Part shown: one piece after another, positions 1 through 64,000 of the stretch
Layout: each line of letters opens with the position of its first letter
Position numbering within the stretch: position 1 is the stretch's first letter
Source: Atribacterota bacterium
GTDB taxonomy: Bacteria > Atribacterota > Phoenicimicrobiia > Phoenicimicrobiales > Stramentimicrobiaceae
Length of the DNA stretch: 64,000 bases
Direction: 5' to 3'
Assembly (NCBI GenBank): GCA_040767965.1
Contig: JAXGNR010000004.1
Location: forward strand, 736,001 to 800,000
Notes under the pieces: generated by a model
The model's database searches: none
Seen by the model: the letters and a program-made list of their open reading frames with translations, nothing else
What the model was told of the DNA's origin: nothing
Program-made: the position numbers and the translations under genes

Positions 1-834
1 TAAGCCAAGAAAGGCTTGAATATCTGTTAGTGTTTTTATAGAGAAAAAGTTTTCTTTTTTTTGACTTATATAGTATTTTTGTCTTTTTTTATAATATTTA
101 CTGATTTTTCCTTGTGTAATCAGCTTTTCTATCATTATTATTGAATCCCTGGTGGCAGCAGCCTTTTCATACAGCATAAGTTGAGATGCTATCTTCATCT
201 CGTTTTTCATTTCTGTTAAAAGTCTTTTATGCTGCCCTATTAAAAGCATTCTGCATTCTCGCACTTTTTTCTGATAATCTTCTTCAGATATTTTATCTGC
301 ACAAGGAGCAGAACAAAGACCAAGTTGAAAATCCAGACATGCTTTCTTTTGATTGAATTTTCTTTGAGTACAATTTCTAATTTTAAAAATTTCTCTCAAT
401 TTTTTAACAGAATTTTTAACCATTTCAACATCAACAAAAGGTCCATAATAATAATCTTCTGTGGGAATATTTTTATTACTTTTTCTAATAACACGGATAG
501 ATGGATAAATATTTTTTTTGTCTATCTGGATAAATGGATAACTTTTATCATCTTTTAGTTGAGTATTAAAATATGGTTTTTCTTTTTTAACCAGGCTGCT
601 TTCTAAAAGCAATGCTTCCATTTCTGAAGAAGTTAATATATATTCAACATCATAAATTTGTTTTATCAACCTTGAAATTTTAATAGAATGTGAATAATTT
701 TTATTAAAATATGAGTTTACCCGGTCTTGTAAAGAAATAGCTTTTCCTATATAAATAATATTATTCTGTTTATCCTTAAAAAGATACACACCGTTTTTTT
801 TGGGGAGTTGTTTAATTTTTTTTATTATATCCAT
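1..834 (-). CDS. uvrC: Excinuclease ABC subunit C (N-terminal part, runs off window)
   Basis: Manual translation from ATG at 834: MDIIKKIKQLPKKNGVYLFKDKQNNIIYIGKAISLQDRVNSYF...EALLLESSLVKKEKPYFNTQLKDDKSYPFI, a GIY-YIG UvrC N-terminus; follows uvrA. Confidence 0.93.
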   Translation of the reverse strand, partial: MDIIKKIKQLPKKNGVYLFKDKQNNIIYIGKAISLQDRVNSYFNKNYSHSIKISRLIKQIYDVEYILTSSEMEALLLESSLVKKEKPYFNTQLKDDKSYPFIQIDKKNIYPSIRVIRKSNKNIPTEDYYYGPFVDVEMVKNSVKKLREIFKIRNCTQRKFNQKKACLDFQLGLCSAPCADKISEEDYQKKVRECRMLLIGQHKRLLTEMKNEMKIASQLMLYEKAAATRDSIIMIEKLITQGKISKYYKKRQKYYISQKKENFFSIKTLTDIQAFLGL

Positions 835-865
835 AACTATATTATTATAATTTTATATTAATTTA

Positions 866-3688
866 CTATATTAAAACTTTCTTTAAAAATTGACCTGTAT
901 AAGAAGAGTTAAAGTTGATTATTTCTTCAGGACTGCCCTCGAATAAAACTCTGCCACCCTCATTCCCTCCATCTGGTCCCAGATCGATAATATGGTCAGC
1001 TGATTTTATAACATCTAAATTGTGCTCTATTACTAAAACAGTATTGCCTTGATCTACCAGCTTATTCAGGACTTCCAGCAATTTTTTAACATCATCAAAA
1101 TGAAGTCCAGTGGTTGGCTCGTCTAACAAATACAAAGTTTTGCCAGTGCTTTTTTTGCTTAATTCTTTTGCCAGCTTGATCCTTTGAGCTTCTCCACCTG
1201 AAAGAGTACTTGCAGATTGTCCAAGTTTTATATAACCTAAACCGACATCAATCAGAGTTTTTAATATTCTTTTAATTTTAGGTATATTTTCAAAAAATAT
1301 ATCAGCTTCTTCTACGGTCATATTGAGTACTTCAGAAATATTTTTTTCTTTATACTTTATTTCAAGAGTTTCTCTGTTAAACCTTTCTCCTTTGCAGACC
1401 TCACAGGGAATAAAAATATCCGGTAAAAAAAACATCTCAATTTTGACTATTCCAGCTCCTTCACATGATTCACACCTTCCACCTTTTACATTAAAGCTAA
1501 ACCTGCTGGGAGTATAACCTTTCATTTTTGCTAATCTGGTCATAGCAAACAATTCTCTGATTGGAGTAAACACTCCAGTATAAGTTGCAGGATTGGAACG
1601 CGATGTCTTCCCTATAGGAGATTGATCAATTTTAATTACCTTATCAATATTTTCAATTCCTAATATATCTTTATGTTCACCAGGTTTAATTCTGCTATGA
1701 TTTATTTTTTTTATAAGAGCTTTATATAAAATATCCTCGATCAAGGTACTTTTACCTGAGCCCGATACTCCAGTTACACAATTAAATTTTCCAAGTGGAA
1801 TGTTTACATTAATATTTTTAAGATTGAACTGTTTTGCGCCAATTATTTGAATTGTTTTACCATTGCCGACTCTTCTATTTTTGGGAACCGGAACCTGAAT
1901 TTCTTTGCTCAAGTATTTTCCGGTAAGAGATTCTTTGCTGTTCATTATTTTGTTTTCTTTACCCTGGGCTACTAGATAACCTCCATGAATACCGGCACCT
2001 GGACCTAGATCGATTATATGGTCTGCTAGTCGTATTGTATCTTCATCATGCTCTATTACCAATACGGTATTTCCAAGATCTCTTAATTTTATGAGAGTGT
2101 TTAGTAATTTATTGTTATCTCTTTGATGCAAACCAATTGATGGTTCATCTAAAATATACAAAACTCCTGTAAGGCTTGAACCAATTTGAGTAGCTAATCT
2201 TATTCTTTGATTTTCTCCCCCGGCTAGAGAAGCAGAAGAGCGAGAAAGACTTATATAATCAAGTCCTACATTGGATAAAAATGTTAACCTGGAAACAATT
2301 TCTTTTCTGATTTGTCTGGATATTTTTTCTTCTCTATCTTTAATCTTAAGGTTGTTAAAAAAGTATAAAACCTCTTTTACAGTCATATTTGCTAAATCAG
2401 AAATAGAAAGATCATTTATTTTAACCATCAGGCTTTCTTTCCTTAATCTTTTACCGGCGCATGTTGAACAATTATTTATATTCATATATTTTTGTATTTC
2501 TGACCTGATGTATTCAGATTTTGTTTCCCGATATCTTCTTTTTAAGTTATTTATTACACCTTCAAAATCATTTTTATGTATCCAGGCATTGTCATCTTCT
2601 TCATGGTTATATTCATATGTTATTTTAGTTTTACCAGAACCATATAATAAAACATCCTGTTGTTTTTTAGTTAATTTCTTAAAAGGTGTATTAAGGTCAA
2701 AATTATAATGCCTGGCAACACCAGCCAGTATATGATAAATATATTTACCTTTCACACTCCCCCAGGGGGTCAGTGCTCCTTCTAAAACAGAAATGTTTTT
2801 ATCAGGTATAATTAAATCTGGATCAAATTCCATTTTAACTCCCAATCCGCCACAATCCGGGCATGCCCCATACGGACTATTAAAAGAAAATATTCTGGGA
2901 GTTATCTCAGGCATATTGATTCCACAATGAGGACAAGAGTATTTTTCACTGTAAATTGTTTCTTTATTTTCTTCATTTAATACTATAACCAGTCCATCAC
3001 TCAATTGTAAGGCTGCTTCAACAGAACTGCTAATTCTGCTTTTCATCTCTTCAGTTATTATCAGCCTATCAACTACAATATCTATGTCATGCATTTTATA
3101 GCGAGCCAGGTTTATATTATCATCAATTTCTGAAATCTGGCCGTTTATTCTTACCCTGATAAATCCTTTTTTTCTGATCTCCTCAATTACCTGCTTATGC
3201 TCACCCTTTTTTGCTCTAATAACCGGAGATAATATGATTATTTTACTGTTAACGGGCATCTTTATAATGCTATCTACTATCTGATCAACAGATTGTTTTG
3301 ATATTCTTTTCCCACATGAAGGACAATGAGGAACACCAATTCTAGCAAAAAGTAACCGTAAGTAATCATATATTTCTGTTGCCGTGCCTACAGTTGAACG
3401 TGGATTTTTACTTGATTTCCTTTGGTCAATTGATATTGATGGAGATAGACCTTCAATATAATCAACATCAGGCTTATCCATCTTTTCCATAAATTGTCTG
3501 GCATAAGATGAAAGTGATTCAATGTATCTTCTTTGACTCTCTGCGTAAATAGTGTCATAAGCAAGTGAAGACTTGCCTGAACCACTTAATCCTGTTATTA
3601 CAACTAGTTTATTTCTGGGTATTCTTAAAGAAATATTTTTTAAATTGTGTTCCCTAGCACCCTTAATTATAATGTTGCTGGTTGCCAT
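866..3688 (-). CDS. uvrA: Excinuclease ABC subunit A
   Basis: Two ABC ATPase modules ([24 protein letters not shown]), CxxC zinc fingers, 940 aa. Confidence 0.98.
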
Positions 3689-3732
3689 ATTTTTTTCTCC
3701 GCTTTATGCAAAAAAACTTAAACTTCAATTAT

Positions 3733-5730
3733 TTAATAATGAAATAATAATTTTTCTTTTTTTAATCTTTTTATTTCATCTCTAAGTAATGCAGCTCTTT
3801 CAAAATCTAATTGCTTAGCAGCTTGTTTCATTTCGTCTGTTAAAGATTTTAGCAAAGCATTCAGGCTGCTTTTTGGCAAATATTTTGTCTTGCTATCCAT
3901 CATTGAATTATTTTTATCCGGAATCAGATCATTATTTTCTTCATATATCAAATCAAAGATCGGTTTTTTGATAGTTCTAGGGGTTATTTTATATTTTTTG
4001 TTATATGCCAATTGTATTTTTCTTCTTCTATTTGTTTCATCAATAGCTCTTTCCATAGAGCCTGTTATTCTATCACAGTATAATATTACTGTACCATTAA
4101 TATTCCTTGCAGCCCTCCCCATAGTTTGTATTAATGAAGTTTCAGATCTTAAAAATCCTTCTTTATCAGCATCAAGAATGGCAACAAGGGCTACTTCCGG
4201 TAAATCTAATCCTTCTCTCAACAAATTTACTCCAACCAGCACATCATACTCGCCTTCTCTGAGTCCTTTCAAAATCTTTATTCTTTCTAATGTATCAATT
4301 TCCGAATGAAGATATCTTACTTTTATTCCTATTTTTTTTAAATATTCCGCAGTGTCTTCAGCCATTCTTTTGGTTAAAGTTGTCACTAATATTCTTTCTT
4401 GCTTTTTTACTCTTGCTTTTACTTCTGAGATTAAATCATCAATCTGGAATTCAGCTGAACGTATTTCAACTTCAGGATCAGCCAAACCAGTAGGTCTGAT
4501 AATTTGTTCAACGATCTGTTGGCTTTCCTCTAATTCATATTTTGCAGGGGTTGCAGAAACAAAAAGAACTTTTTTCATATATTCTTTAAATTCTTCAAAC
4601 ACTAATGGTCTGTTATCGTAAGCAGAAGGTAATCGAAATCCATACTTTACTAAACTGTCTTTTCTAGATTTATCACCTGCATACATTCCTCTTATTTGGG
4701 GTATTGTAACATGAGATTCATCAATAATTATTAAAAAAGGTTCTGAGAAATAGTCTAATAGTGTCGCAGGCGGTTCACCTGGTTTTCTGCCACTTAAGTG
4801 CCTTGAGTAATTTTCTATTCCAGAACAATAGCCAACCTGAGAAAGCATTTCCAAATCATAGTTGGTTCTTTGTTTTAATCTTTCTGCTTCTAATATTTTT
4901 TTATTCTTCTTTAAATATTCTAATTGTTCTTCTAATTCAGCTTTTATATTTTTAATTGCCTCTATTACTCTTTCATGAGTAGTAACAAAATGCTTTGCAG
5001 GATATACTATTATTTTTTCTTTTTTATTTATTTTTTGGCCAGTTAATGGATTTATTTCAAAAATAGATTCTATAATATCTCCAAACATCTCAATGCGAAA
5101 CGCGTTTTCCAAATAGGCAGGAAATATTTCTACTATATCTCCCCTTATCCGAAAACGGCTTCTTTGAAAATCATAATCATTTCTCTCATACTGTATATCT
5201 ACAAGTTTTTTTATAATTTCATTACGATCTATTTTCTGGTTTTCTGATACCATCAACACTAATTTTGAAAAATCGCCAGGAGATCCTAATCCATAAATAC
5301 ATGAAACGCTTGATACGATTATTACATCGTTTCTTTCAAGTAAGGATGCAGTTGCCGCTAATCTCAATCGATCTATCTCTTCGTTAATAGAAGAATCTTT
5401 TTCAATATAAGTGTCTGTGCGGGCAATATATGCTTCTGGCTGATAATAGTCATAATAACTCACAAAATAGCCAACGGCATTATCGGGAAAATATCTTTTA
5501 AATTCATTACACAATTGAGCAGCTAAAGTTTTATTATGGGAAATAACAAGAGTTGGCATTTGCATTTTTTGAATAATATTAGCCATAGTAAAAGTTTTTC
5601 CAGATCCGGTAACACCTAACAATGTTTGGATTTCCTGGTTATTTTGAAAACCAGTCCATATTTTATTGATTGCCTGAGGTTGATCTCCCTGTGGGGGATA
5701 ATCAGCTACTAATTGAAATTGTTTTTTCAC
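3733..5730 (-). CDS. uvrB: Excinuclease ABC subunit B
   Basis: [18 protein letters not shown] beta-hairpin, DESH, C-terminal UVR domain (FERAALLRD). Confidence 0.98.
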
Positions 5731-5929
5731 TTAAAAAATATTACCTCAAATAAATATAATGAATAGTTTTAATGATTCCGGTATTTTACCAAAAATAAAT
5801 TATATCATAAAATAATATTTAGTCATGGGGTTTTTATTGTCAATTCATATGAACAACATAAAATAAAGCAGAACAGAATGATATTTTTATAGTTTTTAAA
5901 TATACAATTTAGAAAAAGCAGATAAGCTG

Positions 5930-6541
5930 CTAAATAAAAGTATTTAGCTCTTTCCATAATTTTATTACTTGTTCTTTAGTGTTTTCAATACTTTTACTAT
6001 TATCTATAACATAATCTGCAAGTTTTATCTTATCCTGCATAGGCATTTGGCTTTCAATCCTTTTTATAGCTTCATCATTGTTTAGCCCATTTCTTGTTTT
6101 TAGCCTTGTAAGTTGTTGTTCCCAGTCTAAGTATACCACAATTATTTTATCCATAATATTATCTGTTTTTGTCTCAAAAAGTAAAGGGATATCAATTATG
6201 CAGATTCTTTCATTTTCTGAATTATTTTTTATTTCTTTTATCTTTTTTTTGATATTGTTTATTATTTCAGGATGAGTAATACTGTTTAATAGTTTCAATT
6301 TTCTGTTGTCAGAAAAAACTATATCTGCCATTTTTTTTCGGTCGATCTCATTGTTTTCATTCAAAATTTCTTTCCCGAAATTTTTAATAATCATTTTCCA
6401 TGATTTTCTCCCCGGTAAAACCATTTGACGGGCAATCATATCAGCATCAATAATAATAGCACCTAATTGCTGAAATATTTTTGCAACTGTACTTTTACCG
6501 GTAACTATGCCTCCAGTAAGTCCCACGACAAGTACTTTCAT
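5930..6541 (-). CDS. coaE: Dephospho-CoA kinase
   Basis: GLTGGIVTGKSTV P-loop, DAD, THP, DIPLLFE; likely start at ATG 6541, just after the polA stop. Confidence 0.95.
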   Translation of the reverse strand: MKVLVVGLTGGIVTGKSTVAKIFQQLGAIIIDADMIARQMVLPGRKSWKMIIKNFGKEILNENNEIDRKKMADIVFSDNRKLKLLNSITHPEIINNIKKKIKEIKNNSENERICIIDIPLLFETKTDNIMDKIIVVYLDWEQQLTRLKTRNGLNNDEAIKRIESQMPMQDKIKLADYVIDNSKSIENTKEQVIKLWKELNTFI

Positions 6542-6546
6542 AATAT

Positions 6547-9237
6547 TTAATCCAATTCCCCCCATCGGTAACCTGTTTTGAAATTTACTTTTAAAGGAAC
6601 ATTTAATTTTAAACTATTTTCCATTATTTTTTTAATAATTTTTTTTCTTTTTTGCAATTCAATAGCAGGGATTTCAAATATTAATTCATCGTGTATTTGT
6701 AAAATTAAGTTACTTTTTAAATTATTCTTAACCATCTGTTGCTCTATCTTTACCATGGCAATTTTTATTAAATCTGCTGCTGTTCCCTGGATGGGTGTAT
6801 TTACAGCAGCTCTTTCAAAAAACTCCCTTATATTTTTATTAGGACTATCAATTCCCTCCAAGTATCTGATACGATTCAACATTGTTCGTACTATTTTATC
6901 TTTTCTAGCATTTTTAATCTGTTTATTAATGTATTCTTTTACATTAAAATATTTTTGGAAATAAGCGTCAATATAATTTTGAGCTTCGATATTTGAGATG
7001 CCAAGATTATTTGAAAGACCATAACTGCTCATACCATATATAATTCCAAAATTTATTACTTTTGCAATTCTACGCATTTCATCACTAACCGCATCCAGAT
7101 CTACATTGAAAACATTTGCAGCAGTATATGTGTGCACATCCTGATCTTTCGAAAATGCTTCAATTAGACTCATATCATTAGATAAATGTGCTAAGATACG
7201 TAGTTCGATTTGAGAATAATCTGCCGAGAGATAAATGCAGCCATTATCAGCTATAAATGCATTCCTGATTTCCTTTCCTAACTCAGTTCTGATAGGAATA
7301 TTTTGCAAGTTAGGATTATTACTGCTAAGCCTTCCTGTTGATGTGCCTGTCTGATTAAAGGAAGCGTGAATACGTCCTGTTTTAGAATTAATTAATTTTG
7401 GTAATTTATCAATATAAGTATTTTTTAATTTTTCCAATTCCCGGAAATGAAGTATTTTGGCAACTATTATGTGCTCTTCTGATAATTTTGTTAAAACATT
7501 TGCATTTGTTGAATAGCCAGTTTTTATTTTTTTTATGACAGGTAGTCCTAATTTTTCAAACAAGATAACGCTCAATTGTTTAGGAGAATTAAGGTTAAAT
7601 GTTTCTCCTGAAATTTCAAATATTTCTTTTTTAATATTATCTATTTCTACGGCAAATTTTTGAGACATTTCCTTCAAAAAAATACTGTCTATTTTTATTC
7701 CTTTTTTTTCCATATTACAGATAATATTAATTAGTGGAATCTCTACTTCTTTGTAAAGTGCTATCAGTTCATTTTTTTGCATTTCCTGAAGCATCATTTT
7801 TTCCAAAGGTATCAATTTACCAGTCTGCCAGCAAAAAGCTATTTCCTCTTCTTGGTCATTTTTACAATCTTCTGTGATATGTAAATAATTTTCATCATTT
7901 GTATTGTTAAAATATTTTTTTATAATTTCTTTTAAATTTATATTTTCCTGGGTAGGATTCAATAAATAAAAGGCGATTTTTAGATCGGAAAAAGGTTCAA
8001 AAAAGTCGCTTTGAATGTCCAGAAAATAAAACAAAGTATCCTTCAAATCAAAACCGATCTTTTTGATTTTTTTACTTTGAAACAAAGGATAAAGCAACTC
8101 AATTATTTTTTCCTTGGAAATAGCATTCTTCTCCTTTAGCAAAATATCTCCACTTGAGACATAAATTAAATAAATACTGTCATTTTCCAGAGTAATTGCT
8201 ATTTTTTTCAATATTTTTTCATTGTTACAATAAGATATATCAAGCAAGAAAGCAAAATATTCTCTATTTTTAATTTTATCTGTTAATATTTTTAAATCTT
8301 GCTCATTATTAATATTTTTGTAATTAGTTGTATCATGAGTACTGAAGCTATTTTTTTGTAATTTCTCCCCTGGTATTTTTTCTAATAGTTTTTTAAATTC
8401 ATATTTTTCAAAAATATCTTTTAATTTATAATAATCAGGTTCTTTATAAATCAAATTATTGATTTCCAGATTTAATTTCATGTCTTTTTTTATAACAGCC
8501 AGGCTTCTGCTTAAGAAAGCTTCCTCTTGACTATTTTCTATTTTATTTTTTACAGCTTTGCTTTTGATTTTATCTAAATTAGCAAATATTTTTTCCAAAT
8601 TACCGAAATCGGCTATTAATTTTTTGGCGGTTTTTTCTCCAATCCCTGCAATACCAGGAATATTATCAGAAGAGTCTCCTTTTAAACCAATATAATCAGG
8701 TATTAACCCGGGTGGAAATCCTAACATATTTTTTACAGTTTCCAAATTGTGTTGTTTAACCTGGGTTATGCCTTTTTGCATCAGTACTATTTCTGTATTC
8801 TCACTGATTAATTGCAATAAGTCTCGATCACCGGTAACAATAATTTTTTTAAAATCAGATATTTTTTCATTTTGAACAATAGAGCCAATGATATCATCAG
8901 CTTCATATTCCTCTACGGCAACAGAAGGGATTTGAAATGCATCTACTATTTTCTTTATGATAGGTAGTTGATCTATCAATTCCTGTGGCATTTTTTCCCT
9001 TTGTGCTTTATACTGACCATATATTTTATGCCTAAAAGTAGGCTTTGGAGAATCAAATGCAATAACTATGCCATCAGGGTGATATTCTTCCAATATTTTG
9101 ATGATCAATAATGTAAATCCATAAGCAGCGTTAATTGGCTGGCCAAAAGTAGTAGTTAATTTTGGTAAAGCAAAATAAGCCCTATAAATCAATCCTTGTC
9201 CATCAATCAGATATAATTCTTTTTTTTTACTGTCCAT
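6547..9237 (-). CDS. polA: DNA polymerase I
   Basis: 5'-3' exonuclease (LIDG, EADD, GDRD, GDSSDNIPG), degenerate 3'-5' exonuclease domain, polymerase motifs DYSQIELR, KVINFGIIYG, QIHDEL. Confidence 0.98.
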   Translation of the reverse strand: MDSKKKELYLIDGQGLIYRAYFALPKLTTTFGQPINAAYGFTLLIIKILEEYHPDGIVIAFDSPKPTFRHKIYGQYKAQREKMPQELIDQLPIIKKIVDAFQIPSVAVEEYEADDIIGSIVQNEKISDFKKIIVTGDRDLLQLISENTEIVLMQKGITQVKQHNLETVKNMLGFPPGLIPDYIGLKGDSSDNIPGIAGIGEKTAKKLIADFGNLEKIFANLDKIKSKAVKNKIENSQEEAFLSRSLAVIKKDMKLNLEINNLIYKEPDYYKLKDIFEKYEFKKLLEKIPGEKLQKNSFSTHDTTNYKNINNEQDLKILTDKIKNREYFAFLLDISYCNNEKILKKIAITLENDSIYLIYVSSGDILLKEKNAISKEKIIELLYPLFQSKKIKKIGFDLKDTLFYFLDIQSDFFEPFSDLKIAFYLLNPTQENINLKEIIKKYFNNTNDENYLHITEDCKNDQEEEIAFCWQTGKLIPLEKMMLQEMQKNELIALYKEVEIPLINIICNMEKKGIKIDSIFLKEMSQKFAVEIDNIKKEIFEISGETFNLNSPKQLSVILFEKLGLPVIKKIKTGYSTNANVLTKLSEEHIIVAKILHFRELEKLKNTYIDKLPKLINSKTGRIHASFNQTGTSTGRLSSNNPNLQNIPIRTELGKEIRNAFIADNGCIYLSADYSQIELRILAHLSNDMSLIEAFSKDQDVHTYTAANVFNVDLDAVSDEMRRIAKVINFGIIYGMSSYGLSNNLGISNIEAQNYIDAYFQKYFNVKEYINKQIKNARKDKIVRTMLNRIRYLEGIDSPNKNIREFFERAAVNTPIQGTAADLIKIAMVKIEQQMVKNNLKSNLILQIHDELIFEIPAIELQKRKKIIKKIMENSLKLNVPLKVNFKTGYRWGELD

Positions 9238-9294
9238 TTTTTTCTTTCGCTATATTATTAATAATAAGTCTATCTATAATTATTTTATACTTGC

Positions 9295-9323
9295 TTGACA
9301 TTACACATAGACTAAATTATAAT
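9295..9323 (+). promoter_or_regulatory. Consensus sigma70 promoter of tRNA-Leu
   Basis: TTGACA (9295-9300), 17 bp spacer, TATAAT (9318-9323), about 30 bp upstream of the tRNA. Confidence 0.85.
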
Positions 9324-9352
9324 CTTTTTGTGTAATTTTATATATTTTAATT

Positions 9353-9441
9353 GCCGAAGTGGCGAAATTGGTAGACGCACTGGACTCAAAATCCAGCGGG
9401 CCTCACAGCTCATGTCGGTTCGACTCCGACCTTCGGCACCA
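9353..9441 (+). tRNA. tRNA-Leu(CAA)
   Basis: GCCGAAG/CTTCGGC acceptor stem, anticodon arm CTGGA-CTCAAAA-TCCAG, long variable arm, GGTTCGACTCC T-arm, encoded CCA. Confidence 0.96.
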
Positions 9442-9446
9442 CTACT

Positions 9447-12400
9447 TCAAGCAGTCTTTTCAAACCAAACTTTCCCCTTTGTCAAAAAATCTTTAATTTC
9501 TTCAATAATATTTTGATCGTATTTTATCCCGAAATCATTGCCAATTTTCTGGCAAAAAGTTTTTTTAGAAGTCTTGTAGTGCAAAATAATTGGATTATTT
9601 CCAGGATACTTAGTGAAAATATTTTTTAACTTATGCAGTTTTTTTAAATCCATGCTATCCATTTCTGTTTCAATATGGAGACAATATTTTTTGTTAGTAT
9701 TCTCATTGTCAATGGTAATGTTTTTAAATATTGGTGCTTTTTTCTTCTTTTTATAATCTTCAATGGGAACTATTGATTCAGCTAATATTTTTGCACTGAA
9801 TTCACCAATATCGAGTTTTCCTTCCACAATAACTATATTTTCTTCAGTAATTATATCTTTATGATCTTCAAATGTTTTGGGAAATACAATAATATCAACA
9901 GTACCTTCAAAGTCTTCTAAAACAAAATATGCCATCATATTACCATTTTTAGTTGTTTTTTTCCTTATTCCGCTAATTATCCCGCCCATAATTACATGGC
10001 TTTTATCCTCATAATCAGGTAATCGGGAGGTTGACGCATCTGTTATTTTCTTTATTTTTTCCTTATAATCATCAAGAGGATGTTTTGATAAGTAAAAACC
10101 AAGGATTTCTTTTTCCATCGTTAAAAGCTCCTGGTCATTAAACTCATCAATATCAGGTAATGAAAAATTTTCACGAATTATATTATTTTCACTGTTATTA
10201 TCACTAATTAATGCAAAAATATTCGTTTGTCCGTTTCTTTTTTCTTTTTCTGCTTCATGCCCCAAATTGATGGCATGTTCTAATATAGATAACAATTGTG
10301 ATCTTTTAGCTTTGGTAGAATCAAAAGCGCCACATTTTATCAAGCTTTCTATAGTTCTACGGTTCATGGTTTTCAAATCTACTCTGCGACAAAAATCAAA
10401 CAAAGAAGTAAAACAACCTTTTTCATTGCGCTCTATGATTATGTTTTCTATAGCAGCGTTTCCGACATTTTTTACCGCAGCTAATCCAAAACGAATGGAT
10501 TGCTTGTCAACAACAGTAAAATCTATCAGGCTTTCATTTATGTCAGGAGGTAATATTTTTATATTAATATTCTGACTTTCTTTTATATATTTAACTACTT
10601 TATCAGTATTCTGCATTATACTTGTTAGCAAAGCAGCCATATATTCTACAGGGTAATGAGCTTTCAAATAGGCAGTTTGGTAAGATATGTATGCATAAGA
10701 AACACTATGAGATTTATTAAACCCATATCCAGCGAAATAATCTATCAAATCAAATATCTCATTGGCAGTTTCTTTACTGATGCCATTCTTTACTGCTCCT
10801 TCAGTAAATAACTGATGTTGTTTATTCATAATTTCTTTTACTTTTTTACCCATGGCTTTTCTTAAAATATCTGCTTGACCCAGGGAATATCCTGCTAATT
10901 CACTTGCAATTTGCATAACTTGTTCCTGATAAACAATAACTCCGTAAGTATCTTTTAAAATTGGCTCTAGGCTGGGGTGAAGGTATTTAATATCAATCTT
11001 CCCTTTTTTACGATCAATAAAATCATCAATCATTCCACTACCTAGAGGGCCAGGTCTAAACAAAGCCAAAAGGGCAGTAATATCTTCAATGTTTTTTGGT
11101 TCCATTCTTTTTACTAAATCTATCATACCTGAACTCTCTAACTGGAACAGACCACAACAGTCTCCTTTAGCTAAAAGCTGATACGTCTTTTTGTCATCAA
11201 GAGGTATTTCATCAATATTTAGCTCTTTTTTTCTGGTTTTACGAATTATTTTTAAGGTATTATTAATAACAGAAAGTGTTCTCAAACCTAAAAAATCCAT
11301 TTTTAATAGGCCTAATGATTCTAAGTCTTCTGCTGCATACTGTGTTGAAGTTTCGCCGTCAGTGGTTAATTGAAGAGGTACGAAATCAGTTAAAGGATCT
11401 CTGGATAAAACAACTCCAGCAGCGTGTGTCGAAGCATGTCTGGATAATCCTTCTAATTTTGCTGATACTTCTATCATTTTTTTTATTTGAGGATCATCTT
11501 CCATCCTGTTTTTTAATTCCGGTTCGATTTGTAAAGCCTTCTTTATAGTCATCTTTGGGTCCATAGGAATTAATTTGGCTATTTTGTCAACTTGTCCATA
11601 AGGGATTCCCAATGATCTTCCTACATCTCTAATGGCAGCCCGGGCTGCCATAGTACCAAAAGTAATGATCTGGGAAACTTTATCACGACCATATTTATTA
11701 CTTACGTATTCTATTACTTCTCCTCTGCCTTCATAACTAAAATCGATGTCAAAATCTGGCATGCTGATTCTTTCCGGATTCAGAAATCGTTCAAACAATA
11801 ATTTATATTGCAATGGATTAATGTTTGTAATACTCAAGCAATAAGCAACTAAGCTGCCCGCTGCAGAACCTCTACCTGGCCCAACCATTATTTTGTGTTT
11901 TTTAGCATAATTAACAAAATCCCATACTATCAAAAAATAAGTTGAAAACCCCATTTTTTCTATAACAGAAAGCTCATAATCAAGTCTTCTTCTAATTTTA
12001 TCATTCAAATCAGGGAATTTGTTTTTTGCACCTTCGTAACAGATTTTTCTTAAATACTCATTATCAGTCAGATTATCAGGTAAGTTAAATTCAGGTAAAT
12101 GGGCAGTTCGAAAATCAATTTCCAAATTACATGATTCTGCAATCTTTAAAGTATTTTCCAGCGCCTCTGGAATATCAATAAATTGTTTTTCCATTTCTTC
12201 CGGAGTATTAAAATAAAACTCATCAGTGCTCAGTCTCATTCTGGTGGGATCATCCAGATTAGTTGCTGTTTGGATACATAATAAGATATCATGTGCTTCC
12301 CTGTCTTCACGATTTATATAGTGAACATCATTTGTAGCAACCAGCGGTATGTTTAAAGATTTCCCTAGTTTGATGAGTTCTTTATTTACAGCTATTTGTT

Positions 12401-12953
12401 CCGGCATAGTATTATTTTGTATTTCAAGATAAAAATTATCTTCCCCAAACATTTTCTGAAAATACAATGCGGCTTCTTTTGCTTTATTTATTTTATTTTG
12501 TAAAATATACTGAGATATTTCCCCTTTCAGACAGGCAGAAAGACAGATAAGACCATCACTATATTCTTGTAATAATTCTTTATCGATTCTGGGCTTATAG
12601 TAAAAACCTTCCAAAAATGATTTAGTAACCAATTGCAATAAATTTTGATATCCGGTTTTATTTTTTGCCAAAAGTATTAAATGATTCGGTGATTCTTTTT
12701 TGCCATTTGACTTATCTTTTCTGCTTTTTGAAGCAACATACACTTCACAACCAATGATGGGTTTAACATTGTTAGCCATTGCTTCTTTATAAAATTGAAC
12801 AGCTCCGTACATTACTCCATGATCTGTAATTGCTAATGCAGTCATCTTATTTTCTTTTGCTTTTGCTATTAAATCTTTTATTCTGCAAGCCCCATCAAGA
12901 AGACTATATTCAGAATGAACATGCAGATGTATAAAATTATTGTTTTTTGTCAT
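9447..12953 (-). CDS. dnaE: DNA polymerase III alpha subunit
   Basis: PHP domain (HLHVHSEYSLLDG), GPGRGSAAGS, PDFDIDF, KMDFLGL, OB fold. Confidence 0.98.
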   Translation of the reverse strand: MTKNNNFIHLHVHSEYSLLDGACRIKDLIAKAKENKMTALAITDHGVMYGAVQFYKEAMANNVKPIIGCEVYVASKSRKDKSNGKKESPNHLILLAKNKTGYQNLLQLVTKSFLEGFYYKPRIDKELLQEYSDGLICLSACLKGEISQYILQNKINKAKEAALYFQKMFGEDNFYLEIQNNTMPEQIAVNKELIKLGKSLNIPLVATNDVHYINREDREAHDILLCIQTATNLDDPTRMRLSTDEFYFNTPEEMEKQFIDIPEALENTLKIAESCNLEIDFRTAHLPEFNLPDNLTDNEYLRKICYEGAKNKFPDLNDKIRRRLDYELSVIEKMGFSTYFLIVWDFVNYAKKHKIMVGPGRGSAAGSLVAYCLSITNINPLQYKLLFERFLNPERISMPDFDIDFSYEGRGEVIEYVSNKYGRDKVSQIITFGTMAARAAIRDVGRSLGIPYGQVDKIAKLIPMDPKMTIKKALQIEPELKNRMEDDPQIKKMIEVSAKLEGLSRHASTHAAGVVLSRDPLTDFVPLQLTTDGETSTQYAAEDLESLGLLKMDFLGLRTLSVINNTLKIIRKTRKKELNIDEIPLDDKKTYQLLAKGDCCGLFQLESSGMIDLVKRMEPKNIEDITALLALFRPGPLGSGMIDDFIDRKKGKIDIKYLHPSLEPILKDTYGVIVYQEQVMQIASELAGYSLGQADILRKAMGKKVKEIMNKQHQLFTEGAVKNGISKETANEIFDLIDYFAGYGFNKSHSVSYAYISYQTAYLKAHYPVEYMAALLTSIMQNTDKVVKYIKESQNINIKILPPDINESLIDFTVVDKQSIRFGLAAVKNVGNAAIENIIIERNEKGCFTSLFDFCRRVDLKTMNRRTIESLIKCGAFDSTKAKRSQLLSILEHAINLGHEAEKEKRNGQTNIFALISDNNSENNIIRENFSLPDIDEFNDQELLTMEKEILGFYLSKHPLDDYKEKIKKITDASTSRLPDYEDKSHVIMGGIISGIRKKTTKNGNMMAYFVLEDFEGTVDIIVFPKTFEDHKDIITEENIVIVEGKLDIGEFSAKILAESIVPIEDYKKKKKAPIFKNITIDNENTNKKYCLHIETEMDSMDLKKLHKLKNIFTKYPGNNPIILHYKTSKKTFCQKIGNDFGIKYDQNIIEEIKDFLTKGKVWFEKTA

Positions 12954-13020
12954 AATGTAACTCTCTTAACTTTTTTTGTATTATTATACAGGAAATTAAT
13001 TTTATAATTATTTTCAGATA

Positions 13021-13054
13021 ATAATAAGGAAAGCTTTTAAGCTTTCCTTATTAT
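13021..13054. terminator. Inverted repeat, probable terminator after pfk
   Basis: ATAATAAGGAAAGCTT-TT-AAGCTTTCCTTATTAT, 16-bp perfect arms. Confidence 0.65.
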
Positions 13055-13144
13055 ATATTAATATTATCATAAATTAGAGTTAATTTTAATGCTTTAAGTA
13101 ACTACTAATTTTATTTATTTTAATGCATATTATTAGAATTGATT

Positions 13145-14176
13145 TTATTTGAAAAAGATTTTAGCAAAATTGAGCCAATTATTATCAACAATTCTGATAT
13201 TTTTTGTAGCTTCATCTAATGGAATAGCAATAGTGTCATTTCCCTTTAAAGCTGCCATCATACCGTACTCATTATTTTCTATTAACTCCACTGCCTTTAC
13301 CCCAGTTCGCAATCCCAGCATACGATCAAATACAGTTGGATTCCCACCTCTTTGCATATGGCCAATTACAGAGTGTCTGGTTTCAATTCCGGTTTTTTGA
13401 CAAATAACTTCTCCTAAAGCCAGTCCTATCTCCCTTTCTTTTAATATCATATGTCCGAATTGATCTAATTTTTCTTCTTTATTTTCAGTACCCGGCAAAA
13501 CTACTCCTTCAGAAACAACTACCAGGGCATATTTTTTTCTGGAAAACACTCTTTGTAACTGTTTGCACATTCCATCTATATCCGGTTCTTCCTCAGGCAC
13601 CAGTATCCAATCTGCTCCAGATGCAAGACCAGTATAAAGGGCGACCCAACCTGCATGCCTGCCCATAACCTCCAGTATCATTACTCTATGATGCGATTTG
13701 CCTGTGTCTTCCAAACTTTTCATAGCTTCAACTGCTCTTGTTACTGAGCTGTCAAAACCAAATGTAAAATCAGTTGCAGATAAATCATTATCCATTGTTT
13801 TGGGAGCACCCACTACGTTTACCTGATTTTCCTTAAACAATTTATTAGCAACACCTAGTGTGTCTTCACCGCCCATGGCTAATATAGCATCAAGCCCATA
13901 ATTACTTATAGTTTGCAAAACTCTTTTTACTCCATTTTCAATTTTAAATGGATTAGTTCGAGATGTTCCCAGCATGGTACCTGCTTTATCTATTAATTCT
14001 TCTGCATCTTGCAGGTCAATTTTCATTATATTTCCATCCATTAAACCTTTCCATCCATCGCGGATACCAAATACTTCATACTTAAAATCATGGGCACGAT
14101 AAACCGCGCCTCGGATAGCAGGATTTAATCCACAACAGTCTCCACCACCAGTTAAAATTCCAATTCTTTTGGTCAT
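13145..14176 (-). CDS. pfkA: 6-phosphofructokinase, probably PPi-dependent (short type)
   Basis: GGGDCCGLN, GGEDT and PKTMDND (Asp/Lys signature of PPi use), MGR motif. Confidence 0.9.
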   Translation of the reverse strand: MTKRIGILTGGGDCCGLNPAIRGAVYRAHDFKYEVFGIRDGWKGLMDGNIMKIDLQDAEELIDKAGTMLGTSRTNPFKIENGVKRVLQTISNYGLDAILAMGGEDTLGVANKLFKENQVNVVGAPKTMDNDLSATDFTFGFDSSVTRAVEAMKSLEDTGKSHHRVMILEVMGRHAGWVALYTGLASGADWILVPEEEPDIDGMCKQLQRVFSRKKYALVVVSEGVVLPGTENKEEKLDQFGHMILKEREIGLALGEVICQKTGIETRHSVIGHMQRGGNPTVFDRMLGLRTGVKAVELIENNEYGMMAALKGNDTIAIPLDEATKNIRIVDNNWLNFAKIFFK

Positions 14177-14207
14177 CTCTTACCTCCATTATATTGATTA
14201 ATAATTA

Positions 14208-15074
14208 TTAACTTTTATTTTTAGAACCTAAAACTCTAATGCGCCCTTTAATTACCTGCTTAGCAGCTTCTTTTGCATATCCCAAAGGTTTTCTCGGATC
14301 AACTTCGCCAGGATTCTGTAGCATATATTCTTTAATTGCAGTTGTAAATGCAACACGTATACGAGTATCTATATTTACCTTGCAGATACCTGAAGAGATT
14401 CCTTTCTTGAGTTCATCATCATCTACGCCTGAAGCTCCGTGCAAAACAAGTGGAATTCCTGTCAAACTTTTTATTTTTTCTATTCTTGCAAGGTCAAGTT
14501 TTGCAATAGTATCTTTACAGCCATGAATGGTTCCTACAGCAGCAGCAAGTGAATCTATTCCGGTTTGTTTAACGAATTTTGCAGCTTCTTCTGGATCAGC
14601 CATATATTCTTTTATTCTTTCTAAGGCAACTCCTGGTTCATCACTAGAGTCCATTTTCCCAATTTGGCCTATTTCAGCCTCAACAGGTATATTGCAGGCA
14701 TGGGCCATTTCAACAACTTTTTTTGTCATCTCCACATTCTCATAAAAGGGCAATTTTGAACCGTCAAACATTAATGATGTGAAGCCAGCCCTTAAACAAA
14801 GAATATTTTGAAAAAAATCTGTTCCATGGTCCAGATGTAGAACAACAGGAATTGTTACAGATTCAGCCATGGTTTTGACCATACTTACTATCATATTCAG
14901 TTCAGCATATTTTATTGCTCCCTGAGAAGCTTGTACTATTACCGGAGAGCTTTCCTCATTTGCTGTTTCAATAATAGCCTGAACTATTTCCATATTGTTG
15001 GCATTAAAAGCTCCCACTGCATAATTATTTCTTTGAGCATCTAATAGAAGCTCTTTACTGGTAACTAAAGGCAT
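14208..15074 (-). CDS. fba: Class II fructose-bisphosphate aldolase
   Basis: HLDHG, MFDGS, VEAEIG, GTIHG, LHGASG, KVNIDT. Confidence 0.93.
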   Translation of the reverse strand: MPLVTSKELLLDAQRNNYAVGAFNANNMEIVQAIIETANEESSPVIVQASQGAIKYAELNMIVSMVKTMAESVTIPVVLHLDHGTDFFQNILCLRAGFTSLMFDGSKLPFYENVEMTKKVVEMAHACNIPVEAEIGQIGKMDSSDEPGVALERIKEYMADPEEAAKFVKQTGIDSLAAAVGTIHGCKDTIAKLDLARIEKIKSLTGIPLVLHGASGVDDDELKKGISSGICKVNIDTRIRVAFTTAIKEYMLQNPGEVDPRKPLGYAKEAAKQVIKGRIRVLGSKNKS

Positions 15075-15311
15075 TTATTTCTCCTCTCTATTTTCTTTCC
15101 GGAAAATAGTAAACTAATAAATAATCATATTTTGTAATTATATATATGTTGTCACCTAATTGCAATTAGAGACTTAAAATTTAGAATATTAATATTTTAA
15201 ATTTTAGGAAAAAAATTTGAGTTACTTTTTAAATAATGATATATTCATTTAAAAACAAATTATACCCTTACTCTACTTTCAGAAATATATCTTATAAAGA
15301 AAGGAGAAAAG

Positions 15312-16322
15312 ATGTCTAATTTTCAAAATGACCCCCCAAATAACATTAATGACATTCTGGATAAAATCCCAAAAATAAAATTTGATTTTGGAAAGAAAAT
15401 AATTAAATTAATATTGCTCGTAATGGCAATTCTTTATGTTGCAACCGGAATTTACATTGTCCAACCAAATGAACAAGGTGTGGTAAGGAGGTTCGGCAAA
15501 TTTGCAAGGCTTGATAGCCCTGGTTTGCATTACCACCTACCTTACCCTTTTGAAACTGCAGTTACACCATCAGTAACTGAGATCAAAAGAATTGAAATCG
15601 GATTTCGCACTACTCGAAGCGGATATACAGAAATGTCTGAAGAATCGTTGATGCTAACTGGAGATGAAAATATCGTTAATGCCGAGGCAATAGTACAGTA
15701 TAGAATCAAAAATGCTGCTGATTATTTATTTAATATTATAGAGCCTGAACAAACAGTCAGAAATGCTTCAGAAGCTGCCTTAAGACAGGTAATTGGCAGC
15801 AGGAAAATTGATGATGCTCTTACAGAGGGAAAATATGAAATCCAGGAGGAAACAAAATTTCTAATACAGGATTTACTGGATTCTTATGAATCAGGAATTA
15901 TTGTAATGGCAGTACAATTGCAAGATGTAAATCCCCCAGAAGAAGTATCTGCAGCCTTCAAAGATGTTGCAAGTGCTAAAGAAGATAAAAGTAAATTCAT
16001 CAATGAAGCTGAAGGTTATCGAAATGACATAATACCTAATGCCAGAGGAGAGGCCGCTACTATCATAAAAGAAGCAGAGGGTTATAAAATAGAAAGAATA
16101 AGAAAAGCCGAAGGAGATGTTGCTAAGTTTAACCAAATATTACTGGAATATCAAAATGGAAAAGATGTAACAAAATATAGACTCTATATTGAAACAATGG
16201 AAACAATCTTGCCTTATATGGAAAAATTTATTATGGAAAATGAAAATAATGATTTAATAAAATTTTTACCTCTAAAAAATCCTTTCGGGATTGACAATAA
16301 CCCAAAAGATGGTATCAAATAA
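15312..16322 (+). CDS. hflK: FtsH protease modulator HflK
   Basis: TM helix plus SPFH domain, MLTGDENIV, VQLQDVNPPEEV. Confidence 0.95.
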   Translation: MSNFQNDPPNNINDILDKIPKIKFDFGKKIIKLILLVMAILYVATGIYIVQPNEQGVVRRFGKFARLDSPGLHYHLPYPFETAVTPSVTEIKRIEIGFRTTRSGYTEMSEESLMLTGDENIVNAEAIVQYRIKNAADYLFNIIEPEQTVRNASEAALRQVIGSRKIDDALTEGKYEIQEETKFLIQDLLDSYESGIIVMAVQLQDVNPPEEVSAAFKDVASAKEDKSKFINEAEGYRNDIIPNARGEAATIIKEAEGYKIERIRKAEGDVAKFNQILLEYQNGKDVTKYRLYIETMETILPYMEKFIMENENNDLIKFLPLKNPFGIDNNPKDGIK

Positions 16323-17179
16323 TGAAAAAGACTTTTTATATTATTATTGTTTTCCTGTTGATTATTATTGCAAGTTTTTCTTTTTTTATTGTAGATGAAA
16401 CAAGACAGGCTATTATCCTGCAATTCGGTAAACCAGTTAAGGCTATTCAGGAAGCTGGTCTGTATGTCAAGATTCCTTTCATTCAAAATGTTGTCTTTTT
16501 TGAAGATCGTTTATTAATTTATGACGCTTTACCTACAGAAATTATTACTAGAGATAAAAAAACTTTAATTCTAGACAATTATGCCAGATGGAAGATAAAA
16601 AATCCTTTACTTTTTTTGCAAACAGTTCGAGACCTAAACGGCGCACAAGCCAGACTTGATGATATTATTTATTCAGAATTGAGAGTTGATTTAGGGAAAT
16701 TCGACATGAGCGAAATTGTGTCTCAAAAAAGAACTGAAATAATGGGAACAGTTACTCAGCGCAGTAATGAAAAATCCATGGAATACGGTATAAATATAAT
16801 TGATGTCAGAATAAAAAGAGCAGATTTACCACCAGAAAATGAACAGAATATTTTTGCCCGGATGGAAGCAGAGCGTGAAAGAATTGCAAAGCAATATAGA
16901 GCAGAAGGACAAGAAGAATCTGCTAAAATAATAGCAGAAACCGAAAGAGAAAAAACAGTTATACTGGCAGAGGCATACAAAGAAGCTCAGCAGTTAAGAG
17001 GTGAAGGTGAAGCAGAAGCAATAAAGATTTATGCAGAAAGCTTTAATCAGGATCCAGAATTTTATCAGTTTTATAGATCATTGGAATCCTACCAGAATAG
17101 CCTCAACCAGAATACAACCATTTTACTGTCACCAGATAATGAATATATTAAATACTTAAAAAATATTCAAGTAAAATAA
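16322..17179 (+). CDS. hflC: FtsH protease modulator HflC
   Basis: TM helix plus SPFH domain, RMEAERER, DPEFYQFYRSLESY; TAATG coupling to hflK. Confidence 0.95.
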   Translation: MKKTFYIIIVFLLIIIASFSFFIVDETRQAIILQFGKPVKAIQEAGLYVKIPFIQNVVFFEDRLLIYDALPTEIITRDKKTLILDNYARWKIKNPLLFLQTVRDLNGAQARLDDIIYSELRVDLGKFDMSEIVSQKRTEIMGTVTQRSNEKSMEYGINIIDVRIKRADLPPENEQNIFARMEAERERIAKQYRAEGQEESAKIIAETEREKTVILAEAYKEAQQLRGEGEAEAIKIYAESFNQDPEFYQFYRSLESYQNSLNQNTTILLSPDNEYIKYLKNIQVK

Positions 17180-17181
17180 AG

Positions 17182-17229
17182 ATAAGAAAGGCTTTTATAC
17201 AAATTTAAAAGTATAAAAGCCTTTCTTAT
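17182..17229. terminator. Bidirectional terminator-like hairpin between convergent genes
   Basis: ATAAGAAAGGCTTTTATAC-10 nt-GTATAAAAGCCTTTCTTAT. Confidence 0.7.
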
Positions 17230-17273
17230 ATAATTTATTCATTTATTTTGTTAACACTTTAATATCAAAGCTT

Positions 17274-18815
17274 TTAATAACCTAATTCAATACTTATTAT
17301 ATTATCCGGTTTTTCACAGTTTGCTACTTTGATAATATTTTTATATATAGCTAAAACATTTTCTTCTATAGCTTTTTCAGTGTATCCGGCAACATGTGGA
17401 GACATAATAACATTGTCCAATTTATGAAAATTGTATTTACTGGGATAATTTTTAGAATTATTTTTTTCAGGATATTGATACCAGACGTCTATGGCTGCTC
17501 CTGCCAGAAATTTATTTTCCAGGTATTTATAGAGAATTTTTTCTTCTACTACTTTTCCCCTGCTTATATTGATAAGATATTTATTTTTCATTTGGGAAAG
17601 AATTTTTTCATTAATAATATTTTCAGTTTGTTTGGTTAAAGGAACTGTAACAACTATAAAATCAGAATTTTTTATCACGAATTCAATATCGTCTTTGTCA
17701 CCGATATATTGTAGCTTATATTTTTTTTCTAATTTCTTCTTGTTTTTTGCATTTCTTTTTATTGCCAAAACATCCATTCCAAAAATATTGGCCTTTTTCG
17801 CTATTTCTAAACCAATTGATCCTAAACCTATGATTCCTAATTTCTTACCAGCAAGCTCTATATTTTTTTCATTTTTTAAGAAATCATTCCATTTCCCTTT
17901 TCTTAAATCAGAATCATTTTTTATAAGTTTTTTGGCTAAAGCCAACAACAAACATATGGCATGTTCCGAAACTGCATTGCTGTTGCTATGAGTATTGCAA
18001 ATAAATATTTCAGGATAATCTTTAAAAGCACTTAAATCCAAATTATCTAATCCTGAATAAGGTATCTGATAAAGTTTTAAATTGTTCGTCAGTTTAAGAT
18101 CTTCATTGGTTAATTTACCACCTATTATAATATCTGATATTTTTAAAATATCTTTTAAATTCTCTCTACCATTTTCCGGAAATATTAAATTAAATGGAAT
18201 ACTGTGTTTTTCATTTAGATTTTGTAACTTTGTTTTCCAATCACCGGGGCTTAGCATTTTGCTGAAAATTAAAATATTTATTTTATGTTTCTCTGTTTCA
18301 TTATTTAAGTTTTTTATTCCAGTAAAATCATCATTAAATTCTGATATAGGTTTTTCTTTTTTTGCTTTTAAGACTATATCTTCTTCGGGTAATCTTGATT
18401 TTTGATCCTCTGTTTTTTTAATTAACAAACTGCGTGCCAGTTGATCAGCTATCTTATTTTCTTCTCTGCTGTTCCAATAAAAATAAACCTCTGTGTTTTT
18501 AATTTCTTTTAACAGGGTTTTTATTTCATTATAGAGAGGAATTATATTTTCATTTTTAATTTTAAATTGTTTGTTTAATTGCTTTACAACTAATTGGCTG
18601 TCACAGTAAAATTCTGCTATTTGAAAGTTCATTCCCTTGATTTCTTCTAATCCCCTGATAACAGCTTTATATTCAGCAATGTTATTAGTACCAAATCCTG
18701 CTAGTTCATTTATTTTTTTAATTATTTTATTGTCCTCATAAATCACAACGCCAATTGCCATATTTCCAGGATTAGGAATACAGGAGCCATCAACTCTTAA
18801 TATTAATTTTGACAT
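17274..18815 (-). CDS. Fusion: RNase HI-like domain + D-isomer 2-hydroxyacid dehydrogenase
   Basis: aa 1-130: VDGSCIPNPG, TNNIAEY, CDSQLV, REENKIADQLA (D-E-D-D). aa ~178-513: AVSEH, GIIGLGSIG, NISRG, IDVW, SPHVAG. Confidence 0.8.
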   Translation of the reverse strand: MSKLILRVDGSCIPNPGNMAIGVVIYEDNKIIKKINELAGFGTNNIAEYKAVIRGLEEIKGMNFQIAEFYCDSQLVVKQLNKQFKIKNENIIPLYNEIKTLLKEIKNTEVYFYWNSREENKIADQLARSLLIKKTEDQKSRLPEEDIVLKAKKEKPISEFNDDFTGIKNLNNETEKHKINILIFSKMLSPGDWKTKLQNLNEKHSIPFNLIFPENGRENLKDILKISDIIIGGKLTNEDLKLTNNLKLYQIPYSGLDNLDLSAFKDYPEIFICNTHSNSNAVSEHAICLLLALAKKLIKNDSDLRKGKWNDFLKNEKNIELAGKKLGIIGLGSIGLEIAKKANIFGMDVLAIKRNAKNKKKLEKKYKLQYIGDKDDIEFVIKNSDFIVVTVPLTKQTENIINEKILSQMKNKYLINISRGKVVEEKILYKYLENKFLAGAAIDVWYQYPEKNNSKNYPSKYNFHKLDNVIMSPHVAGYTEKAIEENVLAIYKNIIKVANCEKPDNIISIELGY

Positions 18816-18881
18816 ATTTACTCATTTCTTTTCCAGATCATACTTATTATATTTATTTTCTATCTAAATATTTTTTAATTT

Positions 18882-19985
18882 TTATTTATTTAAAGGACAA
18901 TGTAAGCCAATTTCTGTTCTTGCTGTCAAGAAGCACTGGTTGCAATGAATGCAGCTGGACTCTTCTGTGTCGCCGATTTTCCAGCGTTTTATCAAATCAG
19001 GTTCCTTTATCAATGGCCTGCAAAGAGAAATATAGTCAACACCCTCTTTTATTATCAAATCTTCTGCTGTTTTTAAATATTTTATTCCGCCTACCAGAAT
19101 TACAGGTATTTTAAGCTTATTTTTAAGCAATTTAACTTCATCACGATAATAAACATCCTCCTTCTTGCTATCGGCTGAATCTGTTATTTTTCTAGAAAAA
19201 GAATATTTGCTGATATTCAGTGCGGTACCACCGCTTAATTCTATGGCATCAACACCATTTTCTTCAAACAATAAAGCCGTTTCCAGCATATTCTCAGTTG
19301 TCAGGCCTCCACTAATATAGTCATTTGCATTCATTTTTATAATAAGAAGAGTATTATCAGGTAACTTCGATTTTATAGCATTTATAATTTCAAGTATTAT
19401 TCTAGCTCTGTTTTTTACGCTACCTCCATAACTGTCCGATCTTTTATTGAAAAATGGTGATAAAAACTGGCTTAGCAAATACCCATGAGCAGCATGTATT
19501 TGCACACCATCAAATCCAGCCTTTATAGCTCTTCCAGCTGCATCTGCAAAGTCTTTAATTATCTTATTTATTTCATCTTTAGTTATCTCTCTGCAAGTGT
19601 ATCCTTCAATGTTCAAAGTAGAGGGTCCAGCAGGAAGCTTATTTTCTTCTTTGCTCAATGATCTGCCACCGGCATGAGATATTTGCATAACTATCTTGCT
19701 GTTTTCCTGGTGAACACTATTGATCATTTCTTTGTAACTATCAATCATAGAATCATCATAAATTCCTAACTGCTTTGGCCCTGCCTGTCCATTTTCACTG
19801 ACATAGGCGTGGCTTGTAATAATAAGACCTACTTCCCCTTTAGCTAGTTCAACCATCTTCTGTGTTATTTTATTTGTGCAAAATCCTTTATCATCAGCCA
19901 AGCCTTCATAGGTTGCACTACGTACAAATCTATTTTTAATTTCAATACCTTTCAATATATTTTTTCCAAATATATCTTTTTTCAT
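18882..19985 (-). CDS. NADH:flavin oxidoreductase (old yellow enzyme family) with C-terminal Cys cluster
   Basis: KNRFVRSATYE, HAAHGYLLSQFLSP, RSDSYGGS, CIHCNQC...C. Confidence 0.9.
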   Translation of the reverse strand: MKKDIFGKNILKGIEIKNRFVRSATYEGLADDKGFCTNKITQKMVELAKGEVGLIITSHAYVSENGQAGPKQLGIYDDSMIDSYKEMINSVHQENSKIVMQISHAGGRSLSKEENKLPAGPSTLNIEGYTCREITKDEINKIIKDFADAAGRAIKAGFDGVQIHAAHGYLLSQFLSPFFNKRSDSYGGSVKNRARIILEIINAIKSKLPDNTLLIIKMNANDYISGGLTTENMLETALLFEENGVDAIELSGGTALNISKYSFSRKITDSADSKKEDVYYRDEVKLLKNKLKIPVILVGGIKYLKTAEDLIIKEGVDYISLCRPLIKEPDLIKRWKIGDTEESSCIHCNQCFLTARTEIGLHCPLNK

Positions 19986-20018
19986 TCATGATTCTCCTTA
20001 TTGTAATTTTAGAGTTTA

Positions 20019-20078
20019 TTAAAATAATGTCGGGTATAGTGTAAAATCATTTAAAAACTATACCCAACATTATTTTAA
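20019..20078. terminator. Long inverted repeat between dhaL and the OYE gene
   Basis: TTAAAATAATGTCGGGTATAGT...ACTATACCCAACATTATTTTAA. Confidence 0.55.
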
Positions 20079-20093
20079 TTTTTTGAATCTATT

Positions 20094-20744
20094 CTATTTG
20101 TTGTAAAATTTTTCTAATATGTAATTTCCAACAGTATTAATAATTAGATAACCAGAATGGGCTCCAGGATCTTTAACTCCGACACTTCTTTCTTTGAACC
20201 ACCTTGCTCTACCGATTTGTGGTTCCATTTGAATTGTTTCCTCTGCACTTCGATCAGCAATTTCAATAGCTTCTTTAATTATTTTTCTTTCATCATCAGT
20301 ATTTTCTACAGAATTTAAATATTCAACAACAGGAATCAGTGAATCAAGTATAGTTTTTTGCCCTCGTTCTGCCTTGCCTCTTTTTTTAATAGCTTCTATT
20401 CCAGCTTCGAGCATTTTTTTAAGATCATCAAATAAAATCACTTTCTTGTCTTTTATGACTAAACTACATGCTCTCATAGCAGAAAATATTAGTATACCGA
20501 TAGTAGAGCCGGTAACTTCATTAAATTGCATTCCACCTTTTGATAACATATCCTGCATTTCAAGTTGATTATTATTTTTTAGATAATCAGCAACTGAATT
20601 AAAACCACGTGACATAGACAAACCATGATCACCATCGCCGATTTTGCTATCTAAATCATTTAAATAAGATTTTTCTTTATTAAAAACATCTGCCAGTTTC
20701 AGTATAATTTCATAAACATCGTTTTTTTGCAACTGTAAAGACAT
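20094..20744 (-). CDS. dhaL: Dihydroxyacetone kinase-like L subunit (DAK2)
   Basis: LDSKIGDGDHG, GQKTILD, GRAR, DPGA. Confidence 0.9.
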   Translation of the reverse strand: MSLQLQKNDVYEIILKLADVFNKEKSYLNDLDSKIGDGDHGLSMSRGFNSVADYLKNNNQLEMQDMLSKGGMQFNEVTGSTIGILIFSAMRACSLVIKDKKVILFDDLKKMLEAGIEAIKKRGKAERGQKTILDSLIPVVEYLNSVENTDDERKIIKEAIEIADRSAEETIQMEPQIGRARWFKERSVGVKDPGAHSGYLIINTVGNYILEKFYNK

Positions 20745-21751
20745 TACATTTTACCTTCCTTTATAAATGGTGTCCAGATAGGGTGATCGAGATAAGCTTT
20801 TTCTTCTTCATTTATCTTAAACAATGTAATCGAAAATCCTGCCATTTCCAGAGATGTTGCATAACGGCCTATAAAAGGTTTATATATTTTTATCTTTTTT
20901 TCTTTAAATATTTCAGATATTTTTCTAAAAACAATATAAAGCTCTTCCAGCGGAGTTGCTCCTAAACTGTTAACTAAAATACTGATTTCATCTCCCTCCT
21001 TGATAGGCATATCTTCTAATAATAAGTCAATCATATCCTGTGTTACAATATCAGCAGATTTTCTTTGTTCTATTTTTATACCAGCTTCACCATGAATACC
21101 CATACCTATTTCCATTTCATTTTCACCTAAAGTGAAAGAAGGTTTATCTGCACCTGGAACAGTGCAAGGCGAAATAGCAACTCCCAATGTTCTGATTCTT
21201 TCTAATGCATTTTTTGTTTTATCATATACTTCATCTAAAGAAAAACCGTTATCTGCACAAGCTCCAGCTATCTTATAAGCAAAAAATAATCCTGCAACAC
21301 CTCTTCTGGATGATTCATTTCCTTTTTTGCCTGAAGCAATATCATCTGATACCAGTAATGTTTTTACTTCAATTCCTTCTTCTTCAGCCATCTCAGCAGC
21401 CATATCAAAATTCATTATATCTCCACCGTAGTTGCCATATAAATACAAAACACCTTTCCCACCATGTACTGCTTTTGTTAGCGTTAGCATTTGGTTCATA
21501 CTTGGAGAAGCAAATACATTTCCAATAGCTGCACCATCCAGCAAGCCTTTCCCAACATACCCCATAAAAACAGGCAAATGACCAGAACCACCTCCGGTAA
21601 CAATAGCTACTTTATCTTTAATAGGTGATTCAACACGAGCAATGGCTCTTATTTCATTATCTGCTTTCTTCAGTAAATCAGGGTGTGCCTTTAAAATACC
21701 TTCCAACATTTCATTAACATAATTTTCATCTTGATTATAAAAAGTCTTCAT
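20744..21751 (-). CDS. dhaK: Dihydroxyacetone kinase-like K subunit (DAK1)
   Basis: GGGSGHLP, NYGGDIMNF, RRGVAG, GMGIHGE. Confidence 0.9.
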   Translation of the reverse strand: MKTFYNQDENYVNEMLEGILKAHPDLLKKADNEIRAIARVESPIKDKVAIVTGGGSGHLPVFMGYVGKGLLDGAAIGNVFASPSMNQMLTLTKAVHGGKGVLYLYGNYGGDIMNFDMAAEMAEEEGIEVKTLLVSDDIASGKKGNESSRRGVAGLFFAYKIAGACADNGFSLDEVYDKTKNALERIRTLGVAISPCTVPGADKPSFTLGENEMEIGMGIHGEAGIKIEQRKSADIVTQDMIDLLLEDMPIKEGDEISILVNSLGATPLEELYIVFRKISEIFKEKKIKIYKPFIGRYATSLEMAGFSITLFKINEEEKAYLDHPIWTPFIKEGKM

Positions 21752-21808
21752 TTATTATCCTCCTTAAAAAATATAATATTAAATTTCTTCATTTATTAAC
21801 CGTAAATC

Positions 21809-22570
21809 TCATAGGCCAGTTGCCAGAAAACCACCATCAATCACAATAGTTTCCCCTACTATGAAAGAAGAAGAATCAGATGCCAGCAATAGCGCTGCTC
21901 CAGTTAATTCTTTTAGTTCACCAAAACGGCCGATAGGAGTTCTTTGAAGTACTGAATTCTTTCTGCTTGGATCCATTTTGTTTATATTTAGTTCCGTCAT
22001 GAATTGACCGGGAGCTATTCCGTTTACCCTCACTCCTTTAGGAGCCCATTCTGCTCCCAAAGTTTTTGTTAATGAAACTACTCCTGCTTTACTAATAGCA
22101 TAAATACTTGAATTTCTCCATCCTCTATAAGCTGCCATTGACGCTATATTTATTATAGTTCCACGGCCATTCTCGATCATATGTCTGCCTACTTCCAGGC
22201 ATGAAAAATACACACTTTTCAAATTTGTTTCAATTATTAAACCAAAGTCTTCTTCATTAAAATCTTCTGCTGGCTTAATTAAGGTTGTCCCTCGAGAATT
22301 CACCAATATGTCTATTTTTTTATATTTATCTATAATGTTTTTTACTAAATCTCGTAAATCTTTTATATTTTTAGCATCCAGGGTGAAGCCAACGGTTAAA
22401 TCTTTATTTGTGAGAAGGTTTATCTCATCAACTACTTTCTTTACTTTTTCTTTATTTCGACTTACCGGGAAAATACGTGCCCCGGCTTCGGCATATTTCA
22501 AAGCAATTTCTCTTCCGATTCCACTAGTACCTCCTATAATGAGGGCATTTTTGCCTTCTAATGAAAACAT
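21809..22570 (-). CDS. SDR-family oxidoreductase (gluconate 5-dehydrogenase/KduD-like)
   Basis: GGTSGIG, NIAS, YAISK, VNGIAPG, IDGG. Confidence 0.88.
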   Translation of the reverse strand: MFSLEGKNALIIGGTSGIGREIALKYAEAGARIFPVSRNKEKVKKVVDEINLLTNKDLTVGFTLDAKNIKDLRDLVKNIIDKYKKIDILVNSRGTTLIKPAEDFNEEDFGLIIETNLKSVYFSCLEVGRHMIENGRGTIINIASMAAYRGWRNSSIYAISKAGVVSLTKTLGAEWAPKGVRVNGIAPGQFMTELNINKMDPSRKNSVLQRTPIGRFGELKELTGAALLLASDSSSFIVGETIVIDGGFLATGL

Positions 22571-22646
22571 TTTTCCTCCTGATATAATTTTATATATTTT
22601 ATATTAATTATTCAAAAGCATTTGCCAGTCAAAAATCAAAAAGTAT

Positions 22647-23417
22647 TTATACTAGTCTGGATATGTTTTTAGTTATTTTGGGATAATTTTCATACATTAA
22701 CGGATCATGGCCAGGAAATAAATATTCAATAGAAGATACCTTCTCTCTCAGCATTGAATAGCTTTTTAGCCATTCAGGTAAATTAGTTATATAGATACTA
22801 GGCCAATCTTCCTGATAATTTTTAAAATAGTACCCGCAATCAGAGCCAATTATAGCTTTTCCTTTTTTAGTATTAACCAAAACAGATTGGTTGCCAAATG
22901 TATGCCCGGCTGACAAAATGCAATCAATTCCATCTACAATGTTAAAATTGCCATTTATTATTTTAAGTCTATCAGTTCCTTCTAATGACTCTAAATACTT
23001 ATATGATTCCTGATCTGAAGTAGACATGAAAGGTGGTCTTTTTGCAAGGGGATTTTTTAGCCAAAAGTTATATTCAGATTCCTGAATATAAAATGAAGCT
23101 TTTGAAAAAAGAGTAACTCCATTTGTATGATCCAAATGTAAATGTGTAATAATAATTTTATTTATATCTTCCGGTTTGAGATTTATTTGAGTAACTAATT
23201 CTGCAGGATTGACATAATTTAACAATTGCATTTTTTCTGCTTGTATTGGATGAATTCCAGTATCTACAAGTATATTTTCATTTTCACCTTTAATCAGCCA
23301 AATATAATAACTGCTTTCTGCTAATTCTCCCCAATCCCTGTTCCACATTCCAACAGCTGCTGGTCTTTTTACCGGCCCGGCATACCTTAATGCATATATT
23401 TCAAAGATATTTTTCAT
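22647..23417 (-). CDS. Metallo-beta-lactamase-fold lactonase (AHL-lactonase family)
   Basis: LVDTG, THLHLDH, GHTFGNQ, SD, PGHD. Confidence 0.85.
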   Translation of the reverse strand: MKNIFEIYALRYAGPVKRPAAVGMWNRDWGELAESSYYIWLIKGENENILVDTGIHPIQAEKMQLLNYVNPAELVTQINLKPEDINKIIITHLHLDHTNGVTLFSKASFYIQESEYNFWLKNPLAKRPPFMSTSDQESYKYLESLEGTDRLKIINGNFNIVDGIDCILSAGHTFGNQSVLVNTKKGKAIIGSDCGYYFKNYQEDWPSIYITNLPEWLKSYSMLREKVSSIEYLFPGHDPLMYENYPKITKNISRLV

Positions 23418-23634
23418 AAATGCTCCTTTAATTAGAATATTTTTGACAGTGATTAATGTTTATATAAGCTGATTTCAGTGAATAATGATATATATTATTT
23501 AAAATTATTTTATCAATAGGGATTATATTATCTGATAAATTATATATTATTCTCATTTTAGCAAGTGACAACTAAATTGACAACAAAAGAACAGATTTTT
23601 ACAGTTAATAATTTTTTGAATAGTAAAGTAATTT

Positions 23635-25317
23635 TTATTTTTTTGTTTTTTTTATTAACTCTTCTGCTATTTTATTTCCATTAAAAAAGAAATATGGAAA
23701 TTTTCTGAATTGAGAAACTTTATCATTTTCAATAAATTTTTTACTATCTTCAATTTTTCCCGATATGTATTTTTCATAATCTGACAGGATTTCTGTTATA
23801 TTTTTGTTTATTTTATTAATTTTTTTAGAAACAAGATACTTCTGGTTACTTGGAGTGTTTTGGATTATTTTTATTAGATCATGTTTTTCCTTAATTAATT
23901 TGTTTATCATCTGATTCTTTTCTTCTGGAAGATTAGCTTCATCGATTATCTTTTCCGGATTATATTGTATTGTCCTTTTTTTCTTTTCTAAAACAGAAAT
24001 AGCTTCTATTGTTGTTGTTTTAACAGGCAAATCAAGTAAAAATGTAGCGGAAATAGTCAAAAACCTGGGAGGGATTATTTTAAAATATTTTTGCATTATA
24101 TCATCTGTAATACAGTCATATTTTGATCCTCCGATACCATGAATAAAAAGATCTGCTCCAAAAAGACGGTTAAATAAAGTTAAAATAATTGCTCTTGGGT
24201 ATAGGATGTAATTATTTTCTTGAATGTGTTTCTTGAATTTTGTAAAAACTGTATCTTCTTTTCCATTTATTATAGAAAACAAGGCAATGTTATCACCATA
24301 AATATCTTCAATAAATATTGACCCATTTTGTTTTTTGATAAATATCTTTTTTCTTTCCGAACGTTCGCCTCTTTTCCATATCCAAAATGGTGTTTCTATT
24401 CTATTGTTATCTGTGGAAAGATCTGGTAAAGGGTTGGCTGCATTTTTAATCTTGTGAGCTAGTCTATATTCATGAAGGCTTTTATTATAGATATATGAGA
24501 AATTTTCTATATTAAAAACTATTTCTAAAAAGAATAAAAGTAAAGAGTCATGATTTGAAATAAAAGAGTATGGTAAATCATAATACTGGGGATTTATAGT
24601 GCTTTCATAAAGTCTCCTGCAGGTTGTCATAAATATACCTAACTGATTCATTGCAGGAGTTGATTTGCATATTTTGTAAGCATTTTTAAAACAATTTGAA
24701 AATACATTATAGTTTTGATAAGTATTATCTGGCAGAAACTGAATACTTTTATTAATTTTTTTTAAAACATTTAATAGCATTTCTTTTGATGGTATTTGTA
24801 ATTCCTGTAAAGGAATTTCATTATTATTGATACTTAAAATATGTTTTCTTAAAGAAATATCACTGGAGTTTTTTTGTATATTATTATCAATTTCAGTATT
24901 AATAGCTGGATAGTATATTGAAACAGGATTAACAACATCATTATCTAAGTTTAAGTTTATCCCAAAAATATTTTTTGAGCTATTTTCTTTTATTATTTGA
25001 TTTAAGAGAATATTTTTTATCCATACTCCGGGATGATAAAATTCAGGCTGATGCCCTGTCATTATTATACAATCAACAGATTTTTCAGAAAAAGGGAGCC
25101 TTGAAGGAGTAATTATATCTGTGAAAGATAATGTTTTTTTTATCAAATCAATACGATATCTATTTCTAAGGCTATTAAAACTCTTATGAAATATTTTTAT
25201 GTTGTTATTATTTAATATTCTCATATTTTCTTCAATAATTTTAGAGATACAAGAATAATCAGGATGAAGTATTATTTCTTTGTTTTTAATAGGTACTTTC
25301 AGAGATCTGCTTTTCAT
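23635..25317 (-). CDS. Divergent BshC-like (putative ligase) protein
   Basis: IMTGHQP (cf. BshC TGQQ), LDND, PRAII...FIHGIGGSKYD, coiled-coil C-terminus, BshC-like length, abuts the bshB1-like gene. Confidence 0.55.
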   Translation of the reverse strand: MKSRSLKVPIKNKEIILHPDYSCISKIIEENMRILNNNNIKIFHKSFNSLRNRYRIDLIKKTLSFTDIITPSRLPFSEKSVDCIIMTGHQPEFYHPGVWIKNILLNQIIKENSSKNIFGINLNLDNDVVNPVSIYYPAINTEIDNNIQKNSSDISLRKHILSINNNEIPLQELQIPSKEMLLNVLKKINKSIQFLPDNTYQNYNVFSNCFKNAYKICKSTPAMNQLGIFMTTCRRLYESTINPQYYDLPYSFISNHDSLLLFFLEIVFNIENFSYIYNKSLHEYRLAHKIKNAANPLPDLSTDNNRIETPFWIWKRGERSERKKIFIKKQNGSIFIEDIYGDNIALFSIINGKEDTVFTKFKKHIQENNYILYPRAIILTLFNRLFGADLFIHGIGGSKYDCITDDIMQKYFKIIPPRFLTISATFLLDLPVKTTTIEAISVLEKKKRTIQYNPEKIIDEANLPEEKNQMINKLIKEKHDLIKIIQNTPSNQKYLVSKKINKINKNITEILSDYEKYISGKIEDSKKFIENDKVSQFRKFPYFFFNGNKIAEELIKKTKK

Positions 25318-26007
25318 TTATACTAAGTCCTGAATATTTTTTATTCCAACACATTCCTTTGATATAAAGGCTTCTCCATATTCCCTGCCTATTAATCCAC
25401 CCCAATAAGAATTTTTTCTTTTTACCCAGGCAATACCAGCATGTTGGTTTAAGCTTGATCCAAATTGAGATTCATAACATTCTAAAGCAGTTAATTTCTT
25501 CTCCATTTCATCAGATATGTTATATATAAAATTAGGTGAAATATTTAATCTGATATGAGAGACTAAATAATAATATATTTTAGGTACGTAATAAGGATCT
25601 CCTTCCATATTTGTTTTTGTAAGTTTACCGTAAAACCTGGCAGCATCGCATAATTTAGAAGCTGCAATATGGTCTGGATGGGCATCAATCCAATAAGGAG
25701 CAAATATGATTTCTGGTCTATTTATTCTAAATTGTTCTGCTAATTTTTGACGAGAAGGAATATCGTCTGTTAAATATCGATTTTTTAAAGTAATATTAAT
25801 TCTATTTTTTACTCCAAGTATTTGTTTTGCTTTTTCAGATTCATTTTTTCTTTTTTCAACAGTTCCACGCGGAGTTGGTTCTCCATCTGTTAAATCCAGA
25901 ATTGTTACATCTATATTTTGTTTTACCATTGATATTATTGTTCCACCCATTCCTATTTCCACATCATCAGGATGAGCTCCTATAGCCATTGCTTTCAATA
26001 CAATCAA
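25318..26007 (-). CDS. bshB1: PIG-L/LmbE family GlcNAc deacetylase, BshB1-like
   Basis: AHPDDVEIGMGG, DLTDGE, HPDH, YESQF. Confidence 0.8.
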   Translation of the reverse strand: MIVLKAMAIGAHPDDVEIGMGGTIISMVKQNIDVTILDLTDGEPTPRGTVEKRKNESEKAKQILGVKNRINITLKNRYLTDDIPSRQKLAEQFRINRPEIIFAPYWIDAHPDHIAASKLCDAARFYGKLTKTNMEGDPYYVPKIYYYLVSHIRLNISPNFIYNISDEMEKKLTALECYESQFGSSLNQHAGIAWVKRKNSYWGGLIGREYGEAFISKECVGIKNIQDLV

Positions 26008-26720
26008 TCTCCTTTCGGATTATTTTTATATAATATGAAAACCTTTTCAAGGTATTATTCAGGATAACTCCAAATGTTCGTTTCTCATCTGTATAAATTA
26101 GCTCAATTGGCATTTCCTTAAGAATTAATTTTTGTTTATGTGCCTGTAAAATAAGTTGCAGCGGTAAACCAAAACCTTTTTCTGTTAATTTTAATTTTTT
26201 TAACGCCGATACACTATATATTTTAAAACCACAAAAAGAATCAGTTAAATCATAATCGGTAATTGCAGATAGTATTTTTGTTATTCTATGATTAACCTTT
26301 TGTCTGTTTGGAGGAGGTGTTGATAACATCATTTTCGGATCAAGATATCTTGATCCTGATAAAATATCTATATTATTTTTTTTAATCGTATTCACAAAGT
26401 GAGGGATATTTTCCGGCTCATGCTGTCCATCACCGTCAATAGTTATTATATATTTATAATTATTTTTTATTGAAAAATTAAAACCATTAATTAACGTTTT
26501 ACCATAACCTTCATTTGTGTGATGATTTATATAAAATAGGTTACCATTATTCTTTTCAGAAATATTTTTTATTATAGAATCGCTTGAATCTGTTGAACCA
26601 TCATTAATAATAAGAATATCGCTTTTTGAATATTTTCTAATATCATCTATAACTTTTTCAATATTTTTTCTTCGTTATATACCGGATAAATATTAAAATA
26701 TCTTGCTTATGTTTTTTCAT
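25967..26720 (-). CDS. Glycosyltransferase family 2 (DPM synthase-like), frameshifted near the N-terminus
   Basis: ATG at 26720; shifted frames give VYNEE, INDGSTD, NEGYG, TIDGDGQHEP, SGSRY, TDSFCGFK; indels in the first ~25 codons. Confidence 0.8.
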
Positions 26721-26841
26721 TTTTATTTAATTAATTTTTTAAATTTTTAATAAAGGATTATCTTTATTTTAAAGATAATCCTTTATTTTTGTTATATGTT
26801 ATATATTATACTCTATTTAATTTTTTTACATTTAACAATAA

Positions 26842-28718
26842 TCAGCATTCAATCCATTCCAGATCCAGCTCTGCCAGTTTGGCTTTTGGTTGGAACTCCA
26901 TTTTCATCCCAGCCCTGTATGGCATAGTAGGTTTGAAGGGCTCAATTGAATTCTTCTTTATCAATAGCCTTGTCTTTTAAAGGGCCGCTGGTAAAGGCCT
27001 TGAAGATACGATCCGGTAATTTATCATCTTCGGTAAATCCTTCTCTGTTGTTGAAGCAGCGGGCCATGGTGTTAGCCTTTTTCTCCCACTTTAATCAGTT
27101 CAAATAAGCTGGTATTCCAGCCGGTTACTGCTTCTACTAAAGAAACCAGGTTTTTAAGGCTTTGAAAACCTATAGGAACTGAAGTAAAATTACACATTCC
27201 AATACTGTTATATAAATCTAATATTTTCTGAGTTGTAGACAAAAAGCCAATTTTTTTATCACTTAAATCTAATGGTTCAATTGGTTCCAATAAACCCAAA
27301 GCTGAAACCTCTTCAAGAGGAAAACCATAGTCAGTAAACATAACATCGTGTGGTATTTCACAATGATCTGCTCCGGTGGGAGAGATGGCATACGGATTCC
27401 TAAGCCAACTTTTCCTCTTGGTTCATGCATGGGAAATTCCTGTCCCTTGACATGCATGGCATACTGTTCTGCCCCTTTTCGAAATTTGTGCAGCTTTGGC
27501 TACGCCTTTGCTATAGGTGGCTCCTATTCCATCTAAGTTGTAGATCTTTTCGATCATCTTTTAACATGGCATCAGCATTGCCGAATTTCAGCTGGATGCC
27601 GTCGGTGTCTTTTTCGGTGATGATGCCTTCTTCGAAGCATTCCATGGCAAAGGCGATGGTGGTGCCGGTGGAGATGGTATCAAGTCCGTATTTGTTGCAC
27701 AGTTCATTACCTTTGGGCAATAGCCTCAAGATCATCTATTCCTAAGAGAGAGCCCAGGAACCGATGGTTTCATATTCAGGTCCTCCGTAATAGGGATCTA
27801 CATCATAGCGGCCTTCCACTTTGACTTCTCTTTGCAGCGGACCGGACAGGCATAGCAGTGGCCGCGCGGACTAAGATGGTCTCAGCCATGGTAGGTCCCG
27901 AGATGGCAGAGGCACCTTCAAACTGGCCTTCCCTGAAGTTGCGGGTAGGCAGGATGCCGGCTGCGTTTAAGGATTCTACTCCTCTGGGCGGTACCGTAAT
28001 CGTGCATGCCCTGGGAGACTTGTTTCCAATTGAGGGGCAAACTCCTTGGTAATCTCTTTGATCTTGGCCTATCATGATAGGGGTTCTTGCCTGAGGGCGT
28101 ACGGCAATGGCCCGCAGTTTCTTGGAGCCCATGACTGCTCCCAGGCCTACTTCAGGCCGTTGTAATGTTTTGATTCATTGCTTATGCAGGCATAGTTGAT
28201 CAGCTTTTCTCCGGTGGCCGCGATCTGGGCTATTCTGATCTTATCATCTCCCAATTCTTCACGGATCATACGCTTCGGCTTCTCCGGTGGTCTTACCGGT
28301 TATGGATGCGGCATCACGTAATTCTATCTTGTCATCCTTGATCCACAGGTAGACGGGCTGGGGGAGAGATGCCTTTGATGATGATGGCATCATAGCCGGC
28401 CCATTTGAACTCAGGGCCCACCAGCCTCCGGCTTCTGCTTCTCCGAAGCCTCCGGTTAAGGGGGATTTGGCTGCTACGGTGTAACGGCTGGCTCCCGGGA
28501 CGGTGGTACCGGTAATGGGACTGCAGGCAAAGACTAAGATGTTCTCAGGGCCTAAGGGACCATGCCCTTGGGCATCTCTGAAAGTGGCAGGGAACTGGCC
28601 ATGCTCTCCCTCCCAGGTACTTGCGGTAGATGAGCTCTGGTAAGACTTCTGTTTTGACTTCACCTTTGGAGAGGTCTACTCTGATGATCTTGCCATTATA
28701 GGGTTTCTTTTCTGACAT
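26842..28718 (-). pseudogene. Aldehyde:ferredoxin oxidoreductase (W/Mo), multiply frameshifted in this sequence
   Basis: Fragments: PYNGKIIRVDLS, AKSPLTGGFGEAEAGG, MGSKKLRAIAV, GPEYET, CNKYGLDTISTG, HVKGQEFPMHEPRGK, GWDENGVP; total length fits ~625 aa; the breaks may be consensus errors. Confidence 0.85.
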
Positions 28719-28902
28719 AATATATGCCTCCTTTTGAAATTTAATTAGAACTAGGGTTTAGGGTAAAAACTATTACTTTAATTATAATTACAAATAGATT
28801 TAATTGCCCTTTTACAATAAAAGGCAAAAATATTAGAAACATAATAAATAGAAATTTATTATGTTTCTAATTAATTTAAAACTATATAAACATTTAGTTA
28901 AT

Positions 28903-28931
28903 ATTATACAAAATCAATAATTTTTTTTCAA
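28903..28931 (-). promoter_or_regulatory. Putative sigma70 promoter of the AOR gene
   Basis: TTGAAA, 17 bp spacer, TATAAT on the minus strand. Confidence 0.55.
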
Positions 28932-29042
28932 TTTTTAATTTTTATATACTTTCATTTCTTATTATTTTATTTTTTATAATTTTTCAATATATTTTAAATA
29001 ATAAAAAATTACCTGCTGCTAACCTAGCAGACACAATCTTTA

Positions 29043-29117
29043 TTATGCTCATCCGCATCCAGCTAAAAAAAGAGATAAAGCTACTATTAATGAAATAAAT
29101 ATAAATAATTTTGCCAA
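29043..29117 (-). CDS. Candidate micro-lipoprotein MAKLFIFISLIVALSLFLAGCG(U)A, possible selenopeptide
   Basis: SD GGAGGTG 7 nt before TTG; basic n-region, hydrophobic h-region, lipobox LAGC; TGA at 29049-29051 then GCA TAA TAA; hairpin directly downstream. Confidence 0.55.
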
Positions 29118-29153
29118 AATATTTCACCTCCATTTTAAATATAATTTATCTTT

Positions 29154-29175
29154 TTATCTGACAATTATCTGACAA
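29154..29175. promoter_or_regulatory. Tandem 11-bp direct repeat, putative operator
   Basis: TTATCTGACAA TTATCTGACAA, about 40 bp upstream of the micro-ORF start. Confidence 0.55.
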
Positions 29176-29271
29176 AAGTTTAATAAATTGTATCTTATTA
29201 GCTTTATTAAAACAAATTAATAATTTCAATTATTTAATTAAACTATTGAATTAGGTAAAAAGATTTATATT

Positions 29272-30069
29272 TTAATTCAACAATTTTTCAACAATGTAAG
29301 GATCATTAATGGTAAGACCATCAATCCGCCATTTTATTAATTTTCTTAGAAATGAATCTTCAATATTTTCCCCTACCCCCCAAAGGCGAACTTTAAAGCT
29401 GTTTTCATGAAGCATTTTAATAATTTCTTCATCAGTATTGCATGCTGGAGGGCAGACAACATTCACATTAAACTTAGTTGCATCCTTAATTAGGTTATTG
29501 ATATTGTTATAAATATTGACTGGTGCTCCATCGTTGATCAAAGAAAAATAGTCCTTTTTTGTTGAAAATTCAATTAAAGCAGAGGTTTCTATATTTTTTT
29601 CAATTTTTTTCACTTTTTCTAAAACATCCCAGTAAAAAGCTGAAACATTAACCCTATTTATCATATTTCTTTTCTTTATCATATTAACTGCTTTTTCTGT
29701 TATTTCAGGAAAATAATTACTATCCTTAATTTCAAGAACTAATTTAATATCTTTGTATTTTTCTAACAAATCAAATACTTCTGATAGAGTAGGTATTCTT
29801 TCATCTTTATATTTTGGACCAAACCACAAACCAGCATCTAATTTTTTTAAATCTGTTAAATTAAAATCAGAAACAATGCCTTTACCATTAGTTGTTCTGT
29901 CTATTTTCTTATCATGTATTACCACCAAATGGCCATCTTTTGACAATCTGATATCACATTCTATGTATTTTATTCCCGTATTGATTGCTTTTATAAAAGC
30001 AGCTAATGTATTTTCTGGACAATAAGCTGAAGCTCCTCTATGAGCTATATTCATGAAATCTGCAGGCAT
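29272..30069 (-). CDS. Glycerophosphodiester phosphodiesterase
   Basis: AHRGAS, PENTL, IECD, VIHD, RIPTL, LEIK. Confidence 0.92.
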   Translation of the reverse strand: MPADFMNIAHRGASAYCPENTLAAFIKAINTGIKYIECDIRLSKDGHLVVIHDKKIDRTTNGKGIVSDFNLTDLKKLDAGLWFGPKYKDERIPTLSEVFDLLEKYKDIKLVLEIKDSNYFPEITEKAVNMIKKRNMINRVNVSAFYWDVLEKVKKIEKNIETSALIEFSTKKDYFSLINDGAPVNIYNNINNLIKDATKFNVNVVCPPACNTDEEIIKMLHENSFKVRLWGVGENIEDSFLRKLIKWRIDGLTINDPYIVEKLLN

Positions 30070-30117
30070 TTTTAACTCCCTTTCTTCTACTCATTATTAA
30101 ATATTATCTGTTTTAGC

Positions 30118-31026
30118 TTATTTTTCTGGTTTAAGATATTTTTTTTCTATTTTTGCTATATAAGTGTAAAGAGGGTCAACAAATTGAGTACATCTGGCTT
30201 GCATTACTTGTCCTAACAAAAGAAATGCTTCAGTATCAGTAAAACCAAAGCTGCCAACCATCCAGTTAATTAATTCCTGCACTGCTATTCGAAAAGCATC
30301 TTCGGCTGGTCTTGCACATCCTATACTTATAATAGATTCAGGAGTTTCTATTCTTGGCCAAATCATCTCCTGAGGTTTTGGAATTAAATCAACCTGGATT
30401 GTCAAAATAGATCTGGTTTCTATTCCACCAGCACAGCATATCTCACCATCTCCCATGATAGCATGCACATCACCAACATGAAGCAAGGCTCCATCAACAT
30501 AAACTGGTAAAAAAATAGTATTTCCTATTGTGACTTCTTGTATATCAAGATTTCCTCCATATTTCCCATTATCGCTATTTGGATATGACCCAATATCCGG
30601 AGCAGTGCCAACAAAACCAATCATTGGCTGTATTGGTATCTTAAGATTTTTACTCCAATAAACATGATCATTTTCAATTTTAACAGTTTTAGAAATAACT
30701 CCTCCCCAGTCTTTTTTTCTGATCCAGTCCGGGAAGGGTGTACATCTGGGAATAAGTGCAGTATAACCAATATTTGATAATTCAATATTTTTTATCTTTA
30801 TAGCTAAAACATCTTTGGCAGTTGCTTCTTCAATATAAATACATCCGCTGGTTGGATTTCTCCATGTTGCCTTTTCTGGTGACCATTGATCATTTTCATT
30901 TTGCAGCCAATCACCTGTATTCAACTCAGTTTCTATTTGAAATACCTCTCCAGGTTTTATCCTTAGTGTAACAGGATTAAATCTGCTTATTTCATTATAC
31001 AAAATATCTCGTGTAGCTATTTTCAT
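30118..31026 (-). CDS. Acetamidase/formamidase family protein
   Basis: PMIGFVGTAP, GGNLD, LHVGDVHAIMGDGE. Confidence 0.88.
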   Translation of the reverse strand: MKIATRDILYNEISRFNPVTLRIKPGEVFQIETELNTGDWLQNENDQWSPEKATWRNPTSGCIYIEEATAKDVLAIKIKNIELSNIGYTALIPRCTPFPDWIRKKDWGGVISKTVKIENDHVYWSKNLKIPIQPMIGFVGTAPDIGSYPNSDNGKYGGNLDIQEVTIGNTIFLPVYVDGALLHVGDVHAIMGDGEICCAGGIETRSILTIQVDLIPKPQEMIWPRIETPESIISIGCARPAEDAFRIAVQELINWMVGSFGFTDTEAFLLLGQVMQARCTQFVDPLYTYIAKIEKKYLKPEK

Positions 31027-31086
31027 TTCATCCCTCTTTTACTATATTTTAAATATCAAAAGTATTATTTTAAAAATTAGATGTTT

Positions 31087-32094
31087 TTAAGAAGTCATTC
31101 TCTCAACAACCTTATTAGCAAGGTCAAATCTATTTTCATTCACATATAAAGGAACACAGCATCCAGGGCCAAGTATTAACCTTTTGTCTTCAACTTGGTC
31201 AAAAGCATTATTAAAATGTTCCAATAATTCTTCTTCATTTGCTTCATTTAATATTTTATATTCATCAACTCCACCAATCAGAAGTTTGTCAGTTTTTTTT
31301 CTTCCCTCTTTTAATGATATGTCCACCAATCTATCATGCCAATTAAGCGCTTGTACCGGGTATTTTTCTAAAATATCAAACATTGGTGCATTTCCATGCA
31401 TATGAAGTATGTTAAACCAGGTATTATTTTTAAAAGCATTAATTATTTCTAAATCATAAGGTTTCCCAAATTTTTCGTATTCCTCAACGTTCATTTTATC
31501 ATAATTTGCCAATTGAGTAGCAAAAAACACCCCATCTATTCCAAATTTAATCAATTCTTTAACATAACTTACAGAAGTCTCTGTAATTACTTCTAACCCT
31601 CTTTTAAGATATTCGGGATTAGTTCTCATATGAATTAACATTTTATCATTACTCATTTTCATAGCATGTAATAATGAGTTAAACACAGTGATTACTACTG
31701 GCACCTCTCCTTTAAATCTATTTACCACTTCTTTTACTACTTCTAAAGAATCACCAATTGAATTTTGCTTTATTGGCAACACATTAATTTTTGTCCAGTC
31801 TTGTGCTGTTTTTATGGGATAGTCAGTTATTATTCCAACTTTTGAACAGGTATCAGGCCATTGACAATCTCTTTCTGGCCATTTTACTTGAGTCCCCCAG
31901 TCTTGGCTAAAATGCAGTCCATGATATGTAATCTTAACGAAATCCCAATTAAATCTTTCCTGGAATTGTATTATTTTTTTTATTAAGTTTTGTGGATTTT
32001 CATCATAAGGAGGAAAATGTTTCCAAAGGTTAATAGCTGGTTTTTTCAGGGTTCCTCCTGACAATAATGTTTCTATTCTTTTCACATGATTCAT
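31087..32094 (-). CDS. Uroporphyrinogen decarboxylase (URO-D/MtaA) superfamily protein
   Basis: LWKHFP, DFVKI, GIDGVFFATQ, KPYDL, ILHMHG, LNWHD, LGPGCCVP. Confidence 0.82.
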   Translation of the reverse strand: MNHVKRIETLLSGGTLKKPAINLWKHFPPYDENPQNLIKKIIQFQERFNWDFVKITYHGLHFSQDWGTQVKWPERDCQWPDTCSKVGIITDYPIKTAQDWTKINVLPIKQNSIGDSLEVVKEVVNRFKGEVPVVITVFNSLLHAMKMSNDKMLIHMRTNPEYLKRGLEVITETSVSYVKELIKFGIDGVFFATQLANYDKMNVEEYEKFGKPYDLEIINAFKNNTWFNILHMHGNAPMFDILEKYPVQALNWHDRLVDISLKEGRKKTDKLLIGGVDEYKILNEANEEELLEHFNNAFDQVEDKRLILGPGCCVPLYVNENRFDLANKVVERMTS

Positions 32095-32233
32095 TTGTTT
32101 AATCCTCCATTTTTACAATCAAAACTGGTAAATTAATTGTATTATAATGTAATATTTATAGCAAGAAAGCATTTCCATGCAAAATCTTTTATTGCTTAAT
32201 ATCTAATGTTCATAGTATCCATGCTAAATAAGC

Positions 32234-32878
32234 TTAATATCCAAGACTTTCACCTACCAAAATAACTGTAATATCAGACAAATTTGGTTTTTTATGAAAA
32301 ACCACGGAAATATTACACATTCTTTCAGGTGAGTCACAATCAGTGCACTGGCCAATCAATGCACAAGGCGTTTTTCTGCTTAACCTTATTCCATTTAGCG
32401 GGGCGGTAATATTTCTAATTCTGGCAAAAGCTTCTTCTAAAGTATCCACAAGTTTATTTGCACCAGCAATAATAATCGTTTTTTGTGGGCCGAAAGACAT
32501 AGCTGCAATACGGTTCCCTGATCCATCAATATTTACTAATTCTCCATTCAAGGTAATTGCATTACTACTGGTAAGATAAACATCACATGTTAAAGATTTT
32601 TTTCTATTGTTTAACTTTTCTTCTGTGGTTAAATCTTTCTCCCAATGTGAGAATACAGTATTGCCTTGTTTATTTATAATCTCCAGTAATCCAATTTCCC
32701 TTATTGATATTGAACCACCTATTCCAACTGTTGCATTTTTGGGTATGAAAGATATTGCTTTGCTAACAGCCTCCTCTTTTGTAGCATAGAAGAGAGCATT
32801 AAAATTGTTTGCTTTTAAGGCATTAACAGCAACTTTTGATCTTTTAGCGTAAAACTCCTTTAAAAGTAATTCATCCAT
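32234..32878 (-). CDS. LUD-domain (lactate utilization) protein
   Basis: GGSIS, SSNAITLNGELVNIDGSGNR, CALIGQCTDCDSPERMC. Confidence 0.88.
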   Translation of the reverse strand: MDELLLKEFYAKRSKVAVNALKANNFNALFYATKEEAVSKAISFIPKNATVGIGGSISIREIGLLEIINKQGNTVFSHWEKDLTTEEKLNNRKKSLTCDVYLTSSNAITLNGELVNIDGSGNRIAAMSFGPQKTIIIAGANKLVDTLEEAFARIRNITAPLNGIRLSRKTPCALIGQCTDCDSPERMCNISVVFHKKPNLSDITVILVGESLGY

Positions 32879-33092
32879 ATATACCTCCAGTGATATTTTT
32901 AATTTTAACTAAATATCTTTTAATTATTTTATATTATAGCTTATGAAATAAATTTTATCAGAAAGAAATAAAGAAAAAAATAAATAATTGTCATATTTTA
33001 TGGAAAAAAATAATGCTTGGGAATGATATAAATTAAGAAAACAATAATTATTCTAATTAATAAATAAATTTAGCAAAAATATCAGGTAATAT

Positions 33093-33135
33093 AAAAAAAG
33101 AAAGCTTCTTTTAAAACAAGAAACTTTCTTTTTTT
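33093..33135 (-). terminator. Putative terminator after the RRM gene
   Basis: AAAAAAAGAAAGCTTCTT...AAGAAACTTTCTTTTTTT imperfect hairpin with A/T tails. Confidence 0.55.
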
Positions 33136-33163
33136 ATTGCATTTATATTAATTTAGTTAAAAA

Positions 33164-33463
33164 TTAATAACGTCTTCTATCGTCACTGTAATTTCTTCTT
33201 GGTCTACTATCGCCAAAATCTCTTCTAGGTTTTTGAGGTTTAGCTTCATCAATTTTTAATGGACGACCATTAAAATCATTGTTATTTAAGCTTTCCATGG
33301 CTTTGCTTGCTTCTTCAGAAGAAGACATTTCCACAAAACCAAATCCTTTGCCTTCAATAATATTGACGCTTTTAACAGTACCATAACTACTAAATAACTC
33401 TTCTAATTGCTGATTAGTTACAGAATAGTTCAAATTTCCAACATAGAGTTTACTTCCTTGCAT
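33164..33463 (-). CDS. RRM RNA-binding protein (Rbp family)
   Basis: KLYVGNL (RNP2), KGFGFVEM (RNP1), Arg-rich tail; SD AAGGAGG before ATG 33463. Confidence 0.93.
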   Translation of the reverse strand: MQGSKLYVGNLNYSVTNQQLEELFSSYGTVKSVNIIEGKGFGFVEMSSSEEASKAMESLNNNDFNGRPLKIDEAKPQKPRRDFGDSRPRRNYSDDRRRY

Positions 33464-33640
33464 ATCTTTATCCTCCTTTCTTCTGTTTTTTTTCAGTAAC
33501 ATCTAATTTAGAGGCAAGATATGTCAGGATAGAAATATCTCTATTTTATATATTACTGTAAGGTAAGGACATTAATACAAAACTAATTGTCCTTTTACCA
33601 TTTATTTATAATATTTATTATTGTACTTTCCAATGCTGCT

Positions 33641-33676
33641 TTTTAACATTAATTATATATATAATTAATGTTAAAA
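33641..33676. repeat. 36-bp perfect palindrome
   Basis: TTTTAACATTAATTATAT|ATATAATTAATGTTAAAA. Confidence 0.9.
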
Positions 33677-33705
33677 TAATAATACTTTCTAGTTGAAGTG
33701 AAATT

Positions 33706-33733
33706 ATTATACATCAACAGAAAATATTGTCAA
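33706..33733 (-). promoter_or_regulatory. Putative sigma70 promoter of the RRM gene
   Basis: TTGACA, 16 bp spacer, TATAAT. Confidence 0.6.
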
Positions 33734-33844
33734 ATAATATTTTTTTCAAAAAAACAATCCTTTAAGAAGACAAAAATAATATCTAATTATGATATTATCC
33801 TTCAATATAAATATTCTGTTTATAACAGGTTTCTTGTTAATAGT

Positions 33845-34268
33845 TCAAATTACTTTGATAAATGTTAATAATTCATTTTCAAAGCAGTCAAAAAGCTCAA
33901 GTTTAGTTTGACTTACGGTATATTTGCACGATTCTTGCAACAATTGGAAGTATGTTGCCTCAGCTTTCATCGCTTCCTCTGAGCCACCCATCAAGGTCAT
34001 TTGCAAGTCTTCCAATATTAAGAAATAATGATTTTCTTTCACTAAATAAGAGCCACTATAGAAATTAATTGATGAAGTTTCAGAAATAGTTGATTCATCA
34101 AAATTTGCAGTTATGTAAAATAATGAAGGATCTATCGTATCTTCTGTCCATGATGACAATTTCCATTGAGTATTAACCAAAGGGTAACTTTCTGGAATTA
34201 AACCTTCACAGCCAGTCAGAGAAAATATAACCAAAAAGATATCTTTAAAAAATAAAAAGCTTTTTCAT
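33845..34268 (-). CDS. META-domain (HslJ-like) lipoprotein, frameshift in the signal peptide
   Basis: Lipobox LTGC, LVNTQWKL, INFYSGSY, MTLMG...MKAEATYFQLL; ATG 34268 is one indel out of frame. Confidence 0.7.
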
Positions 34269-34526
34269 TTAAACTTTCTTTATTCTTCCTGATAAGATAT
34301 TAGTTTATGAGTAATGTAAAAACATATTTAATAAAAGAAATACATTTGTACTATTCTACCAGAATTACATTTAAAGCAATTTACTGAAAATAGATTTGTT
34401 TTAATGTAAAGAAGCAAATATATGTTATGCTAAATATAAATCTTTTCTAATTGAAAAATAGTAAATATGAAATTTTACTATGAAATACCATTTAATTGAT
34501 ATTATTTTTATCTATTTTGTTTAAAT

Positions 34527-34746
34527 TCAGGATTTTTTGTTTCCTAATAAAAGAAGCAATATTCCTCCTATCAACGTAATTCCTCCTACCAAGAGTGGCA
34601 AAGAAAAGTATTTGTTTTCTCTGTAGTTATCTCAATCGGACCAATGTCAGCAACTTTCTCTCTTGTGGTATAATTAATACCCGATATGCGAATATAACAA
34701 TTCCCGTAATTATAAGTATTATTGCAATAACTGTATTTGTTTTCAT
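34527..34746 (-). CDS. Small two-TM membrane protein (DUF3185-like), one frameshift
   Basis: Manual translation MKTNTVIAIILIITGIVIFAY / GINYTTREKVADIGPIEITTEKTNTFLLPLLVGGITLIGGILLLLLGNKKS; SD AAGGA. Confidence 0.7.
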
Positions 34747-34998
34747 TTTTTCCTTCCTTAATTTTTTATAATAATTTATCTACAAACCAATATCAAGGCT
34801 TCCTATCCCGGATATCTGTTTTGTCCGGATAAATAGTATCCTATCCTATTTCTATAAGAAAGAACTGTAATGTAAAACACATCTTGAAATTAATACAATT
34901 TATATAATCTTTATTTACCATGTTTATTTATTCAATATATTTACTTTTATTATAACTACGTTGTTCAATGATGTATATTTGCAAAAAACACACTTGTT

Positions 34999-35939
34999 TT
35001 AATTTATCTTCCAATATCCTGATTGTATTCTCCAGTATTTCCCTAATTCAAAATCAAACGATTGTGGCTCAAACTTCCCCGTGCCACTTGATTGATAATT
35101 TGTTAATTCTCCGATATATATTTTTTCATTTATACTATAAAAATCTACTCGAATATAGTCAAAGCTTTTCGCTAATTTTTCAGAGATACTTATCATTTTA
35201 GATAAGTTTTCCGGTGGCTCTAAAAATGGGCCTTTCTTCATATTATGAGCAACATCCAATATTTTCCATTCAGGTGTTAATAAAGTTTTAGATCTATCAC
35301 CAAAGCGGTCAAATTCTACATGTATAAGGCAACATTTTCCATGAAACATGTGGAATTTAATATCCTTAGGTATTTTATTTTTTTCAAGAAGTAATTTTTC
35401 TATAATAATCTTCCTACGGATATGTTGATAAGCCCATTCAAGTCTCTCCAAACAATAGGGAAGCCGGAGCCATTTTAGACAGGTATTGATTATTTCCGTT
35501 TTATTAAAATCATCATTTTTAACAATTATATTTAACCCAGAGGCATGATTAGGTTTTATTATAAAAGGAACAGGGAGTGTTTCAAAAGGAATTTTCTGTG
35601 GTTTATCCGTAATAAATAATAAGGGAATTAATATCTCATTAGCTTCTTCTTCTCCCAATATACGTTTAATGTAAGAGCGGACCTGATATTTGTCAGCAAC
35701 AACGGGTAATAAAGGATTCCTGTCATTAATTTTTTTCCAAATTATTTTTTCATTAAAAGATTTTGGATTTTCTAGATTTAAAGTATAATTCAGTCTCTTA
35801 TAGAATCTTTTTTTTTCAATGTTGTAGTTGGAAATTAGATTAAAAAATATAAAGAATAAGCTCTTAAGTTGTAAAAAATAACAAATAATAAATCATGTTT
35901 TTTAATTATATCTTTTGTTTTCTTATATAATTTATTCAT
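34999..35939 (-). CDS. TupA-like ATP-grasp amide ligase (polysaccharide modification), one N-terminal frameshift
   Basis: Frame extends upstream of the listed ORF: LNLENPKSFNEKIIWKK...ADKYQVR; KPNHASG, DIKFHMF, YIRVDFY, GELT. Confidence 0.85.
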
Positions 35940-36184
35940 TTACATTTTTTATTTTTTAAATTTATAGAAAGTATATTTTATCTATACTACATTTATTATA
36001 AAATTTACTCTATTATATCAAAAAATATAGAGAAAAAGATAAATTCTTCAGCTGGAAACTTAAGGGTTTGGATTAACTGGATTCCCCTATTGGATGCGTT
36101 CAGATACGCTTGGGAAAGTTGAAATATTTTATTATTCCTCTTTCCCAAGTGTTTTTCATTTTCTTCAATCTTCATGTTCTCAAC

Positions 36185-37351
36185 TTATGGTAAATAATAA
36201 GTTATCTCCAATTTCGGGCAACGGCTAGGGTTAGGATCATAATCTGAAGAGTAGCATTTAATAAAAATATTTCCTGTAGTTTCGTCTGTATCTCTCAATA
36301 CTACTCCATAATTAGGAATGCTTCCGCTATACCATCCTTTTACCAGGGTAGTAATATTCCAGGACAACCAGGTCTCAGCATCTGGAGCTACTGACAAGGT
36401 ACTTTCAGGGGTTGACTTGTAACCAGGTCTGGTATTCCAGGTAATGCCATTTTCTTCCCATAATCCGTTGACCTTATAGATACCTAGTTCAAAACTCTGT
36501 GGTGCGCCAAAAGATTCTTGATGATCATATTGATATAGCTTTAAAGTGGCATTTGTAATATCAACACCTGCCGGCAGATCAGTCAGGTTAAACTTAAGAT
36601 AAGCCCTAAAACTTCCCCAGGTAACGATATGCCCTATCCCAAACCAGCTAATATTTCCAAAATTATCATCAGGATAATTACTATAGATATAACTATCCTT
36701 ACCCTCCACCGGTCCTGGTTGTATAGTGATATATTGAGGAAAAATGATAATTCCTACCGATAAAACAGTTATGGTAACCATATCAATACTGGATCCGGCG
36801 CTATTGGTGGCAGTCAGGGTATAAGTAATGGCGCCGACAGAGGTAGGTGTAACCGTAGTAGAGCCGGAGGGTGCCTCTACTGACCCTACCCCCTGGTTAA
36901 TGCTAATTGTAGTGGCATTGGTGACCCAGCTCAGAGCAATGCTGCCTCCAAGGCCGATGCTGTTAGAACTGGCGGTAAAGGAGCTAATGACAGGAGGAGC
37001 AGTCGGGGTCGTATCATCTGGTAAAACGGTGATGGTGATGCTATTAGTGCTAGAACCATCACTGTTGGTGGCGGTGAGGGTGTAGGTAGTGGTGGATGCC
37101 GGGGTAACAGTCTTCGAACCGGAGGGGGCCGTCACCGCACCAATACCCTGATCTATGCTTACCGTTTTAGCACTGGTGACCCAGCTTAAGGTCACACTCT
37201 CCCCTTCAGTAATACTTGTGGAAGTACTGGTAAATGAACTAATGGTCGGACCTGATGGGGTGACTCCGCCACAGGCGGAAATAAATAGAAAGAACAAGAC
37301 AATGATTGAAAGGCTTAAATACTTCCTGTAACTTTTCATGATTCCTTTCAT
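36185..37351 (-). CDS. Lipoprotein with two Ig/PKD-like repeats and a C-terminal DNRLRE-like domain
   Basis: Lipobox ISAC; repeats TLSW...YTLTATNS; GKDSYI...RAYLKFNL...ATLKLY...WEENGITWN...PKLEITY; higher GC than flanks. Confidence 0.8.
   Translation of the reverse strand: MKGIMKSYRKYLSLSIIVLFFLFISACGGVTPSGPTISSFTSTSTSITEGESVTLSWVTSAKTVSIDQGIGAVTAPSGSKTVTPASTTTYTLTATNSDGSSTNSITITVLPDDTTPTAPPVISSFTASSNSIGLGGSIALSWVTNATTISINQGVGSVEAPSGSTTVTPTSVGAITYTLTATNSAGSSIDMVTITVLSVGIIIFPQYITIQPGPVEGKDSYIYSNYPDDNFGNISWFGIGHIVTWGSFRAYLKFNLTDLPAGVDITNATLKLYQYDHQESFGAPQSFELGIYKVNGLWEENGITWNTRPGYKSTPESTLSVAPDAETWLSWNITTLVKGWYSGSIPNYGVVLRDTDETTGNIFIKCYSSDYDPNPSRCPKLEITYYLP
36761..37249 (-). repeat. Two ~77-aa tandem Ig-like repeats within the lipoprotein
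   Basis: aa 35-110 vs 120-197: ISSFT...SWVT...QG.G.V.APSGS.TVTP...TYTLTATNS.GSS...TITVL. Confidence 0.85.
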
Positions 37352-37538
37352 CTTTTTAGACCTCCTATCTCTAAAGATTCAGGAATATAAATATAGTGCA
37401 GTTTTGCTATGAGGGAAGAATAATTAATATCATAAAAATCCTTCTGATGCAGTACTAATATAATCCTTATTTACCGTGTTTATTTAATTAATATATTTAT
37501 TTTAATTATAACTCCGTTATGCAAGGATGTATATTTGT

Positions 37539-37574
37539 AAAAGAAAAAGCCCCTCAGCAAGATGCTGAAGGGCT
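37539..37574 (-). terminator. Rho-independent terminator after tRNA-Asn
   Basis: AGCCCTTCAGCA-TCT-TGCTGAGGGGCT followed by TTTTCTTTT. Confidence 0.85.
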
Positions 37575-37583
37575 GGGATTGAC

Positions 37584-37658
37584 TGGCTCCCCGGGTAGGA
37601 TTCGAACCTACAACCCTCCGGTTAACAGCCGGATGCTCCACCATTGAGCTACCGAGGA
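37584..37658 (-). tRNA. tRNA-Asn(GTT)
   Basis: TCCTCGG/CCGGGGA acceptor stem, CCGG-CTGTTAA-CCGG anticodon arm, TTCGAAT T-loop, encoded CCA. Confidence 0.96.
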
Positions 37659-37672
37659 ATAACACAAAAGTA

Positions 37673-37701
37673 ATTATAGTCTAAAAAAATAAAAAGGTCA
37701 A
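37673..37701 (-). promoter_or_regulatory. Sigma70 promoter of tRNA-Asn
   Basis: TTGACC, 17 bp spacer, TATAAT. Confidence 0.8.
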
Positions 37702-37726
37702 CAATTTTTTATAAATTAAATCTCAT

Positions 37727-38833
37727 TTAATCAAGGTAGTCTCGTAATTTTTTACTTCTACTAGGGTGTCTCAATTTTCTTAAGGCTTTTGCTTCAATCT
37801 GTCTTATTCTTTCTCTGGTGACGCCAAATTCTCTACCAACCTCTTCCAGGGTATGAGGATGACCATCGGTTATTCCAAATCTTAACTCTAATACTCTTTT
37901 TTCTCTTTGAGTTAAAGTTTTTAAGACATCTTCAAGTTGTTCTTTTAGTAAAGTGTGAGAGGCAATCTTTGGAGGTGCAGGGGAATCTTCATCCTCAATA
38001 AAGTCTCCAAGATGACTGTCATCTTCTTTACCTATCGGGCTCTCTAAAGATACTGGTTCTTGTGCTGTTTTAATGATTCCTTTAATTTTTTCCAAAGGCA
38101 ATTCCATTCTTTCTGCAATTTCTTCAATCGTAGGATCACGCCCTAATTCTTGTAACAGATATCTGGACACACGAACGAGTTTATTTATAGTTTCAACCAT
38201 ATGGACAGGAACCCTTATGGTTCTTGCCTGATCTGCAATAGCTCTGGTGATAGCCTGTCTTATCCACCAGGTAGCATAGGTGCTAAATTTATATCCACGC
38301 CTATAATCAAATTTTTCAACTGCTCTTATCAAGCCCATGTTTCCTTCTTGAATCAAATCCAAAAAAAGCATTCCTCTTCCTACGTATCTTTTTGCGATGC
38401 TCACAACTAGTCTCAAGTTAGATTGTACTAATATCCTTTTAGCTTCTGCATCGCCTTCTTCCATTCTTTTTGCTAATTCTATTTCCTCATCCGCTGTCAA
38501 CAGCCTTATTTGCCCTATCTCCTTGAGGTACATTTTTACAGGATCATCTAATTCAAAACCTTTTCCCAAAACTATGTCAGATGCCATATCTTTTTTAGAA
38601 ATAACAGACACTCCGGTTTTTTTTGATTTTTCTTTTACCTCTGTTCCAACATCATCTTTTTCATCTTCATCAATTACATCTACTCCAGATTCATTAAGAG
38701 CATCATACAGATCTTCAATTTTATTTATATTAAGTATTTCGTCATCTAAATAGTTTTCAATTTCCTGAAAAGTTAGGTAATTTTTCTCTTTTCCTTTTTC
38801 AATTAAGCCTTCTATTTTCTTTTTCTTTGCCAT
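37727..38833 (-). CDS. rpoD: RNA polymerase primary sigma factor
   Basis: [56 protein letters not shown]. Confidence 0.98.
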
Positions 38834-38881
38834 AGATAAAGCCTCTCTTTTAAACTATGTTATATATTTTTTCTATTATTT

Positions 38882-40612
38882 TTAAACTATTGCCTTTATT
38901 TTGAACAACAGATTTTGATAATTTTTTAATAATTCAGGTTCAATTTCTATTTTTAATGCTTCTTTTTCTTTTATTGTTTTTTTTAGATCGCTTAATTCCA
39001 GTTGAAGATTATGTTTCTTTATGGCTTTTATAGACCGTTCAACTGTCTCATCATCAACTAAAACAACCTCTTTCATAAGTATTTTTGATAATAAATTAAC
39101 CAGGTTTTGATCATTCAATTTATCAAATATTTTTTGAGAGTTAATCATTTCATTATTTTCATATAAATTCTTAATAACAAGAACAATATCCTGGTGCTCT
39201 TTTACCGAGAAATCGCTTATATTAATTTCTTTAAGTATTTTATCCAAAAAATTTTTATTTTGAATCATACTGCCTATTCTTAGTATCTTTTCAGCATTGA
39301 TATAGGTAAATTCAAATCTTTTTCTCTAATGCATCAGTAGGTGCATTACCCTTTTTATATTTCTGAATATCTTTTAATATTGCATTCTCATCAATATTAA
39401 GGTATTCAGCAATTTTTTTTGTTTCTAATTGCAATTCAACCTGGCTTTTTATGTCTGATAAATCTGAATATAAATTTTTTATAATTGCAACTTTTTGATT
39501 CATCCTTTTTTGGAATATATTTTCATTAAAAGCGATAATTTATAGTCGGTAAAGGTAGCTAGATTTTCTATTAGATAATTAAAATATTCTTTACCTTTTT
39601 TTAAATAATATCTGCAGGATCATAATTAAAAGGAAAGAATGTATTTTATTTCAAGTCAGCTTTTTAACATGCTTAGCTTCTTAGGTGGCATTTCTTCCTG
39701 CATTATCAGCATCAAATGCAATTAAAACCTCATCTACCAAATCTTTTTGTGTCTGTACTGTTCTGTCAAGGCAGTCCCCAGTGATCTCTTCATTTTCAAA
39801 TCCAAATTGAAAGCAATAATTACATCTGTATACCCTTCCATTATAATTACTCTATTATTTTTTCTGATTTCATTTTTCGCTTGAAATAATCCGTAAAGAT
39901 TATTACTTTTTTTATATACCTCTGTTTCAGGAGAATTGATATATTTGGGCAATGAATTATCCAGCACCCTCCCACCAAAAGCAATTGTTTTACCTTGTAA
40001 ATTAGTAATTGGAAAAACCATTCAGCTATAAAATAATCAATAACATTGCCTGTTTTTTTGCTTTTTACCGCCAGGCCTGCTTTGATGATATCCTGCAATT
40101 TATATCTTTTTTTAAGCAATATTTTGATTAAATTATCATATCCTGGTAACGCATAACCTAGATGAAACTTTTGAATAGTCTCTTCTTTAAAATAACGTTT
40201 AGTTAATAATTAGAAACATTTTTCCCGCTTGTTGTGAATATATATTGTTTTGATAATGTTCAATACTATTTCATTTAATTGAAATATTATCTCTTTTTTC
40301 ATAAAAGATTTATTGTCTTGATCAATTTTGAAAGGCAGTTCAATTCAGCTTTTCTTCATCAATTCAATTGCTTCGGAAAATTTACCTTTTCAATTTTCTT
40401 TGATAAAACTAAAAATATTTCCACCTTCTCCAGCAAAACAATGAAATATTTGTCTCTGGCTATCACCATAAAAGAAGGTGTTTTTCTGATGAAAAGGGCG
40501 CAATCCTTTATAACTGCCCCACTGGGCTTTAAAGATATATATTCTACAAATCAATTCAACAATATCAAGCTTATTTCTTATTTCATTCAATACGTCTTCC
40601 TGAATATCTCAA
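38882..40612 (-). CDS. dnaG: DNA primase, fragmented by many indels (probably sequencing artefact)
   Basis: Fragments: zinc-finger region (YKGL.PFH, IFHCF), FPI...AFGGR, PKYINSPET, MEGYTDV, LGTALT, AFDADNAG, DPAD; directly upstream of rpoD. Confidence 0.9.
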
Positions 40613-40838
40613 ATATATAAACTCCTTTTACATAAAATAAAAAATACCATTGTTTTTAATAAAAAATCGATTCAGTAGTTATCTGGTTTGCACTCTCTTA
40701 TATTAATTACAACAAGATAGTCTCAATACCTTTTTTATTTTAAAACATTCTGATGAGAGGAAGCACTTTGGAATAATTAATTTCTATTCTTGAAATAAAG
40801 GAATAAACTTAAAAGTTGCGGAAAATACCGTTCAAAAT

Positions 40839-42037
40839 TCACACTAATAGGGCAATTTTAATTTTCTTACCATATTTTCCGCCTCCACAGGTAATAGTGA
40901 TAACTTTCCTTCTATCTGGCAGCAATTATTTTTAGCAATTTTTGAACCAGTAACCACAGTTTTATTTTATGATAGAAGGCATTATGCAAAATGTTCATTT
41001 CAGTGCCTAAATAATTATGTAAATTTTCCAATGTTTTCCTGCCAACCCCTGGAACAAAATTTAGTGCAACCTGGTGGCAATAAAGACCGATGAACAGGTA
41101 AACAGATTCTCTATTTTCAGAAATTTCAATAATTCTATCAAATACTCCTTTGGTTACTCTTTTGCTACCACACAGGGGCACTGGAACACAGGTGGGCATT
41201 CACCTAGCCATACAACTGGTCTCACAAAAAGCCTGGTGATATTTTCCTAATCTGGATCCAGCCCGTAATTTATAAATGCTCTTCTATCTTTTTTCTATTT
41301 AATGCTAATACAATTCCTTATATGTAGGTTTTTCAATTTTAATAAGAGTTTGTCTCCTGGCTCAATTTTTGGGCAGGTAGGCATCAGAATTTGTTAAAAA
41401 TAATATTTTCTAAGTCTTTTAAATGATCAGCTAAAAATGTATCTGCACTGAGCCTAATTCAACTGCAGGTATTTTAATAGTCTCTGTGTTAAACATTTCA
41501 GATAAATAATGACACAGCTTCCAAACATGCTTTTATGTAGTGTAAATATGTGTGCAGGAATAGCAATACCACCATGATTATCAACAATATTAAAAATTCT
41601 TGAGCATCTATGCCACTATTCTGCCGAACTCAGATTAGGATTGGTAATAATTTCCTGCATTTTTGCTTCAATTCGCACATATCTGCAAAATAAGGGAAAA
41701 ATGCTATTTGGTGTGATAAATTACCATTTCTTTCCTTTGTTTCAATTTCCGCTCCCAGGATTATAGTAACAGAATCCTGATATAAGACTCCTCCGTCTTC
41801 TAATTCTCTCATTTCTCCACTATTAATGGTTTTTTCAATATCCCTGATCACCCTTGGCGAAGCACAGTCCACTATTCCTACTATATCAATACCTTTTTTA
41901 TTCAGGCATTCCCTGGCAATATTCGGAAAAGTAAGTTTGCGAGATGCAGTAACCTTTACAGGTAAATCTTCTGTATCTCTTCCAATATGAACATGAAGAT
42001 CTGCGAAATATGTATCTTTTCTCTTTTTTTTGTTCAT
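40839..42037 (-). CDS. TIGR00375/YqxK PHP-family protein (endonuclease Q-like), fragmented by indels
   Basis: FADLHVHIG, GIVDCASP, LGAEIE, PAHIFT, ELGLSADT, TNSDA, GKYH, PLCG...GVFDRI, GGGKYGK; ATGA overlap with nudF. Confidence 0.8.
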
Positions 42038-42573
42038 CGATTTAACCACCATAATATTCCAATTAAAGTTTTGGCATCTCTTATTTTATTGTTATTTAAT
42101 AGTGTAACAATATTTTTTTTATTATATTCTTTTACTTTAATAAATTCATCATGATCTGTGTTGGTTGCTGTTTTCTTTAAATCCCGGGCAAAAAATAAAC
42201 TTAATTTTTCATTACAAAAACCTGGAGCTGAGTAAAAATCATAAATTTTTTCCCAATTTTGTGCCTGGTACCCAGTTTCTTCTTCCAATTCTCGTTTGGC
42301 ACAATTAATTATCTTTTCTTGAGGTTCTAGTGTTCCTGCAGGTAGTTCTAATAATATATTTTCGATTGGCTTTCTAAACTGTTTTATCATAATAACGGTA
42401 TCAGGGCATTTTTGTGCTATTATAACAACCGCACCAGGGTGTTCAATTATTTCCCGATATGACTTTTCTCCATTAGGAAGAACAACTTCATCTTTTCTAA
42501 GGTTAACCACTTTCCCGCTATAAATTATTTCAGATTTCATTGTCTTTTCTGTTAATTTATCTAAATTATACAT
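42034..42573 (-). CDS. nudF: ADP-ribose pyrophosphatase (Nudix)
   Basis: REIIEHPGAV, ELPAG...AKRELEEETG, SAPGF, DAKT. Confidence 0.92.
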   Translation of the reverse strand: MYNLDKLTEKTMKSEIIYSGKVVNLRKDEVVLPNGEKSYREIIEHPGAVVIIAQKCPDTVIMIKQFRKPIENILLELPAGTLEPQEKIINCAKRELEEETGYQAQNWEKIYDFYSAPGFCNEKLSLFFARDLKKTATNTDHDEFIKVKEYNKKNIVTLLNNNKIRDAKTLIGILWWLNR

Positions 42574-43117
42574 ATTGTTTTTGAATTATTATTTTTTCTC
42601 CTCTTTCTATTGCTTTTTTGTTTAATTCGACTATTTTAGTTGATTTTATTCCAAGAGTATCCTCTAATGCTCTAAATATTGTTTCAATTTTGATACTTTT
42701 TCTTATTGCTATATAAGCACCGAGAACAACCATGTTTGCTACTTTTAAATTTCCCAGTTCATTAGCAATTTTGTTAGCTGGAATCTTGAATGCTTTTATG
42801 TCATTACGTATAGCCCCTTGGGGAATTAATGATTCATTTATTATTATTGTACCATTTTTTTCTACTTCTGATTCAAATTTGTCTAAAGATGGCTTATTCA
42901 TGGCAATTAAAGTCATTGGGTTAGGAATTACAGGTGATGCTACTTCATCAGAAGATATAATAACAGTACAATTTGCAGTTCCTCCACGCATTTCCGGCCC
43001 ATAAGAAGGCATCCAGGCAACATTTTTACCTTCTAACATTCCAGCATAAGCAATAAGACGTCCCATTAGAAGTACCCCTTGCCCACCAAAACCAGCAATT
43101 ACAATCTCGTCTAACAT
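42566..43117 (-). CDS. 2-oxoacid:ferredoxin oxidoreductase gamma subunit
   Basis: AGFGGQG, PSYGPEMRGG, NMVVLGA. Confidence 0.93.
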   Translation of the reverse strand: MLDEIVIAGFGGQGVLLMGRLIAYAGMLEGKNVAWMPSYGPEMRGGTANCTVIISSDEVASPVIPNPMTLIAMNKPSLDKFESEVEKNGTIIINESLIPQGAIRNDIKAFKIPANKIANELGNLKVANMVVLGAYIAIRKSIKIETIFRALEDTLGIKSTKIVELNKKAIERGEKIIIQKQYV

Positions 43118-43864
43118 TTATAATACCTCCTCAGGTTTTTTAAAATCTCCTAACGGGTAATATGGTATCATTTTTTCATCAAGCCATTGGTTAGCCTCTT
43201 TTGGGCTCAGCCCCCAATTTGTAGGACATGTAGAAAGAACTTCTACCAACGAAAATCCTTTACCATCTATTTGGCATTGGAAAGCTTTTTTGATTGCCTT
43301 TTTAGCTTTAATTATATAAGCAGGCTTGGTTAAAGCTACTCTTGAAATATAAACAGGAGATTTCAAGGTGGATAGTAGTTCACATATCCTGATTGGCATT
43401 CCCATGGTTTTAGGATCACGGCCATAAGGTGATGTTTGAGTGATTTGTCCTTCTAATGTTGTTGGAGCCATTTGGCCACCGGTCATTCCATAAATAGCAT
43501 TATTTACAAAAATTACTGTTATTTTTTCACCCCGATTTGCAGCATGGACAATTTCAGCAGTACCAATTGAAGCTAGGTCGCCATCACCCTGATATGAGAA
43601 AACAATGTTGTCAGGTTTAGCTCTTTTTATTCCTGTTGCAACAGCTGGTGCCCTACCGTGTGCTGCAACAATCATATCGCAATCAAAAAATAAATATGCA
43701 AATACTGAACATCCAACCGGGGCAACACCAATAGTATCTTCTCTTATTTTTAATTCGTCTATTACCTCAGCAATTAATCTATGAATTATCCCGTGATGAC
43801 ATCCAGGACAATAAGTAAAAGGTATATCAGTTAATGTTTTAGGCCTTGAAAATACCTTTATCAT
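43118..43864 (-). CDS. 2-oxoacid:ferredoxin oxidoreductase beta (TPP-binding) subunit
   Basis: [19 protein letters not shown]...NN, MTGGQ, CPTNWG. Confidence 0.93.
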
Positions 43865-43915
43865 AAAATTTTCTCACCTCCTAATATTTTTTACTTTAAT
43901 CTATTCTTTTATTAT

Positions 43916-44971
43916 TTAATATTTAAGTATTTTTTTAATCTCTGCTAATATTTCTTTTGGTGAAATCAAAACACCTCCACTTCTACCATAAAATGTAATT
44001 TTTGTTTTACCTTCTACAGACAGTCTTACATCTTCGATCATCTGTCCCAGACTCATTTCAACTACCAGTATATTCTTCACAATCTCAGCATATTTTTTTA
44101 CAACTTTAGAAGGAAATGGGTATAGTGTGACTGGCCTTATCATTCCTATATTGATTCCTTCTTGTTTTGCTTTTTGGATAGCAGTTTTAACAACCCTGGC
44201 TACTGTCCCATATGCTACAATAATTATATCCGGATCATCCATGTTTACCAATTCGTATTCCACTTCACTTTGTATTTTTTCAAACTTATTGCCAATTCTG
44301 TTAACAATTTTTTCCATTTCATATGGATCTAAATTAAATGGAACAATCTTTCTGGGATCTCTATCTTTGCAAACACCTAAAGCCCAGTCTTTTTTAGAAG
44401 ATATTTTAGGTATCTCTTTTTTAAACTCAACTGGCTCCATCATTTGTCCTAAAAGTCCATCACCTAAAATCATTACAGGATTTCTATATTTATCTGCTAA
44501 ATCGAAGGCTTTGATTGTTAAGTCAACCATTTCTTGTACTGAAGATGGGGCCAGCACTATTAAATGATAATCACCGTGTCCTCCACCTTTAGTAGCTTGA
44601 AAATAATCTCCCTGTGCAGGCTGAATTGATCCTAACCCTGGTCCCCCTCTCATCATATTTGCAATAACACATGGCAATTCAGCACAGGCAATATAGGAAA
44701 TACCTTCTTGTTTTAGACTAATTCCCGGGCTGGACGAAGAAGTCATTACTCTTTCACCAGCAGCTGCTGTACCATAAACCATATTTATTGCAGCAATTTC
44801 ACTTTCTGCCTGGACAAAACCAGCACCTTTAATTTTAAGTAATCTTTTAGCCATATAGGCAGCTATTTCGCTTTGCGGAGTTATCGGATATCCAAAATAA
44901 AAATGGCAACCGGCATGAATAGCCGCTTCGGCAATTGCTTCATTGCCTTTCATTAATAATTTTTCTACCAT
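43916..44971 (-). CDS. vorB: 2-oxoacid:ferredoxin oxidoreductase alpha subunit (2-ketoisovalerate/VOR-type)
   Basis: KGNEA, GYPITPQSE, ESEIAA, SSSPG, RGGPGLG. Confidence 0.9.
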   Translation of the reverse strand: MVEKLLMKGNEAIAEAAIHAGCHFYFGYPITPQSEIAAYMAKRLLKIKGAGFVQAESEIAAINMVYGTAAAGERVMTSSSSPGISLKQEGISYIACAELPCVIANMMRGGPGLGSIQPAQGDYFQATKGGGHGDYHLIVLAPSSVQEMVDLTIKAFDLADKYRNPVMILGDGLLGQMMEPVEFKKEIPKISSKKDWALGVCKDRDPRKIVPFNLDPYEMEKIVNRIGNKFEKIQSEVEYELVNMDDPDIIIVAYGTVARVVKTAIQKAKQEGINIGMIRPVTLYPFPSKVVKKYAEIVKNILVVEMSLGQMIEDVRLSVEGKTKITFYGRSGGVLISPKEILAEIKKILKY

Positions 44972-45007
44972 TTATTTTCCTCCTTTTGAGGTGTGAAACA
45001 GTAATTC

Positions 45008-45211
45008 TTATTTATAAACTTCAATTGCTACATCTGGACAAGTCATTGCACAAAAACCGCATCCGGTACATTTTTCTGGATTTATCTGTTCTGCTGGATG
45101 ATAGCTTTTTTTATTAAAGGCTTCAGACATTATTAAAATATGTTGAGGGCATATTAATGTACATAACTCACAACCCTTACATCTTTCCCGGTCAATTAAT
45201 ATTTTTGACAT
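45008..45211 (-). CDS. 2x[4Fe-4S] ferredoxin, delta subunit
   Basis: CKGCELCTLICP and CTGCGFCAMTCP. Confidence 0.92.
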   Translation of the reverse strand: MSKILIDRERCKGCELCTLICPQHILIMSEAFNKKSYHPAEQINPEKCTGCGFCAMTCPDVAIEVYK

Positions 45212-45245
45212 AAATACCTCCTTGCCATATATTATTTAAAAATCC

Positions 45246-45938
45246 TTAATTTGTTTTGTTCCATGGTAATTCCATAAATTTTTTAATAATCAATAATTCA
45301 GTAAAATTATTATTTTTTAAGAATTGATTATCTTTAATTATTTGAAAGATGGATTGCTCAATAACTAAATAAGTAACTGGTAAATAAAGTTTTTTTGATA
45401 CTTCTTTTACCAGCTCATGACCTCTTATAATCAAATTTAAATCTGTTTTTAAACCTAAATTAGGATTACTTATCAATCTATTTACTTTTAAACGGGAAGA
45501 AATTTCAATTTCTTCTAACATTTTTTTAATTTCATTAAAACTTCCAGTAAAAGGGCGGTATGGATTTATAACCATGAACATCTGGTAATTTAAATCCTTT
45601 AAATATGGATAAAAGCTTGCTAAAGATCTGGCTCCTACATCATCCCCTCCTACATCAAGTATTAATACTCTGCCCGAATCTTGAATTATTCCTTTTATTT
45701 CTGGAGAAATTAAAGGAATATCAGCTAGAGCAAGTGTGCCTGGAGGTGCAATAACTTTGATGCCATTTTTTTTTAATATTTCTCTCATTTCTCTTGATCG
45801 AAAATAAGGATTCACAATATCTAAATCTACAATTACAGCATGATTCTTAATTTTTGCTTCTTTTAAGGAATAATTAATTGCTATTTCTGTTTTCCCACTT
45901 CCAAAACTGCCAGTGAAAATAATTATTTTATCATTCAA
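45246..45938 (-). CDS. P-loop NTPase (MinD/CobQ-like) associated with vor operons
   Basis: GSFGSGKTE, DLDIVNPYFRSR, DVGGDDVG; likely TTG start overlapping the buk stop. Confidence 0.8.
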   Translation of the reverse strand: MNDKIIIFTGSFGSGKTEIAINYSLKEAKIKNHAVIVDLDIVNPYFRSREMREILKKNGIKVIAPPGTLALADIPLISPEIKGIIQDSGRVLILDVGGDDVGARSLASFYPYLKDLNYQMFMVINPYRPFTGSFNEIKKMLEEIEISSRLKVNRLISNPNLGLKTDLNLIIRGHELVKEVSKKLYLPVTYLVIEQSIFQIIKDNQFLKNNNFTELLIIKKFMELPWNKTN

Positions 45939-47026
45939 TATATTTCCCCTTTTTCCATCCCTGATAGCACTCTCAATGCGCCTTGACACAAGGAAAGCAT
46001 TTCTTCTTCTCCCGGATAGACCATAACTAATGAAATAAAACTAATTCTATCTTTTATTAATTCAATAAAGGCGTTGGAGTGAGAAATCCCACCAGTTAAG
46101 ATTATTGCATCTACATTACCTTTTAAAACAGTTGCACCCTGTCCGATTTCTTTTGCAATTTGATATGCCATTGCTTCAATTATTAATTTTGCGTTTAAAT
46201 CTCCCTGGCAAACCCTTTCCATTATATCTTTGACGTTGTTAGTGTTTAAATAAGCAACCAAACCACCCTTCCCTGTAATTAAGGACATTATCTGGCTTTT
46301 ATTATATTTACCTGAAAAACACAATTCTACTAAATCTCCTGCCGGTACAGTTCCGCTTCGTTCTGGGGAAAATGGTCCTTCTCCGCTTAAACCATTGTTA
46401 ACATCAATAACTCTCCCTTTTGAATGAATCCCAACAGATATCCCTCCTCCCATATGTACTACTATCAAATTTAATTGATAATACTTTTTCCCCAAATCTT
46501 TAGAGGCTTTACGGGCAACTGCCTTCTGATTTAAGGCATGAAATATGCTTTTTCTGGGTAACTGGGGAATACCCGATATACGAGCAATATCATCCATTTC
46601 GTCGACGGCAACCGGATCAACGATATATGCCGGAACAGAAATATTTTTAGCAATGTGATCTGCCAAAACAGCTCCTAAATTAGAGGCATGCTGGCCATAT
46701 TTTCCTTCCTTCAAGTGGATCAGCATCTTTTTATTTACCAGGTAAGTTCCACTTTCGAGGGGTCTCAACAGTCCCCCTCTGCCAACAACTGCATCAATGC
46801 AGTATTGGTCAATTTTCTGTTTCTTTAATAATCTCAATATAATCTCTAATCTAAATTCATATTGATCTATAATATATTTAAAGGAAGAAATAGATTTGCT
46901 AGAATGGAAAATAGTTTCCTGAAATAAAGATATTTCATTTTTAAAAAGTGAAACTTTTGTGGAAGTTGAGCCAGGATTAATAACTAAAATATGAAAAATA
47001 TTTTTCAGAAATATACCTCCAGACAT
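45935..47026 (-). CDS. buk: Butyrate/branched-chain carboxylate kinase (copy 2)
   Basis: INPGSTSTK, GRGG, HASNLG, HALNQK, HMGGG, PFSPERSG, PGEEEM. Confidence 0.94.
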   Translation of the reverse strand: MSGGIFLKNIFHILVINPGSTSTKVSLFKNEISLFQETIFHSSKSISSFKYIIDQYEFRLEIILRLLKKQKIDQYCIDAVVGRGGLLRPLESGTYLVNKKMLIHLKEGKYGQHASNLGAVLADHIAKNISVPAYIVDPVAVDEMDDIARISGIPQLPRKSIFHALNQKAVARKASKDLGKKYYQLNLIVVHMGGGISVGIHSKGRVIDVNNGLSGEGPFSPERSGTVPAGDLVELCFSGKYNKSQIMSLITGKGGLVAYLNTNNVKDIMERVCQGDLNAKLIIEAMAYQIAKEIGQGATVLKGNVDAIILTGGISHSNAFIELIKDRISFISLVMVYPGEEEMLSLCQGALRVLSGMEKGEIY

Positions 47027-47045
47027 TTTTACAATTCAGTTATTG

Positions 47046-47948
47046 TTAATAAATTGTCATCAATATTCCTAATGCTATTGAACGTACTTTTGCTAGCGCG
47101 GTATCAGATCGTGAAACTAATATTACCGGAGATGCTGTACCCAGCAATACCCCTGCTGGTTCTGCATCAGCTAAATAAACCAGGCTCTTTGCAAGAATAT
47201 TTCCAGATTCGATGTCGGGAACCAGGACTGCATCGATTTCTCCACTTATGCTAGAATTAATACCTTTATGCATAGCTGCCTTCCTGGATACAGCGTTATC
47301 AAATGCCAGAGGTCCATCTACTATAGCACCTGTAATCTGACCTCTTTGGGCCATTTTAGATAAGCAGGCAGCATCAATTGTTGCTTGCATATTTGGATTT
47401 ACCATTTCTAAAGCTGCCAGAGCTGCTATTTTTGGTTGCTTAATTTCTAATGATTGACAAAACTCAATAACATTTTGCATAATCTGTGCTTTTTGTTCTA
47501 ATGTTGGAGCAATGTTCATGGCAGCATCGGTAATAGTAAGAAGTTTGTTATATTTTTTTAAACTTAAAGTATAAGCATGACTTAGTAATCTTTTTGTTCT
47601 TAAACCAATTTCCTTGCTTAAAACTGCTTTTAAAATTTGAGCTGTTCCCAGCATTCCTTTCATTAATAATTCTGCCTGTTTTTCTCTGACTAATTTTACC
47701 GCAGTATTGGCCGCATCAGAATCATTCGCTGTATCAATTACTTCATATTTTAAAAGATCAATATTCAATTTTCTGCCTATATTAATAATTTTTTCTTTAT
47801 CTCCAACTAAAATAGAATTAATCATACCTTTTTGTCTGGCTTGTTCTAAGGCAAACATTACATCTATAGAATCCGGTTTTGCTACAGCAATGGTTTTAGG
47901 TCCTAACTGGCAGGCTCTTTCAACAATTTCATCATATGTTTTTAACAT
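47046..47948 (-). CDS. ptb: Phosphate butyryltransferase
   Basis: LMKG, LLSH, TDAAMN, DGPLAFDNA, PDIESGN, SRSD. Confidence 0.92.
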   Translation of the reverse strand: MLKTYDEIVERACQLGPKTIAVAKPDSIDVMFALEQARQKGMINSILVGDKEKIINIGRKLNIDLLKYEVIDTANDSDAANTAVKLVREKQAELLMKGMLGTAQILKAVLSKEIGLRTKRLLSHAYTLSLKKYNKLLTITDAAMNIAPTLEQKAQIMQNVIEFCQSLEIKQPKIAALAALEMVNPNMQATIDAACLSKMAQRGQITGAIVDGPLAFDNAVSRKAAMHKGINSSISGEIDAVLVPDIESGNILAKSLVYLADAEPAGVLLGTASPVILVSRSDTALAKVRSIALGILMTIY

Positions 47949-47979
47949 TGATATCTCCTAATCCATGTAATATATATAA

Positions 47980-49080
47980 TTAGTTCTGATACTCTTTTGC
48001 ATTTTCCTCACCTGTTAAAACCCTGATAGCACCTTGGGCTAAGGCTATCATCTCCTGACTGCCAGGATATACAATAATCGGGGCAATGAATTCTACCCTT
48101 TCTTTTATCCAATTAACAAATGTTTTTCCCATGGCACCTTTATCACCTGCCCCATTTCCTGTAACAACTATATAATCAACTTTTCCTTTAAGAACTGTAG
48201 CCATTTCACCAATATTTTTAGCAATCTGATAAGCCATTGCCTGATATATTAATTCAGCTTTTTTATCTCCTTCAGCAATGGCTTTTTCAACTTCTAATGT
48301 ATTGTTTGTGCCAAGATATGCTACCAATCCACCATTGCCCATGATTTTTTTCTGCATTTCATTTAAAGTGTATTTACCTGAGTAGCACATGTCAATTATC
48401 GGTTTTACCGGGAGAGTGCCAGTACGTTCTGGCGAGAAGGGACCTTCACTGCTGGCATTGTTTACATCAATCATTTTTCCCTGTCTATGAGCGCTAACAG
48501 TAATTCCTCCGCCCAAATGCACCACAATTAGATTCAAGAAATTATATGGTTTACCAACTTCTTTAGCAAGCCTTTTAGCTGCAGCTTTTACACTAAGAGC
48601 ATGTGATAAACTTTCTCTTTCAATTTCTGGCAAGCCAGAAATTCTTGCAACGGGATCTAGTTCGTCAACTGCTACCGGATCAACAATAAAGGATGGAACA
48701 TTAATCTTTTGTGCTAAGTCATAAGCTATTATTGCGCCTAAATTAGAAGCATGTTCTAAACGAGGTGTTCCGCTTAACTCATCCAGCATTATTTTATTAA
48801 TTTTATAAGTGCCGCTCTTGATTGGTTTAAGTATGCCGCCCCTGCCGACAATGGCACTAAAAAAATCCAAATCGATGCCCTCATTTTTTAAAATATGAAT
48901 GATAACGTTCTCTCTAAATTGATTTTGATCAATAACTTTTTTATATTTTTTTAATTCATCAGCACTATGTCGAACTATTTTATATAATAATTCTTTTTCA
49001 TTTTCATAAACCGCTATTGCGGTTGATGTAGAACCAGGATTAATGACTAATACGTTATAACTAATCTTTTTATCATTCAA
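47980..49080 (-). CDS. buk: Butyrate/branched-chain carboxylate kinase (copy 1)
   Basis: INPGSTST, GRGG, HASNLG, HLGGG, PFSPERTG; true start likely TTG 49080 after SD GAGGTG, because the listed ORF extension overlaps the sigma54 promoter. Confidence 0.93.
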   Translation of the reverse strand: MNDKKISYNVLVINPGSTSTAIAVYENEKELLYKIVRHSADELKKYKKVIDQNQFRENVIIHILKNEGIDLDFFSAIVGRGGILKPIKSGTYKINKIMLDELSGTPRLEHASNLGAIIAYDLAQKINVPSFIVDPVAVDELDPVARISGLPEIERESLSHALSVKAAAKRLAKEVGKPYNFLNLIVVHLGGGITVSAHRQGKMIDVNNASSEGPFSPERTGTLPVKPIIDMCYSGKYTLNEMQKKIMGNGGLVAYLGTNNTLEVEKAIAEGDKKAELIYQAMAYQIAKNIGEMATVLKGKVDYIVVTGNGAGDKGAMGKTFVNWIKERVEFIAPIIVYPGSQEMIALAQGAIRVLTGEENAKEYQN

Positions 49081-49124
49081 AATATCCACCTCAAATACAT
49101 TATAAGCTTTTAATATATATTTAA

Positions 49125-49140
49125 AGCAAATCACATGCCA
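49125..49140 (-). promoter_or_regulatory. Sigma54 (-24/-12) promoter of the buk-ptb-buk-vor operon
   Basis: TGGCATGTGATTTGCT = GG-N10-GC consensus, next to a sigma54 activator gene. Confidence 0.85.
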
Positions 49141-49328
49141 TAGCATATCAATACCTAAAATAAATTAAATATATTTAAATATATTTAAAAGTATTTATAC
49201 TTAAATAATCAATAAATCTAATGGATAAAAGTATGTTAAAAAAATATTTGAAATAATTTTCGTAAATATTAATTTGAAAGAAAGGTTTGTTGGTTGGCTT
49301 TATCTTGGTATTCGATTTTGAATATTCA

Positions 49329-49371
49329 AGCATAAATATGCATATTTATGCAATAAATTGCATTGAATGCA
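49329..49371. promoter_or_regulatory. Putative upstream activator sequences (TGCA array)
   Basis: (A/T)GCA at 49329, 49339, 49349, 49359, 49368; includes the perfect 22-bp palindrome GCATAAATATGCATATTTATGC. Confidence 0.65.
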
Positions 49372-49456
49372 CTATATTTTATAAAAATACAAAAACAAGT
49401 TCATTTTCTTTTATTCAAAAAACATGTTTTTCTTATTTTTATTTTCGTCAGATAGT

Positions 49457-50926
49457 TTATTCTGATTGGAAATTGTATATTTTTTTAATCTCATATTTTT
49501 GCATTTTATAGTACAAAGTTCTTATGCTTATACCTAAATAAGGTGCGCTTCTTTGACAATCTCCATTAAATTTTTGCAATGCCTTTAGAATAGCATCTTT
49601 TTCTGCTTCTATTTTTAAAGAATTTAAATCTTTTTTTTCTTCTGGATAAATGTATTTTACTTTTTTTTGCAGCTCGCATTTATCTACTGTACAAATACTG
49701 CCCTCAATCAGGCTGATAAACTGGGGTATATGATTTGAATTTAGTATTTCTTCAGTGATTTTCATATTAATAATAGCTCTCTCGATAACATTTTCCAACT
49801 CTCTTATATTGCCCGGCCAGGAATAATTTAATAAATATTCAATAACTTCTGAGCTAGCATTTTTAATATTACGTCCAAATTCCTGATTGCATTTTCTGAT
49901 GATATTTTTAACTAAGAGGCCTAAATCTTCTTTTCTATCTCTTAATGGTGGAATAAATATTGGTATTACATATAGTCTATAATAGAGATCATCCCGAAAT
50001 TTTCCTCTTTTTACAGCTTCTTCCAAATTTATGTTAGTGGCAGAAATTATACGTACGTCAACATTTACTGGTTCATTTCCTCCAACTCTCAATATTTCTT
50101 TTTCTTGCAGGACTCTTAGCAATTTTGCCTGTAAATTCATACTCATCATCCCAATTTCATCTAAAAATATTGTACCCCGATCGGCTTCTTCAAAAAGTCC
50201 TTTTTTGCCTTTCTTATTAGCTCCGGTAAAAGCACCGCTTTCATAACCAAAAAGTTCACTTTCCAGAAGGCTTTCCGTCAATGCAGAACAATTTACCCGT
50301 ATAAATTGTTTTTCTCTTCTATTGCTGTGATTATGGATTGCATGTGCGAATAATTCCTTACCTGTGCCACTTTCGCCATACAACAAAACAGTAGCAGGCG
50401 TCATTGCTGCTTTAATTGCCTGCTCTTTAGCTATAATCATTGGTCTACTTTTTCCTATAATATCATCGAAAGTATATTTAGCTTCCAGATGGCGTACCCG
50501 TTTTCTAACATTATTTAGTTCATCAGTTAAACTTCTAATTTCTGATAAATCATGTATTACTGCCACACTGCCCTTCAATTCCCCATCTACAATCACCGGG
50601 GCAACATTTACTAAAACATCTTTTTTATTAGGGCCAACCTTCATTTTAACCCCATGAACAGACTCTTTAGTTTTTAAAACCTTTAGATGCATGCTCTCTC
50701 CTTCAGCTATATCTATGCTGGAAGATTTTCCTAATACATCTTGATCAGTTAATCCAATTAACCTGGTATAAGCCTCATTAACTATAGTATGGATACCTTT
50801 TTCATCAACAACTGATATAGCATCATCGGTAGAATTAATGATTGCTTTTAGAGTACTTAATGTTTCCTTCTGTATTTTTATTACCTGAAGAAGCTCTTTT
50901 TTTATTTTTTCTCCTTCATTTTTCAT
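49457..50926 (-). CDS. PAS-domain sigma54-dependent activator (BkdR/RocR-like)
   Basis: PAS domain, GESGTGKE, GAFTGA, FLDEIG, FRDDLYYRL, WPGNIRELEN, Fis-type HTH; likely ATG 50926 overlapping the recN end. Confidence 0.93.
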   Translation of the reverse strand: MKNEGEKIKKELLQVIKIQKETLSTLKAIINSTDDAISVVDEKGIHTIVNEAYTRLIGLTDQDVLGKSSSIDIAEGESMHLKVLKTKESVHGVKMKVGPNKKDVLVNVAPVIVDGELKGSVAVIHDLSEIRSLTDELNNVRKRVRHLEAKYTFDDIIGKSRPMIIAKEQAIKAAMTPATVLLYGESGTGKELFAHAIHNHSNRREKQFIRVNCSALTESLLESELFGYESGAFTGANKKGKKGLFEEADRGTIFLDEIGMMSMNLQAKLLRVLQEKEILRVGGNEPVNVDVRIISATNINLEEAVKRGKFRDDLYYRLYVIPIFIPPLRDRKEDLGLLVKNIIRKCNQEFGRNIKNASSEVIEYLLNYSWPGNIRELENVIERAIINMKITEEILNSNHIPQFISLIEGSICTVDKCELQKKVKYIYPEEKKDLNSLKIEAEKDAILKALQKFNGDCQRSAPYLGISIRTLYYKMQKYEIKKIYNFQSE

Positions 50927-52655
50927 CTTTGAGGAAATCCTTTCCATAGAGCATTTCCCGTGCGTGTTCCAAACTTATAAAACCATATTGTTCCCCATCA
51001 ATCATCCTGGCAATTTCTTCAAGCTGTTCTTTCCCTTTCAAAATTTTTAATTGTATATTAGTTTTAGTTTTGTCTATATATTTATTTATATATAGATGCC
51101 TGTTTGCTCTACAAGCGATTTGAGGTAAATGAGTCACAGTGATTATTTGATGATTTCTTGATATTTTTTTTAATTTAGTAGCAATTATCTCTCCTAATCG
51201 AGCCCCAACACCGCTGTCAATTTCATCAAAAATCATTGTTGGAACCTCATCCACTTTACCTAAAATTGATTTTAGACCTAACATTATTCTAGAAGCTTCT
51301 CCCCCAGAAACTATTTCTGCAAGGGGCTTTTTCTGTTCTCCAACGTTTGTCGCAATAAAAAATTCTACCTGATCAATCCCATTAGAATTAATTTTGATTA
51401 ATTTGTTGTTAATGTTTATTCCATTAGAATCTTCCTGTTGATTTATTTTGATGTCAAAAGAGCAGTTTTTCATGTTCAATTCATTTAATTCTTTTATAAT
51501 ATCATTTGCTAATTTTTCAGCAATTATTTTTCTTTGCTCGCTTAAGTAAAGAGATAATATTGTCAAGTTTTTTTCATCCTCTTTTATTTCATTTTTTAAA
51601 ACTTCCATCTTCTTTTGATTATCTTCAATATTATCTAATTGATTTTGCAAAAAATCTCTTTTTTCTAAGATTTCTTTTATATCTGAACCATATTTCTTTT
51701 TCAGATGATTTATTAAATCAATTCTATTTTCAAATTCCTGTAATTGTTGAGCATCAAAATCAAGCTTTTCTTTATACTCAATTACCTTGTCTGCAATATC
51801 TTCAATTTTAAATTGAACTTCCAATAGATCGTTTTTAATATTTGCAATTTCAATATCCAATCTTGTGATAATGTTAAAGTTATTAATTAAACGAACAATT
51901 GTATCCCTTACAGAAGCTTCTCCTTCCTCATTTCCTTCGTATAGAGCAAGATAAGCCATTTCCATGATTTCTTTTATTTTAACCGTATTATGAATAATAT
52001 TAATTTTATTTTCTAATTCCTCATCTTCTTTCTCTATCAGTTTTGCATCATCAATTTCCTGTAATTGAAATAACAAAAAATCTTTTTTAGATAAATTTTC
52101 TGCTCTATTTTTTGAAAGATTGTTTAGTAAAAATTTTTTTGCCTTCCACTGTGAATAGCATTTAAATAATTCATTTTTTTTCTGGAAAAATATTGACCCT
52201 CCAAGATTATCAATAAATTCTATGTGACTGCTTGCGCTAAGCAGTGATTGGTGACTGTGCTGACCATGTAAATCAATTAGATAGTTTCCAATTTCCTGTA
52301 ATGTCGATAAAGAAGTTAAATGATCATTAATCCAGCATTTATTTTTTTTCTTTCGATTTATCTGCCTTCTTATTATTATTTGATCATCGGTTATAATTTC
52401 CTTATATTTCTGTAATAATTTGGTTTGTTTTTTTAAAATTATTCCTATATTAAATAAGGCTTCTATTTCCAGATAGTCCTTATTGCTTTTTATTAAATTG
52501 CTATTAGCTGGGCTTCCTAAAATAACATTTATTGCTTCAATTATAATTGATTTACCAGCACCTGTTTCCCCAGTAATTACATTTAATCCATCATCAAACT
52601 CGATATTTAATTCTTCAATTAAAGCAAAGTTTTTTATTTTAAGACAAAAAAGCAT
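50916..52655 (-). CDS. recN: DNA repair protein RecN
   Basis: IKNFALI, TGETGAGKS, HGQH, SGGEASR, FDEIDSG, THLPQ; likely start ATG 52655. Confidence 0.96.
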   Translation of the reverse strand: MLFCLKIKNFALIEELNIEFDDGLNVITGETGAGKSIIIEAINVILGSPANSNLIKSNKDYLEIEALFNIGIILKKQTKLLQKYKEIITDDQIIIRRQINRKKKNKCWINDHLTSLSTLQEIGNYLIDLHGQHSHQSLLSASSHIEFIDNLGGSIFFQKKNELFKCYSQWKAKKFLLNNLSKNRAENLSKKDFLLFQLQEIDDAKLIEKEDEELENKINIIHNTVKIKEIMEMAYLALYEGNEEGEASVRDTIVRLINNFNIITRLDIEIANIKNDLLEVQFKIEDIADKVIEYKEKLDFDAQQLQEFENRIDLINHLKKKYGSDIKEILEKRDFLQNQLDNIEDNQKKMEVLKNEIKEDEKNLTILSLYLSEQRKIIAEKLANDIIKELNELNMKNCSFDIKINQQEDSNGININNKLIKINSNGIDQVEFFIATNVGEQKKPLAEIVSGGEASRIMLGLKSILGKVDEVPTMIFDEIDSGVGARLGEIIATKLKKISRNHQIITVTHLPQIACRANRHLYINKYIDKTKTNIQLKILKGKEQLEEIARMIDGEQYGFISLEHAREMLYGKDFLKDEK

Positions 52656-52692
52656 TTTTCTTCCTGCCAACATTTTTTATTTAAAATAGATT

Positions 52693-53565
52693 TTAAGAAA
52701 TAACCCTTCCGCTCCATTTAAGCTTTTTTCTTAAGGTGCTATAAAAGGTCTTCTCGCTAAAAGTTACTAATTGTGTTTTTTTCTTGGATTTTTTTATAAT
52801 GATAAGATCATTTTCTTCTAATTCAAAAGCTTCCTGGCCATCAACTGTTAACATAACATCCTTACCTTTGGATTTTACTATTATTTTTATGATATCATTA
52901 TGATGGATAACCAAAGTTCTTGCTGAAAGAGTATGAGGGCAAATAGGTGTAATTATCATGTTTTTAATAACAGGATAAATTATTGGGCCCCCTGCTGATA
53001 AGGAATATGCTGTGGAGCCAGTTGGAGTGGAAACAATAAGACCATCTGCATCATAATGAATTACATATTCATCATTAATGTATGTTTCTAGACGAATTAG
53101 TCTTGCGACCAATTTTTTTGCGGCAACAATATCATTTAAACAGTAAAACTGATTAATTTTTTTATTATTCCTAACTATAATCCCTGTCAACATCATCCGG
53201 TCTTCAGTTTTATATTTACCATTTAAAATAAGATTAATATATTCAGGGATCTCATGGACCCCAATTTGGGTTAAAAAGCCAAGTCCGCCCAGATTAACTC
53301 CGCAAACAGGTATATTATTATTAGTAACCAGTCTTGCAGCTCTTAGTAGCGTCCCATCTCCTCCTAAAGAAAATATCATATCTATATCTTTAAAAGGCAT
53401 TGCTAGAATATTAATATCAAAAGAAGCAATGAGTTTATCCTTTATTTTTTTATTCACAAAAACCTGAATATTCTTTTTTACCAGTTCTTCAATTATCTGG
53501 TTAGTTACATTTAAATTGCTATCTTTTTCATCATTAACTACTAATCCTACCTTTTTGATTGCCAT
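52693..53565 (-). CDS. nadK: NAD kinase
   Basis: GGDGT, GLGFL, LND, DG...TPTGSTAYSLSAGGP. Confidence 0.96.
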   Translation of the reverse strand: MAIKKVGLVVNDEKDSNLNVTNQIIEELVKKNIQVFVNKKIKDKLIASFDINILAMPFKDIDMIFSLGGDGTLLRAARLVTNNNIPVCGVNLGGLGFLTQIGVHEIPEYINLILNGKYKTEDRMMLTGIIVRNNKKINQFYCLNDIVAAKKLVARLIRLETYINDEYVIHYDADGLIVSTPTGSTAYSLSAGGPIIYPVIKNMIITPICPHTLSARTLVIHHNDIIKIIVKSKGKDVMLTVDGQEAFELEENDLIIIKKSKKKTQLVTFSEKTFYSTLRKKLKWSGRVIS

Positions 53566-53706
53566 CTTTTCTCCTATTTAGATATTTGCTAAAAAATTAA
53601 TGCAGCCACCATTTATTTAATATAGATATATTTTGCACAGATTATTTAATGTTTAGTTTAAGCAAAAAAACAATGTGCTTCTGTGATTGTTTTTTTTATA
53701 AGATTA

Positions 53707-54465
53707 TTATCTAAAGGCAATATACCATGAATATTTTTTTTCACAACAGATTAAATATTCAATATTTCCGGGAGAGTTTTTAATTGGCGAAAATGTGATG
53801 TTTTTACAAATATAATCGGAACTAATATTTTTTAATAAATTATGGATGGTATCAAAATGTATTTCCGGATCATCAACAATACCACCTTTTTTTACATGTT
53901 CTCTGCCTGCTTCAAATTGGGGTTTTATTAAGGCAATTATTTTCCCATTACTTTTTAATAAATCACTTACAATCGGAAGAACAATTTTCAAAGAAATAAA
54001 AGAAACATCAACAGTAATCATATCAAACTTAAAATTAAATATAGTTTTATCAAGGTATCTTATGTTGGTTTTTTCTATATTAATTACTCTGTTATCGTTT
54101 CTCAATTTCCAGTCTAACTGACCATAACCAACATCCACGCAATAAATTTTTTTAGCACCATGCTGAAGCAAACAATCAGTAAAACCTCCAGTAGATGCAC
54201 CAATATCAAGAATAATCAAATTATTTGGATAAATTTCAAAACAATGTAATGCTTTTTCTAATTTTAATCCACCCCTGCTGACATATTTCTCACTTATATT
54301 GTCAATTTCAATTACACTATCAGTATCAATTTTAGTGCCTGCCTTATTTATTTTTACACCATTGACTTTAACCTGGTTAGCCATTATAATTCTCTTGGCT
54401 TTTTCTCTTGTGAAAACCAGTTTTTTATCTACTAATATTTTATCTAATCTTTCTTTTTTATTCAT
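53707..54465 (-). CDS. tlyA: TlyA-family rRNA 2'-O-methyltransferase
   Basis: S4 domain (KERLD), YVSRGGLKL, GASTGGFTD, DVSFISL, KPQFE, GNIEY; C-terminus probably shifted in an A-run. Confidence 0.93.
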   Translation of the reverse strand: MNKKERLDKILVDKKLVFTREKAKRIIMANQVKVNGVKINKAGTKIDTDSVIEIDNISEKYVSRGGLKLEKALHCFEIYPNNLIILDIGASTGGFTDCLLQHGAKKIYCVDVGYGQLDWKLRNDNRVINIEKTNIRYLDKTIFNFKFDMITVDVSFISLKIVLPIVSDLLKSNGKIIALIKPQFEAGREHVKKGGIVDDPEIHFDTIHNLLKNISSDYICKNITFSPIKNSPGNIEYLICCEKKYSWYIAFR

Positions 54466-54495
54466 TTAATAAATAACACTTTATTATTTATAATT

Positions 54496-55104
54496 TTATT
54501 TTAACCAGTGCTCATCTCTTTCAATAGGCATACTTATGTCAAGATGACCTACTAAGGTTTCTCCGCTGTTACCATCTATAAGAAGCTGTACTTTTTCAAT
54601 TTCTGGAAATGTTGTCAAGGTCATTACAATAGAATATACTGTTAACAGCTCTCCAGTACTTCCTCCTGGATGATCTTTAATCAGGTCTGATGATAAATCA
54701 ATATAAGCAATTTTATCACTAACAAAAACAGTGTTAACTTTTGTAGATGGCGGTATAGTTGGAAAAAGATTTTTATTAGTTGGTCCTTTTATTAATTCTG
54801 TTATAATTTGCTTGATATTATAATCTGCATTTTTTATAGTCCTGTTTTCTGGGATTAAATATTGAGCATTATCATCAGAAAAGTATAGTAGTACTTCAAT
54901 TTCATCTTCTTTATCGACAATTGCTGTTTTTTCTGCTTCATCTTCAATTTTTACTGATTCTTTAGTGGAGATATCTTTTTTCTGCAGAATTGGTAATAAA
55001 AAATTTTGAAATAAAATAAATACAAAAAATAATAATAGTAATAATATTATTAAATTGAAAATTGATTTGAAATTATTTTTCTTTTTTTTTCTTCTTCTAG
55101 ACAT
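54496..55104 (-). CDS. GerMN-domain membrane protein
   Basis: TM anchor, LYFSD...LIPENR, ELIKGP, GGSTGELLTVYSIV.TLT, VQLLIDG. Confidence 0.9.
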   Translation of the reverse strand: MSRRRKKKKNNFKSIFNLIILLLLLFFVFILFQNFLLPILQKKDISTKESVKIEDEAEKTAIVDKEDEIEVLLYFSDDNAQYLIPENRTIKNADYNIKQIITELIKGPTNKNLFPTIPPSTKVNTVFVSDKIAYIDLSSDLIKDHPGGSTGELLTVYSIVMTLTTFPEIEKVQLLIDGNSGETLVGHLDISMPIERDEHWLK

Positions 55105-55133
55105 TTAAAACCCCTTCTACTTAATAAAAAATA

Positions 55134-56691
55134 CTATTCTATAGGAATGGTTTTTATGTATTCTGTAACAGATTCACCCAGGGCTTGTGCAACTTTTTCT
55201 CTAAATTCAGAGGTTTTTAAAAGCTTTTCCTCTTCAGGATTTGAAATAAAGCCAACTTCTACCAGTACTGCAGCCATGTTGACACCTTTCAGAACTATAA
55301 AAGGAGCTTGCTTTACTCCTCTGCTAGACAAACCAGTATGTTGAACAAGTTTTTTTTGTACAATATCAGCAAAATCTAAACTAAAACCTATACTAGCGCT
55401 CTCTTCCAAATCAGCTATAATCTGGTTTAAAACATTATCCTCATAATTATGAAATTGACTAGCCTTATTTTCCCTATCAGCTACATCCTTAGCAGAAGCT
55501 CCAATATAACGAGAATTTAAAACATATGTCTCAATTCCACGAGCTGTTGTAGAACCTTTTTGTAATGCGGAATTAACATGTATACTTATAAAGGCAGAAG
55601 CTTCTTTTTTAGCGGCTATCAAAGGTCTGTCTTCTAATGGGACATCTATGTCTTTTTCTCTTGTTAAGTAAACCTGGTAGCCCTTATTTTGAAGAATTTT
55701 CTGTAACTTTATCGCCACATCCAAAACAATGTCTTTTTCTTTTAAACCACTAGGACCAATAGCCCCAGGGTGAGAACCGCCATGACCTGGATCAATAACA
55801 ATAATATGTTTTTCATTTTGCCTTTCATCTAATTCAATGTCGGTTGCAGGAATATGAGATGGCTCTATTGGTTTTGCTTCTATCGCTACTTGAACACCAT
55901 CACTTTGCTTGATTTCATCAGAATTAAATACATCTACAACTATTCTTTCAGGTGATTTCAAAGCAAAAACCTCATACTGAAAATTATTTATCAGGTCTAA
56001 TACAATTCTAGCAGTATTAAGATCAAACTGTCCTATTCTAACTTTTTTTACTGTATTATCATCTATCAAAAATTCTTTTTGTTCATTATTTTTTAACCCA
56101 GTTAAGGCATTTATGTCAATAACAATTCTGTCCGGGTTATCAAGTTTAAGAATTTTGAAATCAGATGAATCGGTAACATCAATAACTATTCTTGTTTTAT
56201 CATCATAAGTAAAGCTTCTTACATTGTTAACAAATTACCCTTTCTTAAAATGTTAAGAATTTTGATTTCATATCCCATTCAACTACAATATTGTCTAGTG
56301 TTTTTAATATTTCAACAGGAATCATAACTCTATTTTCTATTATTTTTGCAGGAGTTTCCAATTCTATTTTTTCTTTATTTACTTCTGCTTCTAAAGCATC
56401 TATAACTACACTTATTTCTTTCTCTGGCATAATTATATTTAATAATTTTAAAGCTGGAAACCAAACAATTCTGCCATTTAATAGTTCAACTACATCTCTA
56501 ACGGGTAAGAAAACTCTTCCATCGATTACAATTGCATTATTTTCAGTTTCCAATAAATTCCCATCAAGATAAACCTTAACTTCCTCCTGGGCATTTAGAA
56601 GAAAAACATTAGGTGTTAAGTTAAGTATAAGTATTAAAACAAAAATAAGAATAATGCTTCTTTTTCTAATCATCAAGCCTTTTCTCCTCAT
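55134..56691 (-). CDS. N-acetylmuramoyl-L-alanine amidase (stalk/copper-amine-oxidase-N + AMIN + Amidase_3), split by indels near 56240
   Basis: Upstream ORF: signal plus DGRVFLPVR/ENRVMIP. Downstream frame: NPDRIVID, SPERIVVD, IDPGHGG, EK, SIHVN, LVEVGFISN. Confidence 0.87.
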
Positions 56692-57714
56692 GGACTAAAT
56701 ATCGATACATTATTACTTTTAAAGTCGCTGCTATCGGAATTGCAAACAAAACTCCCAAAAAACCAAGGAGGCCTCCAAATGTCAGCATTGCAAAAATTAT
56801 GGTGAGCGGATGTAGGCCTAATTCCTTTCCAAGTATTTTTGGATTTAACCAAATTGCCTCAATCTGATTTACAGCAACAAATAAAACAGTAACTGAAATA
56901 AATATAGACCAGGGCCTTCCAATAACAAAAAATAATGCTATCACCCATCCAACAATTGGACCCAGGTATGGTATAAAATTTAAAATTCCTGAAATCAAAC
57001 CAATAATAAGATAAAATTTTATCTGAAGGAAATAAAGACCAAGAGTAATTAGAGCACCCACAATAAAACATACAACTAGCCTTCCGCGAATAAAATTGCT
57101 TAATATTCTATCAATCTCAATGACTATTTCACGAAAATTATCTTTATTTTTCTGTGAAACAAATATCAGAAGATTATCTTTAAAAAGTTCTAAATCGATC
57201 AATAAATAATAAAGAATCAGGGGAATTACAATAACTCCAAATCCGAATTTTGTAACAAACGAAGAAAGTTCAAATATTGCATTTCTAGAAAAAGTCAATA
57301 ATCCTCTTTGTATCTCTGCAAAAATATCCTGCAAGAAAACCGCTAAGTTTGCTGAATCTTCCAGCCATTCAAAAATAAATTCTATGGATAGTAACAAATC
57401 TTGAATACTGGATATCAACCCGGGTATTTCTCTGGATAATTGGTTTAATTCATTAATAGTATTTGGTATAAGGAAAAAAACCACAAGGACAGCAAAAGCA
57501 ATAATAATGGCAAAAATAATTAAAATTGCTATTTTTTTTGATATTTTTTTATCAATTAAAAATCTATAAAGAGGTCCAAAAAATAAGCGAGAAATAAGGA
57601 TAAACTAAAATAAATCAAAATTAATTCTAATCTGTGTGCAATAAAACAAAAAATTATTATACTGATAATCAGTTTTATAACTAATCTGCTTTCTTTATCT
57701 TGAATTATTTCCAT
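56666..57714 (-). CDS. AI-2E (PerM/UPF0118) family transporter, N-terminus frameshifted
   Basis: FIRG, FIPYLGP, NQIE...PKILG..LGLHP, GFLGVLFAIP; ATG 57714 after SD AAGGT. Confidence 0.85.
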
Positions 57715-57875
57715 TTTTTACCTTATATTCTCTGTGATTAACTGCCGTTATTTTCAAAAAAGATTGCGTTTAAAATAATTGCACTTGTATTAATATAATT
57801 TATATCAAATAAATTGATATTAATCAATTATCAATAAATAAGAAATAATAATTATGTTTTATCTTATTAGAAAAT

Positions 57876-57912
57876 AAAAAGATAACCTGATTTTTATTCA
57901 GGTTATCTTTTT
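57876..57912 (-). terminator. Terminator after tmRNA
   Basis: AAAAAGATAACCTGA-7 nt-TCAGGTTATCTTTTT. Confidence 0.85.
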
Positions 57913-57925
57913 CTAAATCATTAAA

Positions 57926-58279
57926 TGGTAGAGGCGGCGAGATTCGAACTCGCGTCCAGAGAACCATCAATAAAAAATACTACGAGTGTAGTCTATGTTC
58001 TATTGTTTCATATTACCTAACTCCCATAGACTGGATTTAAATAATACTAGCTTCATAGTTTCTCTGAATCATTTGAAGCAAAATGAATCAGATAGCCTGT
58101 TTTTTGTTACACCCGCAATAAACTTACAAGCGAAAGTTCATTGCAGACGAGCAGCTATTAAGCTGCTAAAGCCAATTCGTTATCGTTGGCAATTAATGTT
58201 TTTCCCTAAGTTTAACGAGGATAAGGACCTCGACTCGCATTCTTTACCCCTGTTTTCCCTGTCGAAACCTATCGCCCCC
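57926..58279 (-). ncRNA. ssrA: tmRNA; tag peptide (A)ANDNELALAA
   Basis: 5' GGGGGCGATAGGTTTCGAC; 3' GGACGCGAGTTCGAATCTCGCCGCCTCTACCA; G3-U70 pair; tag ORF 58190-58158 GCC AAC GAT AAC GAA TTG GCT TTA GCA GCT TAA. Confidence 0.96.
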
Positions 58280-58748
58280 ATTGTTTATTTTTTAACTCTC
58301 TTTCAACTTCTCTCTGGATAGCCTTCTTGGTCAGATCATCTCTTTTATCAAATAACTTTTTTCCTTTAGCTAATCCAAGCTCTACTTTTGCATATCCATT
58401 TTTAAAATATACCTTTAAAGGAATTAATGTGAACCCTTTACTGCTGGTTTGACCCTTCAGTTTTTTTAATTGTTTATTTTGCAATAATAACTTGCGATCT
58501 CTTTTTGGTTCTAAGTTAAACCGATTACCAAATTCATAAGGGGAAACATGCATATTGATTACGAATAATTCATCGCCTTTAAACTGTGCATAACTTTCTT
58601 TTATACTGAGTTGATGGTTTCTGATTGATTTAACTTCAGTTCCTTTTAAAACGATACCTGCTTCATATGTTTCCAGTATATGATAATCATGTCTGGCCTT
58701 ACGGTTAACTGACACGGTTTTAAGTTCATTTATGTTTTTTTCAGGCAT
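58269..58748 (-). CDS. smpB: SsrA-binding protein
   Basis: NRKARHDY, EAGIVLKGTEVKS, RKLLL, GKKLFDKR. Confidence 0.97.
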   Translation of the reverse strand: MPEKNINELKTVSVNRKARHDYHILETYEAGIVLKGTEVKSIRNHQLSIKESYAQFKGDELFVINMHVSPYEFGNRFNLEPKRDRKLLLQNKQLKKLKGQTSSKGFTLIPLKVYFKNGYAKVELGLAKGKKLFDKRDDLTKKAIQREVERELKNKQWGR

Positions 58749-58859
58749 TATATTTCCCTGTTTTGTATTAAATTATAGCATAAAAACATTCACTTTTCAA
58801 TTAAAGAAACGCTTTTGAAAAAGTAACCTTCAATGGGCAATCAGATAGTTTAATTAATC

Positions 58860-59891
58860 TTAATTAGAAGCTCTTCTTAATCGGTCCATTATTGCACTTC
58901 CAAGTCCTTTGTTTTCAAAACTCTCAGAAATTATAATATCGCATTGCAAATCATCCAATAATCGCATCTTGCTATATAAATTATGAGCATATAATTCCAG
59001 ATTATTTTCAAATCCCAATGCCTCAACAATAAAGATATTCGGATATCTATTCATATTTTCAAAACTGGACAAAATACCAATTTTTTTCCCAAGTCCATGG
59101 TAGTAAAAAGCTTTTTTAATTATTTCCTGAATCATTTTTTCTTTTCCTCCCTCTACTAAAAAAAGCTTAGCCTTAGTAGCATAATGCTTTTTAAGCATAC
59201 CGGGAGATTTGCTTTCATTCAAAATACTATCTTGATTTATAGTAATATCTGGAATTACTTTTTTTAGATCTTCTACTGTAATCCCACCTAAGCGTAAAAT
59301 ATTTACTGGATTTATGGAAACATCAATTACTGTTGATTCAACTCCTACTGATGTTTCTCCACCATCGATTATGATATCTATTCTATTTTTTAAATCTGTA
59401 AAAACATGTTGTGCATTAGTGGAGCTCGTATGAGTGAATATATTTGCACTAGGTGCTGCTATTGGCCTTTTAGATTCTCGAATAAGTTCTAAAGCGATGG
59501 GATGTTTAGGTATCCTTACGGCAACAGTATCAAGCCCCGCAGTTACATATTGAGATATTTTTTTATTTTTTTTCATAACTATTGTTAGAGGTCCTGGCCA
59601 AAACATTTTGCTAATTTTTTTTGCTATATCTGGAAAATCAGATACAATATCTTGTAACTCTTCCAGACACGATATATGCACTATTAAAGGGTCAAAAAAT
59701 GGCCTTTCCTTTACTTGAAATATTTTTTTTACAGCATTTTCATTTAAAGCATCAGCACCTAACCCATATACTGTTTCTGTAGGAAATGCAACAAGCTTAC
59801 CATCTTTTATTGCTTTTCCTGCTATTTTAATTTTTTCTTTATCGATATTATCTTTATTTATTTCAATAAATGCCGTTTTTATCTTTTCCAT
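58860..59891 (-). CDS. sua5: Threonylcarbamoyl-AMP synthase, Sua5 type
   Basis: FPTETVYGLG, KERP..DPLIVH, PGPLT, APSAN, SPGMLKKHY plus SUA5 C-terminal domain. Confidence 0.95.
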   Translation of the reverse strand: MEKIKTAFIEINKDNIDKEKIKIAGKAIKDGKLVAFPTETVYGLGADALNENAVKKIFQVKERPFFDPLIVHISCLEELQDIVSDFPDIAKKISKMFWPGPLTIVMKKNKKISQYVTAGLDTVAVRIPKHPIALELIRESKRPIAAPSANIFTHTSSTNAQHVFTDLKNRIDIIIDGGETSVGVESTVIDVSINPVNILRLGGITVEDLKKVIPDITINQDSILNESKSPGMLKKHYATKAKLFLVEGGKEKMIQEIIKKAFYYHGLGKKIGILSSFENMNRYPNIFIVEALGFENNLELYAHNLYSKMRLLDDLQCDIIISESFENKGLGSAIMDRLRRASN

Positions 59892-59960
59892 TTTTTTCCC
59901 ATATTTTTTATTTTCTATATTAAAAAAAGCAGGATAGCCTGCTCTTTTATATTATTTCTA

Positions 59961-60035
59961 TGGTGGCGCAAGGGGGAATTGAACCCCCGTTTGCTGATTG
60001 AGAGCCAGCTGAATTAACCACTATTCGATTGCGCC
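59961..60035 (-). tRNA. tRNA-Glu(CTC)
   Basis: GGCGCAA/TTGCGCC acceptor stem, GCTGG-CTCTCAA-TCAGC anticodon arm, GGGGGTTCAATTCCCCC, encoded CCA. Confidence 0.93.
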
Positions 60036-60188
60036 ATGCTAAACAAATATATTTTACTTTATATATTTATAAAACGCAATTTTTGCGTTTTATTTTCTAC
60101 AGCTCTTTAGAATGTTCAATGTTTTTTTTATTAAACTAATAAGGACAGGGTATCTTTTTAACAGAGACTCTGCCCTTATAATTAAAGG

Positions 60189-60259
60189 CTGAGGGAGGTG
60201 GGGTCGAACCACCGCTCCCAGATCCAGAGTCTGGTGTCCTACCACTAGACGATCCCTCA
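60189..60259 (-). tRNA. tRNA-Gln(CTG)
   Basis: TGAGGGA/TCCCTCA acceptor stem, CCAGA-CTCTGGA-TCTGG anticodon arm; followed by CCT rather than CCA. Confidence 0.93.
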
Positions 60260-60357
60260 ATATTTATAATGTACATTTACTTAACATTAATATTTTACAA
60301 CATATTCTTTATAGGTCAAATTTTTTTTAAGCATTTTAAGATATTTTTATCAAAATA

Positions 60358-61827
60358 TTAATTATATATTCCATTTATAGCTTTTTTCAATCGTTCTATA
60401 TTTGTTTTTTTACCTAAAACTTCCATCAAAGAAAACAAACTCGGCCCAATTTTTTTGCCAGATAAAGACGCTCTTGTTGGATGTATAATTTGTTTCCCTT
60501 TTAATTTCATCTCTTCAGCCATCTCTCGAACAACTTTTTCAATATTTTCTTCTTTCCAATATTCTATTGCATTCAATCTTTTAGATAATTCTTCTAGGAT
60601 ATTTTTAGTTTCATCTGACGCTAGAATTTTTTTAGCATCATCTTCAAATTTAAAATCATCTGTAAAAAAATAATCACCGTATTCAACAAACTGTCTAAAA
60701 TTTCTTACCCTGGTTTTCATTAATGACACAACACTATTTAACCATTTTAACCTTTTAGAATCAGGATTATTCTCAAATAATTCAGCTTCCTGTAAAAAAG
60801 GTATCAGCTTGTCTATATAAATGTCGTTTGATATATTTTTTAAATATTCACCATTAAACCAATTCAATTTTTCCATGTCAAAAATTGCAGCATGTTTAGA
60901 TATTTTATCTAATGTGAAGTTTTTAACAAGTTCTCCTATTGAAAAGATCTCTTGATTGGTTCCAGAGGACCACCCTAGATGCGCAATATAATTTACAACA
61001 GCTTCAGGCAAAAATCCCATTTTTTGATATTCTATAACAGACGTAGCTCCATGTCTTTTGCTCAATCTGGTGTTGTCTGGGCCCATTATCATTGGTATAT
61101 GAGCAAAATTAGGAATTGGAGCATTTAAGGCCTGGTATATAACAATTTGTTTGGGGGTATTTGATATATGGTCATCACCACGCATTACCAGCGATATCTC
61201 CATATTTATGTCATCTACAACAACCGCAAAATTATATGTAGGAATTCCATCAGATTTAATTATGACAAAATCAGTAAATAGACTGGTATCAAACTCCATT
61301 TCTCCTTTGATTTTATCTTGAACTTTAATTATTTCTGCAGGCATTTTCAGTCTGATAACAGGCTTTCTTCCTTCTTTTCGAAAAGCAGACTTCTCTTCCT
61401 CGCTTAAATTAAGACATTTTCGATCATATAAGGCATTTTTATTTTCTTTAGCTTGCTTATTTCTTCTTTCTTCCAATTCTTCAGGAGTACAATAACAATA
61501 ATAAGCTTTTCCTTCTATCAAAAGCTGTTCAGTATATTTTTGGTAAGTATCAATTCTCTGCATTTGAAAATATGGCCCATATTGACCACCAACTTCAGGT
61601 CCTTCATCCCAGTTTAACCCCAGCCATTTCATACCATCAAATATAGCTTTAACAGCATCTGTTGTAGATCTGACTCGATCAGTATCTTCTATTCTTAATA
61701 CAAATGTACCATTATTATGTTTTGCATAAAGCCAGTTAAACAATGCTGTTCTCGCTCCTCCAATATGCAAATACCCTGTAGGGCTTGGGGCAAATCTAAC
61801 TCTTATTTCTTTATTTCTGACGATCAT
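60358..61827 (-). CDS. gltX: Glutamyl-tRNA synthetase
   Basis: RFAPSPTGYLHIG, RIEDTD, PTYNFA, RGDDH, RLSKR. Confidence 0.97.
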   Translation of the reverse strand: MIVRNKEIRVRFAPSPTGYLHIGGARTALFNWLYAKHNNGTFVLRIEDTDRVRSTTDAVKAIFDGMKWLGLNWDEGPEVGGQYGPYFQMQRIDTYQKYTEQLLIEGKAYYCYCTPEELEERRNKQAKENKNALYDRKCLNLSEEEKSAFRKEGRKPVIRLKMPAEIIKVQDKIKGEMEFDTSLFTDFVIIKSDGIPTYNFAVVVDDINMEISLVMRGDDHISNTPKQIVIYQALNAPIPNFAHIPMIMGPDNTRLSKRHGATSVIEYQKMGFLPEAVVNYIAHLGWSSGTNQEIFSIGELVKNFTLDKISKHAAIFDMEKLNWFNGEYLKNISNDIYIDKLIPFLQEAELFENNPDSKRLKWLNSVVSLMKTRVRNFRQFVEYGDYFFTDDFKFEDDAKKILASDETKNILEELSKRLNAIEYWKEENIEKVVREMAEEMKLKGKQIIHPTRASLSGKKIGPSLFSLMEVLGKKTNIERLKKAINGIYN

Positions 61828-61884
61828 ATTTCCTCCAAAGTAGACTGTTTCATGTTAAAATTTCAATTTGATTTCATATTATAT

Positions 61885-62823
61885 TTATTTTACTAATTGT
61901 GTTAATTTTACTACTTCAATATTTTTTGAATAAAGCAGAGGGGTTACCTCTTCTAAAATATCTACTGTATTACAATATGGATGTCCAATCGCTATGGCAG
62001 ATCCATATTTTAAAGCTAAATCTATCAGTATTTCAAATTGTTTTCTTATGTAATCTAATTCCTGATTATTATCAAGAAATACTGAACGAAAAGCAGTTTC
62101 AACACCCATTTCTTTACCTAAAGCATACCCAATAGAATTGGGGCTGGTCATGCTGTCTACAAAAAACAAATTTTGATTTTTTATTTCTTGTAAAATAACT
62201 TTCATTACCTTTTCATTTTCAGTAACTTTTGATCCCATGTGATTATTCACTCCATCAACACCAGGCAAGTTATTCAAGTTTGCTAATAGTTTATTTTTTA
62301 TTTCTTCTTCAGTCATGTTTGAATAAATAGCGCCTTTCCCAGGGTTAATATTAGAATCATGCGGCTCCATTGGTAAATGCATCAATATTGTTATATTATT
62401 TTCTTTCGCCATTTTAAAAACAACCTGTGAGTAAGGTAAATATGGTAAAATAGAAAAAGCAACCGGGTAATCCAGGCTTAACAATCTTTCAGCTATTTCT
62501 ACTTGATACCCCAGGTCATCTATTATAATAGCAATTTTTGGTTTATCTGTTTTTACTTCTTTTTTTTCTTGTAAAAATCTTTCAATTAAAAGCTCTTCTT
62601 CTTTCTGATTAAAAATTTCATAAGGAAACTTTATCGGGATACTCTCAATGTTTCTTTCTTCAATTATTTGCTCCCGACTATTTATGGTTTGTTTGTTTTC
62701 AAAATCAACACTATTATGTTCTTTTATCCCATTTCCATCCAGGTGCAAAAAGATACCAAGTAACAATAGTAATATTATTGATAATAGGATTGAAAACGTG
62801 TAATTCCAAAGTTTTTTTTCCAT
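61885..62823 (-). CDS. Divergent polysaccharide deacetylase (YibQ/DUF610 family)
   Basis: TM anchor, IIIDDLG, HLPMEP, NNHMGS, FVDS, VFLD, AIGHP. Confidence 0.92.
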   Translation of the reverse strand: MEKKLWNYTFSILLSIILLLLLGIFLHLDGNGIKEHNSVDFENKQTINSREQIIEERNIESIPIKFPYEIFNQKEEELLIERFLQEKKEVKTDKPKIAIIIDDLGYQVEIAERLLSLDYPVAFSILPYLPYSQVVFKMAKENNITILMHLPMEPHDSNINPGKGAIYSNMTEEEIKNKLLANLNNLPGVDGVNNHMGSKVTENEKVMKVILQEIKNQNLFFVDSMTSPNSIGYALGKEMGVETAFRSVFLDNNQELDYIRKQFEILIDLALKYGSAIAIGHPYCNTVDILEEVTPLLYSKNIEVVKLTQLVK

Positions 62824-62843
62824 TTTATCTTATTTTATAACTA

Positions 62844-64000
62844 TTATTTTGTAGTTACATTCCCTTTCAGTAGATAGTCAATAGCTGCTTCCAACTGATA
62901 GTCATCATTATCATCATTTTGGCTTACTAATATGTTTGGTTCTATACCTATATTATTAATAACCCGACCAGAAGGAGTGTAATATTCTGAAGTAGATACC
63001 ATTACTGCTGAATCGTCAGCCAGGGTATATACTTGCTGAACCAATCCTTTCCCAAAAGTATTTTCCCCTAAAACAATACCCCTTCCCGAATCCTGAATAG
63101 CCCCGGCTACTATTTCAGAAGCACTGGCACTTCCAATATTTACCAGGACAATTACTGGCCATTGAGGATTATCATTGCCATAAGAATTATAAATTTTTAT
63201 TATATTATTTCTCCCTTTTATTCTCACTATCTCACCTTCATCAATAAACTGGCTCGCAACATCAATTGCTGAATCTAAAAGTCCTCCGGGATTATTCCTT
63301 AGATCAACTATAATTCCACTTAAAGAGGAATTTTTGTAGGAGTTCAATACCTGTTTTAATTCAGGACCAGTGTTAGCATTAAATGTTGATATTCTTATGT
63401 AAGCAATTCTCTCATCTTCAATAACCTTTTCCTTAACTGCTTCTACCATTATTGTATCCCTTATAATTTCTACTTCAAATAATTCATCAAATTTTTCTCT
63501 TTGTATAGTCAAAGTAACCAGGGTGCCTTTTTCTCCACGTAAAATATTAACCGCATCATCTAAGCTCATTGACTTGGTTGGTTCGCCATCTATCTGCATT
63601 ATATTGTCACCTGCTTTTATTCCTGCCTGGTAGGCAGGGGTATCTTCAATAGGAGAAATGACAGTCAATTGATTGTCAACAATAGTAACTATTATTCCTA
63701 ATCCGTCAAAATGTCCCATGAATAGATTTTCTCTTTCCCTTTGAAAGCTGATTGGGTCCAGGTATCTAGAATATGGATCATCTAATTCCAGCAACATTCC
63801 TTTAATTGCACCCTGAACTAATTGCTCTATATTAATATTTTTTTCTATATATTCACTTCTTACAATGCTGATAGCCTCAAAAAATGGCTCCAGATCATTA
63901 AAAATGCTGTCAGTTTGACTGGAAACTTTGTTATCATTAAACGGGTTGAGAATGATAACACCAATTATAAGAAAAAACAATACTGATAATATTAAATATT
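62844..64000 (-). CDS. ctpA: C-terminal processing peptidase S41 (CtpA/Prc), start beyond window
   Basis: DPYSRY, PDZ domain (GLGI, TPA..AGI), DLRNNPGG, SASASEI, TFGKG, GIEP. Confidence 0.94.
   Translation of the reverse strand, partial: YLILSVLFFLIIGVIILNPFNDNKVSSQTDSIFNDLEPFFEAISIVRSEYIEKNINIEQLVQGAIKGMLLELDDPYSRYLDPISFQRERENLFMGHFDGLGIIVTIVDNQLTVISPIEDTPAYQAGIKAGDNIMQIDGEPTKSMSLDDAVNILRGEKGTLVTLTIQREKFDELFEVEIIRDTIMVEAVKEKVIEDERIAYIRISTFNANTGPELKQVLNSYKNSSLSGIIVDLRNNPGGLLDSAIDVASQFIDEGEIVRIKGRNNIIKIYNSYGNDNPQWPVIVLVNIGSASASEIVAGAIQDSGRGIVLGENTFGKGLVQQVYTLADDSAVMVSTSEYYTPSGRVINNIGIEPNILVSQNDDNDDYQLEAAIDYLLKGNVTTK

Follow-up and report, generated by a model that had tools for sequence, protein, structure and literature searches.

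A TTG-started lipobox micro-ORF ending in TGA ahead of a SECIS-like hairpin in an Atribacterota genome probably carries a plain stop codon

The window analysed here comprises 64,000 nucleotides of contig JAXGNR010000004.1 (forward-strand positions 736,001 to 800,000, assembly GCA_040767965.1) from an Atribacterota bacterium. On its minus strand, a micro-ORF and a hairpin are situated in the 3′ region of a GDPD gene, and the features of the locus are, in window coordinates:

26705–32233, no strand assigned: lineage-specific 5.5-kb block holding the micro-ORF, the hairpin, the GDPD gene and the AOR pseudogene.
29272–30069, minus strand: intact GDPD gene, which closes a co-directional run of long genes (URO-D-like, formamidase-like, GDPD).
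29125–29131, minus strand: Shine-Dalgarno-like (SD) GGAGGTG, read directly, with a TTG start 7 nt downstream.
29049–29117, minus strand: 22-codon ORF MAKLFIFISLIVALSLFLAGCG, running from TTG to a TGA stop and resembling a lipoprotein signal peptide (lipobox LAGC).
29040–29048, minus strand: GCA TAA TAA in frame after the TGA, i.e. one sense codon and tandem stops.
29014–29033, minus strand: hairpin UG[U]CUGCUA-GGU-UAGCAGCA, terminator-like and SECIS-like, from folding.
29003–29008, minus strand: U6 run, after CAGGUAA.
28903–28931, minus strand: strong promoter-like TTGAAA-17-TATAAT (11/12), between the hairpin and the AOR pseudogene.
26817–28796, minus strand: decayed third paralogue of the aldehyde:ferredoxin oxidoreductase (AOR) gene, a pseudogene with at least eight frame changes.

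Between the GDPD stop and the micro-ORF start, the minus strand displayed no further terminator-like site and no promoter-like site scoring at least 9/12. On the downstream side, the first-pass annotation had placed an AOR gene; AOR-family sequence does lie there, its fragments matching AFOR_N and AFOR_C, but it is a pseudogene and the promoter-like site stands in between. Compared with the intact copies on contigs C9 and C6, it retains 89–90% DNA identity with 24–25 gap openings, and these gap openings are accompanied by ∼10% substitutions, so sequencing error was rejected as the cause of the frame breaks. A foreign origin of this copy (45–58% GC) was likewise rejected, because the intact paralogues have 48–49% GC at that same identity. 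The GT2 gene is broken at its 5′-end as well, where two frameshifts seemed, by eye on the translation, to fall in homopolymer runs, so sequencing error may explain these. Elsewhere in the genome, an Hsp20 gene with a nonsense TGA was observed.

The 5.5-kb block is missing between the orthologous LUD-domain and GT2 genes at the collinear locus of a relative (G012). A mobile-element origin of the block was considered and rejected, as plasmids and phages matched a short GDPD motif only. Only distant relatives of the GDPD protein were found, in 5 of 21 genomes of the family (35–44% identity), where the matches are probably paralogues, at five loci in species-representative genomes (33–36%) and at three loci in metagenome contigs (31–34%); no lipoprotein gene lies downstream of GDPD at the metagenome-contig and family loci. 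Upstream, the unit TTGTCAGATAA stands twice in tandem; this arrangement has no second copy in the genome, where lone units number six, and a role as a shared regulator site was set aside.

The micro-ORF itself is present as first described, with GGAGGTG 7 nt before the TTG (29117) and an ending of TGA-GCA-TAA-TAA on the minus strand. Its sense codons run from 29117 to 29052, starting with TTG at 29117–29115, and the TGA occupies 29051–29049; GCA follows at 29048–29046 and TAA TAA at 29045–29040. Past the UGA the frame thus continues for one codon only, too short to count as a continuation, and inspection of ORFs and translations from 29048 to 28720 found no frame open for long. TGA ends 230 of the 1,513 ORFs of at least 200 aa, and so is a normal stop in this genome. 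The surroundings have 18–19% GC. GGAGGTG occurs in 175 copies genome-wide, 55 of them with a start codon 4–10 nt downstream, and since 24 of these 55 lead into ORFs shorter than 30 aa, the motif alone is not diagnostic of a gene.

The proposal of a lipoprotein signal peptide with LAGC and almost no mature part was borne out by rule-based criteria, namely K/R in the n-region, an uncharged h-region, [LVI][ASTVI][GAS]C and Cys at 15–35. The peptide divides into the n-region MAK, the uncharged h-region LFIFISLIVALSLF and the lipobox LAGC with Cys at position 21, a single residue (Gly) separating this Cys from the TGA; it passes both a PROSITE-like rule and a stricter signal-peptide rule. SD and signal peptide bear no visible damage, in contrast to the adjoining AOR pseudogene. 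Lgt and LspA are encoded in the genome (LGT 233.3 bits; Peptidase_A8 123.5 bits). All curated lipid-attachment models scored the micro-ORF under their cut-offs: LptM_cons 18.4 versus 27.3, SS_mature_LptM 19.3 versus 27.7, LPAM_1 10.5 versus 20 and LPAM_MltD 14 versus 24.8. Among micro-ORFs with at most five mature residues, the strict signal-peptide and lipobox rule plus an SD selected two in the genome and none in all five shuffled genomes, an excess more in keeping with the remains of a genuine gene start than with noise alone; dropping the SD gave five versus 0–2 in shuffles, and the looser PROSITE-like rule gave 58 in the genome.

The hairpin was found as the first-pass annotation drew it, with a bulged U and a loop starting 24 nt after the UGA. 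Its core is a 6-bp stem, CUGCUA (29030–29025) with UAGCAG (29021–29016), closed by the loop GGU (29024–29022); it begins 18 nt past the TGA and can be extended by a U-A and a G-C pair around the bulged U (29033–29014), and the MFE fold adds outer pairing of an A-tract with a U-tract. The hairpin alone yields −5.1 kcal/mol, or −6.3 kcal/mol with the two extra pairs, and the fold of the region has no exceptional stability (z = −1.04, equalled or surpassed by 29 of 200 shuffles). The U6 run lies 7 nt from the core stem; in an alternative pairing, whose stem of 8 pairs includes two G-U, the distance is 1 nt. It is this alternative, with a loop of 8 and then ATTTTTTATT, that the terminator scan called, as the sole terminator-like site within 28600–29400, where shuffles led us to expect 0.2; over 20 kb, terminator-like matches were not enriched (9 versus 10.6 ± 3.3 in shuffles). 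An Rfam scan of 28000–30000 (E ≤ 10) returned three chance-level matches, none at the micro-ORF locus.

The four selenocysteine genes named in the first-pass annotation are all present: selC, selA, selB and selD form one cluster on contig C9 (66.5, 521.5, 339.4 and 346.2 bits, respectively, selD with one in-frame TGA), and the organism therefore decodes selenocysteine (Sec). Sec use is widespread in the order, one TGA being found in selD in 35 of 40 among the matches listed. Four genuine selenoprotein genes were found in the genome, encoding SelD, PrxU, a HesB-like protein and an FmdB zinc-ribbon protein. Their SECIS elements, a set of four gene families confounded by coding constraints, start 16–19 nt from the UGA with a stem of 6–8 bp, a loop start at 23–27 nt and the loops GGU, UGGAU, CGUGA and GUA. 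The candidate falls within this range (distance 18 nt, 6 bp, loop GGU, loop start 24), and GGU is the selD SECIS loop in 24 of 28 distinct sequences of relatives. In the zinc-ribbon gene, Sec is placed 9 residues from the C-terminus, and the true stop codon, 8 codons after the UGA, is inside a SECIS loop closed by U-A whose 3′ arm lies in the UTR, which establishes that a SECIS extending beyond the stop codon is used in this lineage. The codon context is similar too (GGA-UGA-GCA in the candidate, GGC-UGA-GCA in selD); homology of the candidate UGA and hairpin to the selD SECIS was nonetheless rejected, as a by-eye comparison displayed only TGAGCA in common. Among further SECIS sources sought, molybdopterin enzymes gave three matches, none with a TGA, and GrdB gave none, as in the control genomes. 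A codon log-odds screen for selenoproteins was abandoned as too noisy, its best-scoring cases being neighbouring same-frame genes and antisense frames, and a dicodon, best-of-six-frames screen took its place.

How much such a geometry tells was gauged from its chance rate. The published bacterial SECIS consensus, as excerpted from PMC13188914, comprises a loop of 3–9 nt, a stem of 4–16 bp, G in the first two loop positions, a distance of 16–37 nt from the UGA and an MFE ≤ −7.5, and the candidate fits this excerpted form (loop GGU, 6–8 bp, 24 nt, region MFE −9.5 to −12.3) as well as the narrower geometry of the four lineage elements. The former agreement says little, as geometry alone admits 3,031 of 6,000 random TGA triplets, and 1,536 of 6,000 still qualify once the region MFE is added. 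The lineage descriptor, composed after the candidate had been seen, matched a single ordinary stop out of 1,862 in ORFs of at least 150 aa and 0 of 307 TGA stops; over all TGA triplets, shuffled genomes gave 27–50 matches. Combining an SD-led ORF, a TGA and the lineage-type geometry yielded five cases in the genome, i.e. the four validated selenoprotein genes plus the candidate, which had been chosen for these very features so that their apparent weight is inflated. Four shuffled genomes gave 1, 2, 0 and 1 such cases, so one unexplained case is just what chance would deliver (0–2, about 1 per shuffled genome).

The conserved lipobox, TGA and hairpin sought in related genomes were not found, neither by DNA homology to the locus in the 40 relatives searched nor as the 27-nt lipobox-TGA core, which was absent from all 51 further genomes of the order when up to 3 mismatches were allowed. 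A TGA/Cys counterpart of the candidate position was absent from these 51 genomes as well. They hold 89 sites of the form L-[AS]-[GA]-C-x-TGA, of which none passes the SECIS descriptor and one has a signal-peptide-like ORF upstream. The own genome contains no micro-ORF paralogue and no repeat copies, viral contigs gave 0 matches to the core, and a selenoprotein of the lipid-anchored micro-peptide kind was not met in the literature searched. The compared relatives are of the same order, none of the same genus, so this absence of homologues is weak evidence against selection.

On balance, we favour as the probable reading that the TGA is a plain stop, the hairpin a terminator and the 22-codon frame an orphan or relic. 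The micro-ORF TGA would then be an ordinary stop codon, and the hairpin with its U-run would form an intrinsic terminator closing the URO-D-like/formamidase-like/GDPD transcript, transcription presumably stopping there. The frame may be all that remains of a lipoprotein gene, namely its 5′-end with SD and signal peptide, the rest having disappeared during assembly of the block. Alternatively, it may be a stray frame, or a young one, in AT-rich DNA. We counted for this reading that the hairpin and U6 come at the end of a co-directional gene run with TTGAAA-17-TATAAT next, that a single codon follows the TGA, that homologue and analogue were absent from the genomes compared, and that the block is lineage-specific beside a decayed AOR. 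Counted against it were a hairpin whose spacing, stem length and loop agree with the genuine SECIS elements of the lineage, the rarity of the lineage geometry at ordinary stops (1/1,862; TGA 0/307), the weakness of the hairpin as a terminator (−5.1 to −6.3 kcal/mol, U-run 7 nt from the most stable stem), the missing enrichment of terminator-like matches over 20 kb, and an undamaged SD and signal peptide for which the searches found no parent lipoprotein gene. Such a parent would formerly have existed if the frame is a relic; it is a gene we infer, there being no paralogue in the genome and no lipoprotein gene after the GDPD homologues of the metagenome-contig and family loci. The frame appears to be free of selection, and it probably has neither selenocysteine nor a dedicated function. 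The first-pass annotation had listed a truncated remnant and a mere terminator as alternatives, and both are graded here as more likely than its selenopeptide.

A real small gene that uses no selenocysteine is possible, though we regard it as rather unlikely. It would produce a 22-residue peptide stopping at the TGA, either a hydrophobic membrane peptide or, if processed by Lgt and LspA, a lipo-dipeptide and released signal peptide, with the hairpin as its own terminator. Single hydrophobic helices of about 20–30 residues are common among the small proteins of bacteria, and lipoprotein signal peptides are the source from which enterococcal pheromones are cleaved. A strong SD at ideal spacing in an 18–19% GC stretch, undamaged n-, h- and lipobox regions in a genome that has both processing enzymes, a terminator-like hairpin directly behind, and two strict-rule, SD-led cases versus none in five shuffles all accord with such a gene. 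It is weakened by the lack of any homologue or analogue in the 51 genomes, by an upstream region in which no promoter-like site of its own was found, by its residence in a lineage-specific, partly decayed block, by the scores under threshold in curated lipoprotein models, and by the 24 of 55 GGAGGTG sites leading to ORFs below 30 aa, which make the SD no proof of a gene.

Far less probable is the selenopeptide originally proposed, in which SelB would bind the hairpin as a SECIS lying wholly in the 3′ UTR and the UGA would partly be read as Sec, with TAA one codon on. Equally improbable is the product envisaged after Lgt and LspA action, a membrane diacylglyceryl-Cys-Gly-Sec-Ala, with the SECIS doubling as terminator. 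The complete Sec machinery in an order where Sec use is widespread, a candidate within the narrow geometry of the four genuine SECIS elements, a zinc-ribbon SECIS of the same genome running beyond its stop codon, true selenoprotein genes making up 4 of 5 SD-led ORFs with this geometry, and the selD-like GGA-UGA-GCA context speak for recoding. Set against these are about one false case expected per genome, a TGA/Cys pair and an analogue both absent from the 51 relatives, a consensus that half of random TGA triplets pass on geometry (3,031/6,000), a hairpin of merely −5.1 to −6.3 kcal/mol with a U-run behind, and features that were the reason for picking the case and so weigh less than they seem. 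A lipidated Cys is moreover unable to form a selenenylsulfide, and the literature searched yielded no such selenoprotein. No positive support was found for readthrough into a lipid-anchored selenopeptide, and the missing homologues, the chance rate and the partly decayed, lineage-specific block tell against it.

Most doubtful of all, to the point of being hardly credible, is a SelB-binding, SECIS-like regulator that would act behind a leader-type ORF as an attenuator responding to selenium, or as a decoy, with no recoded product. This reading would accord with the geometry of genuine SECIS elements, with a position between a short ORF and a further gene in the company of a U-run, and with the E. 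coli selAB leader, where a SECIS-like element binds SelB and controls translation, but is contradicted by the strong promoter-like site separating the hairpin from the downstream gene, by that gene being a pseudogene, by the lack of conservation and by no link having been found between the AOR-family enzymes of this genome and selenium.

Were selenocysteine inserted after all, Sec recoding would work on a micro-ORF with its SECIS wholly outside the coding region, and cells could expose a bare selenol by way of a lipid anchor, a redox-active molecule of a new type for the envelope. In size the peptide would undercut every known selenoprotein, and it would be the first to be anchored by a lipid. 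With the plain stop and terminator as the probable reading, the locus serves rather as a caution, since a Sec-decoding AT-rich genome yields about one chance combination of an SD-led ORF, a TGA and a convincing SECIS-like hairpin, and the published bacterial consensus is satisfied on geometry by about half of TGA triplets. The analysis also delivered a sharp lineage-specific SECIS descriptor, which recovers all four true selenoprotein genes of the genome. These include the gene for the FmdB-type zinc-ribbon protein, in which Sec lies close to the C-terminus and the 3′ UTR holds half of the SECIS.

Among known systems, small hydrophobic membrane peptides and type I toxin-like sORFs, as that class is generally understood, resemble the micro-ORF in having ∼20 residues with a single hydrophobic helix and in being intergenic and SD-led with a terminator directly behind; unlike them, it has no antisense RNA promoter above chance (promoter-like sites 6 versus 6.4 in shuffles) and no family members or repeat copies in the genome. 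Lipoprotein precursors, the substrates of Lgt and LspA, share its positively charged n-region (here MAK), uncharged h-region and lipobox (here L-A-G-C with Cys 21), the very small LptM-type precursors being the nearest, with a similar GCG ending and the best sub-threshold model matches, but its mature part is one residue (three with readthrough), it has no homologue in the genomes searched, and all curated models score it below threshold. Bacterial SECIS elements, represented by those of selD, prxU, the hesB-like and the FmdB-type genes, are alike in the 18-nt spacing, the 6-bp stem (8 with the bulged U) and the GGU loop; the candidate differs from them in having one codon after the UGA, so that the whole element lies in the 3′ UTR, in a U-run behind the hairpin, in the absence of a Cys or Sec homologue from the genomes compared and in its comparatively low stability (−5.1 to −6.3 versus −6.4 to −9.6 kcal/mol). 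Compared with intrinsic terminators, the hairpin has a short, weak stem, and 7 nt separate the U-run from the most stable pairing, but it is alike in its GC-containing stem within AT-rich intergenic DNA, in the A-rich tract before and the U6 after it, and in its location at the end of a co-directional gene run.

On the minus strand 3′ of the GDPD gene, every sequence element named in the first-pass annotation was found, i.e. a Shine-Dalgarno (SD) sequence, a TTG start, a 22-codon frame (the micro-ORF), a TGA and a hairpin, which that annotation had interpreted as a lipid-anchored selenopeptide with the UGA decoded as selenocysteine (Sec) and the hairpin acting as a SECIS element.

Features at and around the micro-ORF (window positions)
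26705-32233: 5.5-kb block between a LUD-domain gene and GT2, holding the URO-D-like, formamidase-like and GDPD genes, the micro-ORF and the AOR pseudogene
29154-29175, minus: tandem direct repeat, TTGTCAGATAA twice, ~23 nt upstream of the micro-ORF SD
29131-29125, minus: SD GGAGGTG, read from the sequence
29117-29115, minus: TTG start, 7 nt 3′ of GGAGGTG
29117-29052, minus: micro-ORF frame MAKLFIFISLIVALSLFLAGCG, read from the sequence
29051-29049, minus: TGA, then GCA, TAA, TAA
29033-29014, minus: extended stem, two more pairs around a bulged U
29030-29025, minus: stem 5′ arm CUGCUA, starting 18 nt after the TGA
29024-29022, minus: loop GGU
29021-29016, minus: stem 3′ arm UAGCAG
29008-29003, minus: U6 run, preceded by CAGGUAA, 3′ of the hairpin
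28931-28903: promoter-like TTGAAA-17-TATAAT (11/12, consensus scan), after the hairpin and ahead of the next gene
26817-28796, minus: AOR pseudogene, third paralogue, at least 8 frame changes; AFOR_N, AFOR_C

The proposed lipoprotein signal with its lipobox also held up, as the peptide satisfies both a PROSITE-like rule and a stricter one (K/R n-region, uncharged h-region, L-x-[GAS]-C), and genes for Lgt and LspA were found in the genome. In this genome (33% GC), 58 start/ORF combinations with five or fewer mature residues passed a loose lipobox rule and 5 passed the strict one, an SD being present in 5 and 2 of them, respectively; the strict rule was passed 0–2 times in each of five block-shuffled genomes, and never with an SD. 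All matches of the peptide to curated lipid-attachment or lipoprotein models were below cut-off, the best being the LptM signal-plus-mature-start model (19.3 bits versus a cut-off of 27.7), and no paralogue of the peptide or its DNA was detected in its own genome. The paired TTGTCAGATAA repeat is unique in the genome, where the single unit occurs six times. A mature part after the signal is absent, and 28720-29048 contains no open frame. The micro-ORF looks like a genuine or once-genuine translation start with a lipoprotein-type signal.

The most economical account, and probably the correct one, combines an ordinary TGA stop, a hairpin/U-run terminator and an orphaned lipoprotein 5′ end or stray frame. 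Since a consensus scan detected neither a promoter-like nor a terminator-like site from the GDPD stop to the micro-ORF, the transcript of the URO-D-like, formamidase-like and GDPD genes would run on through the micro-ORF; it would end at the hairpin and U-run, the sole terminator-like site in 28600-29400 by the same type of scan (0.2 in shuffles). The TGA would serve as an ordinary stop, as it does for 230 of the 1,513 ORFs of at least 200 aa in the genome, and the micro-ORF would be either a lipoprotein gene's orphaned 5′ end or a stray frame within a block that is mosaic and partly decayed. In the minimum-energy fold, the A-rich tract 5′ of the stem pairs with the U-run; the fold of the 76-nt stretch is unexceptional (z = −1.04, 29/200 shuffles at least as stable), and Rfam yielded no match at the locus.

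The AOR gene placed downstream by the first-pass annotation is not a working one, as its frame changes at least eight times and its pieces match AFOR_N and AFOR_C separately. Compared with the intact copies on contigs C9 and C6, it shares 89–90% DNA identity over ~1.95 kb with 24–25 gap openings, and its N-terminal 40 codons and 75-nt leader are nearly unchanged; it is a decaying third paralogue. The other AOR-family genes of the genome are intact, and its high GC is normal for such genes (48–49% in the intact copies). The duplicated AOR segment ends at 28796 and 28797-29271 is unique in the genome, which places the micro-ORF outside the duplication. The relative G012 has the LUD-domain gene and an intact GT2, collinear with window 32234-32878 and 25313-26704, separated by 17 nt; PIG-L comes after GT2, and the collinear DNA alignment blocks leave a 28-nt gap. 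The 5.5-kb block is therefore specific to this lineage, this one comparator fitting either its insertion in this genome or its loss from G012 by deletion. At the block junction, two frameshifts break GT2 at its 5′ end (about 26640-26720), seemingly in homopolymer runs as judged by eye. The block was not found on known plasmids or phages, and the collections searched held no closer GDPD locus. Two perfect 18-bp AT-rich palindromes with 3–4-nt loops but different sequences (26749-26787 and 28832-28871) flank the AOR pseudogene and could be terminators or operators. The window also encodes a tmRNA (57926-58279, minus; tag peptide ANDNELALAA) and tRNAs at 9353, 37584, 59961 and 60187.

A real small hydrophobic or lipo-peptide stopping at the TGA is a tentative and rather unlikely alternative, for which the intact, well-formed SD and signal peptide speak; GGAGGTG plus a start codon is no proof of a gene, because 24 of the 55 such sites in the genome lead to ORFs of <30 aa. 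The species is the sole member of its genus among the genomes compared. Searching 28940-29290 against 40 relatives returned only AT-rich chance matches, and the 27-nt lipobox-TGA core (≤3 mismatches) occurred in 0/51 other genomes of the order, so no TGA/Cys pair is available for the candidate. The analogous pattern L-[AS]-[GA]-C-x-TGA was present at 89 sites in 40 of these 51 genomes, of which one has a signal-peptide-like ORF upstream and none passed a narrow SECIS descriptor in scripted scoring. This lack of homologues and analogues in the 51 genomes counts against a gene family and has little bearing on a species-specific gene.

Sec readthrough of the UGA, the original interpretation, is very improbable. 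The organism does use Sec, which removes the first of the refuting conditions set in the first-pass annotation, a genome without selABCD: a compact selenium locus (contig C9, 19554-25524) carries a HesB-like selenoprotein gene (minus), then selC (66.5 bits), selA, selB and selD in a row, and selD has its own in-frame TGA and is itself a selenoprotein gene. Screening by dicodons for TGA codons flanked 5′ and 3′ by coding signal picked up selD and two further genes, and Pfam/NCBIfam models confirmed PrxU (NF040737, 320 bits versus cut-off 270) and the HesB-like selenoprotein (TIGR01911, 68.4 versus 66.35) across their TGAs. Sec is used generally across the order, as exactly one TGA was present in 35 of the 40 selD matches listed and in 13/13 PrxU. 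An in-frame TGA in an Hsp20 gene (contig C4, 99909-100349, plus, locus L046, outside the window) replaces a Trp invariant in 7/7 extracted orthologues (GGIW[AS]P), has no SECIS-like hairpin by descriptor and is a nonsense lesion; an intact paralogue lies at C10:82208-82633.

The published bacterial SECIS consensus, taken from the text of PMC13188914, is nearly useless for discrimination in this genome, since 3,031 of 6,000 random TGA triplets passed its geometry and 1,536 also its region-energy test. The narrow descriptor, derived from real SECIS elements (stem starting 16–20 nt after the codon, ≥6 bp, ≥3 GC pairs, ≤1 G-U; loop of 3–5 nt containing GG or GU), matched 1/1,862 ordinary stops of ORFs ≥150 aa (TAA 1/1,216, TGA 0/307, TAG 0/339) and 65/81,753 genomic TGA triplets, versus 27–50 in shuffled genomes. 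Adding an in-frame TGA behind an SD-led start of ≥8 codons left the candidate alongside four true selenoprotein genes, five cases in all, and four shuffled genomes gave 1, 2, 0 and 1, so the single unexplained case matches chance expectation; as the descriptor was written after the candidate had been seen, and the case had been chosen for these same features, its apparent fit is inflated. Although every structural test applied was passed and a gene of the same genome provides a precedent, with a SECIS reaching past its ORF, conservation is lacking, about one such case per genome is expected by chance, one codon only follows the UGA, and the product would be unprecedented. Full-text literature joining 'selenocysteine' and 'lipobox' gave nothing relevant by title, and in the main text of PMC13188914 the words 'lipoprotein', 'signal peptide', 'penultimate', 'C-terminus' and 'small selenoprotein' are absent; small or C-terminal Sec proteins may be listed in supplementary tables of selenoprotein catalogues. 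That the SECIS-like fold is instead a SelB-binding regulatory hairpin is the least credible reading of all.

The precedent, which is the strongest point for the selenopeptide idea, is a fourth selenoprotein gene found by the SECIS descriptor, encoding an FmdB-family zinc-ribbon protein of 86 residues (contig C8, 97708-97968, plus; locus L120:709-969; TIGR02605, 45 bits), a family known among selenoproteins with a UxxU motif according to PMC13188914. Its Sec lies 9 residues from the C-terminus, with the tail reading ...APT-U-GAGNACSL or a close variant in six genomes of the family and aligning with ...CPT-C-PGGTCSLG in others, which makes a Sec/Cys pair. Since its true stop TAA sits inside the SECIS loop (GUA) and the 3′ arm is wholly in the 3′ UTR, where sequence varies and pairing is kept, this lineage does decode Sec close to the C-terminus with a SECIS extending past the ORF.

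SECIS elements of the genome and the candidate hairpin (UGA-to-stem distance, stem, loop)
selD: 19 nt, 8 bp, GGU
hesB-like: 19 nt, 6 bp, UGGAU
prxU: 17 nt, 6 bp, CGUGA
zinc-ribbon: 16 nt, 7 bp, GUA
candidate: 18 nt, 6 bp, GGU

The likeness of the hairpin to a SECIS was upheld, as its spacing, stem and loop match the organism's four real elements, with the loop starting 24 nt after the UGA versus 23–27 nt in those four. Among relatives, 39 selD/prxU elements (37 distinct) were collected from 43 loci, four prxU loci falling outside the motif; selD elements showed 17–19 nt, 8–10 bp and a GGN loop (GGU in 24/28), and prxU elements 17 nt and 6–7 bp, with either CGUGA or GUG as the loop. The loop-closing pair is C-G in 37/37 of the relatives' elements but A-U in the candidate, which is no bar because the zinc-ribbon SECIS closes with U-A. 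The energy of the candidate hairpin alone, −5.1 to −6.3 kcal/mol, is similar to that of prxU (−6.4) and weaker than that of selD (−9.6).
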